The notes below the pieces were generated by a model. That model did no database searches. It saw only the letters and a program-made list of their open reading frames with translations, and had not been told where the DNA came from. The position numbers and the translations under genes are program-made. A DNA stretch of 64,000 nt, taken from assembly GCF_036971445.1 (NCBI RefSeq), contig NC_091476.1, positions 165,974,001-166,038,000 of the forward strand, read 5' to 3'. Source of the stretch: Narcine bancroftii (taxonomy: Eukaryota). Below are positions 1-64,000 of the stretch, one piece after another (position 1 is the first letter of the stretch; every line of letters begins with the position of its first letter).

Positions 1-608
1 TCACAGCTGAAACAAGCTGGAGAAGTTGTTTGGAACTGAAGCAGAAACTCCAGAGTGGCGGATGGCTGGAAGTGTTTCTCTTGGAATAAGTGGAACAGAA
101 AGGAACTCTGTGATGACCTGAAAGAAAGAGGTAATCATTTGGAGAACCATGATGAGGCAAGTTTCTATCAGCAAGACATCAAGGTGACTAATGGTGGTAC
201 CTCAGTTGTGGAAATCCTGGAACAACAAATCTATCTCTTCAAACCTACAAAGAACTTTCCTGAGCAGTAAATATTTACCTTTCGAGCACCAAAGCCTGGT
301 GAACTTTATACATGTTAAATTCTGTGCACAGTATAAAAATTGCCTGCAATCAGTGAACTTGGAAGAATAAGAAATGAGAATGAACTGTGAACCAAAGAAC
401 TTTTCTTAAATTTACACACACATTACATACATGTGCACTTAGAATTAGAAGGGAGTTAAGTTAGGTTAGTTAAGTTAATAGAGATGAGTTAAAGTTCAAT
501 TCTGTTTTTATGTTTAAAGATCATTAAAAACAAATTTTGTTTAAGTGACTACTTGTCTTGGTGAATGTTTATTACTGCTGGTTTTTAGGGTCCTTTGGGC
601 TCGTAACA
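1..608 (+). mobile_element. 3' part of an LTR (family A), ending ...CGTAACA
   Basis: Aligns by eye to the reverse complement of 49968-50350, and its first 60 nt resemble 63900-63945. Confidence 0.7.
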
Positions 609-1089
609 AAGATACATCCTCAAAAGTCTTTTCTCATGTACAAGGAACAAAAGGTCCTAAAATCACAAAATTAACTCATAGATGATTTCACAGAAGGAGC
701 CATGTCAGTTATTTTGCTTTGGGGCAGACAGATACATTTTGCTGCAGTCTAACTCCAAATTGTCAGAATATGAATCAAGGCTGAGAGCTAAAATGTCAGC
801 AGACAGGTGATAATATCCAATTCAGAGAACCTCTCGAGATAAGCTCCAAATTTCACTTCCTCTATCTTCTTACAATTGTTAAGGTGAGTCATTATTACAC
901 TTAAGCACAATGCTTTGATATGATTTTGTATTTTGCTCATGTAAAAAATAAAAATCAATGTCGCAATGCATTCTCAGTCACTACCCTGAATAAGCAATAT
1001 GATCACTGGAGCATATCATATGTGGCTTTTGAAATTCCCTTTCAATGAAGAGTGTCAACCTGTAAGTGTGAATAACTACAAGTTTTTTT

Positions 1090-1187
1090 TTGTTCAAAGC
1101 AATTTGGTTATTCATTCAGGGAGTCTGGGCTAGTTACCTTGTTCAAAGCAATTTGGTTATTCATTCAGGGAGTCTGGGCTAGTTACC
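1090..1187. repeat. Perfect 2 x 49-bp tandem duplication
   Basis: ttgttcaaagc...tagttacc occurs at 1090-1138 and 1139-1187. Confidence 0.95.
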
Positions 1188-1569
1188 GCAATAAGCATTC
1201 ATGGGACATCTCTAATCTCCCTTGAGAAATTTGCAAAGAACCATTTTGAAATCATCTGATAAAACTAATTGACTTTCTGATTCATTTCCAGAGGCAACTG
1301 CATTGATATAGATCTGAAGTTATACACAGGTAAAATCAGATCAAGGCATCAGATTTCCCTCCATTAAATATATCAGTGAAATAAATATGTTTTTATTGCA
1401 ATTATTCAAGATTTCACAAACACCAAGCTTTAATACTAATACTGATTCATGCTAGCTTTTGCTATTCTAGTCTTTTTTTAATTTCGTTAAGATAAGATTC
1501 CACAATGGAAGTAATAGGAATGTTTTCAGATCATTAGCCCACAGTGTTCACTGCTTAGATATTTGCTGG

Positions 1570-1960
1570 GAACAGAACTACTCTTTCACATCACCCTGGA
1601 CTCATTCTCGTCTCACTGCTACCTTCAGGGGAAGGTATCGAAGCCGAAAATATATAGCACTTCTAGTTTCAAGAAAAACATCTTTCAAAAAGCTTTGTGC
1701 TCTTGAACCTCCCTATACCAACCTGATTACAACACCACCAAAAATCCGTCTGACCCATTGAAAGAATATTTTGCTTTGCACCTCTGCAACCGTGAATACT
1801 TATCCATTTATCCTTATACTGTATATTTATTATCTTTTATTTCTCCAAGGTACATGGTGTTGATTAATTTAAACTTATTGTTTGTATCCTTTATGTTCCT
1901 ATGTAGTTGCAGCAAGCAAGAATTTCATTGGATCTGAACATCATACTCACACATATGAAA
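1570..1960 (+). mobile_element. Degenerate 3' end of a Rex1/Babar-like LINE
   Basis: cattctcgtctcactgctaccttcaggggaaggtatcg motif, similar to 60130-60240. Confidence 0.45.
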
Positions 1961-2699
1961 TTAACGGTAGCTCCTATCACCACTGCAATCCCACATTGTA
2001 AGAATCCAGAAAAGATACTTCACCACATTTTATTTTTGCTATTTTTATGTTGGTTCATTTTTCACATCTGTCAGTGCAGTGGTGCAGAGATCGCATCTAA
2101 TTTCTAGGCCTGATATTATTCCGTCAATCAGCTGAAGTTCTTTCCACAGCACATATCAAACCACATTACTGTCATCTCCTGTATACTTTGATCTTCTGTA
2201 ATGCTTTGATCCGAGGCAGCCACAAATACACCACAGTCAGCAGTGGCTCCAGAAAATGCAGACTGCAGCACAGATATAGTTGAACACAACTGAACCACAG
2301 CAATGATAATTGTTACTGGACATATATATGGACTGGGTATTCCATGAAATGGTGAACCCGGATCACTTATTTATAGAGAGACACTTTGAACATTTCATAA
2401 ATAACTGTTCAACTCTCCTCCCCTTCCCCAAAATAAGTCACTGAGCACTTCTGCATCATTTGAAGTTGCCCCAGGGAATAGTTGGGTCTTTCACAAGTCA
2501 TATTTTAATCTTAATTTATTTTTTTTATTGAGAGATAGTACAGAAACAGGCACTTCAGGTCCGTGAGCCCAAATACACTCAGATGACCAATTTACCTACT
2601 AATCCCATATGTCTGCCACATGGGAGAAAACCGGTGCACCCAGAGGAAATCCATGCAGACACTGGAGAACACACAAACTCATTGCAGATAGTGGCAAAT

Positions 2700-5110
2700 C
2701 ATGGGTCTGACACACACATCATTGAGTTCACCCATTCTATGGGCTCCTCCACTTTCTTTATGATGCCTAGTGACACCATTTGGTCAAGTTCCTGCTTGAA
2801 CTTGTCTTTTAGTGTGTTGAAACCTGCCTTGGGGCATAAACTCCTGGGTGTGCATCCTCCTTTAAATGTATCATTTAGGTGAGTGGTCGAACAATTCCCT
2901 TGAAGATGTCTAGAAATTGATCCAGTATTTCCTCTATGCCAGTGTTTACCAGATCCCAGGGGTTTCCACAGAAGAAGTGGGGTGTAATAACTAACTAGCA
3001 ATAACAACTTTTCTTTAAACTACTTTTTACCTGTGTCTTTAAATCTTTGTGTTTTTGCAATGGCAGCAAACAGATGCCTTGACCGAAACAAAACAAAATG
3101 GCGTCTTAAGGCTTGATATCAGCAGTGTATATTTCAGGCTTCAAGATGTCATTTTCAACAAATGAGACTCGCATTTCTTTTGGTGCAAGGCTGGCCACAT
3201 TTTTAAACAAAGATATTCCACGTGTGCAATACAGCAGGAATGTCTTTTGCTGACTCTCTGTAGTTTTTGAGTTCCTCCTCCCTTCCTCTCACTCACTCCC
3301 TGCCCCTCCCTCTTGCTCACTCTCTTGCACCACTCCCCACTCACTCACTCCTTAACCCTCTCACTCACTTCCTCCTTCCCCCCCTTCCCACTTGCTGAGC
3401 TTGGTGTGGGAACTGGTGATAGAGTCGGGATCAGGAACTGTGTTGATTGAGGTGTTGGTGTCTACGGTATGTTTGCAGCTGGGGTCACCGCGGAGGCGAC
3501 AGTTGCTCCAGCAACTGGTCGGCTGGGATGGGGTTTAGCGATGAAGGTGTTGGAAGCTCAAGTCTGCAGGTAGCAGGGGTCGGGATGCAAAATCACATTG
3601 GAGACATCAGGAGCGCTCCATCTGTGGGCAGACGGGGCACAGGTGGATACCTGCATCTGAGGCATTGGGAGATCTGGGCTGCAGGCAGCTGGGGATGGGT
3701 TGGAAACCCAGTTCTGGAAGGCTGGTGATGGTGGGCATTTGGGGATTGGGAGGTCGGTGATATTTGTGTTTGCAATTTGATTAATATTCAGTTGAAACAA
3801 AATAATCAAATTCTTAAGAAATAGGATTTTTGAATGCACTGCCTCAGATTGCTTACCTTTTAAGAAAAATAATTTAATTTAAATTAAATTCAACCACACT
3901 TGAACTGGAAGTTGACACTATTCAACTTCCAGCCAACTTCTGGTTTGTAACTATGGGGTTCTGCGATTTCCAAGTACTCCCCAAAAAGGTTTCATGTGCT
4001 AAAAAAGTTTCAGAAGCCCTGCTCCATGCTGTTCTGTGCATTGGTGCCATTAATGCTGTACACCCCCTTGACTAGGCCTAAGTTTTCACATGCTTTGTCA
4101 CCAAGCCGTGAGCCATGTCCATATGGGACTACTGCAAGCATGAGGTGGTTCTCTTTATCTTTAACTTTCACCTTGAGTCTACATGTGCCTTTCATGTCAA
4201 TTGTAGGCATTGAGCTGAACAGAATTTGGATGGATGTATGGCTTTACCTTCATTGCTCTGATGTCGCGGTCACAGATCAAATTGACCTTTGCCCCTTGTC
4301 CAGCTTGAAAGGAATATCTGATCAATTTGCGTGCAATGACACATTCCACTTGTCCTGCTCAACTCTGTTCACACTTGGCTATTCACTGAGGGCAGTTTCC
4401 TCTATAGTGTGAACAGTTTAACTTCTGTTTTGTTTCCCTTTGCATAGTTACACTTCTTTGCACTTGTTACAGACTTTTCCATAGGCTGGGCATTGTTTTG
4501 TTGCATGTTGAGTGCCACAGCATTTACAATTGAATGTCTCTCTGTCCTTTGTTTTTTTCTAATATCTCATTCTGTTTATGTATGCGTCCAGATACTGTGG
4601 CTACAGCTATGTGTTCTTTTTCACTGTCCCTTGGACTCGCACCAAATTTTTTCACTGCTGCAGAGATAATTCACTGGTGTGGGATATCTTCAGAGCTCCT
4701 GCTAAGGTAAGCTCCGTCTTTTGTAGCAACCTCTCTCTCACGTTCTCGTCAATAATTCTGAACACAATTTGATCGTGGATCATTGAATCTTGCAGCAATC
4801 TAAAATTACACGTTCTTGCTTTCAATTTCAAGTCCATTAAAAAATAAGCCTGCAACTGTGTGTGTGATTGAGACACATATCTTTCAAATGTTTCATTTTT
4901 CTTTGGTGAACAGTGTCCATCAAACATCTTGATAACCTTGTTGATCTTTCCCTGGTCAGCTGCCTCGGCAAAAGCAAACACCTTGAGAACATCTAGTGCT
5001 TGAGATCCTGCCATGGCATGTAGCAGTGCAATCTTCTGTGTGTCCAGTTTGGTATCAAATCCAATGGCTTGCAGATACAGCCTGAATCATTGTTTGAACA
5101 ACTGCCACTC
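2700..5110 (-). mobile_element. Degenerate Ty3/Gypsy gag-protease-start of RT, interrupted by a hAT element
   Basis: gag HCSPKKNETFERY...IHDQIVF...RERLLQKTELTL; zinc knuckle near 4450-4530; protease end LGDKACENLGLVKGV; RT-proximal LKDKFKQELDQMVSLGIIKKVEEPIEWVNSM. Confidence 0.85.
2940..4021. mobile_element. Non-autonomous hAT-like DNA transposon inserted in Gypsy pol
   Basis: Ends are CAGTGTTTACC and ...GAAGCCCTG. 8-bp TSD ctctatgc (2932-2939) / ctccatgc (4022-4029). Removing it rejoins pol as NSMEEILDQFLDIFKG. Confidence 0.7.
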
Positions 5111-5329
5111 ATGGCCAACATTACAAGTTCAATTCTTTGCCAAGGCACCCACAACGCCTCCCTCACCACAGTCCGGGGACCAAAACAGGACTTTCAAGCG
5201 AAGCAACACTTCACTTGTGCATTTATTGCATCCGGTGCTCCCTTTTTGGCCTTCTCTACATCAGAGATGGGGCTCAGATTGTGAGATCGCTTTGCTGAGC
5301 ACCGTCGCACCAGCACCAGAGGCCTCTCA

Positions 5330-5660
5330 GTGGCAAACAATTTCAGTTCTGTGTCACTCTCCCACACTCACATGTCTGTCCATGGCCTTGTGTATTATCC
5401 CACCAAGACCACCTGCAAATTGGAGGAACAACACCCGATTTTCCATCTGGCATTCTCCAGCCAGATGGCATTAACAGCGACTTTTCCGGTTTCTGCTAAT
5501 CTGCTTCCCCCTTCCCAATTCTCCTCCCTCCCATCCTTCTCTCTTCACCTAGCCATCTTTGATTGCTGCGGTCCCATCCCTGCTTTCTCTTCCTATCACC
5601 TGCCTTTGCGACTACTCCTCCCTCCAACTCTCCTCCATCATGTTTGTACTTCGACCACAA
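5330..5660 (+). mobile_element. Penelope-like element 3' fragment
   Basis: KLEEQHPIFHL...QPDGIN motif from the C-terminal GIY-YIG region. Confidence 0.6.
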
Positions 5661-6177
5661 GTGTTTTACTGCAGGACAGGTATATTCCAAAAAGAAGAAA
5701 TATTTGAATGGAAAAAATGAGGCAACTGTGGCTGACAAGAGACATCAAAGCCAAAGTGAAAAAGAAAGAAAGAAAGGGCATAGAAGGAAATAAAGATTAG
5801 TGGGTAGGTAGAGGATTGGGAAGCTTTTAAAAGATCATAAGGAAGGAGAAGATGACCTTTGAAAGGAAGCTAGCAAATAATATCAAAAGGGATATTAAAA
5901 GCATTTTTACAAGTAAAAAAGAGGCAAGGCCGACAGAAAATGATTGTAATGGGAGGCAAAGAGGAACTAGAAAGAGGTGCAGGTCCTGCAAGACTCATAT
6001 CACCAGGTTCAGGCACAGCATCAGACTCCTCAACGACAAACTCAAACAGAGGCTTGTTTGAGGATTCTTACTTTTGCATTTTATTTTCTTTTTGTTCTCC
6101 CTGTATTGCGCATTTGTTTACATTTATTATCTGTTTGCAGTTCTTTTATTTGTTTACGCTGTGTACAGTTGATTTTT

Positions 6178-6648
6178 GAGTGTCAGGTCACTCGTCTTGA
6201 GTGTTACTGGTACCATGTAACCCAGTACTACCCGCTGCGTGGCTAGGTGGTCAGCGACTAAACGAGCTCTCCCACCAGGCTGGTGCAGAGGGTGGCTAGA
6301 CCCTGTGCAGGATGAAAAACGAGACCTGTCAAAGGACAGATGAACCCTTTCATAGGGTCAACACCTATCTAGCAAACATTTGCCGAGAAGAACGTGAAGA
6401 GCATTCCTTGCATCGAAGCTTTGTCTGGCCATTCACTGCAACAGAACTTTCCCCAGCTGTCTTGGACCTCATCATGCCACTGGATCCAGGAGGTGATGTC
6501 AAGAGGGTAGGTCTGGATCCATGCAACCCCTACTCACCTAAATCCATTCACATACATGCTGTTCCTTTCTGAGGAGTGGGGTATCCCAATAACATGACTG
6601 AAAGGAACCATCATCATCCAATGGGATGGATGGCCAGAAGAAAAAAGA
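6178..6648 (+). mobile_element. RTE-type non-autonomous element (SINE-like) flanked by a ~40-bp direct repeat, inserted in a LINE 3' UTR (5980-6723)
   Basis: Ends catcatcatccaatgggatggatggccagaagaa. Flanking repeats at 6138-6177 and 6649-6688. Confidence 0.6.
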
Positions 6649-6723
6649 CAGTTCTTTTATTTGTTTACATTGTGTACAGTTTATTTTTGCTCTACTAATT
6701 AGTGGTAATTCTGCTTTGCCCAC

Positions 6724-8378
6724 TTGAACGAGGTCAAATGTGTGTTCAACGCGACAGAGCTACCCATTCTGGGCTGCATGGTCCACAAGGGCAAAATCCA
6801 CCCCAACCGGAAAGAATGGCCCCCCTTAAGAAGTTACCACCCTCAGTCTCAGCAAATGCCCTTAAAAGATGTATGGGATTCTTTTCCTACTACTGCAAAT
6901 GGGTTCGGGAGTACGCCACGAAAGCACGCCTTCTTGAAGGCTTTCGAGAGAATTAAAGCTGATATTGCCAAAGCTGAACTCTTATCCATTGACGAGGATA
7001 TGCCATTCCAAATGGAAACTGATGCCTCAAGATAGTGCCTTGGCAGGAACCCTTAATCAAAATGGCAGACCTCTGGTACTCAAAGCTCTGGAGGTCAGTC
7101 TCATCAAGGCAACCCGACCCTTTGAGAGGATTAGCTTTGATTTTAAAGGACCATTATCTACCAACAACAAAAATGTATATTTCCTGACTGTAATTGACGA
7201 ATATTCCAGATTTCCTTTTGCAATAGCCTGCCCTGACTTCTCGTCGGTGTCTGACATTAAGTAACTTGACAGAATTTTCAGCATTTTTGGTTTTCCCAAT
7301 TACATTCATACCAATAGGGGCTCAGCATTCATGAGCGCTGAACTGCGGCGAGCCCTGCTACGGAAGGGGATTGCTACCAGTCATACAACCTGCAGGGCAA
7401 AGGGCAGGTGAAAAGGGCTAATGCTACAGTCTGGAAGACTGTTAAACTTGCTTTAAAAACACATGGTTACCCTGTTACCCAGTGGCTGGAGGTGCTGCCT
7501 GAGGCGCTACATTCTATTCGGTCATTATTGTGTACTGCAACAAATCAAACACCTCATGAACGTATGTTTGCCTTTGCTAGGAAATCAGGAACTGTAATGG
7601 ACTGGCCAGCCTGTTTATCTGAGCCTGGAACCGTGCTGCTGAAGAGCCATTCTCGGACGTGTAAAACAGTCCCCCTAGTCCAACCAGTTCAGCTACTGCA
7701 TACCAACCCCAACAACGGTCATGTTAAATTCCCAGACGGGAGTGGGATATCTTCAAAAGAGATCTGGCCTCGCCTGGTTTGCCCTTTCCTCACACTCCTA
7801 CTCAGAGTGAGCCTGTGACCCCTACTAAGCTTTCAGATAGCCATGCTGAGGCTCCACTGCCTCATGCTGGCGATTCTGGAGCAGGTCCAGAAGTCAGTCC
7901 TTCCCACACAACAGACTCAGGAACTGTACCAGTTCCCAAGGTTGCAAAGAAGCAACCTTTTTTTTGAGAAAAATCACCAGAATTCGTAAACAAACTGATA
8001 GGCTGACATATTCATAAAACATCTCATTATATTTTGATTGCTTGCTAGATACTGGCGTATTTTGGCTGTTAGAGTATTCTCAATGCCAAACATGGTATCC
8101 ATGCATCGCTTGCTTCAGTTTTTCCCAGCAGCTGTCCTTTTGGTTTTAACCCTTCTTCTGCTGGGGGGAGACTGTGGTGAATGTCTGCCAAGCTGCCTGT
8201 CTCCCCTCTGGCGAGCCTTGCTGTACTAACATTGGCTGTGCATTATCACTGCTGTTAAGGACACTCCCTTTGTGTATAACTGTGTAAGCACCTATTGTCT
8301 TGCATTATTGTACCATGAGTTTCTGCTAATAAAAGCCCTGATTATTGTTTGACCACATCATCTTTGTCTACTTCATCA
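6724..8378 (+). mobile_element. Degenerate Ty3/Gypsy pol (RT end, RNase H, integrase), PPT and 3' LTR
   Basis: KCVFNATELPILG; FQMETDAS; RPFERISFDFKGPL...FLTVIDEYSRFPFA. PPT ggggggaga at 8163-8171; LTR tgtggtga...catca at 8173-8378 with AATAAA. Confidence 0.88.
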
Positions 8379-8489
8379 ACTGGCACTTCAAAAGGGATCT
8401 CAGGGTTGTGTCATGTCATGCATTTTCTCTGACAATAAATCTGAAATCTGAGTCTGAACTGAAAGGGTTTTTCATCTGTATTCACTGTC

Positions 8490-9160
8490 TTCAAGGGTGT
8501 CAAGGAAGAGAGGGGAGTGCCATCTCAATCACCAGAGAGAAGGTACATGGAAAGATGAAAGGTTTAAGGGTCTCCCAGACCACATGGAACGCACCTTCAG
8601 GTTCTCAAAGAAATAGCTATAGAGATTATGGAGGCATTACTAATGATCTTCAAAGATTTAATAGATTCTGGAATGCTTCCTTAGGACTAGAAAATTGTAA
8701 AGCTCACTCCACTACATAAAAAAAAGGAGGGAGGCAGCAAAAATTATAGAGAAATTAGCCTAAAAATCCATGGTTAGGAAGCTGTTGGAGTTGATTACCA
8801 AGGACGATGTTACAGAGTAGCTAGAGGGTGCATGACTAGACAAGATAAGCCCAAAGTCAATGTGATTTTTCTTCAGGGAATATCTTGCCTGACAAACCTA
8901 TTCAAATTTTTTGAGGAAACCTCAAGTTGGCTCAACAAAGGACATGAATGGATGTTGTATATTTGGACTTTCAAAAGGCCTTTGACAAGAGGCTGCTTAA
9001 CTAGATAAGAGCCGAAGATACTGGCATGGGTAGAGCACCGGTTGATTGGCAGGAAACAGAAGGTTGGAATATTCTGGTTGGCTACAAGTTACTAGTGGTG
9101 TTCCTCAGGGGTCGGTTTGGGGCCACTTTTTTATGTTGTACGTTCATGATTTGGATTTTC
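8490..9160 (+). mobile_element. Degenerate CR1 LINE RT fragment
   Basis: gatgttgtatatttggactttcaaaaggcctttgacaag = DVVYLDFQKAFDK; gtggtgttcctcaggggtcgg = SGVPQGS. Confidence 0.8.
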
Positions 9161-10739
9161 TAATGGAATCTATGAGTCTTTTTTTGAACTGGATAATTCA
9201 AAGTTATTTCACAATGATCATCTAAAAGATTGAAGATAGCTGATTAGGTTTCAGATGTTAAAGAACATAAAACTTTAAATATGCATAAAACCTTAACTAT
9301 GTGTTTGAAAGGATAATAAAGGTTGGAAGATTCATTCTAGTGGACTTTTTAAACTCAGAAAAAAGCATAATCTTTGTCCTCATGTATTTCAAGACATTCA
9401 GCAAGAGGGGGCAATGTTGTGCAATACAGTAGGTAATTCTGTCTTCGAGCTGGATCTTTGCAGTCCCTTCAATGTCTACTTGAGCTCATCTGCCTAGAAT
9501 TTATATTTAGTCAATATTACTAAACACAGTTGTCTAGATATTGGATTGTGGCCACTTAGTGTGCGAAAAGGTGCTGCGTTGAGCCCTAGCATTTAACTTG
9601 CTAAATAATCTCAATGGATGAAATTTACTTTAAAAAAAAAATCATTCAGATAGTTTGCACCCATTTTCCTTCATTGAAAATTTGCCTGCATATTTCCCAG
9701 TGGGTGCAGTGACTAGAGTTTCAGTCACTGCTTTAGATCTACACTGACGACTGGGAAGGAACTAATGCTTCAGGTCCTCTTTCTTTCCTTGACAGCTATC
9801 AAGATGACAAGGAAAACTGAAGAGGAGGGTTGTTGAAAGGGGAATAAAGAAATAGGAGATGGAGGGCGTAGAGGTACAATATACTCCCGGCTGGTTTGTG
9901 ATAATGTGTATAGATCTGTCCTCATTCCTTGACAGGTCCCATACTAATGTGAGACAGGCTCATAATTTGGGCAGACATCACAGCATTGAAGTGTAAAGAT
10001 TCCACAGTGGAAAACTTCTGTCAGTACTTTAACACATTCAAAGCATTTGGGATGATAAAGAGTGCCTCCAGCTTGTACATCGGGAGTAGATAAAAGCCCC
10101 GCATAAACATTGGAAGGATTGCTCCACTCTGCAAATGACCAATCCATCAACCACATTAGCCACTTTCCACTCCATATGTGGAAGCGTCTGTAGTTTGCAT
10201 ACTGGCACCTCAGAAGATGCTAAGCAGCTGCCTGAGGAAAATAAAATGTGTCCAAATTTGAGCCAAGTATACAGTAGCATCACTATAGTACATCTGGCTG
10301 GTCAAAGCTCTGCTACCCAGAGGCAAAAATCTCAGCAGTCATCTTCTTTTGTTCATTCCATTAACTGAGAAATTATCTACAATAGGTAGAAGAGAAACAC
10401 AAAGGTCTGCCGACGTTGTGATTATAGTAAAAACCCAAAAAATGGTGGAGGAAAATGATTGGGCAATTGAGTTCAACAGTTGAAGACATAGGAGAAGTTG
10501 AAGGCCAATCGAGGGTAGGTGACCCAAACATTATTATTATAAAAGTGAGGAACTGTGTAGCAGAGTAGTTATCATTGGAGTGGGTTGAATCAGAGTGGAA
10601 AGGCTTTGGTTCAAGAGGCCAAGGTGGTGGTGCAGGAGTGGAAGTAAGAAAGAACCATCCTATTCGAGGAACAAAAAGGATTCAGCAGGTTGGCACAGGT
10701 AAGGGCAGGTTTTAGATATCAATTTTTTTCTTCTAGTCA

Positions 10740-13700
10740 TAAATAGTGAGAATGGCAGCCAAGACAGGAAAATGCTCCCCTTTAGAATGTGGGTTGTCAG
10801 ACTTTATCTATGAGGTGCATCCAGCTGCAGCTCCTGACAAGCCGGGTTAAGGAACTGGAGCTGGAGTTGGATGAACTCTGGATCATTCGGGAGGCAGAGG
10901 GCAGGTGACCCAAACATTATTATAAAAGTGAGGGACTGTATATCAGAGACAGGAGTTACAGGGACACTATCACACATTGGAGGCAGGAGAAGGGTAGATG
11001 GGTGACAGTCAGGAGAAGGAAAGGGAACAGGCAGACTGTGCAGGGCACCCTTGTGGCTGTTCCCCTCAATAACAAGTGTACCATTTTAGATACTGTTTGG
11101 GGTGATGACCTACCAAGCACAAGCCATGGTGATCAGGTCTCTGGAACGGAGTCTGGTCCTGTGGCTAAGAATGGAAGGGAGAAGAGGTGAGCTGTAGTGA
11201 TAAGGGATTCCATAGTTAGGGGGACAGATAAGAGATTCTGTGGAAGAGATCGAGTATTTCAGATGGTATGTTGCCTCCCTTCTGCCAGGATATGAGATAT
11301 CTCAGATCAATTTAATGATCAACTCAGGATGAGATTGAAGTATGTCAAATGTGTTCAGGAATTTTTTTTTTCCTAAATCAATATTCAGAGGTACCAACTA
11401 GAGAGAGCATAATACTGGATCTCCTATAAGGGAACAAGACAGGACAGACGACAAAGGTTTGTGTAGGGGAACATTCTGGGTTCAGTGATCATATTGCCAT
11501 TAGATTACAGTTAATTCTGCAGAATGATATGTCTGGACCTTGAGTTGAGATTCTAAGTTGGAGAAAGGCCAATTTCGAGGAAATGAGAAAGGATCTAGAA
11601 TGTGTGGATTGGGGTAAGTTGTTTTCAGGCAAGGATGTGTGAGGTAAGTGGAGGAACTTGAAAGGAGAAACTTTGAGAGTAGAGTTTGTATGTTTCTGTC
11701 AGGATTAAAGGCAAGGTTAGCAGGCAGAGGGAACCTTGGTTTTTGAGGAATATTGGAGATCTGGCTCAGAGGAAGATAGAGGTGTCATGCAGGTATAGAT
11801 AACATGGAAAAAATGAGGTACTTGAGGAGTTTAAAAAAAATCTCAATTAAAAAAATTAGGAGGGCTTGAAGGTGACACGAGGTTGCTCAGGCAAACAATG
11901 TGAAGGAAAATGCTATATATACACACACATATACATAAAAGAGAGAGAGAAAGAGCTAAAGGATATGACAAAATTGGTTCCCTTGAAGATCCAAGTGATC
12001 AGATGCATATGTAGCCAAAAGAGGAGTGGAGACCTTAAATGAATTTTTTTTTCAATCAGTATTTCACTCAGGAAATGGGCACAGTTGTGGGAAGCAAGGA
12101 AAGCAACTAGTGAAAACATGGAACCTACACAAATTAAAGAGGAGGAAATGCTTGCTGTCTTAAAGCAAATAAAGGTGGATAAATCCCCAGGGCCTGACGA
12201 GATATTCCCTTGCACCTTGAGGGATGTTAGTGTCGAAACTGTAGGAGGTCTGTTAGAAATATTTAAAATGTCCTTAGCCATGGATGTGATTCCAGAGGAT
12301 TGGAGGGTAGCTTGTGTTTTTCCATTGTTTAAAAAAAAACTCCAAAAGTACTCTGGAAATTATAGGCTGGTGAGCCAGACATCAGTAGTATGTACATTAT
12401 TGGAAGGTGTTCTAAGAGATCGGCTATACAATTATTTGGATAGCCAGAAACTGATTAAGTATAGTCAACGTGGCTCTGTGCGTGATAAGTCATGAGTTTT
12501 TTTAAGAGGTTACCAGGAAAGACAATAGACAACAGACTCGCCAAGGCAAATAGCGCCTTTGGAAGACTACACAAAAGAGTCTGGAAAAACAACCAACTGA
12601 AAAACCTCACAAAGATAAGCGTATACAGAGCCGTTGTCATACCCACACTCCTGTTCGGCTCCGAATCATGGGTCCTCTACCGGCACCACCTACGGCTCCT
12701 AGAACGCTTCCACCAGCGTTGTCTCCGCTCCATCCTCAACATCCATTGGAGCGCTCACACCCCTAACGTCGAGGTACTCGAGATGGCAGAGGTCGACAGC
12801 ATCGAGTCCACGCTGCTGAAGATCCAGCTGCGCTGGATGGGTCACGTCTCCAGAATGGAGGACCATCGCCTTCCCAAGATCGTATTATATGGCGAGCTCT
12901 CCACTGGCCACCGTGACAGAGGTGCACCAAAGAAAAGGTACAAGGACTGCCTAAAGAAATCTCTTGGTGCCTGCCACATTGACCACCGCCAGTGGGCTGA
13001 TAACGCCTCAAACCGTGCATCTTGGCACCTCACAGTTTGGCGGGCAGCAGCCTCCTTTGAAGAAGACCGCAGAGCCCACCTCACTGACAAAAGGCAAAGG
13101 AGGAAAAACCCAACACCCAACCCCAACCAACCAATTTTCCCTTGCAACCGCTGCAATCGTGTCTGCCTGTCCCGCATCGGACTGGTCAGCCACAAACGAG
13201 CCTGCAGCTGACGTGGACTTTTTACCCCCTCCATAAATCTTCGTCCGCGAAGCCAAGCCAAAGTAAAGTAAACCAGGAAAGTTGACGAAGGGAAGGCTGT
13301 GGATGTTGTCTACATGGACTTTAGTAAGGCCTTTGACAAGATCCCACATGGGAAGTTAGTCATGAAGGTTCAGATGCAAGGAATTCATAGTGAAGTAGTG
13401 AACTGGATTCAATTACTGAATGGGAAAAACCAGAGAGAAGTGGTGAATGGTTGCTTCTCAGACTGGAGGCCTGAGACTAGTGGTGTGCCTCAGGGATTGG
13501 TACTGGGACTATTGTTGTTTACCATCTATATCAATGATCTGGATGATAAAGTGATAAATTGGATCAGCAAATTTGCAGATAATGCCAAGATTGGAGGCAT
13601 TGTGAAAGTTTTCAAAACATGCAGAGGGATCTGGACCAGCTGGAAAAGTTGGCTGATAAATGGCAGATGGAATTTAATGCAGACATGTGGGAGGTGTTGA

Positions 13701-13930
13701 ATTTTGGAAGGAATAACCAAGAAAGGACATGCATGGTAAATGGTAGGGCACTGATGAGTGCAGTAGAACAAGGGAATCTGGGAATAAAGATATAGAATTC
13801 TCTAAACGTTGCATCACAGGTGGATAGGGTTGTAAAAAGAGTGTTTGGCATATTGCCCTTCATAAATCAAGAAATTGAATATAGGATTGGGATGTTATGA
13901 TAAAGTTTTATAAAGACATTGGTGGAGGAG
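10740..13930 (+). mobile_element. CR1 LINE (ORF1 esterase relic plus deleted ORF2), interrupted by an RTE
   Basis: ORF1 VPLNNK and VVIRDSIVRGTDKRFCG; ORF2 KSPGPDEIFP, PEDWRVA, DVVYMDFSKAFDK, SGVPQG, SKFADN. Confidence 0.88.
12522..13271 (+). mobile_element. Young 5'-truncated RTE-clade LINE (AviRTE-like)
   Basis: Uninterrupted ORF end QLRWMGHVSRMEDHRLPK...CNRCNRVCLSRIGLVSHKRAC. 3' end tcttcgtccgcgaagccaagcca. 10-bp TSD accaggaaag (12512-12521 / 13272-13281). Confidence 0.92.
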
Positions 13931-13957
13931 GCAATAATTGGACGGCTAGGAGGACAG

Positions 13958-13962
<5 letters not shown>

Positions 13963-14047
<85 letters not shown>
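13963..14047. repeat. (GA)n microsatellite
   Basis: About 42 uninterrupted GA units. Confidence 0.98.
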
Positions 14048-14049
<2 letters not shown>

Positions 14050-14250
14050 ACGAATGAACGAACCAACTAATGGAAACCAGAAGTCAATGTTAATGCCATC
14101 TGGTTGAAGGGTGTCCAGACAGAAAGAAGCAGGTGGTCTCATTCTGGCACTACATGTGACCATGGACATAGATGTTGGCGTGGGAATGGGGCAGGGAATT
14201 AAAATGGTTCACCATTGGGAGATTCCTGCTATTAAAGTGGCCATTAATCA
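14050..14250 (-). mobile_element. Penelope-like 3' fragment
   Basis: FCLDTLQPDGINIDF motif. Confidence 0.65.
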
Positions 14251-14865
14251 GATGTTTTTGACACAGTTTATAAAATAGCAGCAAACAAAATAACTTGGTA
14301 ATGAAACCAAAAATAAACATGAAACATTGAAAATGGAGCATCATGACATTTTCAAGCAGCCTTCTTAAATAAAGAGTAAAACTTGCATCATCTAGAATCA
14401 CACCTACAATAGACAATCACAACTGGAAACTCTGAGTGCCCTGTTCACTTCAGAAAACTTGATGTCAAACTAATGGTGATAACATAAAAATAACTGGTGA
14501 CACCAGCACCAGTGCTGTTAGATACAGACCAGTTTTCCTCCTCATGCAGTTTCACTTCTATTATTTAGTAGCCTATGTACACTCTCATACCAGTTCACCA
14601 AAGATCTATCTGCACAGCTGACTCAACACATTTTTGCACAACAAATAACTGGTTATTTATTATTTTTTTCTTCCTTTAAAACTATCTTTATTATTTAGTG
14701 TTGTAAGCCATCATATGTTATGCACCTGGGGAAACAGCAGCACACAAGACTTGCATCACATCCGTACATTGTACTGATGTACAGGACAAAAAAAAACTTC
14801 ATTCATTCACAGTCAAACGAGTTATGGACTCACACAGTCCATCTGTAATTACCAGAGAGGTTATA

Positions 14866-15255
14866 TCATGTTCTATGGCGAGCTCTCCACTGGCCACCGT
14901 GACAGAGGTGCACCAAAGAAAAGGTACAAGGACTGCCTAAAGAAATCTCTTGGTACCTGCCACATTGACCACCGCCAGTGGGCTGATAATGCCTCAAACC
15001 GTGCATCTTGGCGCCTCACAGTTTGGCGGGCAGCAACCTCCTTTGAAGAAGACCGCAGAGCCCACCTCACTGACAAAAGGCAAAGGAGGAAAAACCCAAC
15101 ACCCAACCCCAACCAACCAATTTTCCCCTGCAACCGCTGCAATCGTGTCTGCCTGTCCCGCATCGGACTTGTCAGCCACAAACGAGCCTGCATCTGACGT
15201 GGACTTTTTACCCCCTCCATAAATCTTCGTCCGCGAAGCCAAGCCAAAGAGAAGA
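14866..15255 (+). mobile_element. Second copy of the same RTE LINE, more strongly 5'-truncated
   Basis: Near-identical to 12880-13265. Confidence 0.92.
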
Positions 15256-16379
15256 ATATATACAGATCCAGACACACTCCCTTATTACATTGGGCTTGAA
15301 TTTCTGATGTCCTGTCATAATTGTTAGCTTTTCTTTTGGAAAGCTCAGTGCAGCTCCATAGGTGTCCACTTGAGCCCATTTGCCCATGTTCCTACCAGCT
15401 CCTTTTTGACCTAGTGAGGCGAAGCGAATGACACTGACCTCCCCACAGGGCACTGTATTTCTGTGGAGCCTTCTGTTTGTTGCATTGTCAGATGAACCCC
15501 CCCACCCCCTCCAAAGACATTAGTCCAAGCAGAATCAATCTGAATCAGCCCATATGGTCTGCGGGGATGGCCAGGCGAAACGACCAGTCAATAATACCAC
15601 TGATCAGACCCCACACTGTTAGTGAGAGACAGTTATCAGAATCCCCAATGCAGTAGTGAGGTTTGGTACTAACCCCGAGAAATCCTGGCGAAGAATGATA
15701 AGACAAACCGATGGGGTGGGATCTATGGTTTAAATCCTGCAATGAGACTTCAATGGGGAGATTCAATGGGGAGCACTTTCATGTCAACTGAATGGAGGTC
15801 TTCCACAGTCCTCCAAACCATCATTCTCTATGCTCTTAACCTTCTCACCCCAGCATTCCTGACCACAAATGCCCCCCCACCTATATTACTCCTCCAAGTC
15901 ATCATGTCTGGACCTTGCTGCCCCAAAACCTCCAGTTGCCTCAACCCCAAGCCTTCCTCTTCCCACTTTCTTGACTTTGTTGTACCAGTCCCTTCAACCC
16001 ACTTCTTCAGTTTCCACAATTGAAAACAGTGGAATATTTGGGTGATGCTAGAAAGGCTGAGATCACACTTGTAAAACCAGCATATTTCAGTGAGATGGAT
16101 CTGCCAAGTTTTGGTTGTATGCCAGTCAATGAAAGACCATTGTTTGTTCACTAACTTGACAGGCTTCATTAGCATTCACATATCTTTTTTTTAATTACAC
16201 ATAAATGAATCAAATTTAAATCAAAGGATGGAATATGAAAAGAATGGCAAATGTGAGCTAAAAATAAATCACAGGGGTGCTGTGCTGATGTTGCACAAGT
16301 GAACTATTGGTTTGATCACTGTGAGGCTACTTTTATGGAACAACAATTAAATAACAAACAAATAAGTCTTTGAGCATAG

Positions 16380-16710
16380 AAATGGCACACTGTTGCAGCA
16401 AGTTGAATTGCTCCAGCAACCTGGGTTAGGACTTGAACCTTGGGTACTGTCGATCTGCAGCTTCCACACAAATTGCATGTTAATCCTGCAACCAGAGGTG
16501 TTTTTCTCGATCGCTCTCGTTTCCTCCCACATCCCAAAGACACACTGGCTACTCTAAATTGGCCCCAGTGTAAGTAGGCAGTGGGAGAATTGGGGGGAAA
16601 TGATGGCCATGTGAGATTATGGGAGAATGTAATTATTCGGAGAGCTCTGTGAACTGGCATGGAGTAGACGGGCTAAATGACCACATTCTATGACAAAAGA
16701 AAAAATAAAA
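16380..16710 (+). mobile_element. Degenerate V-SINE
   Basis: V-domain-like ggtgtttttctcgatcgctctcgtttcctcccacatcccaaaga. Confidence 0.6.
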
Positions 16711-16739
16711 ATTGAAGGAATGTGCAACTTCTAGAGCTA

Positions 16740-16952
<213 letters not shown>

Positions 16953-17009
16953 TCAAGGCTCATAGACAAGGTACAGAAAGTGAAAAATACCACTCATTCT
17001 CTTTTTACA

Positions 17010-17226
17010 GGGACACAGCATCATAACAGCTTCTTCTGGCCCATGAGCCTGTGGCAGCCAAATACACCAATTAACTACAAACACTGCTCATTTTATTTTG
17101 AAGGATGGGAGGAAACCCATGCAGTCATGAGGAGAATGTACAAACTCCTGACAGAGTGCGCCGGATTCGATCCAGGGTTGTCGGCACTGTAGTAACACTG
17201 TGTTAAGTGTTATGTTATTCGTGCCA
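17010..17226 (-). mobile_element. V-SINE copy
   Basis: Reverse complement of the 49111-49365 family. Confidence 0.65.
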
Positions 17227-18094
17227 CTCTTATTTTCTTTATGAATTCCAGTCCAATTTTATTCAGCAGATATCTGTGCTTTCAGTTGATCAGGTGACTC
17301 CTCCTCCCCCCCTTTCTCCATCATCAGCCTAGTGATTAGGGGGTTTATAATACAACCTGCTTCTTGCAGGAATGATAGACCATTCACTGCACCTTTCCTT
17401 TGGAGAGCTGTTCTCAGAGATGTTCCTTTGAAATACGGATTGGGATAATAGGAACCAATGGACCAATGAAGGGTGACTGTGAAAGGGGCCATTTTAAAGC
17501 AGTGGAGACCGACTGAAGAGATCGGGAATTTCTGTGCTGGTTTACTGTGTGAAACCTAGATTGTCTACCAGACTAGTGAGTTGTTCACAATCCAAATTAA
17601 CTCGACTGTACAATCCATGTAACTTTTTGCCACTGATGTATGATGCTCATGTGGAGATTGGTATAAATCCCCAAAGTTACTTACCAGGTTAATTATCAAT
17701 TATACTTGGGCCAAAAGTCCACAAAGTCTCAAGCTTTGGACATGTTGGAAGTAAATAAATAAAGGGACATTTTTGATACATTTTTACAAGTGTATTTGAT
17801 GATTTCAAGGTTGAATCATTTCAAAACTTTCATTGATAAATTGTGCAATGACCCCTTTAATGCCATTCCCTGGGGCAAAAATTTCTTGGAGATTAAACAC
17901 ATCAAAAGGAGATGCATTTTCACAACTCTGTGAATGTGTGCTTTTTCAAATGTTTTCATTATTTTACTGGAAACACAACTGCCAATTTATAACAAAACTT
18001 CATCTTTAACAGCAGTAGATATTGTTTGAATGCTTTTTGATTGACATACTAATTGAGAGATGAATGCTAGCCAGTAAAGGCTTGAACCAAATCT

Positions 18095-18270
18095 TGAAAT
18101 TTAAGTTAAATTTAGACATACTGCGTGGTAACAGGTCCGTTCGGTCCTCAAGCTCGTGCTGCCCAATTACACCCAATTGACCTACACCCTGGGTATCTTT
18201 TGAATAGTGAGAGAAGAACGAAACAGCTGGAGGAAATTCACACAGACATGGGGACAAACTCGTTACAGAC
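18095..18270 (-). mobile_element. V-SINE copy
   Basis: Contains tttagacata...cccaattacacccaattgacctac. Confidence 0.7.
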
Positions 18271-18360
18271 TATGACGCTAACTGTTAGTTTATCTCTGAC
18301 AAGTGGAGATGATTAGCAACTGACTTCAAAAATTGTAACAAAAACATTAGCATAACTTAC

Positions 18361-18441
18361 CAATCTCAAACTCTTCATCTTCAGAGAAAATCTCTGCATT
18401 TGCCACAGAGACAGGGGGACGGCATTTTCTCAGCTGAAAGG
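18361..18441 (-). CDS. CSMD2: CSMD2-like exon (Sushi, N-terminal part): AFQLRKCRPPVSVANAEIFSEDEEFEI
   Basis: 81 nt; gtttccag acceptor, gtaagt donor. Translated by hand. Confidence 0.9.
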
Positions 18442-18649
18442 CTGGAAACCAATAAAAATAACTGTTTTGAACATCAGAGCATCACATGAACTACAATTAA
18501 AAAATCTGTTCCTAAACTGAAATGAGCATTCTTTTAATCCATTCGGTAACTACCAAGATAATTTGGAGAGAGTATTTTGAACACTTACATACCAAACCCT
18601 GCAAAGGATTGGCCAAAAATAAGATTTTTGACAGAAATAATTTAATATA

Positions 18650-20010
18650 TTACCATTCAGCATGCTTCCCAGATCCACTGTTGCCATTGACTTGCAAATC
18701 TATCATAACCATGCCCCCTCCCACTCTACTTCTTTTCAGGATACCATTCCTTTTCCTCAATTACCATTATATCTGTTCTGATAATGAGATTTCATATGCA
18801 TGGGCTTCCCTTGTCTTTTACAGTGGTTTACACTCAACAATATCACCCCGTCTACATATACTTTTCTCTCGCCCAAATTCCTCACAGCCAAAATAAGGAT
18901 GGACACCATCCTCTACATTATACTGATCATCTCAATAATTTCCACCACTTTCAATGAGATTCCTTCATCAGATACATCTTACCCTCCTTTCTCTTGTCTC
19001 TGACTTCTTCCTTCATGTTTTTACTTCCAGCAACTACTCCCTTTCTTGCTGATCCAGGGATCCAAAGAGTACTTCCAGGTGAAGCGACAATTCATAGAAC
19101 ACTACAGCTCAGAAACAGGTCCTTTGGCCCTTCTAGTCTGTGTCAAATTCTTATTCTGCCTAGTACCATTGACTTGCACCTGGTCCATATTCCTCCATAA
19201 CCCTCCCTTCCATGTACCTGTCCAAATCTTTCTTAAATGCCAAAATTGAGCCTGAATTTACCAATTCAGCTGGCAGCACATTCCATACTCCCACCACTCT
19301 CCATGAAGTTCCTCTTAATGTTCCCTTTAAACTTTTCCCCTTTCACCCTTAACCCACACCCTCTAGCATTTCTCTTAACTTTCTGCTTTTTTTTACACTC
19401 ACAATGTCAGCGCCTCTACACTGGAACAATGAAGTTCACTTTGGGCGTCAGACTGCAAAACACCTCCCCTCAATCTGCAAGGACAACTGTGTGCTTCCAA
19501 TTTCCTTTCACTTCTTTTAATTCTCCATGCAATGGCTCCTCTGACTCCTTGTCTTTGGCCTCTGATGTTGTTCCAATTATGTTAAATGCAAGCTTGGAAA
19601 ACAGCACCTCATCTTTCATCCAGGCATATTACAGCCTTCAGGTCTCAATATTCAATTTAACAGTTCTAGTTAAACACTCTTGTTTTTCTCTTTCCACACA
19701 TATCCATGCTGTTTCAATATATTTCTTCTCTTCTTTTTGTCCCTGATTAATTTTTTTTAAGTAATTATTAAATTGACCACTTGAGAGATGTTCCCTCTCT
19801 TGTCTCTATTCCTTCCCTGAAAAAAACGCTTTCTCACTTCTATGTTTTGATGGAAGATCCTTGAATTCAAATACTGGTTCTCTTTCATGAATGCTGCAGA
19901 CCGATTACTCTTTGTTATATAAAGTATACTGTTTGACCTGATAAGTTTCTCCAGCATTGTTTTTACTTCAACCACGGTGTCTGCAGACTTCCATGTTTTA
20001 TTTCTTTCTC
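18650..20010 (+). mobile_element. Degenerate Penelope-like element, with a minus-strand CR1 3' end (about 19093-19365) inserted
   Basis: IQGSKEYFQVKRQF upstream of the GIY-YIG region; LENSTSSFI region; terminal-repeat motif ttctccagcattgtttttacttcaaccacggtgtctgcagac. Confidence 0.55.
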
Positions 20011-20380
20011 CCAAAATTTTCCATTTCTACTTCTGTTTCTTCTCCTCGTCATCGCAAGACACAGAAGCACAAGTACCATATGGCATTCCATAAACTGTGC
20101 CTTCATTCAATAAGATCATGACTGAATTTTCAGCTCAACAGCTTTTCCAAACTAGTCTGTATGATAATTTTAACACTTAAAAATCAATCTCAGTGAGTTA
20201 TTATGTGAGTAAATTAGAACTACATTTCCTAGCTTACAATGCACACAGTTGCACGGAAACAGGAAGTTACATATAATGGGGGTTGTTTTTGGAAGTTGGG
20301 TGAAGCATCTCAAGGAAAATAAAGTTGCTTAAGTGTTAAATCCACGTAAAACCGTTCTTCTTGAAAGAACGAGCATAACG

Positions 20381-20394
20381 TGGTGTCAGAAGTG
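20381..20394 (+). promoter_or_regulatory. Primer-binding site (tRNA-Leu type) TGGTGTCAGAAGTG
   Basis: Directly follows the LTR end and precedes gag; a common Gypsy PBS. Confidence 0.8.
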
Positions 20395-20670
20395 TCTGAG
20401 GAATATTTTGTTTTAAAGTAAAAACATCACATTTGAGGGATTCAAGTTTTTCTCCTGTGACCAGAAACAAGGTTTGAGCTTTGACTAATACTTAGCTGAG
20501 GTTCACACACTGAGAATTTGGAGATTTAAAAAATTCACTCGTTAAAGGCAGAATAGTTTTCAGAATCCCAGATAATGGACTTAGAGAAAGACTGTGAGGT
20601 GAAAAAAAATTGACTCTAAAAAAGGCTGCGAGTGTGTGTGGTGGGGGGCAGCGGAGACCACACAAGAACA

Positions 20671-21226
20671 AGCCAAGGAGCTGCACGAGATCGATGCAAC
20701 AGCCAAGGAGCTGCACGAGATCGATGCAACAGCCAAGGAGCTGCACGAGATCGATGCAACAGCCAAGGAGCTGCACGAGATCGATGCAACAGCCAAGGAG
20801 CTGCACGAGATCGATGCAACAGCCAAGGAGCTGCACGAGATCGATGCAACAGCCAAGGAGCTGCACGAGATCGATGCAACAGCCAAGGAGCTGCACGAGA
20901 TCGATGCAACAGCCAAGGAGCTGCACGAGATCGATGCAACAGCCAAGGAGCTGCACGAGATCGATGCAACAGCCAAGGAGCTGCACGAGATCGATGCAAC
21001 AGCCAAGGAGCTGCACGAGATCGATGCAACAGCCAAGGAGCTGCACGAGATCGATGCAACAGCCAAGGAGCTGCACGAGATCGATGCAACAGCCAAGGAG
21101 CTGCACGAGATCGATGCAACAGCCAAGGAGCTGCACGAGATCGATGCAACAGCCAAGGAGCTGCACGAGATCGATGCAACAGCCAAGGAGCTGCACGAGA
21201 TCGATGCAACAGCCAAGGAGCTGCAC
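20671..21226. repeat. Minisatellite: 18 perfect copies plus a partial copy of agccaaggagctgcacgagatcgatgcaac (30 bp)
   Basis: Counted directly; a degenerate unit follows at about 21237-21268. Confidence 0.98.
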
Positions 21227-21693
21227 AAGAGACACCACAGCTATGGAGCTGCACAAGAGAAACAACAGTGCATGCAATGACAACAGATAAGCAGAGCACC
21301 AGAAATTTCCCAAAGAAATAAGCTCAAACTGCAAATGCAGCAGGTGCGTGGGTAGACGTATTCCAAAGATGTGACCTGCCTATGGAAAGTCCTGCTCTAA
21401 ATGTGGGAAGAAGAATCATTTTGCAAAGTCATGCAAAGCAGGGGATACCAAGAGAAAAGTGGACAAAGAAATGGAGGAATTCTTCAAGGATTCACTAAAG
21501 ACTGCAAAATGACGGTGAATGAATGAGTAATTCCATTTAAGCTCGAGATTGGAACCCAGGTGAATCTAATGTCACAACAACTGAATGTAGAGAGGAGAGT
21601 ACAGTCAATATTAGGTCTGGGTGCATGTGAAGAGCTTGACCTGGTGAAAAGAGTTTTTGTAGTGGCTTCACCAAATATAAGCTCACAACACTC

Positions 21694-22181
21694 ATGGAAG
21701 AAAGGATAACTACAATGGATAAGCGATACCTTAATGTACTGTGAGAATCAACCTCATTACATGATATGAACGACAAAGTGGAAAATGAGTTGGCTAATAA
21801 GGATGCCTTCTTACGCCAGCAACAAAATAAACTTGCTGAACAGAAGCTGCCGCAGACAATGAAGTGAGCAGAAATGTTTCCAGAAGAAGAACCTGAAATT
21901 GCCCAGCGAATTGCAGCTCTGACAAAGGCTGAAGAACGGCGTATTGAAACAATTAGAGACACAGCTTGAAAAACAGAATCAGGAACTACAAAGGGCCTGA
22001 CAGAGAGAAAATTAATGAATAGCACAATAGGCAACTGTCAGACATGATGGACAGATGGTTGACAAGGTCTGATGAGCAACTTCAGCTGCATCTAAAAGAA
22101 AGAATGGCTGCATTAGAGGATAAGAATAGATCAATACGAGAATTTGAACTATTGGGAGAACAACTTGATGAGTGTCTTCAT
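21694..22181 (+). pseudogene. PPFIA2: Processed fragment of liprin-alpha (PPFIA2-like) coiled-coil region
   Basis: [41 protein letters not shown]...LAEQKL...AQRIAALTKAEER...NQELQRA*QRE...LQLHLKERMAALEDKN. No introns; TGA stops at likely CGA sites, plus frameshifts. Confidence 0.88.
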
Positions 22182-23019
22182 AGTGGAGTGTTGGAAGATG
22201 CAGGCCATCTTCTTTCGACTACTGAGTTTAAAGGAGCCACTACACTGTCGGAGGAGGAGCTCTTAGCTATCGTCACCCACTGCAACATCTGTGGCCTAGA
22301 TTGTGAAGCTTGGAATAAAGCTCACGAGAGTTGTCTAATGTTGAAGCCCAGGATCAATTGCTATTGGCAAAACAGGAAGATATGAGTGGAGAGAGTGCAG
22401 AGAAGGTTTACCAGAATGTTACCTGGGTTTAAGCATCTAGAGTATAGGGAGAGATTGGACAGATTAGGTCTTTATTCTTTGGAGCGTAGAAGGTTGAGAG
22501 GGGATTTGATAGAAGTATTTAAGATTATGAAAGGGATAGACAGAGTGGATGTGGATAGACTATTTCTGTTAAGAGGAGGAAAGATTAAAACAAGAGGACA
22601 TGAGTTAAGAATTAAGGGGCAGAGGTTTAGAGTTAACATGAGGGGGAACTTCTTTACTCAGAGAGTGGTAGACGTGTGGAATGAGCTTCCGGGAGAAATA
22701 GTGGCGGCGGAGTCAATTGTATTATTTAAGAAAAGGTTGGACAGGTATATGGATGAGAAGAAGATGGAGGGTTATGGGCATTGTGCAGGGAGGTGGGACT
22801 AGAGAGGGGTGTTTGGTTCGGTGCGGACTAGAAGGGCCTAATGGCCTGTTTCCGTGCTGTAAATTGTTATGTTTTTTTTTGAATGAATATTTGGACGAGA
22901 TTGTGAAAGAAGTGGAGACGAAAGCTTCTTTTCTGAAGGGCCAGTGTGAAAAATATGAATGTGTGAAAAAATCTGTGAGAAATCTCTCAGCTAAATTAGA
23001 AGATGCCATGAAGGAAATT
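22182..23019 (+). pseudogene. TPR: Processed fragment of nucleoprotein TPR coiled-coil (22182-22385 and 22881-23019), split by CR1
   Basis: LEDAGHLLSTTEFKGATTLSEEEL...VEAQDQLLLAKQED // [25 protein letters not shown]...[12 protein letters not shown], compared with TPR [23 protein letters not shown]...VETQDQLLLEK...[17 protein letters not shown]...LSVKLEQAMKEI. Confidence 0.85.
22386..22880 (+). mobile_element. Young 5'-truncated CR1 LINE
   Basis: Intact ORF2 C-terminus ERVQRRFTRMLPG...RRRLRGDLIEVFKI...FFTQRVVDVWNELP, followed by the 3' UTR. Confidence 0.93.
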
Positions 23020-23027
23020 TTCCATTT

Positions 23028-23565
23028 AGATAACCACTTACAGCACAGAACAGGCCAGTTTGGCCCTACTAGTCCATGCCGTAACAAATCCCCACCCTCC
23101 TAGTCCCACTGTCCAGCACCCGGTCCATACCCCTGCAGTCCTCTCCTATCCATGTATCTATCCAGTCTTTCCTTAAATGTAACCAATGATCCCGCCTTGA
23201 CCACGTCTGTTGGAAGCTCATGCCACATCCCTATCACCCTTTGTGTAAAGAAATTTCCCCTCATGTTCCCCTTATAATTTTCCCCCTTCAATCTTAAACC
23301 ATGCCCTCTAGTTTGAATCTCCCCCACTCTTAACTGAAAAAGCCTATCCACGTTTACTCTGTCTGTCCCTTTTAAAATCTTAAACACCTCTATCAAGTCC
23401 CCTCTCAATCTTCTACGCTCCAGAGAAAAAAAGCCCCAGTCTGCACAACCTTTCCCTGTAACTCAGACCTTGAAATCCTGTCAACATTCTCGTGAACCTT
23501 CTCTGCACTCTCTCTATTTTGTTTATATCTTTCCTATAATTTGGTGACAAAAACTGTACACAGTA
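23028..23565 (-). mobile_element. 5'-truncated CR1 LINE
   Basis: IERVQRRFTRML...RGDLIEVFKILKG...FFTQRV. Confidence 0.92.
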
Positions 23566-24759
23566 CAATATGACTTGTATATTTAAGTAGATAAAGGGAA
23601 TTATTGACTTTTTAAAAACCATCACATTGACAAGTTATAACTGACCAGTAATGATCCACAATGTAATCACAATCAGGGCTAATTCTCTTTCCTCAGAGTC
23701 AAGCTCTGTTGGTTGAAAATAAAAGTTTATAAACGATGAAGTAAAACATCCCCAAGGGTTTCCCAGAGGCTGAAAGTAATTATGGCCATCACATCAGGGA
23801 ATTACACTGACTCAAACGGAGAAGAGATTGGTGGAAAGGCAGGGAGATTTAGTGAAGACATTGTAATACTGCATCAATCCCACATTGTAAAATTTATTAT
23901 CATCACCTTGAGCTATTATTGGTCAAATTTAACTGCCAGATGCTTGAAGCCAAATGAGAATCTCTATCAACTTTTTTTCAGATACTCTAAGAATCTGACT
24001 GTTGAAGTCTTTTGATATTTATTGTAGCAAAAAGCTGTTCCTAAACCTGAGGCACCTGGTTCTCAATCTACACCAGACAGGAAGTGGAGCTTCCTGTCTG
24101 GTTCCAATTACTCCTCAGAAATTAGCTTCATGTTTTGAACATTAATATGGATACTTGTACTGTCACTCTATTCGTCGGAATTCGAACGAAACATGGTGAA
24201 GTGATTGCAGGTGATGCCACCGAGGGGGGAAAAGATAAACATGCAGTTTAAAAGAACCACAAGTATTTGTGGGCAAGATCTATTATGGAAGAACCGAGTT
24301 CAACAAGGACTACTTTTGGAAGAAGTTGTTCATGTCAGGCAGAGAGAAATTCCTGAGGAAAATCTATTTCCTGTCTTCCTTGACTCTTCTGAGGGTGGAG
24401 GTGAATTCCCGATGTTCAATCCCAATCCTTGGAGGGTAATCAGTGGGAAATATCGATATCTGTATAATAGTTAAATTTCAGCTCCCACGTTTAGGGCACT
24501 GTAATATAATATTTATTTAGTTACATATAATAGCGTTTAACAAACAATATAGATGATTTTGAATGAGATTCCAGGCCTGATTTGAAAACTGCAGGACATC
24601 AATTATGATGTGCAATAGACAATTCAATTTAGCAAGATAAGAAAGAATATAGGAGTAGAGGTGCTGGAAGTTCAAGATATGATCCATTATTTAAATTATG
24701 TGGCATGCAGCAATTGTGCTTTTTTTTAAATTATGAAGTCACAGATTTAAACAATAAGA

Positions 24760-25028
24760 ACCATATAACCACTTACAGCACAGAACAGGCCAGTTCGGCC
24801 CTACTAGTCCATGCCGTAGCAAATCCCCACCCTCCTAGTCCCACTGACCAGCACCCGGTCCATACCCCTCTAGTCCCCTCCTATCCATGTAACGATCCAG
24901 TCTTTCCTTAAATGTAACCAATGATCCCGCCTCGACCACGTCTGCCGGAAGCTCATTCCACATCCCCACCACCCTCTGCGTAAAGAAATTTCCCCTCATG
25001 TTCCCCTTATAATTTTCCCCTTTCAATC
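24760..25028 (-). mobile_element. Short CR1 3' end, same subfamily as 23028-23565
   Basis: Near-identical to 23030-23293. Confidence 0.9.
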
Positions 25029-26572
25029 TATGACATAAATTCTCAAGGCTTGAGAAAAGAATTCTCCATGAAGAGCCTAACTCTGTTGAATTGTACAATC
25101 TAAAATGTAGATCTTGAAGTACTTTTGAAGTAAGGAATGTGGAAGAAATATTTTTTTAAAAATTTGTACCCAACGTCAGCATAACATTTTTTAAAATCAG
25201 ACTCAGTGTGGGTTAAAATTGTCCCTCGTCTCAATCAAGGACTTTAGTTCCAAACAACAGCCGCTATTTTTCCCTCCACTAATATTGTTTGCTTCATTTT
25301 CCCAGCCTCTTACATTTTGTCAGTCTGGCTTAATTCCAATGCCATTTCTGAAGATGCAAGAATGGTGTTCAAACCCAATTACCTTCAAGGTGTCATTTTG
25401 GCCTTTGCAAAGCAAGAAAAGACATCCACCCAAATTGATGTATCCTTTTTAAATATGATTTCAAAAATGAAATATGATTTCAATACACCAAATTATTCAT
25501 TGCAGATCGACCAAAATTCACCTACGGCAGTTAAGCTAACAGCAAGGAAAAGGAATACTGTCAGCAATGTGTGATGTTTCATCCTAAACAACAGTCGTGG
25601 GTGGGTGTCAACAAATGAAGGTCATTACTATGGGTGAGCTGTGGCCCTGGATCTCATTTAGGAAAATAATATACATTTCCCACCATAATTAAATAACGGT
25701 CTGCAAACTTTAACAAGTTGCCTACATCTCATTCAATGGATAATATCCATGTTGCACAGGTGAGCTTGAGAGAGTTTTTGAAAAAAGTAAAAAGGAGAAT
25801 TTCTTATGAGAGTGTGGTATGGAATAATTTAGAGTCACATTTATGCTTCTTGGTATTCAAAGCAGCTTTCAAAGTTCCAGCATTTCTCCCAGTCAAAAAG
25901 CCAAAGTAAATTAGCATTCATATTTCAAATTATATCTTGCTCTGGCAAAGGAACTCTTTTAACTTATTTGACAAATCCAACACGATTATATTTTAACAGA
26001 CCAGAACAGGCATATTGTCCAATCACTTCAGAAAGGAAAGGTTTGTGTTGGAGACTCAGCACAACTGCCCTCAGACCAGGAACTAAGGAAAGGAAGGTTT
26101 CAGTTACACCGACTGACCAACATACAGATGATATTGTAATTAACAATTTAAATGGAGCTCAGAGAAAAACACCCAAATAATTATCCTGTCAGATGAACAG
26201 GCAATACCAAAATAAATACTGCAAAGAAAAGTGGACAAGCCAGCAAAATGCTCATGTTATGTTCGATTGTTTCTTTACATACTCTGCCATCTGGAAGCAT
26301 CAAGGTGGGGACTGGACAAAAAAAATGGGTATTTCCAGGAACATCCTTAAATCCAATGCTCAACCATGGTCTTCAAGCTAGAACATTTCAGTGACCAGAG
26401 CAGTAATAGCATGAGAGCAAATGTAACATATTTAAGCCAATTAAAATATTTGCTATCCAAATCTATCATCAAAGCAGGTAGATATGAAGAATAAAACAAT
26501 CATTTTTATCTACTCACACTGATGAATCATATGTTCAGAAGACTGGATTTATTCACTATCGGGATAATTATG

Positions 26573-27196
26573 CGTAATGGAAGATTTAAAATGTTTTTTT
26601 TACTTTTTCAGCCTTTGCTGAGAACCTGCTTGTTTTTTTAGAATCAGTAGACATTATCTAATTTACACTACGAGGCCTAGGGATGCATATGAATCAGTAG
26701 ACATTATCTGATTTCCACCATGAGGCCCAGAGATGCAGTTGTCTTTTGTTGGTCGCAGACTGTCAGGAGACCTGCATTTGTTCAAAGAGATAAAATCTGA
26801 AGTAAACAACTTTTGGGTAATATAAGCCATGGTCCCACTGCTGAAGCTTGAGACTCTCCAAGAGGTGGCAACATCTCTCAGCAAGAAGAAGAACTTCAAG
26901 AGTCCAGCTAATGTCCCAGTCGAGGGAGGTGGAGAAGCTGCTACCGGCGCCCCGACAACCTACTACAAGTGTGCAGTCGTTGCCTCGCTTCGGCAGTTGG
27001 GACCAGTCCAGGCATTGATAAGTATAATTGGGAAGGGCTTGCATATTGTAGTGTGAATTCAGCTTTAGATTTAGTAATAAAGACTTGTATAAACTGAACA
27101 GCTCTCGGTGTGTGTGTGTCTATTTTCTTTCGGTAGCTCAAACACTGTGACCAATCTAAAATGATCAAAATGAGAGGTATAAGTTTACCCAAGACA
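26573..27196 (+). mobile_element. Solo LTR (family B)
   Basis: (C)GTAATGG...AAGACA; 5-bp TSD ttatg/ttgtg; TATAA and AATAAA present; internal 50-bp duplication at 26641-26740; homologous to 45726-46496. Confidence 0.82.
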
Positions 27197-27699
27197 TTGT
27201 GGAAATATCTTCTTGACTTCTGAGAAGTGCCAACTTAAATAGTCTTAGCAGGTTCACATATATGTAATATGAAGAACACAAGAAATGGATCTATTGCTAC
27301 AACTATGGACCACTGTACATTGCAAAGGTTTTGGGAATGGAACGAAATACTTTGCTTCTTTAAAAAATTGCTACTTTGTATTGAGTGTCTATCTCAAATA
27401 TTTGGGAAATATTGTTTTTCTCTTCAACTATTACAACATCATTGATGTTGTCATATTGACAACATGTCAAATATGACACATGCTGTCATATTTGCTCCTT
27501 GCTTACCAATGCATTTGAATGTATGAAGCTTCATGCCAATATTCTGCTGACTTAGTCCAATTCAATCCCCAATTGGTAGGGTACCTTCACTAACTCCATG
27601 GCTTCCAGTTTTATGCATTTGTAAGTTTAAAAAAAACATTTTGTATTTTTGAATCAAGTCACTAATGTAGATTGGAATGTGAAAGGACCTAGGTAGATC

Positions 27700-27985
27700 A
27701 GAAACAAATATAGGGGGTGTGGGCTGGCTTAAATTGGAAAATTCAATGGTCATGACATTGGACTATAGACTACCCCAGCAGAATAGAAAGTGGTATTCTT
27801 TGAGTTTGCATTTGCCTTATCCTGGCAATTGAGGAGGCTAATGACAAACTGGTCAATGTGGGAGAGGAAAGGGGAGTTACAAAGGCTACAACCAGAAGGT
27901 TGATACCCATTGGAGTCAGGTATTCAGCACGGCAGTCTCCTGGTTTATCCTTAGTTTCACTGATGTAGAGGAGACCACATCAGAT
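27700..27985 (-). mobile_element. Penelope-like GIY-YIG fragment
   Basis: tgtggtctcctctacatcagtgaaactaa = CGLLYISETK. Confidence 0.6.
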
Positions 27986-28340
27986 GTCCTTGGAGGACAC
28001 AGAAAAAATATTCACAGAAGAATTATACAAGCAATAATTTGGAAATTTCATTGCTGCTCTGTAAACATACAATTCCATCACGACTCAAGAGATAAACCTG
28101 AAGCATAAAACAAAAGGACATAAACAACAAGGGACAAAGACAATAAAGGAGAGCTTGAAAAAAGTCAGTGTGTAAGCACATCTGCTCATGTTTGAATGAG
28201 TGAACGTGGGAAAGAGGTACAGAGAGGAGAAAGAAAAGTTGTATTTATTTTCAACATAATTCTCTTCAAATATTATCGCAAAAAAAGTTCAAATCTAAAA
28301 TATTGAGACTAAAAAGGAAAAAAAAAATTTACCGACTGAC

Positions 28341-28486
28341 CATAAAAATTTATGATGAATCGTCCTCCATTTGCCATGTCACTGTGGAACTTGAAAAGAA
28401 CCTGATTTGAAGTGCTGTATGTTGATTCTTTTATTGAGCTTCCACTGAACACTCCGAGCTGGGGTGCATTTTGCTGAGCTCCATCC
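28341..28486 (-). CDS. CSMD2: CSMD2-like exon (CUB, C-terminal part): DGAQQNAPQLGVFSGSSIKESTYSTSNQVLFKFHSDMANGGRFIINFY
   Basis: 146 nt; ttccctgcag acceptor, gtcagt donor. Translated by hand; not in the ORF track. Confidence 0.9.
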
Positions 28487-29719
28487 CTGCAGGGAAAGAT
28501 AATAAAACATCAAATATGTTACCTGAGAAATGCGGCATTAAATGAAAGCACAGGAAGACACATTTCTATCTGCAGGTTGTGTTCATGCTATAAACAGCCT
28601 GTTAACAAAGTGAAATCTTCTGTTTTGATTGAACAACCATTTGAAGAGTGAAAATGGAGCACAAAACTCCAACAATCACCTTTTCCATATGACTATTTAT
28701 TTTTTGTTTTCAGCCATTTAAATATACTGCTCCAACAGTGATTTTGATTTTCATGAACTTTTCTCCTCTGTATAACTTCATTGGATGCTCCACGGACAAA
28801 ACTATCCTCTGCATTTGTTTTATATCTTCATATGGATTAAAATGAGTTTTAAAACTGAGAGGAAAATATTTACACATTGCAAAGTGGGCATCAATTATAA
28901 CAGTGCCCAAAAATAGCAGAGCGAGCTGCTCCATTGAGTTTCTCCCAGTAACACTCACATTGACAGTAATGAACTGCTTTGAGAGGTTGGTGTTGTGAGT
29001 GAGGAAAGAGGTTTGGTAGGTTTCAAAGGGAAAAATTCTGGACACAGTTTTGATGGGGAAGGATTTTATTCACAAAAGGCAAGTGTTGGAAATGCTAACA
29101 GATGCAGCATTCACTTACACAGAGTTTACAGCAGCCATGGGAAAGAAATAGCAGACAATTAATAATGAATATGGGGAAAAAAGTGTGGGAACAAAATACA
29201 CATACATAGAATGTTACATAGAATGATCAAGGAAAAATCACTAAGATGCCCCACCACCCCTTGAGTCAGTGCAGGCACGGCTCTATGCTATAAGGGACAC
29301 TAATTAAATGCTCCCAACCTTTTTAACAGTGCACATCTTACCAACAGTTTCTCCAGCGCCCTTCCACATTTCTAGGCCTGGAATGAAGCAGGGTAGTCCC
29401 AAGCTGGCAAAGAGAGAGAGAGAACAAAGAACACATGGCACCTTTAGAGTGCTGGAGCATTCAGGCCATTAGAAGGGTCCAATGGCTCAGTGCTAGAAGG
29501 GTTAATCCAATTACAACAGTTAATGGCCCAAGGCTAAGTTCCTGCGGGCTGGAGAGTCAAGTCCAGGTAATTGACATGGAACCAACAGCCAGGAGTGCAC
29601 TGCTGGGTGGGGTGGAACCAAACCTTGATTGGCAGCTGGTGTGTCCTCTGACTAGGTAGGGGTCAGTGCTGTCATATGACAGCCACAACTCTTCCCAATA
29701 CAGTTGGTCATCAGCAGAA

Positions 29720-30760
29720 TTAACTCGCTGTTAAGAAAACACCTGGACCCACTGCAATTTACCACAGTCATTCCACAGAAGATGCACTGGATTTCTACTT
29801 AGCCCTGGATCACTTAAACAGCAGGAACATGTGCATCAGGTTGCTTTTCATTGATTACAGCTCAGCTTTCAACACCATCATCTCCTCAATACTGGTCAGC
29901 AAGATTCAAAACCTAGGGCTCTGACTTCCTGATCAAAAGACCACAGTCAGTGGAAATTAGAAACAGTATCTCCTCCTCACTGACAATCAACGTAAGCATA
30001 CCTTAAAGATGTGGGCTTAGCCCACTGCTCTACTCTCTTGACACCCATGACTATGTAGCTCGGCCTAATTCAAATGCCATCTTCAAATCTGCCAAATGAC
30101 ACCACAGTGGTAGGCAAAATCACAGATGGCAATGAGGAAGCATACAAGAGTGAGATAGATAAGCTAGTCCTGTGGTGTCACAACAAGCTTGCACTCAGTG
30201 TTAGCAAAATGAAGGAATTGATTGTGGACTTTAGAAAGGTAAGAACACAAACCAGCACTCATCGAGGGGTCAGGAGTGGAGAGTATAAAGAACCTCAAAT
30301 TCCTGGGTGTCAACATCTCTGAAGATTTATCCTGGAGCCATCAGGACAAATCAATCATAAAGAAAGCTTGCCAGTGGCTATATTTTGTTAGGTGTTTGAG
30401 GAGATCTGGTCTGTCACCAAAGACTCTTGCAAATTTTGACAGGTGTATTGTGGAGAGCATTTTGACTGGTTGCATCTCTGTCTGGTACGGAGGTTCCAAT
30501 GCACAGGACAGGAAAAGGCTACAGAGGGTATAGGAACCCGAAAACACACACCCAATGTTATAAAAATAACTTCTCCTCTGCCATCAGATTATGGAATGGC
30601 AGAGGAGGAGAAGCTAGTTTGCATCAATTATTTATTTTCAAAGACAGTATTTATGGAACTGTAATTTATAGCAATTTTGCAGCCATAATGCACAATATTG
30701 TTCCCGCAAAACAACAAAGTTGGCGACATAGGTTAAAGACAATAAACCTGATTATGATCT
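29720..30760 (+). mobile_element. Rex1/Babar-like LINE RT fragment and 3' UTR
   Basis: LLFIDYSSAFNTII; LSPLLYS; NDTTVVG; KFLGVNISEDLSWS; ESILTGCISVWYG. Confidence 0.82.
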
Positions 30761-30894
30761 GTCAGTAAGATCCTGTTTACCCACTGACTTCATAAAGCTC
30801 AGGTGAGATGCCTTCAGGACAGAATTATACAATGACTGCTTTTTTCTAAATGGCAAAATCTGCATCTTTCACTTCTCCCAACATAATTTAATTT

Positions 30895-31100
30895 TTAATT
30901 TTAGTTTAGACAAACAGCACAGTAACAGACCATTTTGACCCATGCCACCCAATTTACACCCAATTAACCTACAACCCCTGTACGTTTTGAACAGTGGGAG
31001 GAAACCAGAGCTCCCAGGGAAACCCAGGACACGGACAGCGCAGGATTCAAACCCCAGTCCAGATTTCTGGCACTGTAAAGGTGTTGCGTTAAAGTGTCAC
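30895..31100 (-). mobile_element. V-SINE copy
   Basis: Reverse complement of the 49111-49365 family. Confidence 0.7.
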
Positions 31101-32120
31101 CCATATCTATTTCCAATGGATGACAAAACAGTTAATGTCCTTTTTCAATCTCTGAGTTTAAATTTGGCCCATATCATAGGAAGTCAGTGTGCCTGAGTTC
31201 ACAGTTTATTGTCACAAGATCACAGCCAGAGGGCATGTGGGTAATACTAAAAATTCAATGACCTGAACACCCTTTACAGTGCCTTTCAACGTGCAGCTGA
31301 CATCATTATTTGGAATTACCAGTCCAAAGGAAGTCCAGTGAAAACTAAAAATGAAAACTGCTTAGCAGCTTTCAACCATGAGGAGAAAGAAAAAAAGAAC
31401 AACACTAGAGTCTGCAGACACCATGATTGAAATAAAAGCCCAATACTGAAGAAACTCAGGTGGTAACAAAGATCATGAAACATAACCAACATTTTAGGCT
31501 TGAGGCCTTTCATCAAGAGGCAGGGATAATGCTTCAATTCAATAACCGTTCGTGGGGTCAGGAAGATTTTGAGGAGAAATGGATGAAGGGGAATAACAAA
31601 GAGACTGTGATACTGATAAAAATCTGTAATTACAGGACAGGCAGGCTGTGATTAAATGACAGAGCAGTTAATGGTGCATCAATACAAACACAATTACAAG
31701 TGACAATCGATGCAGAGGTGAAATATGGTACATTGAGGAAAAAAGGAAACCATTCTGATCACATGGTGCTGCAATGCTTCTGGGAATGGGAAGCTGCAGC
31801 CTTCAGCCATAACAAGGAATGAACCATCAATGCAGAACTAGCAAGGTGATTTGGATTTCTGGTGTCATCTTTTCTTTCATCACACTCCCAAGCAGCTGGA
31901 GCCTTTTGCTTTCCCTTTAAAGCTGTGTTTTGTGTCCTACAGAGGACAACCTACACACTCATTTCAGGATTCAATTTAAGTAAATAATACCAGTCCAAAC
32001 AAATGTGGCTTTGTAGATTTTGTCGAGATGGTGCATTAGCAGGGTTTTAGTTGGGGGCATTAGGGTAACCATGGGGTGGGGGGGGCACTCATTCGGGGAG
32101 GGATCACAATACCTCATTTA

Positions 32121-32471
<351 letters not shown>

Positions 32472-32491
32472 CTATAGGCCAGTTGTTCAAG

Positions 32492-32684
32492 AGCAAACAT
32501 TCTCAACCTTTTATCAGCTGTGGCCCCCCATATGACTGCTTAAAGCAGCAGTTAAGTTTTGGTTTATTCCATAATTCTCTCCTACCAGCTATATCAATAA
32601 AAACAAAAAAAGTTGCATGAGTGAGGTGAAAATAAAATAAGGCTTTCATTTAAATGTGTTGTGGCCCCCATTGAGAATGGCTGT
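32492..32684. mobile_element. Short hAT-like MITE
   Basis: Inverted ends cattctcaac / ttgagaatggctg, with repeated tgtggccccc. Confidence 0.45.
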
Positions 32685-33717
32685 ACTAGAGAACAAATTA
32701 CGTACATGTATGTTCACACAGCATTTGAGATTGTCATCTGGGAAAGAAAATAAAAGTAATCTCTGGCTTTATACAAAGCCTTAAAACACCTGCTCTTTAT
32801 CAACCACAGTTCAATGACACCATCATCCACTCAAAACTGATCAGCAAACTCCAAGATATTGAAACACCACATATGCTTAAAGGGATCGACAATTTAAAAT
32901 TATTCAGAAATCCAGAAGATTCCGAACTACGGCAGGTGTCCAGTCCCGACGATCCTGGATAAAAGGTTAGGCACCTGTAATTCAACTGCGTCTGTAGGAA
33001 AAAGGAATGTCAGGGATGTACATGATATCATGTATGTATTCTGACAATAAATTTGAATCTAAATCTGATTTTAAATGCATAGACTGGCACAAGCTTAATG
33101 CAAAAATAAGGTAACCCAAACTTTATTTACTGAGTGATCCACTTTGATTTTTGGCAATAAGTAACAAAGGATAATGGAAGATCAGTTACCATTACCATTT
33201 GACTATTTACAAGCATTTGACTGAAAAATTTAATCTTTATAAATCTGGTAGTACATGTATTAGAAAAATCAAATGGGTGAAAATTTTGCTGGAATCATTC
33301 CAATCACTAAAAATGATTATTAATATAGGAAAGTTTCTTACAGGTCAACAGGATTTATTTTTTTAAATTCTAATTGGTGAAATCATTTTTGATGTAAAAT
33401 TTACAAAGTAAACTGTATTGGTCTGAAATATTATGATGTTAAAGTACTGCATATGTGTTAATAATTTATGCAGCTAGACTATAATGAATTTATGCTTGAA
33501 AATGTTTATTAAACACGTAACAGAGCATCTTGCACATTTACAACTTTTTAGTTAATAACAATGCATTTGTCATTAAACAAATGTAGAAATAATTCATTGT
33601 CAATCCTATTGGTATCAGTACAGTTCTTGATTCCATATACCATCACAATTCACTTTATAATTGATTATAATATCTATGTCAGATTTGACCAGGTTGTGGG
33701 CAAAAAGAATGCAAGTT

Positions 33718-36392
33718 TTTAAAAATTATTTTTTAATTTTTCACACTGTGAACCATATCAACCAAAATGTTTCTCATTAAATATACACAGTGGCATTTTT
33801 TCTCTTTTTTCCCCCCCTACCCTCCCTCCCCCCTTACCACCCCCAAGACCAATAAATATTCAACAAATACAATACAATAAAACCATAAAACAATGTCTTC
33901 ACACAGTGAAAAATAAACAAGAAAAATGTGTTATCTGCTTTTACACACTGAATCAAATAGTTTTGTCTTCTTATCATTTTAGGGGGTGGAGGTCTGTGGC
34001 AAGCTCTCCCTGTTATGTTCCATGTATAGTTCCCATACATTATTGTTCAAATAATGTGACTTTATTTTTTAAATAATGCTATTTTTTTTTCCAATGGAAT
34101 GAATTTATTCATTTCCATGTACCATTGCTGTACCATTGCTGTATTCTTCCATTTTCCAAGTTAACATTATATCATCGGGAGAGGAGAGGACAGAAGACAG
34201 AAAAGAAAAGAGTCGGGGGCAGGTAGGAAAACTTTTAAAAAAAAGTCTCTTACCAGGGCCTGAGGGGAGGAGTCGGCGTTGGAGGCGGCCATTGGTTATA
34301 TCTATTTTTTTTCTTTTTTCAGTAAATTTAATAGCCTCTTCCTTTTAATTTGGTTATTTATTCCATTAATGTTTATAGTCATATAGTTCAATGTGGCCAT
34401 CTTATATCTTGTTAACACCTCTCTTCCGCTTCCTCATCACCTCCGATCCCCTTTTTTTATTTTCATCTCTCAGTTTTCCCTTTTTAAACTCAATGTATGA
34501 CAGCACATTTAAAACATAAAATACTCCAACAATTCCCATACCCAATATTACCTTAACCCCAAATGTTCCCCCCCTCAGAGTTGCCCCTTATCCCTTGCCG
34601 GGCAACCACAACTCCCCTTTCCATTTGGATTGCGATCTTGCTCGCAAGCATCAACTGATTTCGCAGTGATGGTATTTTCTCTCCCCCGAAAACCCTTTTT
34701 TTACACATAAAACAAAGCTCTCCCTTTTTTTCCCCCTTCCTTCCTTCCTTCTCTTCTCTTCTCTTTTCCCTCTTTAGTTCTTTACATATACATTGTTTTT
34801 ACATCTTTATATATACTTTATCACCATTCTTCATTCTTATTACATCTCTTCATTTCTCCTTCTGTCCTGCAAACACTGCAAATTCTTGTGCTTCCTTTGG
34901 ATTCGAGAACAGTCTGTTTTTCTCCCCGGGTATAAATATTTTAAGAACAGCTGGATATCTTAACATGAATTTATAACCTTTTTTCCATAGAATCAATTTT
35001 GCTGTATTAAACTCTTTCCTCTTTAAGAGTTCAAAACTTGTGTCTGGGTAAAAAAATATTTTTTTACCCTTGTATAAGGCTTATTATCTTCTCTAATTTT
35101 ATTCCTTGCCCGCTCCAGTATATTTTCTCTTATCGTATATCTCAAAAATTTTACTAAGATGGATCTTGGTCTTTGATGCATCTGTGGTATCGGAGCTAGT
35201 GCTCTGTGTGTCCTTTCTATTTCCATTTCTTCCTGCAATTCTGTCATTCCCAGGACCTTCGGGATCCATTCTTTTATAAATTCCTTCATGTCTGCGCCTT
35301 CTTCACCCTCCTTCAGGCCCACTATTTTTATGTTGTTTCACCTACTATAATGTTCCAACATATCAATTTTCTGAGATTACTACTGCTGTGTGTCTCTTTA
35401 ATTTTTTTGTCACTTTCTTCCAATTTTCCTCTCAAGTCATTTATTTCCATTTCTACAGCCGTTTCCCGCTCTTCCACATTCTCTACTCTTTTCCCTATTT
35501 CTGTCATGACCCATTCTAAACTTTGCATTTTATCTTCTGTTCTTTTCATTTTTCTTTTAATTGCACTAAATTCTAATGACAACCATTTTTTTAATCCTCT
35601 CATTTGTTCTTCAAAAAAGGCTTTATCAATATTCTGTCCATCTGTTTTACCTTCTATTTCTCTGTGAAGATCTTGGTCTTCTTCTGTGTCTGTACCTGTA
35701 TTTGTGTCTTCTTCTCTTCTTTGTATCTGTGTCTCTTCTGATTCTCCTGATGAGTTGCTTGTATCACTTTGCTGGGCCTCTTTTTGCTGGGCCTCTTGTT
35801 GTTGATCCTCCTCTCCTGGGCTGCTCATCTGTCAGGCCTCCTGCTGCTGCTCCTCTTGCCGTTCACCCCGTCGACTTTCTTCCTCGCCTGGTTCCTCACT
35901 CCCTCTCCTACCGCCTTCCTCATCTTCCAGCTGAGAGCCCTGGTGTCAGGCATTCCTCAGCTAGTCACACCGTGGTTGCCCGTTCCTCAGCTGAGCCTCC
36001 CTCCTGTCGGTGTTTTCTTTTACCTTTGATTGCACAGTTGTGCACTTTTGTTTGGCTCAGAGAGCCATTTTTGCCGTCCACTGGTCGGGGGGTCACAACT
36101 CCGCGGGGCTGGCACCAACCTCGGAGATCAGACACTCTTCACCAGCATGGCATCCTGTTCCTTCGTGCAGGTAAGGCCTTCTTCTTTCTTTTCCGGTGAC
36201 TTTTCTTATTTTTTCCCCCCATTGTTTTTACTTTTTCCTTCTTGGGTGCCATCTTCTTTCTCTTCTCTGCAACTTTATCTTCTATTTCTTATATTTTATA
36301 TTTGTTAAGCTTTGTCTTTTCTTGACTTTTCTTTTTTTCTGGAGAGGGCTGGTTTTACCCTACCGGCCACTACTCCATCTCGTGACTCCTCC
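33718..36392 (-). mobile_element. L1-clade LINE with 5' UTR, ORF1 and both tips of ORF2; most of ORF2 is deleted
   Basis: ORF1 coiled coil plus GLKEGEEG...EIERTHRAL...PRSILVKFLRY. ORF2 start MATLNYMTININGINNQIKRKR at 34400; ORF2 end at about 34170-33950; A-rich tail. TSD-like caaaaagaatgcaagtt / caaaaaacgcaagtt. Confidence 0.85.
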
Positions 36393-36624
36393 CAAAAAAC
36401 GCAAGTTAAATGTAGATATTTTACTAAGCATATTTAGAATATTGGTGAATAAAATACCATTAAGTGTGGCCAACCACTTTAATTAATTTCAGTATAACTT
36501 TCAACAAACCAAATGATAATTTTTGGATATGCAGACTATCAATTACCATATTTTTAAATCTCTTTGCCAATTATTTGATGTGCCACAAATTTTATGAATG
36601 ACCACTGACAATAAGGAAAGTTCA

Positions 36625-36873
<249 letters not shown>

Positions 36874-36957
36874 TTAAGGTTATCATATTATCCAATGGTG
36901 AAGCATAATGTTAAGTTATGAAATCAACCGAGACTGAATTTTAATTTTATAATACTA

Positions 36958-37158
36958 TAGTAAAATTCCCAGTATCCAGCAGTCAAAGGGAATACTGGCG
37001 AAGTGAATTTTCCGGTTGCCTGAGATTGTGTGTTGTGCAATTGCTAGACAGACAACTAGGGGGTGCCAATTTTAAATCTTCCTACTTTCACTTATTTATT
37101 TTCCAAGATTTGTTTTTGCTAGTTGCTTGAGACTGCTGGTTGCATGGATTTTACCGTA
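36958..37158. mobile_element. Tc1/mariner-pogo type MITE
   Basis: ta-tagtaaaattcc ... ggattttaccg-ta inverted ends with TA flanks. Confidence 0.5.
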
Positions 37159-37539
37159 TCTCTAAACTATAGAAATTAATTAATAATGAAACGATGCTCC
37201 ATTTGATTAACTGTGCCACAACACTGAACACTTTAAACATCTGCTTACCCCTGCATGTCAAACGAAAATTGGTGCTAGTCCTGCCATCACATTTGCCATA
37301 TGCATTGGTGAATCATACATTAATTTAAACTGTATTTATTCCCTTTGCAGTAAACTAGTTAATGGGAAATTCCATTAAAATTGCTTAATCAGAAAGCAGA
37401 TTCAGCTCTGTGGACAACTGGTACAAGTAGGTTGACCTTCATCCATTGTAAGCAGACCAATGTACCAGGGCACACAAAGAGATGGAAAGTGATTTTTCTC
37501 TCAAAAAGCTCTAATGAATTGTTTTAATCAGGAGAATTA

Positions 37540-38090
37540 TACATATTTATCAACAAGATTGTGCTTCTCCCAACACTGTGGATAGCATTCAGTACTTTCC
37601 TTTATATTGGGCGATCATTTTGTTGAGTACCTGGGCTCAGTCTACAAGAGTGACCCTGAACTTTTGGTTTCCTGCCACTTTAGTTCACCATCTTCTCTCA
37701 CTGACTGCTTTCTCTGTGGCCTCTTGCATTACTATTACGAGGCCCAATACTATCTGGCCATGTTACTTGATATCAAATTGTCCAACTTTAAATAACTCGC
37801 TCTTTCTTTCTGCTTTTATGAGTACTGAGTAATTTGTCCCTGCCATCCCTTTATTCGTTTCCGTTAGTTTTTTTTTGCGGGCTGTCACACAGACTATACA
37901 GCATTGGCAAGAAAAGTTACTTTTGTTGCAGCCACCTTTCTCTCCCCACTTCCCCTTGACCTGGACTAATTAATTTCTCATTTCTGGTGAAAGACCCCAG
38001 ATTTTAAACTTCAGTTGTTTCGCTTTCCACAGGTACTGCCTGAACTGCTGAGCAGATCCAGAATTTTATGATTTTATTTCAGATTTACAT
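37540..38090 (+). mobile_element. Highly degenerate Penelope-like fragment
   Basis: LGDHFVEYLGSV...VSCHFSS motif and a terminal-repeat relic. Confidence 0.5.
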
Positions 38091-38384
38091 CACCATTTTC
38101 TTTTTTTGGTTAAAGACGTTTACCATTGGATTCTGTAAAATATTTGATTTTTAGTTATGATTTTCTCTATCTTAAAAGAGGCCTTTGCCAGGCCATGACT
38201 GTTGGACCCAGGCTACCATTAGATTCTCAAAAGAAGCCTGCATCCTACTGGAAGGTGTTCTGAAATTTTAACTGATATAACACCAGGTCTCATGAGGTTT
38301 AAGCTTGTATATTAATAATTTAAAAAATACAAACACTCAAGTATTCTTTCTCCAAGACTCCCAATGTGGTGAAGGTCATAAATC

Positions 38385-38468
38385 AGTCAGCGGAATCAGT
38401 GAACCGGTGCGGACTCGAAAGGCCAACATGGCCTGTTTCCGTTCCGTAAATGGTTATATGGTTATATG
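38385..38468 (+). mobile_element. Very short CR1 3' tail
   Basis: ggtgcggactcgaaaggccaacatggcctgtttccg...(tggttata)n. Confidence 0.7.
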
Positions 38469-39461
38469 ATACCTCTGGCATATTAGAATTCAACTCACAA
38501 GTGTAATTACCAATGACTGTGACATGTATTCCAGATTCAGGCTGCACGTCAAACATCCTCTCATGTTCACAGATACTGGCTATTGTCAGTTGCCAGATAA
38601 AGTCTCAGAGGCCAGTGGAATTAACTGATGTTAACAAGATATTTTATTTTCCATCCCCCCAAAATATCTTCCTCCCATAACTGTGGATATCCTATGAGCA
38701 TTCTCATTTAGGAGGGGAAAAATATAATCCAGGTCTCACTTTCTGGTTAATACAATTGAATACACAAAGGGTGAAAGATTATCCAACAACAATTCATTTC
38801 CAAATAAATTTGCTGTGATCAAACAACAAATATTCCTGCTCCTATTGTGAATATCCAAGCAGCCACATTGAAGCAGCTATAGTCAGAGATACATTTCAGA
38901 ATTTGCAGAGATAGGGACTGAACAATGAATGGAAGGAAATAAAATTTATCTATACTAAACTTGTTTCATCCCAGAGATGATGTACTGTCACTGGCTCAGG
39001 CATTAATTGTTGTGTTTAATTTCAGTCCCTCATAACCTCACAACAAATGTTGGGTACCTTTGGTTCCCGAGGCTGGTCCTCCAATCCTTCCTAATATTTT
39101 TTCAACCAACTGCTATTCTTCATGAAAATTATACATTGTGTTCACCAAATATACGATTAATAGCGTGATTTTCATTGGCTGAACGGATACCAAATTTTAT
39201 CTATTTCTATTTCCTAAACTGATATTATTCGTCCCTATATTCTTTGCTTGTCCATCTTATCCACACTTGGCTTTGTAACTATGACTATTTTGTTCAATCT
39301 TCATACTTCTAGTCTGCTCTCAGTAAACCTCCTTGATCGACTTGTACGTGATGAATCTGAAAGGGCACATCTGCTCCTGAGACTCACTGGAGGAATCTTG
39401 GGTTAAAAACTACAGAGGTTAAACCTCACTCTGAGGAATCAAGACGACAAAGATGGACTTA

Positions 39462-39722
<261 letters not shown>

Positions 39723-41539
39723 TCATAAGTCTACTTCCCAGAGCTCTGTAGATTATTTTACAATTATCCCAACAGCATCACTCAGAACAAACATGCAGTG
39801 GGTATTCATTTTAAATGAAAATTGGTTTTCTTCCCTCTGAAAATCTCAAAACCAAGAATGGAAAATTTTCTATCCTTAACTCACCCGAAGGTGTTAATGA
39901 TCCCACAATGCAGTGCAGGAGAGGAAACTCCCTAAAAATGTGTTTCAATGCTGCAATCAAAAGGCAACAATTTCATCTCCCACAACAGCTTTCCATTGAA
40001 GATCTCAGACATTCACCTGATGACCAAAGAGCTTTCTTAGAAACCACTGACTCAGTAACTCTGTAAACTAATGCATTAAGTGCAATATTATTACAGCACC
40101 AGGAACCAAGTGCTGTCTATGATCAACACAGAAGTCTGCAGATGCAGTGATTTGAACGGCACCTCTGTCTGGAAGGAGTTTGTACATTCTCCCTGTGACC
40201 TCTATTCATTTTTGCCAGGTCCTCTGGTTTTCTTCTCTTTCAAAAATGTAGAGGGTTGTTAGGGTAACTAGGCAGCATGGACTTCATGAGCCGAAAGGAC
40301 CTTCTATGATGCTGTTACAATTAAAAGAAAAATCAACGTGGAAGAGGTACCATTTTCCCATTAAATAAACCTGGGAAACTAATCTCCCTATCAGAAAACT
40401 TCTCCCCTGTAACTCAAAAAATGAGGATGGGAATTTCATAACATAGCTTTAGCTAGGAGAGCAATCACAGAGAAAAAAATGTTGCATGGTATTCCCAGTC
40501 ATCCCTTTAATAGTATTTATTTCAAAAATGTTCAATTCTTAAATCGCAGTTTCAATTTTGTCATCTGACTGGGATCATTTGCTCAGTACAGACTTGCTGA
40601 CCAGTCTGCAAACACCATGGTAGACAGTGATTGTACAAAAGCACAATAAAATCTGAACATTAAATATGATATAACTTGATGAGTTGTGAGGGTGTGATTT
40701 TCGACGTTCGTGTGCTGGTTGTAAAACACTTCAGTTTTGCTCCCTTGATCCACATTTACTGATCAGTCTAATCACTTGCTTGATTTTTATATTGTGTGGT
40801 TTTTGAAATGTAATTCATCTGACAAGTATATTAAAACCAAAATTGCAAATTAAAAGTTTGCTTTGACCCAAAATGCATAATTTTGACAATTTTGTTATTT
40901 TTCCTCCGGATAAAATGACACATATCATATTAGTAGGAATTCATGGTCAATTGTCCGTGCGAAATGCATGCACTGTCGATGTGCATAAGTTGAATATTAC
41001 TACTAAAATTCAATTTTATTAACTAAAAAAAATGAGTGCTTTTCACATCCAGTGCGATCAACACAGCAGAGAATTAATTAATATTCACGAGTTTTCTCAT
41101 TCACATGGTGGAACACTGCAGGCTGGAGAAATCCGAGGCACCCTTGATTCTTGATCACAGGATGTTGCATGTCCTATCCCCATTACATAAAACACTAATG
41201 GAACATACAACAAAAAAGATGGATTTGTTTTTGGCAGTTTACATGTTCAAAGCTGCATGTACTTTCTCAGAATGGGAACCTTATTGGGTGAAATTTAAAT
41301 GGAACACTAATAGCATATATTATCGGCAGCAGCTCAGAGAGGTAATACTGAACTCAATCTTCATTTAGATGATGTATAAAAAAAGATTAAAAAAAATAGC
41401 ATATATTATCAATACACATACTATATTAGTTCATCGAATTAAATTAATTGATCTGGTGAAAGCAGCTGTTGATTTACACTATCCACAGTTTCAAATGGCA
41501 AACAAACACTCACGGTTTCCCTCTGTTATTAGGAAATAG

Positions 41540-41930
41540 GACGTGACAATACAGGCTCTTTGCCTCTCGAAAAACCAAAAAAAAATGAATCCGTTCCTAC
41601 TCATAGCCCTCTATTTTCTTTTATCCATGTGCCTCTCTAAGAGTCTCTCAAATGCCCCTAATATTTCAGCCTCCATCACTACCCCTGGCAAGTCATTCCA
41701 GGCACCCACAATTCTGTGTAAAAGAAAAACTAGCCCTGATCTCTCCCCTAAACTTTCCTCCCGTCACTTTGTACAGATGCCATCTGGTGTTTGCCACGAC
41801 AATCCTGGGAAATAGGTATTGGCTGTCTACCTTATCTATGCCTCTCATAATCTTCTACATTTCACTACCTCTCATCCTTCTTCACTCCAAAGAGAAAAGT
41901 CCCAGCTCTGCTAACCTTGCCTCGTAAGGC
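41540..41930 (-). mobile_element. Degenerate CR1 3' fragment
   Basis: The reverse strand carries the rifslE.RR.RG / RIVGAWNDLP pattern. Confidence 0.65.
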
Positions 41931-43669
41931 ATAAGTTACTCTTAAGAACTTATTTGATTTCCAAATTTTTGCACCATAGAAAATAAAATCACCTCAAACA
42001 ATAACAACATTTGATGCAAGGAAGCTTGATATCATCTGGTGAGCTGTGTTAAACAGGTTGGCATGCTTAACTGTGGAAGCATCATCGATAGATGTTTCAA
42101 GCACAATTGCCAATCTGTATTGAAATGGCAAATTTATCAGGAAATTATAGGTAATCTATAATAAGTCTTGGAAGATGATTAAACATATATAGGTCTCATC
42201 CACAGCTGATTTGAAAATGAAAATGGCTGGCCCACTTATTGCAGTGACATCAGCGCTTGCGTGCGTGAGCCAACGGGCAGCCAGCACCTGAACATCCAAC
42301 AGAACTTCTGGTGAGTGTGTGACATGCCATTGCAGGGATGGGTTGGCTATTCAATACGTTGATCCCCCTGAAATTTAAAAGGTGCTTCCAACACCTTTGC
42401 CTGAGTAATCACACCCTGGTCCCAGGAAAGCTACCCAGGTGGTGCAATTTAAAAGGGGCTACTGTAACTTCAGAAACAGGAATAAGCTGCTCAAAGCCTT
42501 TCCCTTGTCTGCAGCTTTGCTCATTTAGATTATTGCAGATCTGCTTTTCATCTCCACTCTGCCAATTTTGTTCTTCATTGCTCACTAATCCTATCTATCA
42601 AAATTCAATACAGTAAGGGATGCTCAATTTACCACAGATACCTACCACCTTTTGTTTGAATGTGGAGAATGTCCAAATTTCCACATTTTGTATGTTAAAC
42701 TTCAAAGTTGGATTACAGAGGGATCACTTATTTCTGTCTATAACGTATACTTATCTCTGTCTATAACACAGTAATATTCCTAAAGAGAGACATGATGGTT
42801 TGAGAAGTCCATTCAAATTCCCTTCCGTTTATGCAATAATTAAAGAAAATAACTCCAATTTTAAAATTATTAAACAAAATCAGATTTTATTTTCCCAAAA
42901 TATTAGGTATAATGACATGATTTGACATTTAAACATGACAAGATTTTAGCTGCTTGACATTATGCTGACCAACTTCCCTTCCACCGAATATCTTCACCTT
43001 CCCCAACCCCCACCCACTTCTGGCAGAAGATACCCGAGGTTGAAAGCATGCACCTCAAGGACAGTTTCTTCCTTTCTGTTATCAGAACGGATCTCCTGTT
43101 AGTACAACATGATGCCCTACACGGCGCTCTTTATACACTACATTTTGTTTTATTTTATCTATATTTATTTTGTTCTTGTACTTCCTGCTGTCAAATGTAC
43201 ACATTGGCTTGCTTTGACAGCCTCCCAGAGTTTCTCACTGTATCTTGGTACATGTGACAATAAACATTTTAATAAAATTAATTTAATTTCATTAGCCTTT
43301 GGTCTTTGAGGCCCAGGTGTACAAATTCTTGGTCTATACCAATTAATACACGAGAAAGCACAGCTCTCTAGCAGTCTGCCCTGCATTAGCTTTGCAATTC
43401 ATGAGGGTACACTCCCAACTGGCTACTTTCTGATGATTTTTGTTCACTGGACTGTTAATGACTTTGTTCTTTTTGCATGTAAAGTGTAACAATCATTACT
43501 TATCTCAGAGACAAAACAAGTAGCCTAAGCTTTGCTACATTATCTGAATTTTAGTTACATAAGAAAACCTGTTCTCACAGAGAGTTGGGAATCCAGACGG
43601 GGAATTCTGCACTCAAATCAATTACATCAAGCAGAAGGCCAATTTTTTCAAATATTTCCTGACTAAATA

Positions 43670-44783
43670 CAGGCAAACCCCACTACTTCGATCAGCGTTA
43701 AATTCATTTACCATGATTTGGAAACCTGCAACCATTTTTCGGATGTAATTATTCATTTACTGCGAGATCTCTCTGCAAATTTGTGGAAAACTTGAGTTAC
43801 AAGTAGATCATGTGAACGGTGCTAAAGAAAATATGCCCAAATGACAGTCAAACTCATTTGTGTGCCCCCTATTAAATAGGGTTAAAAGAAAACATGGAAA
43901 AGAATCTGACAGTGATATTAAAAGGAAAAGAAAGGAATTACTTCAGAACTTAAAAAAAATTGAAGTTATTAAATGACATGAAGACGGTGCCAGCAATGTG
44001 AAAATCAGACATGATCTGGGCTACAATGAGTCAACTGTACACTCAATTTTAAGAAGCATGAATATAAAAAACAAGGTAGAGCTGCATCAGTTTTTTTAAG
44101 TGGAAATTACTCAAAAACGAAGTCCATTAATGAAATGGAACGGCTACTTCACCTTTGGATTGAAGATTGTAACCAAAAGCAAATACCACTTTGTACAAAA
44201 ATCATTCAAACCAAAGCTTTAAACATCTTTTTGATGCTTAAAGAAAATAAATTTTAAGGGGATACGCAAACTTTTGCTGCAAGTTTAGGTTGGTTTGACC
44301 TCTTTAAACATCAAACAGGATTACACAATGTAAAAATTATAGGGGAAGCTGTTAGCGCTGATAAAATTTTCTAAAAGGATTTGAACTTGTTGAAGCTGCT
44401 AAGGGTTTTTATCTAAATGTCGATCCTAACACGGAAAGAAGCATTGACGTCTGTAGCAATTTAGAAAAAGCAATCGCTAGCTATAGGAAATTGTAAAATG
44501 AGGGAAAAAAAATCAAAAACTGTGCAGTCAACTTTGGACAAATATTTTTCTAAGAAATAGTATAGCTATGATATAATTATGAAATAAATGAAAAATAGCA
44601 ATCATTTTTATTAACCTTAACAGTTTTAGCATTGTATGCAGCTAAATGTTGTCTTGATGGATGATCTGAAAAGATGGGGATTCATTGTAATTATTCCCAT
44701 TTATTCTATTAATCGCTTAACACAAATTTGTCTTATGCGAGTAAAAATTGGATGAATTAATTGCGTAGAACAGGGTTTGCCTG
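43670..44783 (+). mobile_element. Tigger/pogo-like DNA transposon, internally deleted (DDE domain missing)
   Basis: TIRs CAGGCAAACCC / GGGTTTGCCTG with TA TSD. CENP-B-type relics KIEVIK*HEDG...LGYNESTV and EMERLLHLWIEDCNQKQIP...FAASLGWFDLFKHQTGLHNVKIIGEAVSAD. Confidence 0.9.
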
Positions 44784-45189
44784 TAAATCTTTTTAACCAC
44801 CTACTCTTGAAGAATGGCTTTGGCTCGAAACGTCAATTGCCTTGTGCTTTTCTATGGAAGTTGTGTGACCCTAATGAGTTTCTCCAGAACTTTTGTGTAC
44901 TGCACTAAATATATATTACACTGATTGGACTGAAAGAGGAACATCAGTCATTTTGTTTTGACAAACATTAAACTGCCGAATATGACTGCAATTAAACTAA
45001 TGCAAGCGAATGTTGTTTTCCTGAATAGATTACGAAACACCTTTCATAAATAAGTGGACATTTTGAAGAACTGATCTCATGTTAATTCTGGTGTATCACT
45101 TCATCATACAACAATTCAACAAACTGGAATAATTACATGAGGGACGTGGCCGAGATTCTGCTGATTCTATCAAACAAGTTTGGTCAGTC

Positions 45190-46710
45190 ATGATGTAACA
45201 TGAGCTTTCTTCATGTGTTGGATCCAAGAGAGGTTCTCCGATATGAAGATTCCCAGGAACTTGAAGGTTCTGATCTTTTCCACCTCCACCGAGCATGTGT
45301 GCGGTTCTTCCGCCTCCCCTTCCTAAATTCCACAGTCAACTCCTTGGTTTTCTTGACTATGAGAGCAAGATCGTTGTTCTGTCACCACCCAACCAGATTT
45401 GAGATCTCCATCTTGTATTCTTACTCATCATATCCAGTTGTTTGGCTAACAGTGGTGGCATTGTCAACAAATTTATAGATTGCATTGGAGCCAAACTTGG
45501 CTAACCAGAATGAGTGTGTAGGAAATAGAGCAGGAGGCTAACCATGCAGCCTTGAGGTGCCCCTATGTTGCTGGTGGAGGAGGAGATAATGTTGTTGATC
45601 TGCTGGCTGTGCAGGCTCATTGGGCTGAATGGCCTATTTCAGCACCTATTGTCCATCTGCTCTGATTAGATTTTGCCAATGCGGACATTGAGGATCTAGT
45701 TGCAGAGGGACAAACAGAGTTCCACTGTAATGGAGGATTAAAATCATGCGCCCAGATGCTTTTTGCTTATGTGGAACTGATGACACTGGGTCCACACTCA
45801 GGTCACCTTACTTTCAGAACTAGCAGATGTAATTAAACTCAGCCATGGGGATTTATCTGAAGATACACTTTGAAATGGAATTCCACTGTGAGGCCCAGGG
45901 AAAGCAGTTGTCAAATGCAACACTCTGAAATTGACGAATTGGTCACAACGTGTCTTGCTCGAGAAGTTTTAATAAGTCTTTGTATCTACGAGATAAACCA
46001 GGAAATCATAACATCCTGGTTCCTTAATAATTAATCTAAATTGTAGAATATTATGTTCAGTTTTGATTTTGACTGACAAATGTTAGAAGGAGTAGGCGCA
46101 TGATTAATTGTTTTTGGGGTATATAAGCCTGTGGTCCTGCTGCTGAAGTTTAGACTCTCCGAGGGGTGGGAACACCCCTTGTCAAGAAGGAAGAACAGCC
46201 AGAGTCCGAGCAACGTCCCGGTCGGGGGAGGTGGAGAAGCTGCTACCAGCGCCCTGACAACCTACTACAAGTGTGCAGTCGTTGCCTCGCTTCGGCAGTT
46301 GGGACCAGTCCAAGCGTTGATAAGTATAGTTGGGAAGGGCTTGCATATTGTAGTGTGAAATCAGCTTTTGAATTAGTAATAAACATTTGTATAAACTGAA
46401 CTGCTCTCGGTGCGTGTGTCTATTTTCTTTCGGTAGCTCAAACACTGTGACCAATCTAAAATGAACAAAATGAGAGGTATAAGTTTACCCAAGACATCCA
46501 CTACCCCTCATTTGATCATAAGTAATGATGGTGTTGAGTGCTGAATTGTCACCAATGAACAACAGTATGTTCTTGTAGTCCAGCTGATCTAATGCATAGT
46601 GGAGGGCCAGTGAGGTGGCATTTGCTGTTGACCTGTGTGATGATAGGTGAATTGAAGTGGATCCAGGCCCTTCCTGAGACAGGAGTTGATATGGTCCTTA
46701 ATCAACCTCC
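45190..46710 (-). mobile_element. Rex1/Babar-like LINE fragment interrupted by a solo LTR
   Basis: The reverse strand encodes KFVDNATTV, PQGCMV and NSALNTII; split at 45725/46497. Confidence 0.65.
45726..46496 (+). mobile_element. Solo LTR (family B), 771 bp
   Basis: TGTAATGG...AAGACA with perfect 5-bp TSD tccac; TATAA at about 46122 and AATAAA at about 46378. Confidence 0.9.
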
Positions 46711-47879
46711 AAGCAAAATAGCGGGGATGAGGGTGTTGACATTTTCATAGCAGGTTAGACCGTCAGTCCAGTCATATGAACCAATTAACCCCTTCATATT
46801 TGCCTTGAAACTCAAATATCAGCAAGCAGTTATCTGCAGAAATGTGTACAACGTGGAAACATGCCTATTCATCAAACCTCTACAAATCTGAGGTTGCATT
46901 TATGTAACATTTGGCACTTTATATTCAGGTGGATTGAAAAAAGATTTTCTGCAAATGAATTAGTTGTGAAATTTAGTCATTGTCGGCAAACACTTAAGCC
47001 CAACTGTGCACTGCAAAATTCCACAAATAATAAATATGATAAATTTGGAAATTAATTTAATGATGTTGATTTGGATAATAAAATTGAAGAGCCATCAAAA
47101 AAACAACTTTATATTTTACTGGTCCTTTTCAGATGCTTATATCCACATGCATGGGTGTTTGGTTTACTGGCACCTCCAATAATGCAGCACTTCACATCCT
47201 ATTAATGTTTTAGCCACCACTGATGTGGTGGAGAAAGAACAATCAACATAGCCTTGCACAAAGAATTCCATCATTGATGAGGATAGAGCAGAGCTATTAA
47301 AAAGAGGTCATTCATAAATTTGCCCACTGAATAAACAGATACCATCTCTTGAGCTCTCCATTCACACCATGAACACCTTGTCGGCGACACTTCCCAGCTT
47401 TTAATATTTCTCAGTCTCAAAACACATCACCTTCCAAGAGGAGTAAGCCTCGATATTCTGAATTGTATCCTCTTCATCCAAATAAATCAAACTTCATAAT
47501 TGTAGCTGTGAATATCTTTCATTTTCCGTGGATAAAAGCAATATTTTTATAGCTTTGCACTTCATAACGATAAGTGAAACAAAGCATATTGTAAATGATA
47601 ATGATACTGAACTTCAAACAAATATAAAAAATATTACAATGGTAATAAGGTCGATGAATAATAAAGAGAAATCGAAAGGAAAGTTTCTTGAGAGCTCACA
47701 TCTCTTCCATGGTCATTCCAAGAATGAAAGATCTCCTGGTCCGTTCGGATATTACAACATATGATGCAATAGTAACTGTGGTAACTATGCAAAAACAATT
47801 AATCCTTCAAGGGAAAGTCATAAAACAACGATAAATCATAAACACAAGGTGTTAACCTGTACACACCCAGATACTAGGA

Positions 47880-48780
47880 TATCCATGTTAAACTACTATT
47901 CATAGACTACTGCTTCAATACCATCGTTCTGAGCAAACTCAATCCCAAACTTCAGGATCTGGGCCTCTGCAAGTGGATTGTTGTCTTACTGTCTAACAGA
48001 TAGCGATCAGTGAAGATGGGGAACAACATCCCCTTCATGATCACATTCAACATTGACACTCCTTGAGGATGTGTCCTCAGTCTTCTTCTATACTTCCTCT
48101 CCACCAGGACTGTACAGTTGAATACTGTTCAAACTCCACCATCAAATTGCTGACAAAAAGACAATAGTGGCCAGGTTCCAAATAATAATGAGATGGAATA
48201 CAGGAGTGGCATGGTGCCAAGATTAAAAAAACATCTCTATTAACGTCAATAAGATGGAGATGACCATTGACTTCAGTAAAAGGAGGTTACCTCCACACTC
48301 CTGTCCACATGAATGGCACAATGATAGACAACTTCAATTTCTTGAGACAAAATATCTCCAATGTTCCGACTTGGGATAAGCACGTTATTCAATGATCAAG
48401 AATGTGCTGCAATGCCTCTACATGGCGAGGTAGCTTCTCTGGTCGAGATCAGGAATAAACTAGTGAATGCAGCTCAGACATAGCTCTAACTTTCATCCCA
48501 TCCATAGTTTTCATCCACATTTCCTGCTGCTTAGGAAAGGTAAACACACCCCAGACAATCTATCATCTCTCTCTTTCCAGTGGGCACACCAACATGATGA
48601 AAGATAGTTTTTTTGTCTGCAGCCATCAAGCTCAAAATGAAATCAATAACAGTGCAGTCTTCTCCGCTTATATAGCGAAGTTTCTCCAGCATTGTGTTTT
48701 TACAGCATTGTCCTGTGGCACTTACTTTGTACTAATTGATCTTTTTTATTATCTGCTCCAATTGCATCCCTCCCACTGAC
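47880..48780 (+). mobile_element. Old Rex1/Babar-like LINE fragment
   Basis: ctattcatagactactgcttcaataccatc; ggatgtgtcctcagtcttcttctatac. Confidence 0.65.
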
Positions 48781-49110
48781 ATGAGGCTCACTAGTCTATA
48801 TTTCCTGGATTATCTCTATTTCCCTTCTTTGTTCCATTGTTCAGTACTACTCTCTAGTTCTCCAGGACCTTAGAATATTTAAACAGAAGCTCCAAGAAGG
48901 GTTTGATTGAAACAAATTTTGATTCTTCTCTATGGGGTATCTATACAACAATGCTGTATCTTGAGAATTGTATCATAAAACATGATTGACAAATGATTAG
49001 AACAACATCCATTGTATACAAATGATCTTCAAAACTGTCATTGTTGTGGGAGGGGTGGGGGGGGGGGATGCAGTGGCCAAGTACAAATTGCCATTACCTC
49101 TTTGACAAAA

Positions 49111-49365
49111 GGGCGGCACAATTTTCGAAGTGGTTCGCGCAACATGATTACAGCGCCAGTAAATGGGGCCAGGATTCAAATCCCGCACAATCTGTAAGGA
49201 GTTTGTATGTTCTCCCCATATCTGCTTGGGTTTTCTCCGGGTGCTCTGGTTTCCTCCCACCCTTTAAAACGTATCGGGCTGTCGGTCAATTGGGTGTAAT
49301 TGGACGGCAAGGGCTCATGGGCTGAAAGGGCCCGTTACCATGCTGCATGTCTAAATTTAAAATTT
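49111..49365 (+). mobile_element. tRNA-derived V-SINE (best-preserved copy; others at about 2510-2700, 40080-40320 and 60600-60850)
   Basis: tRNA-like head with B box ggattcaaatccc; V-domain gggttttctccgggtgctctggtttcctcccac; tail tctaaattt. Confidence 0.8.
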
Positions 49366-49967
49366 AGAAAGCAAAAAATAACATTGATACCTGAAAATCT
49401 GAGTCTAACTCTTTTGATGCTTTAACGATTTGAGTGAAACACACCAACTTCAACAATGATCCCAAATGGCACTCTATCCTCATTTGAAATTCAGAGTTTG
49501 GAATATGCAGAGACATGCACCATTGCATACCGATGGATATGTGCCTGTACATAAGCATTGATCTTAAACAGATTCTGGACTGATTGATGCCCACAGCTAA
49601 CTTAATCTAATAAATACACACGATCTCTATTTATGTACGTGTTTCATCAATTAATAAGCTTCTAAATAAGTCACAATATTTCATAATAGTTAAAATCAGA
49701 TCAGCTGTTTCCCCACTTTAATCAGTAAGCCTGAAAATTCTCTCCTATTGCCAGTATATATAAAGAAACAATTTAATTTTCCAGCAGTGTTAAATAATTT
49801 GATTTCACATGCAGTAAACTTTTCCTGAATTGCAACAGTATTATGGTCCTTAAAGGATTGCGGCAATTTGAACTTGATCACTGATCCTTATCCATAAATT
49901 GCCCCATTTTCCAACCAACAACACATTTCTGTTGAAAAAAATGTACTAACTTTGAATATTTTTGTGG

Positions 49968-52339
49968 TGTTACAGGCTCAGATCATCCCAAAACCCAATA
50001 GCCATAGAAATTCACCAAGACAAATGGTTACTTAAACACAAGTTGCTTTTAATTTTTTTAAATATAAAAATACGATCAAACTTTAACTCATTACAATTAA
50101 CTTAACTCCCTTCTAATTCTAAGTGCACATGTCTGTAATGTGCACATGTTCAGGAAAGTTCTTTGATTCATAGTCCAAACTCATTCCTCCAAGTTTACCA
50201 GTATCAGGCAATTCTGTGCACAGAATTTAACATTTATGAATTTTCACTAGGCTCTAGTGAAAAGGTAAATGGTTACTGCTCAGGAAGGTTCTAGTTGGTT
50301 ACAGAAAGATTTTTTTTTGCTCATTGGACACACACAATCTGATTTTCCACTTCAGTGTCTCGCCGAAGAAACTTGCCCCAATCATGCGTTTTTCAAGGGA
50401 TAACCTCTTCTTCCTGGTCACCACCAAGTTCAGGAGAAACACTCGAGCCAGCCATTTCCTCTTGTAAGGACTACAAGGGTTTTCAACAGGATGAACTCAG
50501 AACTCATAACCAGTCTTCAAAATGGGGTTTCAAACAAGCTTTCAAAAACCACTGCAGAAGTCAGTTCTCTCTCTCTCTCTCTCTCTCTTTCAGAGAAGAA
50601 TCCTGTTTGGTCTTCTCTCTCTCTGCTTGCCAAACTACATGACCCCTCTTAGAAAAGGAAACTGCAAGTAGACAGTCTGCCGGCACTGGAATCAGTTTCT
50701 GCCTGGCCACCAGTTGCTTTCGAAACAATAATCCATTTACTCCACAACATCAGTCCAATTAACACCAACTTGTGAAGTCTCCATAGGCATTCTTCAGTTT
50801 CTTTAAAGTCACTGTGGACATGCCAGTCTCTCTTTAGCATAGTTCTTGTATTTTAAATGACATGTCTTTTGTGAAGTGTTACTAGCCGCTTTCAGGTGCT
50901 CGGACGCAGATAATGTGCCGGCAGACGTGGCTGAGGGAGTGCAGCTGGGACGTTCAGGTAGCTGCAGAGTAGATGCCTTTCTATCACCTGAACGTGCCGG
51001 CTGAAGGAGAGCTGCATCCGAGCAAACGCTGGCTCCTATGGACTGTCTGTGTCCTGTGAGCATATTTAGGAAACTCCCTTCTGTACCCAGAGAGAAACAC
51101 TTCACTGATATCAACCCTTGACACGCACCCAAGAGGGAGTCTGCTTTAAGAAAGCATACACAAATACATTTGCAGAAAGCAAAGGATGGCAAAAGAGACT
51201 TAAAAAAAAATACAAACTTTGTTTGAAGTGCTGGCTGACACTGCGAATGGGAAAATGGTGACAGCTTCTAATGAGACTGCGAATATCAGAGTACTTCTGG
51301 TAGTGCAGTAATGAACGGACGACCATCACTAACGTAAGCAAATCAAATTACATTGCAGAGAGTGAATAATTTCTTGACTGTTTTCCTAATTGTGTTGAAA
51401 TGACTTGTACGTGCGTGCACCAGTCTTAGATCCCAGGTTTCTGTAGTTTCTGCTGCGCTCTCATTCAGGTGCAATGGGGGATGCTCCGAGCTGGAGAATA
51501 TATCTACCCGAGGAGGGTTAAGCCACTTTCAGGTGGCCAATTGCCCCGCTTGTAAAGCCGCATATTTTGGCAATATGCGGCTGTCAGGAGGCCACATGAA
51601 TGCGCAGGAGGCGAACTTTGTAACCCTCCTCCGAGAGGGATAATTGCCGCAGCACAGTGGCCTCCCCAGCCATCTGAAAGCAGCCGCCTGAAAGTGGCTG
51701 CATTCGGGATGACAGTCAGCTGGCGAACACCCGACAGTTGCTCTCCCAGCTGCCCCTTCCCCCCGGTGCGGGACATCAGGGCAGGGGCAGCCAGCATGGG
51801 CTGTCAGCATGATGACGACCCGCTCACAGCCCACACCGGCCGCCCCACAGTGTGGGGACTGATATCGGGAGAGAGAGGAGCAGTGGGATCAGTGTGGGGA
51901 CATCCCACGCTGATAGCTCACACTGGCTGTCCCAGCTCTGACAGCCAGCCATCCCAAATCTGATAGCCCAAGGGACAGGAGCCAGAGTGCGTTCAGATGC
52001 GCATCCCGGTGCAGCTGTCCCTTCAGGTGGCCAGCGCTGCACTTTTAGCGCTGCCATCTGAACGACAATTCAAAGGGCCACTACCTCTTCTTCAGGCACA
52101 TTCTTAGTGGAGAATCCACCTGAAGAAGCTTTTAGGTAAGTGCTCCTTGCGGCCAGGTTCTCCATTTTCAGGTGGCCACCCAACAGCTGCATTGGGGTAG
52201 AATAGGCAGCTTTACATTCAGGCATTTTGGCCACCTGAAAGTGGCTACTGTTTTTGTTTGTGGTGACCGACACTAAATTCTCCCCCCCACAATCTCTTTT
52301 AAAGACATATTAATGTAAAATATAATATACCTTGTCACA
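49968..52339 (-). mobile_element. Solo LTR (family A), interrupted by a TIR element
   Basis: TGT...ACA ends; 4-bp TSD gtgg/gttg; homologous to 1-608 and 63447-64000. Confidence 0.78.
50884..52246. mobile_element. Non-autonomous TIR transposon (PIF/Harbinger-like), GC-rich
   Basis: TIRs agccgctttcaggtg / cacctgaaagtggct; 3-bp TSD act (alternatively TA); internal perfect 20-bp TIR copy at 51521-51540. Confidence 0.75.
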
Positions 52340-52741
52340 GTTGATTATTGTTCAGATTTTCATAAAAAGAAAATCTGAGGATTGACAATATAATGTTATA
52401 ATTTTCCTAACTTTTACATGGCAAAAGTCTTACTAAATAAATATGTAATATGGTCACTGAAGAGTGAGTTAATTTAATGTCTGTCTTGACAGGGGAATAT
52501 TGAGAAAATCTTGGTTAATAATTTGATAAATTAACTCTTTCATTTTACAGGACACTGAATTTCCTGTGGCTTCTTTGAACCCATATCCCAAAAGCATTGA
52601 GATAGAACAGCACAATGTTACTGTACAGTTTTGTTCCTCAATTTGTAGCAATTTGAAATGCTGCCACAGGACACAGAACCTTGTTTTTGGAATTATACTT
52701 TGTTCAAAAGTCCACTATTAACTGGAAGCCACATATAACTA

Positions 52742-52930
<189 letters not shown>

Positions 52931-54529
52931 TCAATGCCGATCAAGGATTAAGAAGCAGAAATGCTCACTTCAGGTACAGGACGAGGAAAGGGTAAAACTC
53001 GATTTTATTACACTCATCTTGCCAATTTAAAATGAGCATGAGGAGGATTAATTTTGAAAACCAGCGAACCAAGCTAATAGGTTCCATCTGAAATTGGATT
53101 AAATGCTTGCTGGTGAGGCAGGCTCAAAGAGGATGTAAAATGAGGCCTTGTAAATGTTGTTAGAATCCCATTTTTAGAAGTCCACTAAATTCAACTTATC
53201 AAGATGACTTACTCTTCATGATCCTTAAAGAACCATAATACCAACAGGAATATTTCAAAATTTGAAAACAAATATTACAAAATTGCTAATATCCACTGGC
53301 ATCAATCTCTTCACACTGTTGCTACAACAGACTAAATCCTACATTTTTTTAGCATCTAGCCCAAGGTCAATTTATACTGAAAGTAAGGCCTCATTTCAGA
53401 TTGGTCTCAGTCTTCCAAGTTCAAACATCTTTTGTAAAAACTCCTTCATACAGACATTTGTTAACTTGTATTCAGAAAGTTAATTGGTTTGTATTCTGTT
53501 TTTCACCTCCACAGAAATAAATTGAAGAGAAAAAAAATTCTCATGTTTGTCAATTTTGCTAGAATTGTCAGCTGCACTTTAAGTGTTCACCTCCTACAAT
53601 CAGCAAAGATCGCCTTTCAATCAATTTACCTTCCTCCCAAGGACAAATGATTGACAGCTTCTTCTACCTACACTTGGCTATGTTTCAAAAAAAAATGTCT
53701 CAAAAAGCTTTAAAAATCTATTTCATTGTAATTTTGTCATAAAATCAAATGGAAAAATACATTAATATGAAACACTACAGAATATGATAAACACCCTCAC
53801 CTTTAAATAGTTTGCGTTGCAAAAATGTTAATGATTTACAAAAGCAATGAGGAGAAAGCGGACAGCTTGTTTGTTGCTCGTATATAATTGGACTGCAATG
53901 CCTGCTTGGGTACTGATTCCCAATGAAATTACAGAACAGATGAGCAGGTTCTAAACTGAATCCATCCCCATTTTCTTTCCGTCATTAACTCATCCTCTGC
54001 TTTTTAAATTGGACACATGCCAAACAGAAACCATAAGCCATTACTGTGCAAATCTGCTGAGAAATTAGGGGTAACCAGTGATTTTAAAAATTCTTTTTTG
54101 CAACCATTGTGTATTGTAAGTTCCTTGAAGCTACCTTAGTCCAGCATCTGAACCCTTTAGCTGAAGTGGATATCAGAACATTTTAAAACTTAATTAATCC
54201 ACTCTTCTACTTTTGGAGAATTCTCAAGGCCTTGGGCGGATGGGATTCATTTTCAGCCCAGAGATTGATATACAATTGTTGATTGTGCAGCCACCAGGCA
54301 TTAAATAGCTTTACAATTCTGTGCACATTTAATCCAGATCTCAAGAATGCCATCATGAGGTACATTTGGGGTTGGAAAGCACTTTTCAGCAAATTCAATG
54401 GCTCCCTTCGACACATCTCTCAGACCCTCTCCTGCAAAAGCATGGATTGAACAACATTTTAGCAATTTTATTTAGAAAATATCCTCCTTCCCCATTTTAC
54501 ATTTTATCTTCCCACTTACGCTTAAGTAA

Positions 54530-56160
54530 AATTCATATCAAGTCAAGTTTATGGCCATCTGATTGTACAAGAACATCCCAACAAAGAGTTCTCTGGTCGT
54601 TGGTGCAAAACATACAGACACACAACCAGACAGAACACACAAATAATACATATGCAGGACAAGTATTTTATCTATAATGATAAATGACTAAATTGTTTTG
54701 TAAAAATGGATGTCTCGCATGGTTAGTGCGAGCAGTTTCTTTGGTCATTCAGCATTCTCACTGCCCATGGGTAGAAGGTGTTCCTCAGCCTCGTGGTGCT
54801 GTATCTGATACTCCTGCATCTCTTTTCTGAATGGAGCAGATGAAAGATGCTGTGTGGAGGGTGGAAGGGGTCCTCAAAGATTTTGTGCACTCTCTTCAGA
54901 CAACGATCCTGGTAGATAACATTGATGGGGGTGGGGGGGGGGTGGGGAAGACTCCAGTGATCCTCTCTGCCACTCTTATGGTCCTGTGGATTGACCTCCC
55001 ATCCATTTCTCTGCAGCAACCGTAACACACTGTGATGCAGCCAGTCAAGATGATCTCGATAGAGCTCTTAAAGAAGGTTGACATAATGGTGGCCAGTAGG
55101 CTTGCCCGCTTCAGTCATCTCTTGAAGTGCAGTCGCTGTTGCGCCTTCCTGACAAGTGAGGAGATGTTAAATGTGCATGATAGATCACCAGTTAAGTGAA
55201 CTCCAAGGAACTTGATGTTTCCACTCTACTACAGAGTTGTTGATGCACAGTGGAGGGTGATAGTTCCTGGTCTTCTGGAAGTCCATGATCATCTCCTTTA
55301 TCTTGTCCAGATTGAGATTCAGGTGGTTACTCTCGCACCATTTCACGAGATTTTCCACCTCTTCTCTGTAGTGCAACTCATCATTGTTGCTGATGAGGCC
55401 GACGACTGTTGTGTCATCTGCAAACTTGATGACACTGTTGGAGCTGGATCTGGTGATGCAGTCATGGTTCAGGAGCATGGACAGGAGTGGGCTGAACACA
55501 CAGTCCTGATGTGCACCAGTGTTCAGCGTGACGGTGCTTGATATTCTGCTACTAACCTGGATGGACTATGGTCTTTCTGATAGGAAGTCCAGAGAGGGAT
55601 GTTGAGTCCTACTGAGGATAGTTTCTCCACCAGCCTCTGGGGGATGATCATATTAAACGCCAAGGTGAAGTCAATGAACAGCGCCTGGCGTATGAGGCAT
55701 TGTCCTTCAGGTGGGCCAGGACTGAGTGAAACAACAAAGTTATAACATTGTCTATGGTAACATTTCTTCTGCAGGTAAATTGAAATGGATCCAGCGACTC
55801 TGGGTGGTGATCTTTGATGAGCTCACTGCAGAAGCGATGGGGCATTGAAGATGGCCACGAAGACCTCTGTCAATTAATCTGCACATTCCTTCAGTACCCG
55901 ACCAGGCACGTTATCTGGTTCCGCCACCTTGTGTGGGTTCACTTTGGATAGTGTTCTCCTCACCTCTGCCACAGGTAAGCAGGGGACCAGTTCATCAGGG
56001 AGGAACACATAGCTTTTTTTTAAGCATCATCCGGTTCTTTTTTTTTTAAAAATCAGACCATGCATAGAAGGTGTTCAGTCTGTCCGGAAGGGAGGAGTCA
56101 TTGTCCTTAATTTGCAAGGTTGACTTGTGATCTATAATAGACTTGATCCCTTTCCAAGTG
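54530..56160 (-). mobile_element. Rex1/Babar-like LINE (RT domain to 3' UTR)
   Basis: KVAEPDNVPG; LDPFQF; SPLL...HDC...IKFADDTTVVGLISNNDE; IEIILTGCITVCYG. Confidence 0.88.
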
Positions 56161-58569
56161 CACCTGGATCCAATGCGATCGTTTAAAATAGTTGTGAGTG
56201 AGTCACCGAGTCTAGTCATTTATCATTGCCCAATGAGAGACTCCCAAAAATCAGCAAAATAAATTTGCACTAAGTGTAACTTATTACAACCACTGAAAGC
56301 AGGAGACTGAACAGCATAATCATCTCCTTTGGCAATTTATGAATAATGAACTGCAGACAAATAGTAAATTGATGGATTTCTTTCTAGCCACACATTGCTA
56401 ATCATTTTTTCTTGAGAGGTTTTCCACTGAAGAGTTTAACTTGAGTTCAGGTCACAAATAAAACTCAACCAATTGTGGATTCAGCCCAGGATGCTGATCA
56501 ACTGAAGTATAACAATCAGACAATGTGAATTAGTCCTTCAGTTTGTGTCATATACATTGGTGAATGCAAGTAATATCGGAGTTTTTAACATTGTTTGACA
56601 TGTCCATATTGTTCAATAAATTGTATTCTGAGAGTCAATGATGTTTACAGTAAAGTGTACATTCACACGAACATTTAACAAACACTTTGAAGGAGACACA
56701 ACTTCATGCCCTTGAATTCCTCCCTGAAAAGTTTACAGAAGTGATTTTATCATAGGAAGGAGGATTGGAAGTGGGGGGGGGGGGGGGGGTTGCTGGGATG
56801 GGGGGAGCGAAGAGGCAGAGAGTGGAATTCAGGCCTTTTCATTGCAGGAATCAAAAATGTATTTAAAATATTCCAGAATATACAATTGAGTTCAAAAAAT
56901 CAATCTTAAGGCAGCAAATATTAATCTGCAAATCATTATATTTTGTTGATAAGGGCTTCACAAACATAGCTCCTCCAGTGCCTTTCAAAAACCAGAAACA
57001 TAATTATTTATAGAGAATCACAGTATTCACATCAGGAAGACAGATTTTGTATCTCTCTGCCCAGCTGTAACATTTATAAATGTATCTGCAGTGCATGAAT
57101 GAACTATTTGCCATGTTATTTACATCAACAGTAGTATTGTTTTGCCTTCAGGAGGGAACCTCATCTCCCTGCTTAGCTGCTACATTTGTTCCAAAGGGAA
57201 ATGATATTAAAAATTTATATGGCAGCATCAGGACAGCAATGGAAATCTGCAGGTGAGCGTGAATGTATTTCCAAGACTTGGTTCTTTAACATTGTTAAGT
57301 TTAACAGAATATGTTTGACATAAAATTGTCAGTATCGCCTCAACTTTGACACTTATCATGTTGCTTCAGTAAGAGAGAGCATTTTGCCGTTCACACCCCC
57401 CTCGTCCCAAAACAAATTTGCAGATTCAGTCTCAAAGCTATTATGTTTTTCATTTCTGCAGTGTGATTGGTTTCCTAGCTGTAACCAGATTGAGTGCAGT
57501 TTTGGTTAAAAGACATTAAAGCTCTTTGTTCACCAATTCAACTCCAGGTATTAATTGATATTCAAGAGTACTGTCATTTTGTTTTTGTAACTTTTCCTAA
57601 TGATTTTTGACAGACACATTTTGGATTGGCTTGGACAGATATTATAGAACTCATTTTACATTTAATCCTTAATGCAAGCTTAACCAAGGAAGAGATTTGT
57701 CTTCAAATGCTCTCGCCAACAGCATTAACCAAACTACATGAATGGAGATCGGCAAACCAGAAACTGATTTATGCATCTCACCCCAACCAATCAGAACTCA
57801 TGTATATCTCTTGCTTAATTAAATCAAAACTGTGGAAGTTAGCTGATGAGGGAGAAAAGTCCAAAAAAAATAGATTGAATTAATAATGGATGCACATCAT
57901 CTCATGGCACCATTTGGCAGAGATGCAGAGGTATCCTTAGTGTCCTGGCAAATGTTTATTTTAACAACAGGGAGGTTTTATAATTCTGTCTGAAATGGGA
58001 TGGCAATGCCAAATGCGGAGAGGACTAAGCAGCAAGCCATGTGCAAGGATTCAGGGTAACTTCACTATAATTACCATCGAGTCATGAGGAGTCATTCAGC
58101 ATGAAAATGGCACAAGCCCAGAATGCCAACTTGATCAGCCCAGTGCATTCTGCTGATCAAGTTGGCATTTGGCCCATATCCTTCAAAGTCCTTTCTATCC
58201 ATATATTTATCTAAATGTTTCAAGTTCGAAGGAATAAATATCTCCAATGATTCACTAGTCAAGAAAACAGTTACACCTCTGAGTTAAACAGGAAAGTCTG
58301 CAGATACGGGGACTATGATGAGACCTGGACTTTTTTTTTCCAAAAATGAAGGAAATTCAGCATGTTTCCCTGTCCCTCAATAACTTCTACATGTGGACCT
58401 GCAAAAGCTAGTATCACCACATGGCTTGGAAGCTGATTTGCTTACGTGCAAGAAGTGAAAGGTAGTGAACGTAGCTCAAAGCATAATGCAAATTTCCTTC
58501 ATTCCATGGACTATCTATATCTCCTACTGCACAGGATAGGCAACCAGCAAACTAAAAAAATTATCATAC

Positions 58570-59050
58570 CCTTCAAATCAAGTCACCTTTATTTATCGTT
58601 CATAACTATAAAGACGAGATAGTGTTTCTCCAGGATATTTGCATGAATATAAGTGAGAATAGAAGTTAAACACATTGAATTATTAAAATATTAAGACATA
58701 TACAGTGAAAGTTTAAGGTACACTATCCACATATGTTCTGGGAATTCAGGAGCCTGATGGCTTGGGTGGAAAAAAAACTGTGCCTCTTCTGGACGTAGCG
58801 ACCTGAGTGCTACGGTACCTCCTACCAGATGCTGCTTTACTTTGGGGAGAAGCCTTAAGATTGCGAAAGCAGGCACCAACAGGGCTAAATAACATTTCTT
58901 TCCCGCCACTATCAGACCCCTGAATGAACCCGTAATGGTGCTGCCATAGCTTGGTGCTAATTGATCCAGCATTCTGTAAATTGTGTGCTTTACACGATGT
59001 TTCATACAACCTGTTAGGCCATTCACAGAAGAACCCTTATCCACCACATT
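58570..59050 (-). mobile_element. Degenerate Rex1/Babar-like LINE 3' end
   Basis: SGRRYRSTQVATSRRGTVFFP motif and a 3' UTR. Confidence 0.55.
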
Positions 59051-59929
59051 CATGATTTTGTGACAAATTAGCTTCAACTTAAAATGTCTTTTGAACATCA
59101 AAATCATGACCTCTTCTCCAGTTTTCTCTGGCCACTTAAGACTCTTGTAGAGGTGTTGCACAAGAAGAAAGGAAACTGAAGCAGGTTGTGGCCATTTTGT
59201 CACTGGCGTTTTTTCCATTATTCAATAACAACCAGACCTTATCTTATTTAAACATAATTGTACAAAAGGGCCACTTAACCAGTGTGATTGTTTATGGAAA
59301 TAGGAGTGAAAGAAGAACAGAAACTGCAGGATATACTCCCTAAGTTGGGGCACGTTCGGAAAGGGAGAACAAAGTTAATGATCAGGGATCTTTCAGTGGA
59401 AAGTTCACCGTAAAACATACAAAACAATGATACGGAGAAATCACAGGCGCATATTTTCCTCCTGTGCGACAAGGAATGAAAGTGAAACAATATGTGGGAC
59501 TAGGGCCAAGTCCAAGAATGAAAGAGGGCTAGTATTGGAGTAGCCTTTAAAAACTGAGGAGGTGGACAGGTTAAATGCTAAAAGTTCAGAGATTGAGGTT
59601 CTGATGGGACAATCAGGGAGTTGTGGACCGAATGAGGAGTCACTACTGTCCCTCCGACATTGTTGATTGATTGATTATATTGATTGATTATATCAGAAAG
59701 TAAATCAGAAATCAGAAAGAAAGTTCATTTAAAATGTTTCTTGGCCAATAGAAATGAGTTTATTGATTTAGACATGTTGCAATAATATACATCACATATT
59801 ATAAATTGAATTTCTTGACAATATTTGTGCTGAAAGGGAGATTTGTCTCTAATATTCTTCTACAACTTAACTAATATTAGAACAGTGGAATTGAAATTTA
59901 ACACAAAATGCCTGCATTCCTCTACTGAA

Positions 59930-60392
59930 GACTCTTGGAAACTTCCACAGATGTACTGTGTAGAGCATTCTGGCTGGTATGGAGGTGCCAACTCTCAGGA
60001 CAGGAGAAAAACTCCAGAGGCTTGTTAACTTGGCCTGTGACATCACAGACACCAGAATTCACTCTGTTCAGGACATTGACAAGAGGCAGTGCCTAAAGCA
60101 AGCAGATTCTATCCCCGAGGATCCCCACCACCCAGTCCATGCCCTCTTTACACTGCAACTATCGGGGAAAAAGGTACAGAAGCTTGAAGATGAACACTGA
60201 GCTGCATAAGGACAGCTTCTTTCCCTCTGCCATCAGATTCCTGAGTGAACAATGAACCATAGACACGACCTTATTTTGTTGTTCCCTTGCATTATTTTTA
60301 TTGGGTAAGGTGGTTTCTAGAAACTTTTTCAAAATGATGCTGAAATAAAACAACAAGTTTTATAACATGTTCATGACAATAAATTCCGATTC
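59930..60392 (+). mobile_element. Rex1/Babar-like LINE 3' end
   Basis: WYGGANSQDR...LQRLVN...DPHHPVHALF..LSGK; tail gacaataaattccgattct. Confidence 0.75.
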
Positions 60393-61544
60393 TAAAATCC
60401 TTCTCCATTTAAATCAATTGATCTAAATTACACAGGCACAGGGCTACTGCTCTATCGACGATTCTGTGCAATTGTTTTTGTTCCAATGCATTAGTCCAAC
60501 ATCGCCATTTCTTACCTTCTGAAGTTGTGCATGCAGCTACAAATCTTTTCAATGTTTCGTGCCCTGCACTATCCTCCCGCTGCTACTTTTTATTTTATTT
60601 TAAATTTTAATTTAGACTTCTCGCACAGAAACAGCCCTTTCAGCCCATAAGCTGGTGCCACCCAATTACACTCAACTGACCTATCGCCCCAGTCAGTTTT
60701 TGAATGGTGGGAGGAAACCAGAGCATCTGGAGGAAACCCACACAGACACGGAGAGAACATTTAAACTCCTCACAGACAGCACAACTTCGAACCCTGGTCA
60801 ACCGTGCTGTAACATCATTGCACTCACCACTACGCTGGTCGTCTCACCCTGTTGTAAAACTGCCTGTTGTGAGACTACAGTATAATTTTTCCTGAATATG
60901 TCCTCAAGTGGCTGCTTAGTTTTCTCTACCAACGAAAGTGGCATTTCAAAAATAAACACAAGTAATTACTTCAGAGCAATTATTTTGAGCTGTTCACTGT
61001 GATCCAAAGCACTTTGGAGGTTTACTTACTATTCCTCACCTCACAAACCCTCTCTAAGCTCCAATTATTCCCACTTCTGTAAGCAGAAACCATGTAATTT
61101 AATAACAACAAAGGGTTTAACACAGAAGAGGAAAGTCGAAAAGCAGCAGAAGATTGATAGGATAGTCCTGTTCGAAGATTATGTTTTTACTTTGAAAGAT
61201 AATCTCGGTTGAGGAAGGTCTTGAGTGAGTTCAATGCATTTATTCAAATTAGAAGAAAGAACATTGGGTAGGAAATGCATTTAAGATGCTTCATTTCCAA
61301 TAGAAATCTCAAATGTTGGACGTATCAACAGATTTCTATTACATAGAGTCACTGCAGTAAATCCCTGCTTCCAGGGATGGTTTTACAAATAAAAACTCAG
61401 GGAAAAGACCAGTTAAGTTTTCATCAGTTGAGTGAGAAATATTAGCAGAAATAACAGTGGGCAATTCAGCAAAAAAAAAGATGAATTTTATTTTAATATT
61501 TCAGCAAAAACAAGCAATGCCTTTGACAATACAACACTTGAGTG

Positions 61545-61945
61545 AAAACACACAGAAATGCTTGAGGAGCTCAGCCGGTCTGACATTTCAAGGCTGAGTC
61601 CTTCTGCAAGGAATAAGCAAAGAACAGGAAGGCTCAGAATAAAGAAAAAAGTAGATGTTAATGCCATCTAGTTGGAGGGTGTCCAGACAGAAGATGAGAT
61701 GTTATTCCTTCAATTTGCAGGTGACCATGGACAGATATGTCAGCAAGGGGATGGGATGGGGAATTCAAATTGGTGGCCATGGGGAGATCCACGCTTTTGC
61801 ATTGAAAAGAGCTGAGGGGCTCAACAAAGCAGTCTCTCTGATGTAGAGGAGACCACAATGGGAGCATTGGATGCTGTAGATGACCCCTGCAGATTCACAA
61901 CTGAGGAGTTGCTTCATTTGGAAGGACTGTTTGGGGCCCTGAATA
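61545..61945 (-). mobile_element. Penelope-like GIY-YIG endonuclease fragment and terminal repeat
   Basis: IQGPKQSFQMKQLLSCESAGVIYSIQCSHCGLLYIRET. Confidence 0.8.
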
Positions 61946-62126
61946 GTGTTGAATGAGGATAACACTCCAGGTCCAGCATTAACTGAGTACTTAGTTTCAT
62001 AGTATGTCTTGAACCTACAATTTAGAGTCAAAGGTGCTTTTAAATAATCTGATTTAACACTTGTAACAAAGGATTAAAAGAGGTAGAGTGTAAATAATAA
62101 ATTCAAACAGAGCATGCAAAATCCTA

Positions 62127-62261
<135 letters not shown>

Positions 62262-62317
62262 CTATTGTCATCAACATTCATCTGAAATATCTAAAAGCTT
62301 TCACAGTGTAAGAATCA

Positions 62318-62575
<258 letters not shown>

Positions 62576-63446
62576 TCAACAGAAAGATACCTTATGATAG
62601 TGATTCTATAGTTTCTAATACATTTTGGTCATCTAGCCAGTGCAATGTCCAGAAAGGACCCCACGTTAATAGAAACAAGAGGCACTTGATCCTCTATTTG
62701 TTTAATTATTTCAATGACTATATGCACCATGTTCCAGATTGTCAGTGTGGAAATATTATTCAAAAGGTGGCCTGGATATCTAATCTGTTCCCTCTATTCA
62801 CAGGTGAATTTAAACATAAATGATTGTATTTAATATGATAAGAGAAATCTCTTCAACTGCAAGAGTGAACTAGCAGAATACTGGAAAATGGAAGGAACTC
62901 CAGGGAATTTTTTTTCTGATTTGTGATAAATAATCTCTTAAATTATACAATGTTTGTTTTCCATTCTTTCAACTCCTGTTCTTCAATTAAAGTTGAAAAC
63001 TTAACTATGCTAATATAATCCTCTACAACAATTTTTAATTTCTGTAGCAATCTTGTTGATAAATAATGCTATGAACAAGTAAAGGTAACGCTTCGGCATA
63101 ATGTCAGTGAGTACGCATCACAAAAAACTCCCTCCGATGAAGCAATAAATCATCATCCAGCGTCAGTCAACTTGCATTCTCTCTCCCCCAATGCAATAAG
63201 TACTTCACAGACACATTGTGGCTTTTTCTAACATAGCTCTTCAAAGCATGACAGACAGAATGACATTTCCAAGCTTAACATTCACAGTGAAAGCAAAGGA
63301 GAGAGTAAAGTGGGAGAGAAAAAAAGACAATCCCAGCAAAGGTCAAGCAGTTTAAAAGCAGCAGTTCAAGTTCAGGTTGTCATCTCATTGTACAAGTACA
63401 ACCCGATGAAACAGCATTCTCCGGTCTTCTCTTTATATCTCTATAT

Positions 63447-64000
63447 TGTGACAAAGTATATAGAAATATATCTGGGAGATAAAGTGGGAAAGGTTAGAGT
63501 AGATTACATACAAACACTTTAAAACATACCTTGTTTGAAATACTGGAGACTTCAGGACCACAGAGACTTTACAGAAACTTTGATGAATGCCTATTGGGAC
63601 TTCACAAGTAGGTGTTAATTGGACTGATGTTGTGGAATAAATGGACTGCTGCCTTTTAAAGCAACAGAGGAGAGGTGACACAGTGGCTTCTCACACCTTT
63701 TTGCAGGTCCTTTGAAGAGTGAGAGAGGTCAATGATGGGTTCTTGTTTACCCAAAAGCAACAGATGAAAGAGCAGGGTGGTGCCCTATTGTCTACAAAAG
63801 ACTTACTGTTGTAAGAGGGTCAGGTGGTTTTGCAAGCAGAGAGAGTCAAACAGGCTCTCTCAGTCTGTGAGTGTGTGAGAAAGCAGTGTCAAGCAACAGA
63901 AGTTGCTGGAACTGAAACAGAAGCTCCAGTGTGAAAGATGGCCTACTAGTCTCAGCCCTTGTGCTTCATGATAGATGCACCTTGGACTGCCTGTCTAATG
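63447..64000 (+). mobile_element. 5' part of an LTR (family A), running off the window
   Basis: Starts TGTGACAAAG; shares acttcacaag.tggtgttaattggactgatgttgtgga with the reverse complement of 50725-50780. Confidence 0.75.

Follow-up and report, generated by a model that had tools for sequence, protein, structure and literature searches.

The locus studied here raises the question of how a spliced piece of PPFIA2 (liprin-alpha-2) came to stand inside a Gypsy element, starting precisely at an ATG codon. It lies in a 64,000-nt stretch of the Narcine bancroftii genome (NCBI RefSeq assembly GCF_036971445.1, contig NC_091476.1, positions 165,974,001 to 166,038,000, forward strand); we call this whole stretch the window, and all the positions below are counted in it. 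The original prediction had explained the join as a template switch of the reverse transcriptase (RT) at MEE codons that could be assigned to either template, with a second Gypsy relic of the window as witness for the element side. We consider it likely that RT switched onto the mRNAs of both PPFIA2 and TPR (LTR-mediated capture) and that the product was then amplified as a non-autonomous element.

Upstream of the junction, the element is made up of the following parts:

20200..20380 (+), LTR-like stretch with uncertain start, directly before the primer-binding-site-like motif; presumed LTR
20381..20394 (+), primer-binding-site-like motif, the sole exact TGGTGTCAGAAG in the window
20395..20670 (+), remains of Gypsy gag with stops and frameshifts, N-terminal part missing; 43% aa identity over 37 residues to the gag of the relic described below
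20671..21258 (+), 30-bp tandem array that arose from gag sequence, with 19.7 copies and 98% matches
21390..21437 (+), gag zinc knuckle (PF00098, E 0.0028, below the curated cut-off)
21527..21664 (+), remains of the Gypsy protease, 44% aa identity over 34 residues to the relic
21665..21693 (+), linker between protease and RT in the Gypsy family; most other copies seen have a longer one

The LTR-like stretch contains an AATAAA at 20318-20323, and no partner of it was found in the window by blastn with word size 7, by nhmmer or by a repeat search. We take TGGTGTCAGAAG to match the 3′ end of tRNA-Leu. The zinc knuckle is 80% identical over 20 aa to a Gypsy gag-pol in L001, one of the three loci (L001, L002 and L003) returned by a metagenome scan, while a Pfam search of 21527..21664 gave no match for the protease. 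The Gypsy label comes from the likeness to the relic and to L001, with gag, protease and RT in order. In the window element, pol beyond the protease has been replaced. The 5′ flank of the captured pieces is an LTR element in the same sense, with the primer-binding-site-like motif, gag, zinc knuckle and protease remains. As for the surroundings, 6700-7820 (+) contains a third LTR-element relic, in which an integrase core scores below the curated cut-off (PF00665, E 1.3e-5), and at 32118-32471 (-) there is a CUB-domain exon, which we take to be CSMD-like (PF00431, E 3.9e-12). The gene of this CUB exon probably has the element within an intron, in antisense orientation.

At the junction, the Gypsy gag and protease remains stop at 21693 and PPFIA2 homology runs from the ATG at 21694. 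The protease-end peptide ACEELDLVKRVFVV is indeed present, in the frame starting at 21623, and the ATG GAA GAA placed about 30 nt after it was recovered 29 nt after the last V codon of ACEELDLVKRVFVV, as ATGGAAGAA at 21694, in a frame that opens with MEERITT. Measured from the first base of ACE in the window Gypsy, the ATG is 71 nt downstream. The PPFIA2 match begins at exactly this M (8z22_C residues 43-111, E 3.5e-16). The residues before MEER are QK[ED]D in shark and ray PPFIA2 and TTL in the window, so the host homology begins at the ATG itself. This is a start in mid-exon and mid-protein. In fact, we rejected 21694 as an exon start, the isoform edges being at 304, seven codons upstream. 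The exact 9-mer ATGGAAGAA occurs in the window only at 21694, 24285 and 34152 (-), and 42 sites on both strands lie within one mismatch of it; one of these, at 21471, is inside the same Gypsy as the junction, and MEE recurs there.

Downstream, two host pieces and two LINE fragments follow each other:

21694..22181 (+), spliced PPFIA2 piece, decayed, aa 311-488 of P0017 (a protein of 1230 aa)
22191..22381 (+), spliced TPR piece, first part, in frame with the PPFIA2 end
22383..22878 (+), LINE 3′ end inside the TPR piece, 75% identical to other window copies
22879..23028 (+), spliced TPR piece, second part, 56% identical to P0145 413-462 and 69% to P0121
23030..23564 (-), second LINE 3′ end, inverted; it cuts TPR, and the 3′ part of the element is not seen beyond it

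The PPFIA2 piece matches PF25526 and aligns to P0017 in three colinear tblastn blocks at 70-77%. It is truncated at both ends and spans the isoform-defined exon edges 352/353 and 397/398 without an intron. Summed scores were 563-602 for PPFIA2 proteins and 490-533 for PPFIA1 and PPFIA4, among ten proteins that included no shark or ray PPFIA1/4, and on these scores PPFIA1 and PPFIA4 were rejected as parents.

For TPR, P0141 352-376 aligns at 22191-22262 with a local-alignment score reached by none of 300 shuffles, while blastp of the frame at 22101 against P0141 was blank; a further block at 22273-22381 corresponds to P0141 380-399 and P0121 22-35. Overall, the piece spans approximately aa 350-465 of a protein of about 2350 aa. 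It runs across both ends of an exon where every one of the 22 short motif-bearing ORFs stops (exon end between K and V); these 22 come from 31 hits, from which 9 that were long or outside the pattern were left out. Neither the PPFIA2 nor the TPR piece contains introns, and both are in the sense of the element.

We take the LINE at 22383..22878, for which a Pfam search gave no match, to be CR1/L2-like. TPR resumes right after it at 22879, and one contig of the run X6 continues into TPR at 22382 without the LINE. The two LINE 3′ ends (22383-22878 and 23030-23564) are inverted, 74-76% alike and 159 nt apart; at the 5′ join of the first one, about five bases (GAGTG) are common to the LINE and TPR. 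Neither a 3′ LTR, nor pol remains, nor a Pfam or Rfam match was found in the window downstream of TPR; likewise, no return to Gypsy, target-site duplication or poly(A) was found there, the copy being cut by the LINE at 23030.

Other copies were sought in public contigs. Precisely, we aligned contigs from 4 of the 9 listed runs to 21250-22385 at 80% likeness. Five of the 32 records listed bridge the junction at 21694, each with 22-31 differences from the window; X7, which may be an RNA run, is among the runs with such contigs, and none of the runs listed was given as RNA. Their net lengths relative to the window are +3, +4, -2, +4 and +4. The 1-nt offset between the two frames, described in the original prediction, does exist in the window copy, but it is not family-wide, since the +4 of three of these five listed records restores the Gypsy frame for PPFIA2; in the other two (net +3 and -2) PPFIA2 is out of it. 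In X1, 42-43 contigs differing from the window cover each of 21683, 21720 and 21740. The summed X1 depth is 1100-2200 in six PPFIA2 bins and 57-609 in the others, against about 9 for window-identical contigs; a summed depth is no copy number, so we read it only as "many". Over TPR, X1 depth is 333 and 1231 at 22314-22385 versus 9-49 at 22162-22313, and the multi-copy state is less clear for the latter interval than for the former. PPFIA2 and TPR occur together in one non-identical contig each of X1 and X7 (joint from 22098 to 22289). The junction belongs to a multi-copy family, known here at the level of contigs and not of genomic dispersal. The original prediction mentioned neither this sharing of the junction among copies nor the TPR piece.

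Some further observations concern these runs. X7 has a summed depth of 13,800-41,200 over 22314-22385, versus about 100 or less over PPFIA2 and the rest of TPR; this peak is possibly one abundant unrelated contig. X5, with another organism label, has a 151-nt record at 22164-22314 that is identical to the window, at depth 2. In X6, under a third organism label, the PPFIA2 piece reaches depth 77 and shows 8 differences, and the family linker is present too.

The contigs also show parts in which the window copy is peculiar. Where the window has the 30-bp array, five X6 contigs that join at 21258 have gag-like letters, and the array seems private to the window copy. It is open in several frames (20671-21258), and its uniformity far exceeds that of the decayed element on either side. 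In the protease remains there is an internal loss near 21564-21567, with 15 X1 contigs leaving or entering at 21567 and 14 at 21564. In PPFIA2, where we compared by eye the 20 sites among those listed (a further 290 rows being outside the listing), 14 of the 15 changed codons, including the stop at 21742, regain the P0017 residue when read with the letter of the other contigs. We conclude that the founder closely resembled the live mRNA and that the window copy has since decayed, a result which is no demonstration of selection. At 22128-22130 the other contigs share a letter that makes PPFIA2 471 an Ile, which is also the residue of the three ray and skate proteins checked; the nine shark and chimaera proteins carry Met there. 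This points to a batoid as the probable host.

The relic that had been called as witness for the shared MEE codons is the following:

2702..5113 (-), Gypsy relic for comparison, of a different family, split by the insert at 2940-4021

The relic and its insert are both there, and the insert, which we presume to be hAT-like on seeing its 8-bp target-site copies, has short imperfect terminal repeats. The two target-site copies differ at one base, one giving M and the other I, so the MEE reading is obtained with only one of them. The relic shares 41-44% aa identity with the window Gypsy, in three short blocks only, and has no blastn match to it at E 1e-4; by these sequence comparisons it is a member of a different Gypsy family from the junction element, and as such we rejected it as the donor template. 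Moreover, it has the codon GAG where the window has GAA, hence it lacks ATGGAAGAA, and its M is 66 nt after ACE versus 71 nt in the window, an only roughly equivalent position. For these reasons its MEE codons make a weak witness for a shared template. Possible starts in the PPFIA2 piece that match the relic site equally well (8/9) are 8 of 479 (1.7%), i.e. p ~0.017, computed post hoc. Such a match exceeds chance only slightly and tells us little of what the true donor was. In L001, a distant Gypsy, LEEVM stands before a D-I-F-x-G motif at about 1990-2040; because it resembles the MEEIL of the relic, Gypsy linkers may loosely tend to have an acidic xEE, which would then be no chance match, on this one example.

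Evidence on the shared bases came instead from contigs that align up to the linker and then diverge, and it concerns this short segment:

21694..21697 (+), putative microhomology, ATGG at least: the PPFIA2 M-E codons on one side, apparently liprin-less contigs reading ATGG on the other

Contigs carrying the family linker have loose ends at 21671 in X1 (18 contigs), X6 (3) and X7 (3); in X1 and X7 the letters shown (30 letters visible) finish in ATGG. The loose parts have a median length of 161 letters in X7, 47 in X1 and 18 in X6. Those of X7 fit nothing in the stretch, with an agreement of 0.92, and X7 depth falls at 21671 from 286 to 41, a loss of 245 that exceeds any X7 PPFIA2 bin (<=108). 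Because of the unmatched median of 161 letters and of this fall in depth, at least two X7 contigs are best read as liprin-less sister copies. The loose ends of X1 and X6 are too short to count, and those of X1 may be short liprin-bearing contigs. This evidence was drawn from the rows listed, 415 further loose ends and 1905 further pieces being outside the listing.

PPFIA2 M-E requires ATGGA and the loose ends read ATGG, so we infer a microhomology of at least 4 nt at the Gypsy/PPFIA2 join; the nine shared nucleotides implied by ATGGAAGAA lack support. Among 200,000 random junctions of the two sequences, at least four shared bases were obtained in 2.5% and nine in 0.003%. It is therefore probably correct that the template was switched within a short shared stretch beginning with the ATG, though on grounds other than those of the original prediction: its argument from the relic does not hold, and the evidence supports at least 4 nt rather than its 9. 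The shared sequence is probably real, yet shorter and less well supported than claimed. Relatives of the donor family were also looked for elsewhere. Its proteins gave nothing at E 0.01 in a 5.8-billion collection (14 and 1 candidates), and no relatives were found in viral contigs or genome contigs. Atlas clusters included no informative one for the protease end and only liprin for the PPFIA2 part. Among the metagenome loci, L001 and L002 are distant Gypsy elements without blastn match to the focus and were rejected as the donor family, and L003 was discarded as a chance knuckle-like match.

In the process that we consider likely, RT in a Gypsy particle would leave the element RNA at the protease/RT linker during reverse transcription and would continue on co-packaged spliced PPFIA2 and TPR mRNAs. 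The Gypsy/PPFIA2 switch would take place at a short shared sequence from the ATG (>=4 nt), leaving PPFIA2 in the gag-pro frame. The product would read, 5′ to 3′, LTR, primer-binding site, gag, protease, PPFIA2 codons 311-488 and TPR from about codon 350, presumably followed by a return to Gypsy and a 3′ LTR. It would lack RT of its own, and an intact sister family would then make the many copies of this non-autonomous element, of which the window would contain one, old and decayed. The PPFIA2 start at the ATG, the intronless pieces in the element sense, the bridging copies and the ATGG loose ends support such a capture, while the 3′ LTR, the return to Gypsy and the target-site duplication, none of which was found in the window copy, weigh against it. 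On the same side stand the absence of donor sequence beyond ATGG in the letters shown and of donor-family proteins or loci in the searches above, the shortness of the X1 loose ends, the two bridging records that are out of frame and the low X1 depth over 22162-22313.

Three other explanations have to be weighed. The join could have arisen without real microhomology, the ATGG coming from short or diverged liprin-bearing contigs and the MEE of the relic being coincidental in a Glu-rich context. This agrees with the post hoc p of a match to another family, with the recurrence of MEE at 21471, with the shortness of the X1 and X6 loose ends and with one X7 contig that diverges at 21671 but fits again over 26 letters at 22034. 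The length and agreement of the X7 loose parts and the size of the depth loss speak against it, as do liprin-bearing X7 contigs with 27-28 differences that align straight across the junction (records 29 and 30). We consider it unlikely; it can, in any case, coexist with mRNA capture. A different enzyme is supposed in the second explanation, according to which the RT of a LINE (CR1/L2/RTE) made a PPFIA2-TPR chimeric cDNA that was inserted into a resident Gypsy, the composite spreading with its LTRs; the shared bases would then be the ordinary 5′-end microhomology of a LINE-type insertion. LINE pieces are abundant in the window, the telling 3′ end is absent from the window copy, and the LINE within TPR shares GAGTG with TPR at its own 5′ join, so that the enzyme cannot be told from a few shared bases. 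Both pieces, however, derive from internal parts of long coding regions (aa 311-488 of 1230 and from ~350 of ~2350) and are on the same strand as the element, and neither a poly(A) nor resumed Gypsy sequence was seen; for a LINE origin we would give quite low odds.

The third explanation works at the DNA level: end-joining or deletion would have brought old processed pseudogenes next to a Gypsy relic, and segmental or tandem duplication would have made the copies. Microhomology is typical of end-joining too, the window copy has no 3′ LTR, and contigs are unable to display flanks or dispersal. Against this, the restored codons indicate a founder close to a live mRNA and not an old pseudogene, and the Gypsy frame is kept at the join in three of the five bridging records listed. 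We regard such an origin as very unlikely. As regards RT switching onto the two mRNAs, the locus has three of the features by which LTR-mediated retrocopies are recognised: spliced mRNA, a same-sense LTR element on the 5′ side, and secondary copies that share one switch point.

Retrocopies of this kind are known in fly, mosquito, zebrafish, chicken and mammals, according to the parts of Tan et al. 2016 (PMC5131818) on which we draw for all the comparisons that follow. Fly junctions have microsimilarity in 25 of 29 cases, with a median of 6 bp, and the same source describes two-gene chimeras (e.g. CG4799_CG11924_r) and secondary copies with one common switch point. As in the window, a partial spliced mRNA takes the place of part of a retrotransposon ORF, with two-gene chimeras, secondary copies and short shared sequence at the switch, putative in the window; unlike there, no switch back to the element is visible in the window copy. 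Maize Bs1 is an LTR element with exonic pieces of unlinked host genes and the same switch points in all its copies (PMC5131818). Its donor genes number three and its copies one to five, whereas in the window family two donors, both coiled-coil proteins, have been recognised so far and the copies are apparently far more numerous. HERV-K captured spliced FAM8A1 mRNA, with microsimilarity at the joins (as cited in PMC5131818), and so is likewise an LTR element of vertebrates that took up a spliced host mRNA; it is an endogenous retrovirus with one donor, while the window has a Gypsy element with two. The mechanism of mRNA capture being already known, the shared bases alone are ordinary. A literature search, with most subscription journals and repeat databases outside its scope, returned no report of a Gypsy/PPFIA2/TPR case.

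A bolder reading is that active copies of this high-copy LTR family made an in-frame Gag-protease-liprin-TPR polyprotein and that the captured coiled coils aided its spread. Liprin-alpha-2 is a synaptic protein and TPR a protein of the nuclear basket, which binds at the pore. We hold this reading to be highly improbable; if it were true, the coiled coils could, for instance, have tethered particles or RNA at the nuclear pore, and this would be an oncovirus-like functional capture by a non-infectious retrotransposon.

What sets this case apart is the scale and the lineage, namely a two-gene capture, apparently in frame, that reached many copies in cartilaginous fish, in contrast to the one to five copies of Bs1 and the few sites per fly retrocopy in the source cited above. 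Copies of the family could inflate the counts of liprin or TPR genes in ray annotations. So many copies also allow a direct test of selection on the captured frame during the activity of the family, which single retrocopies do not.
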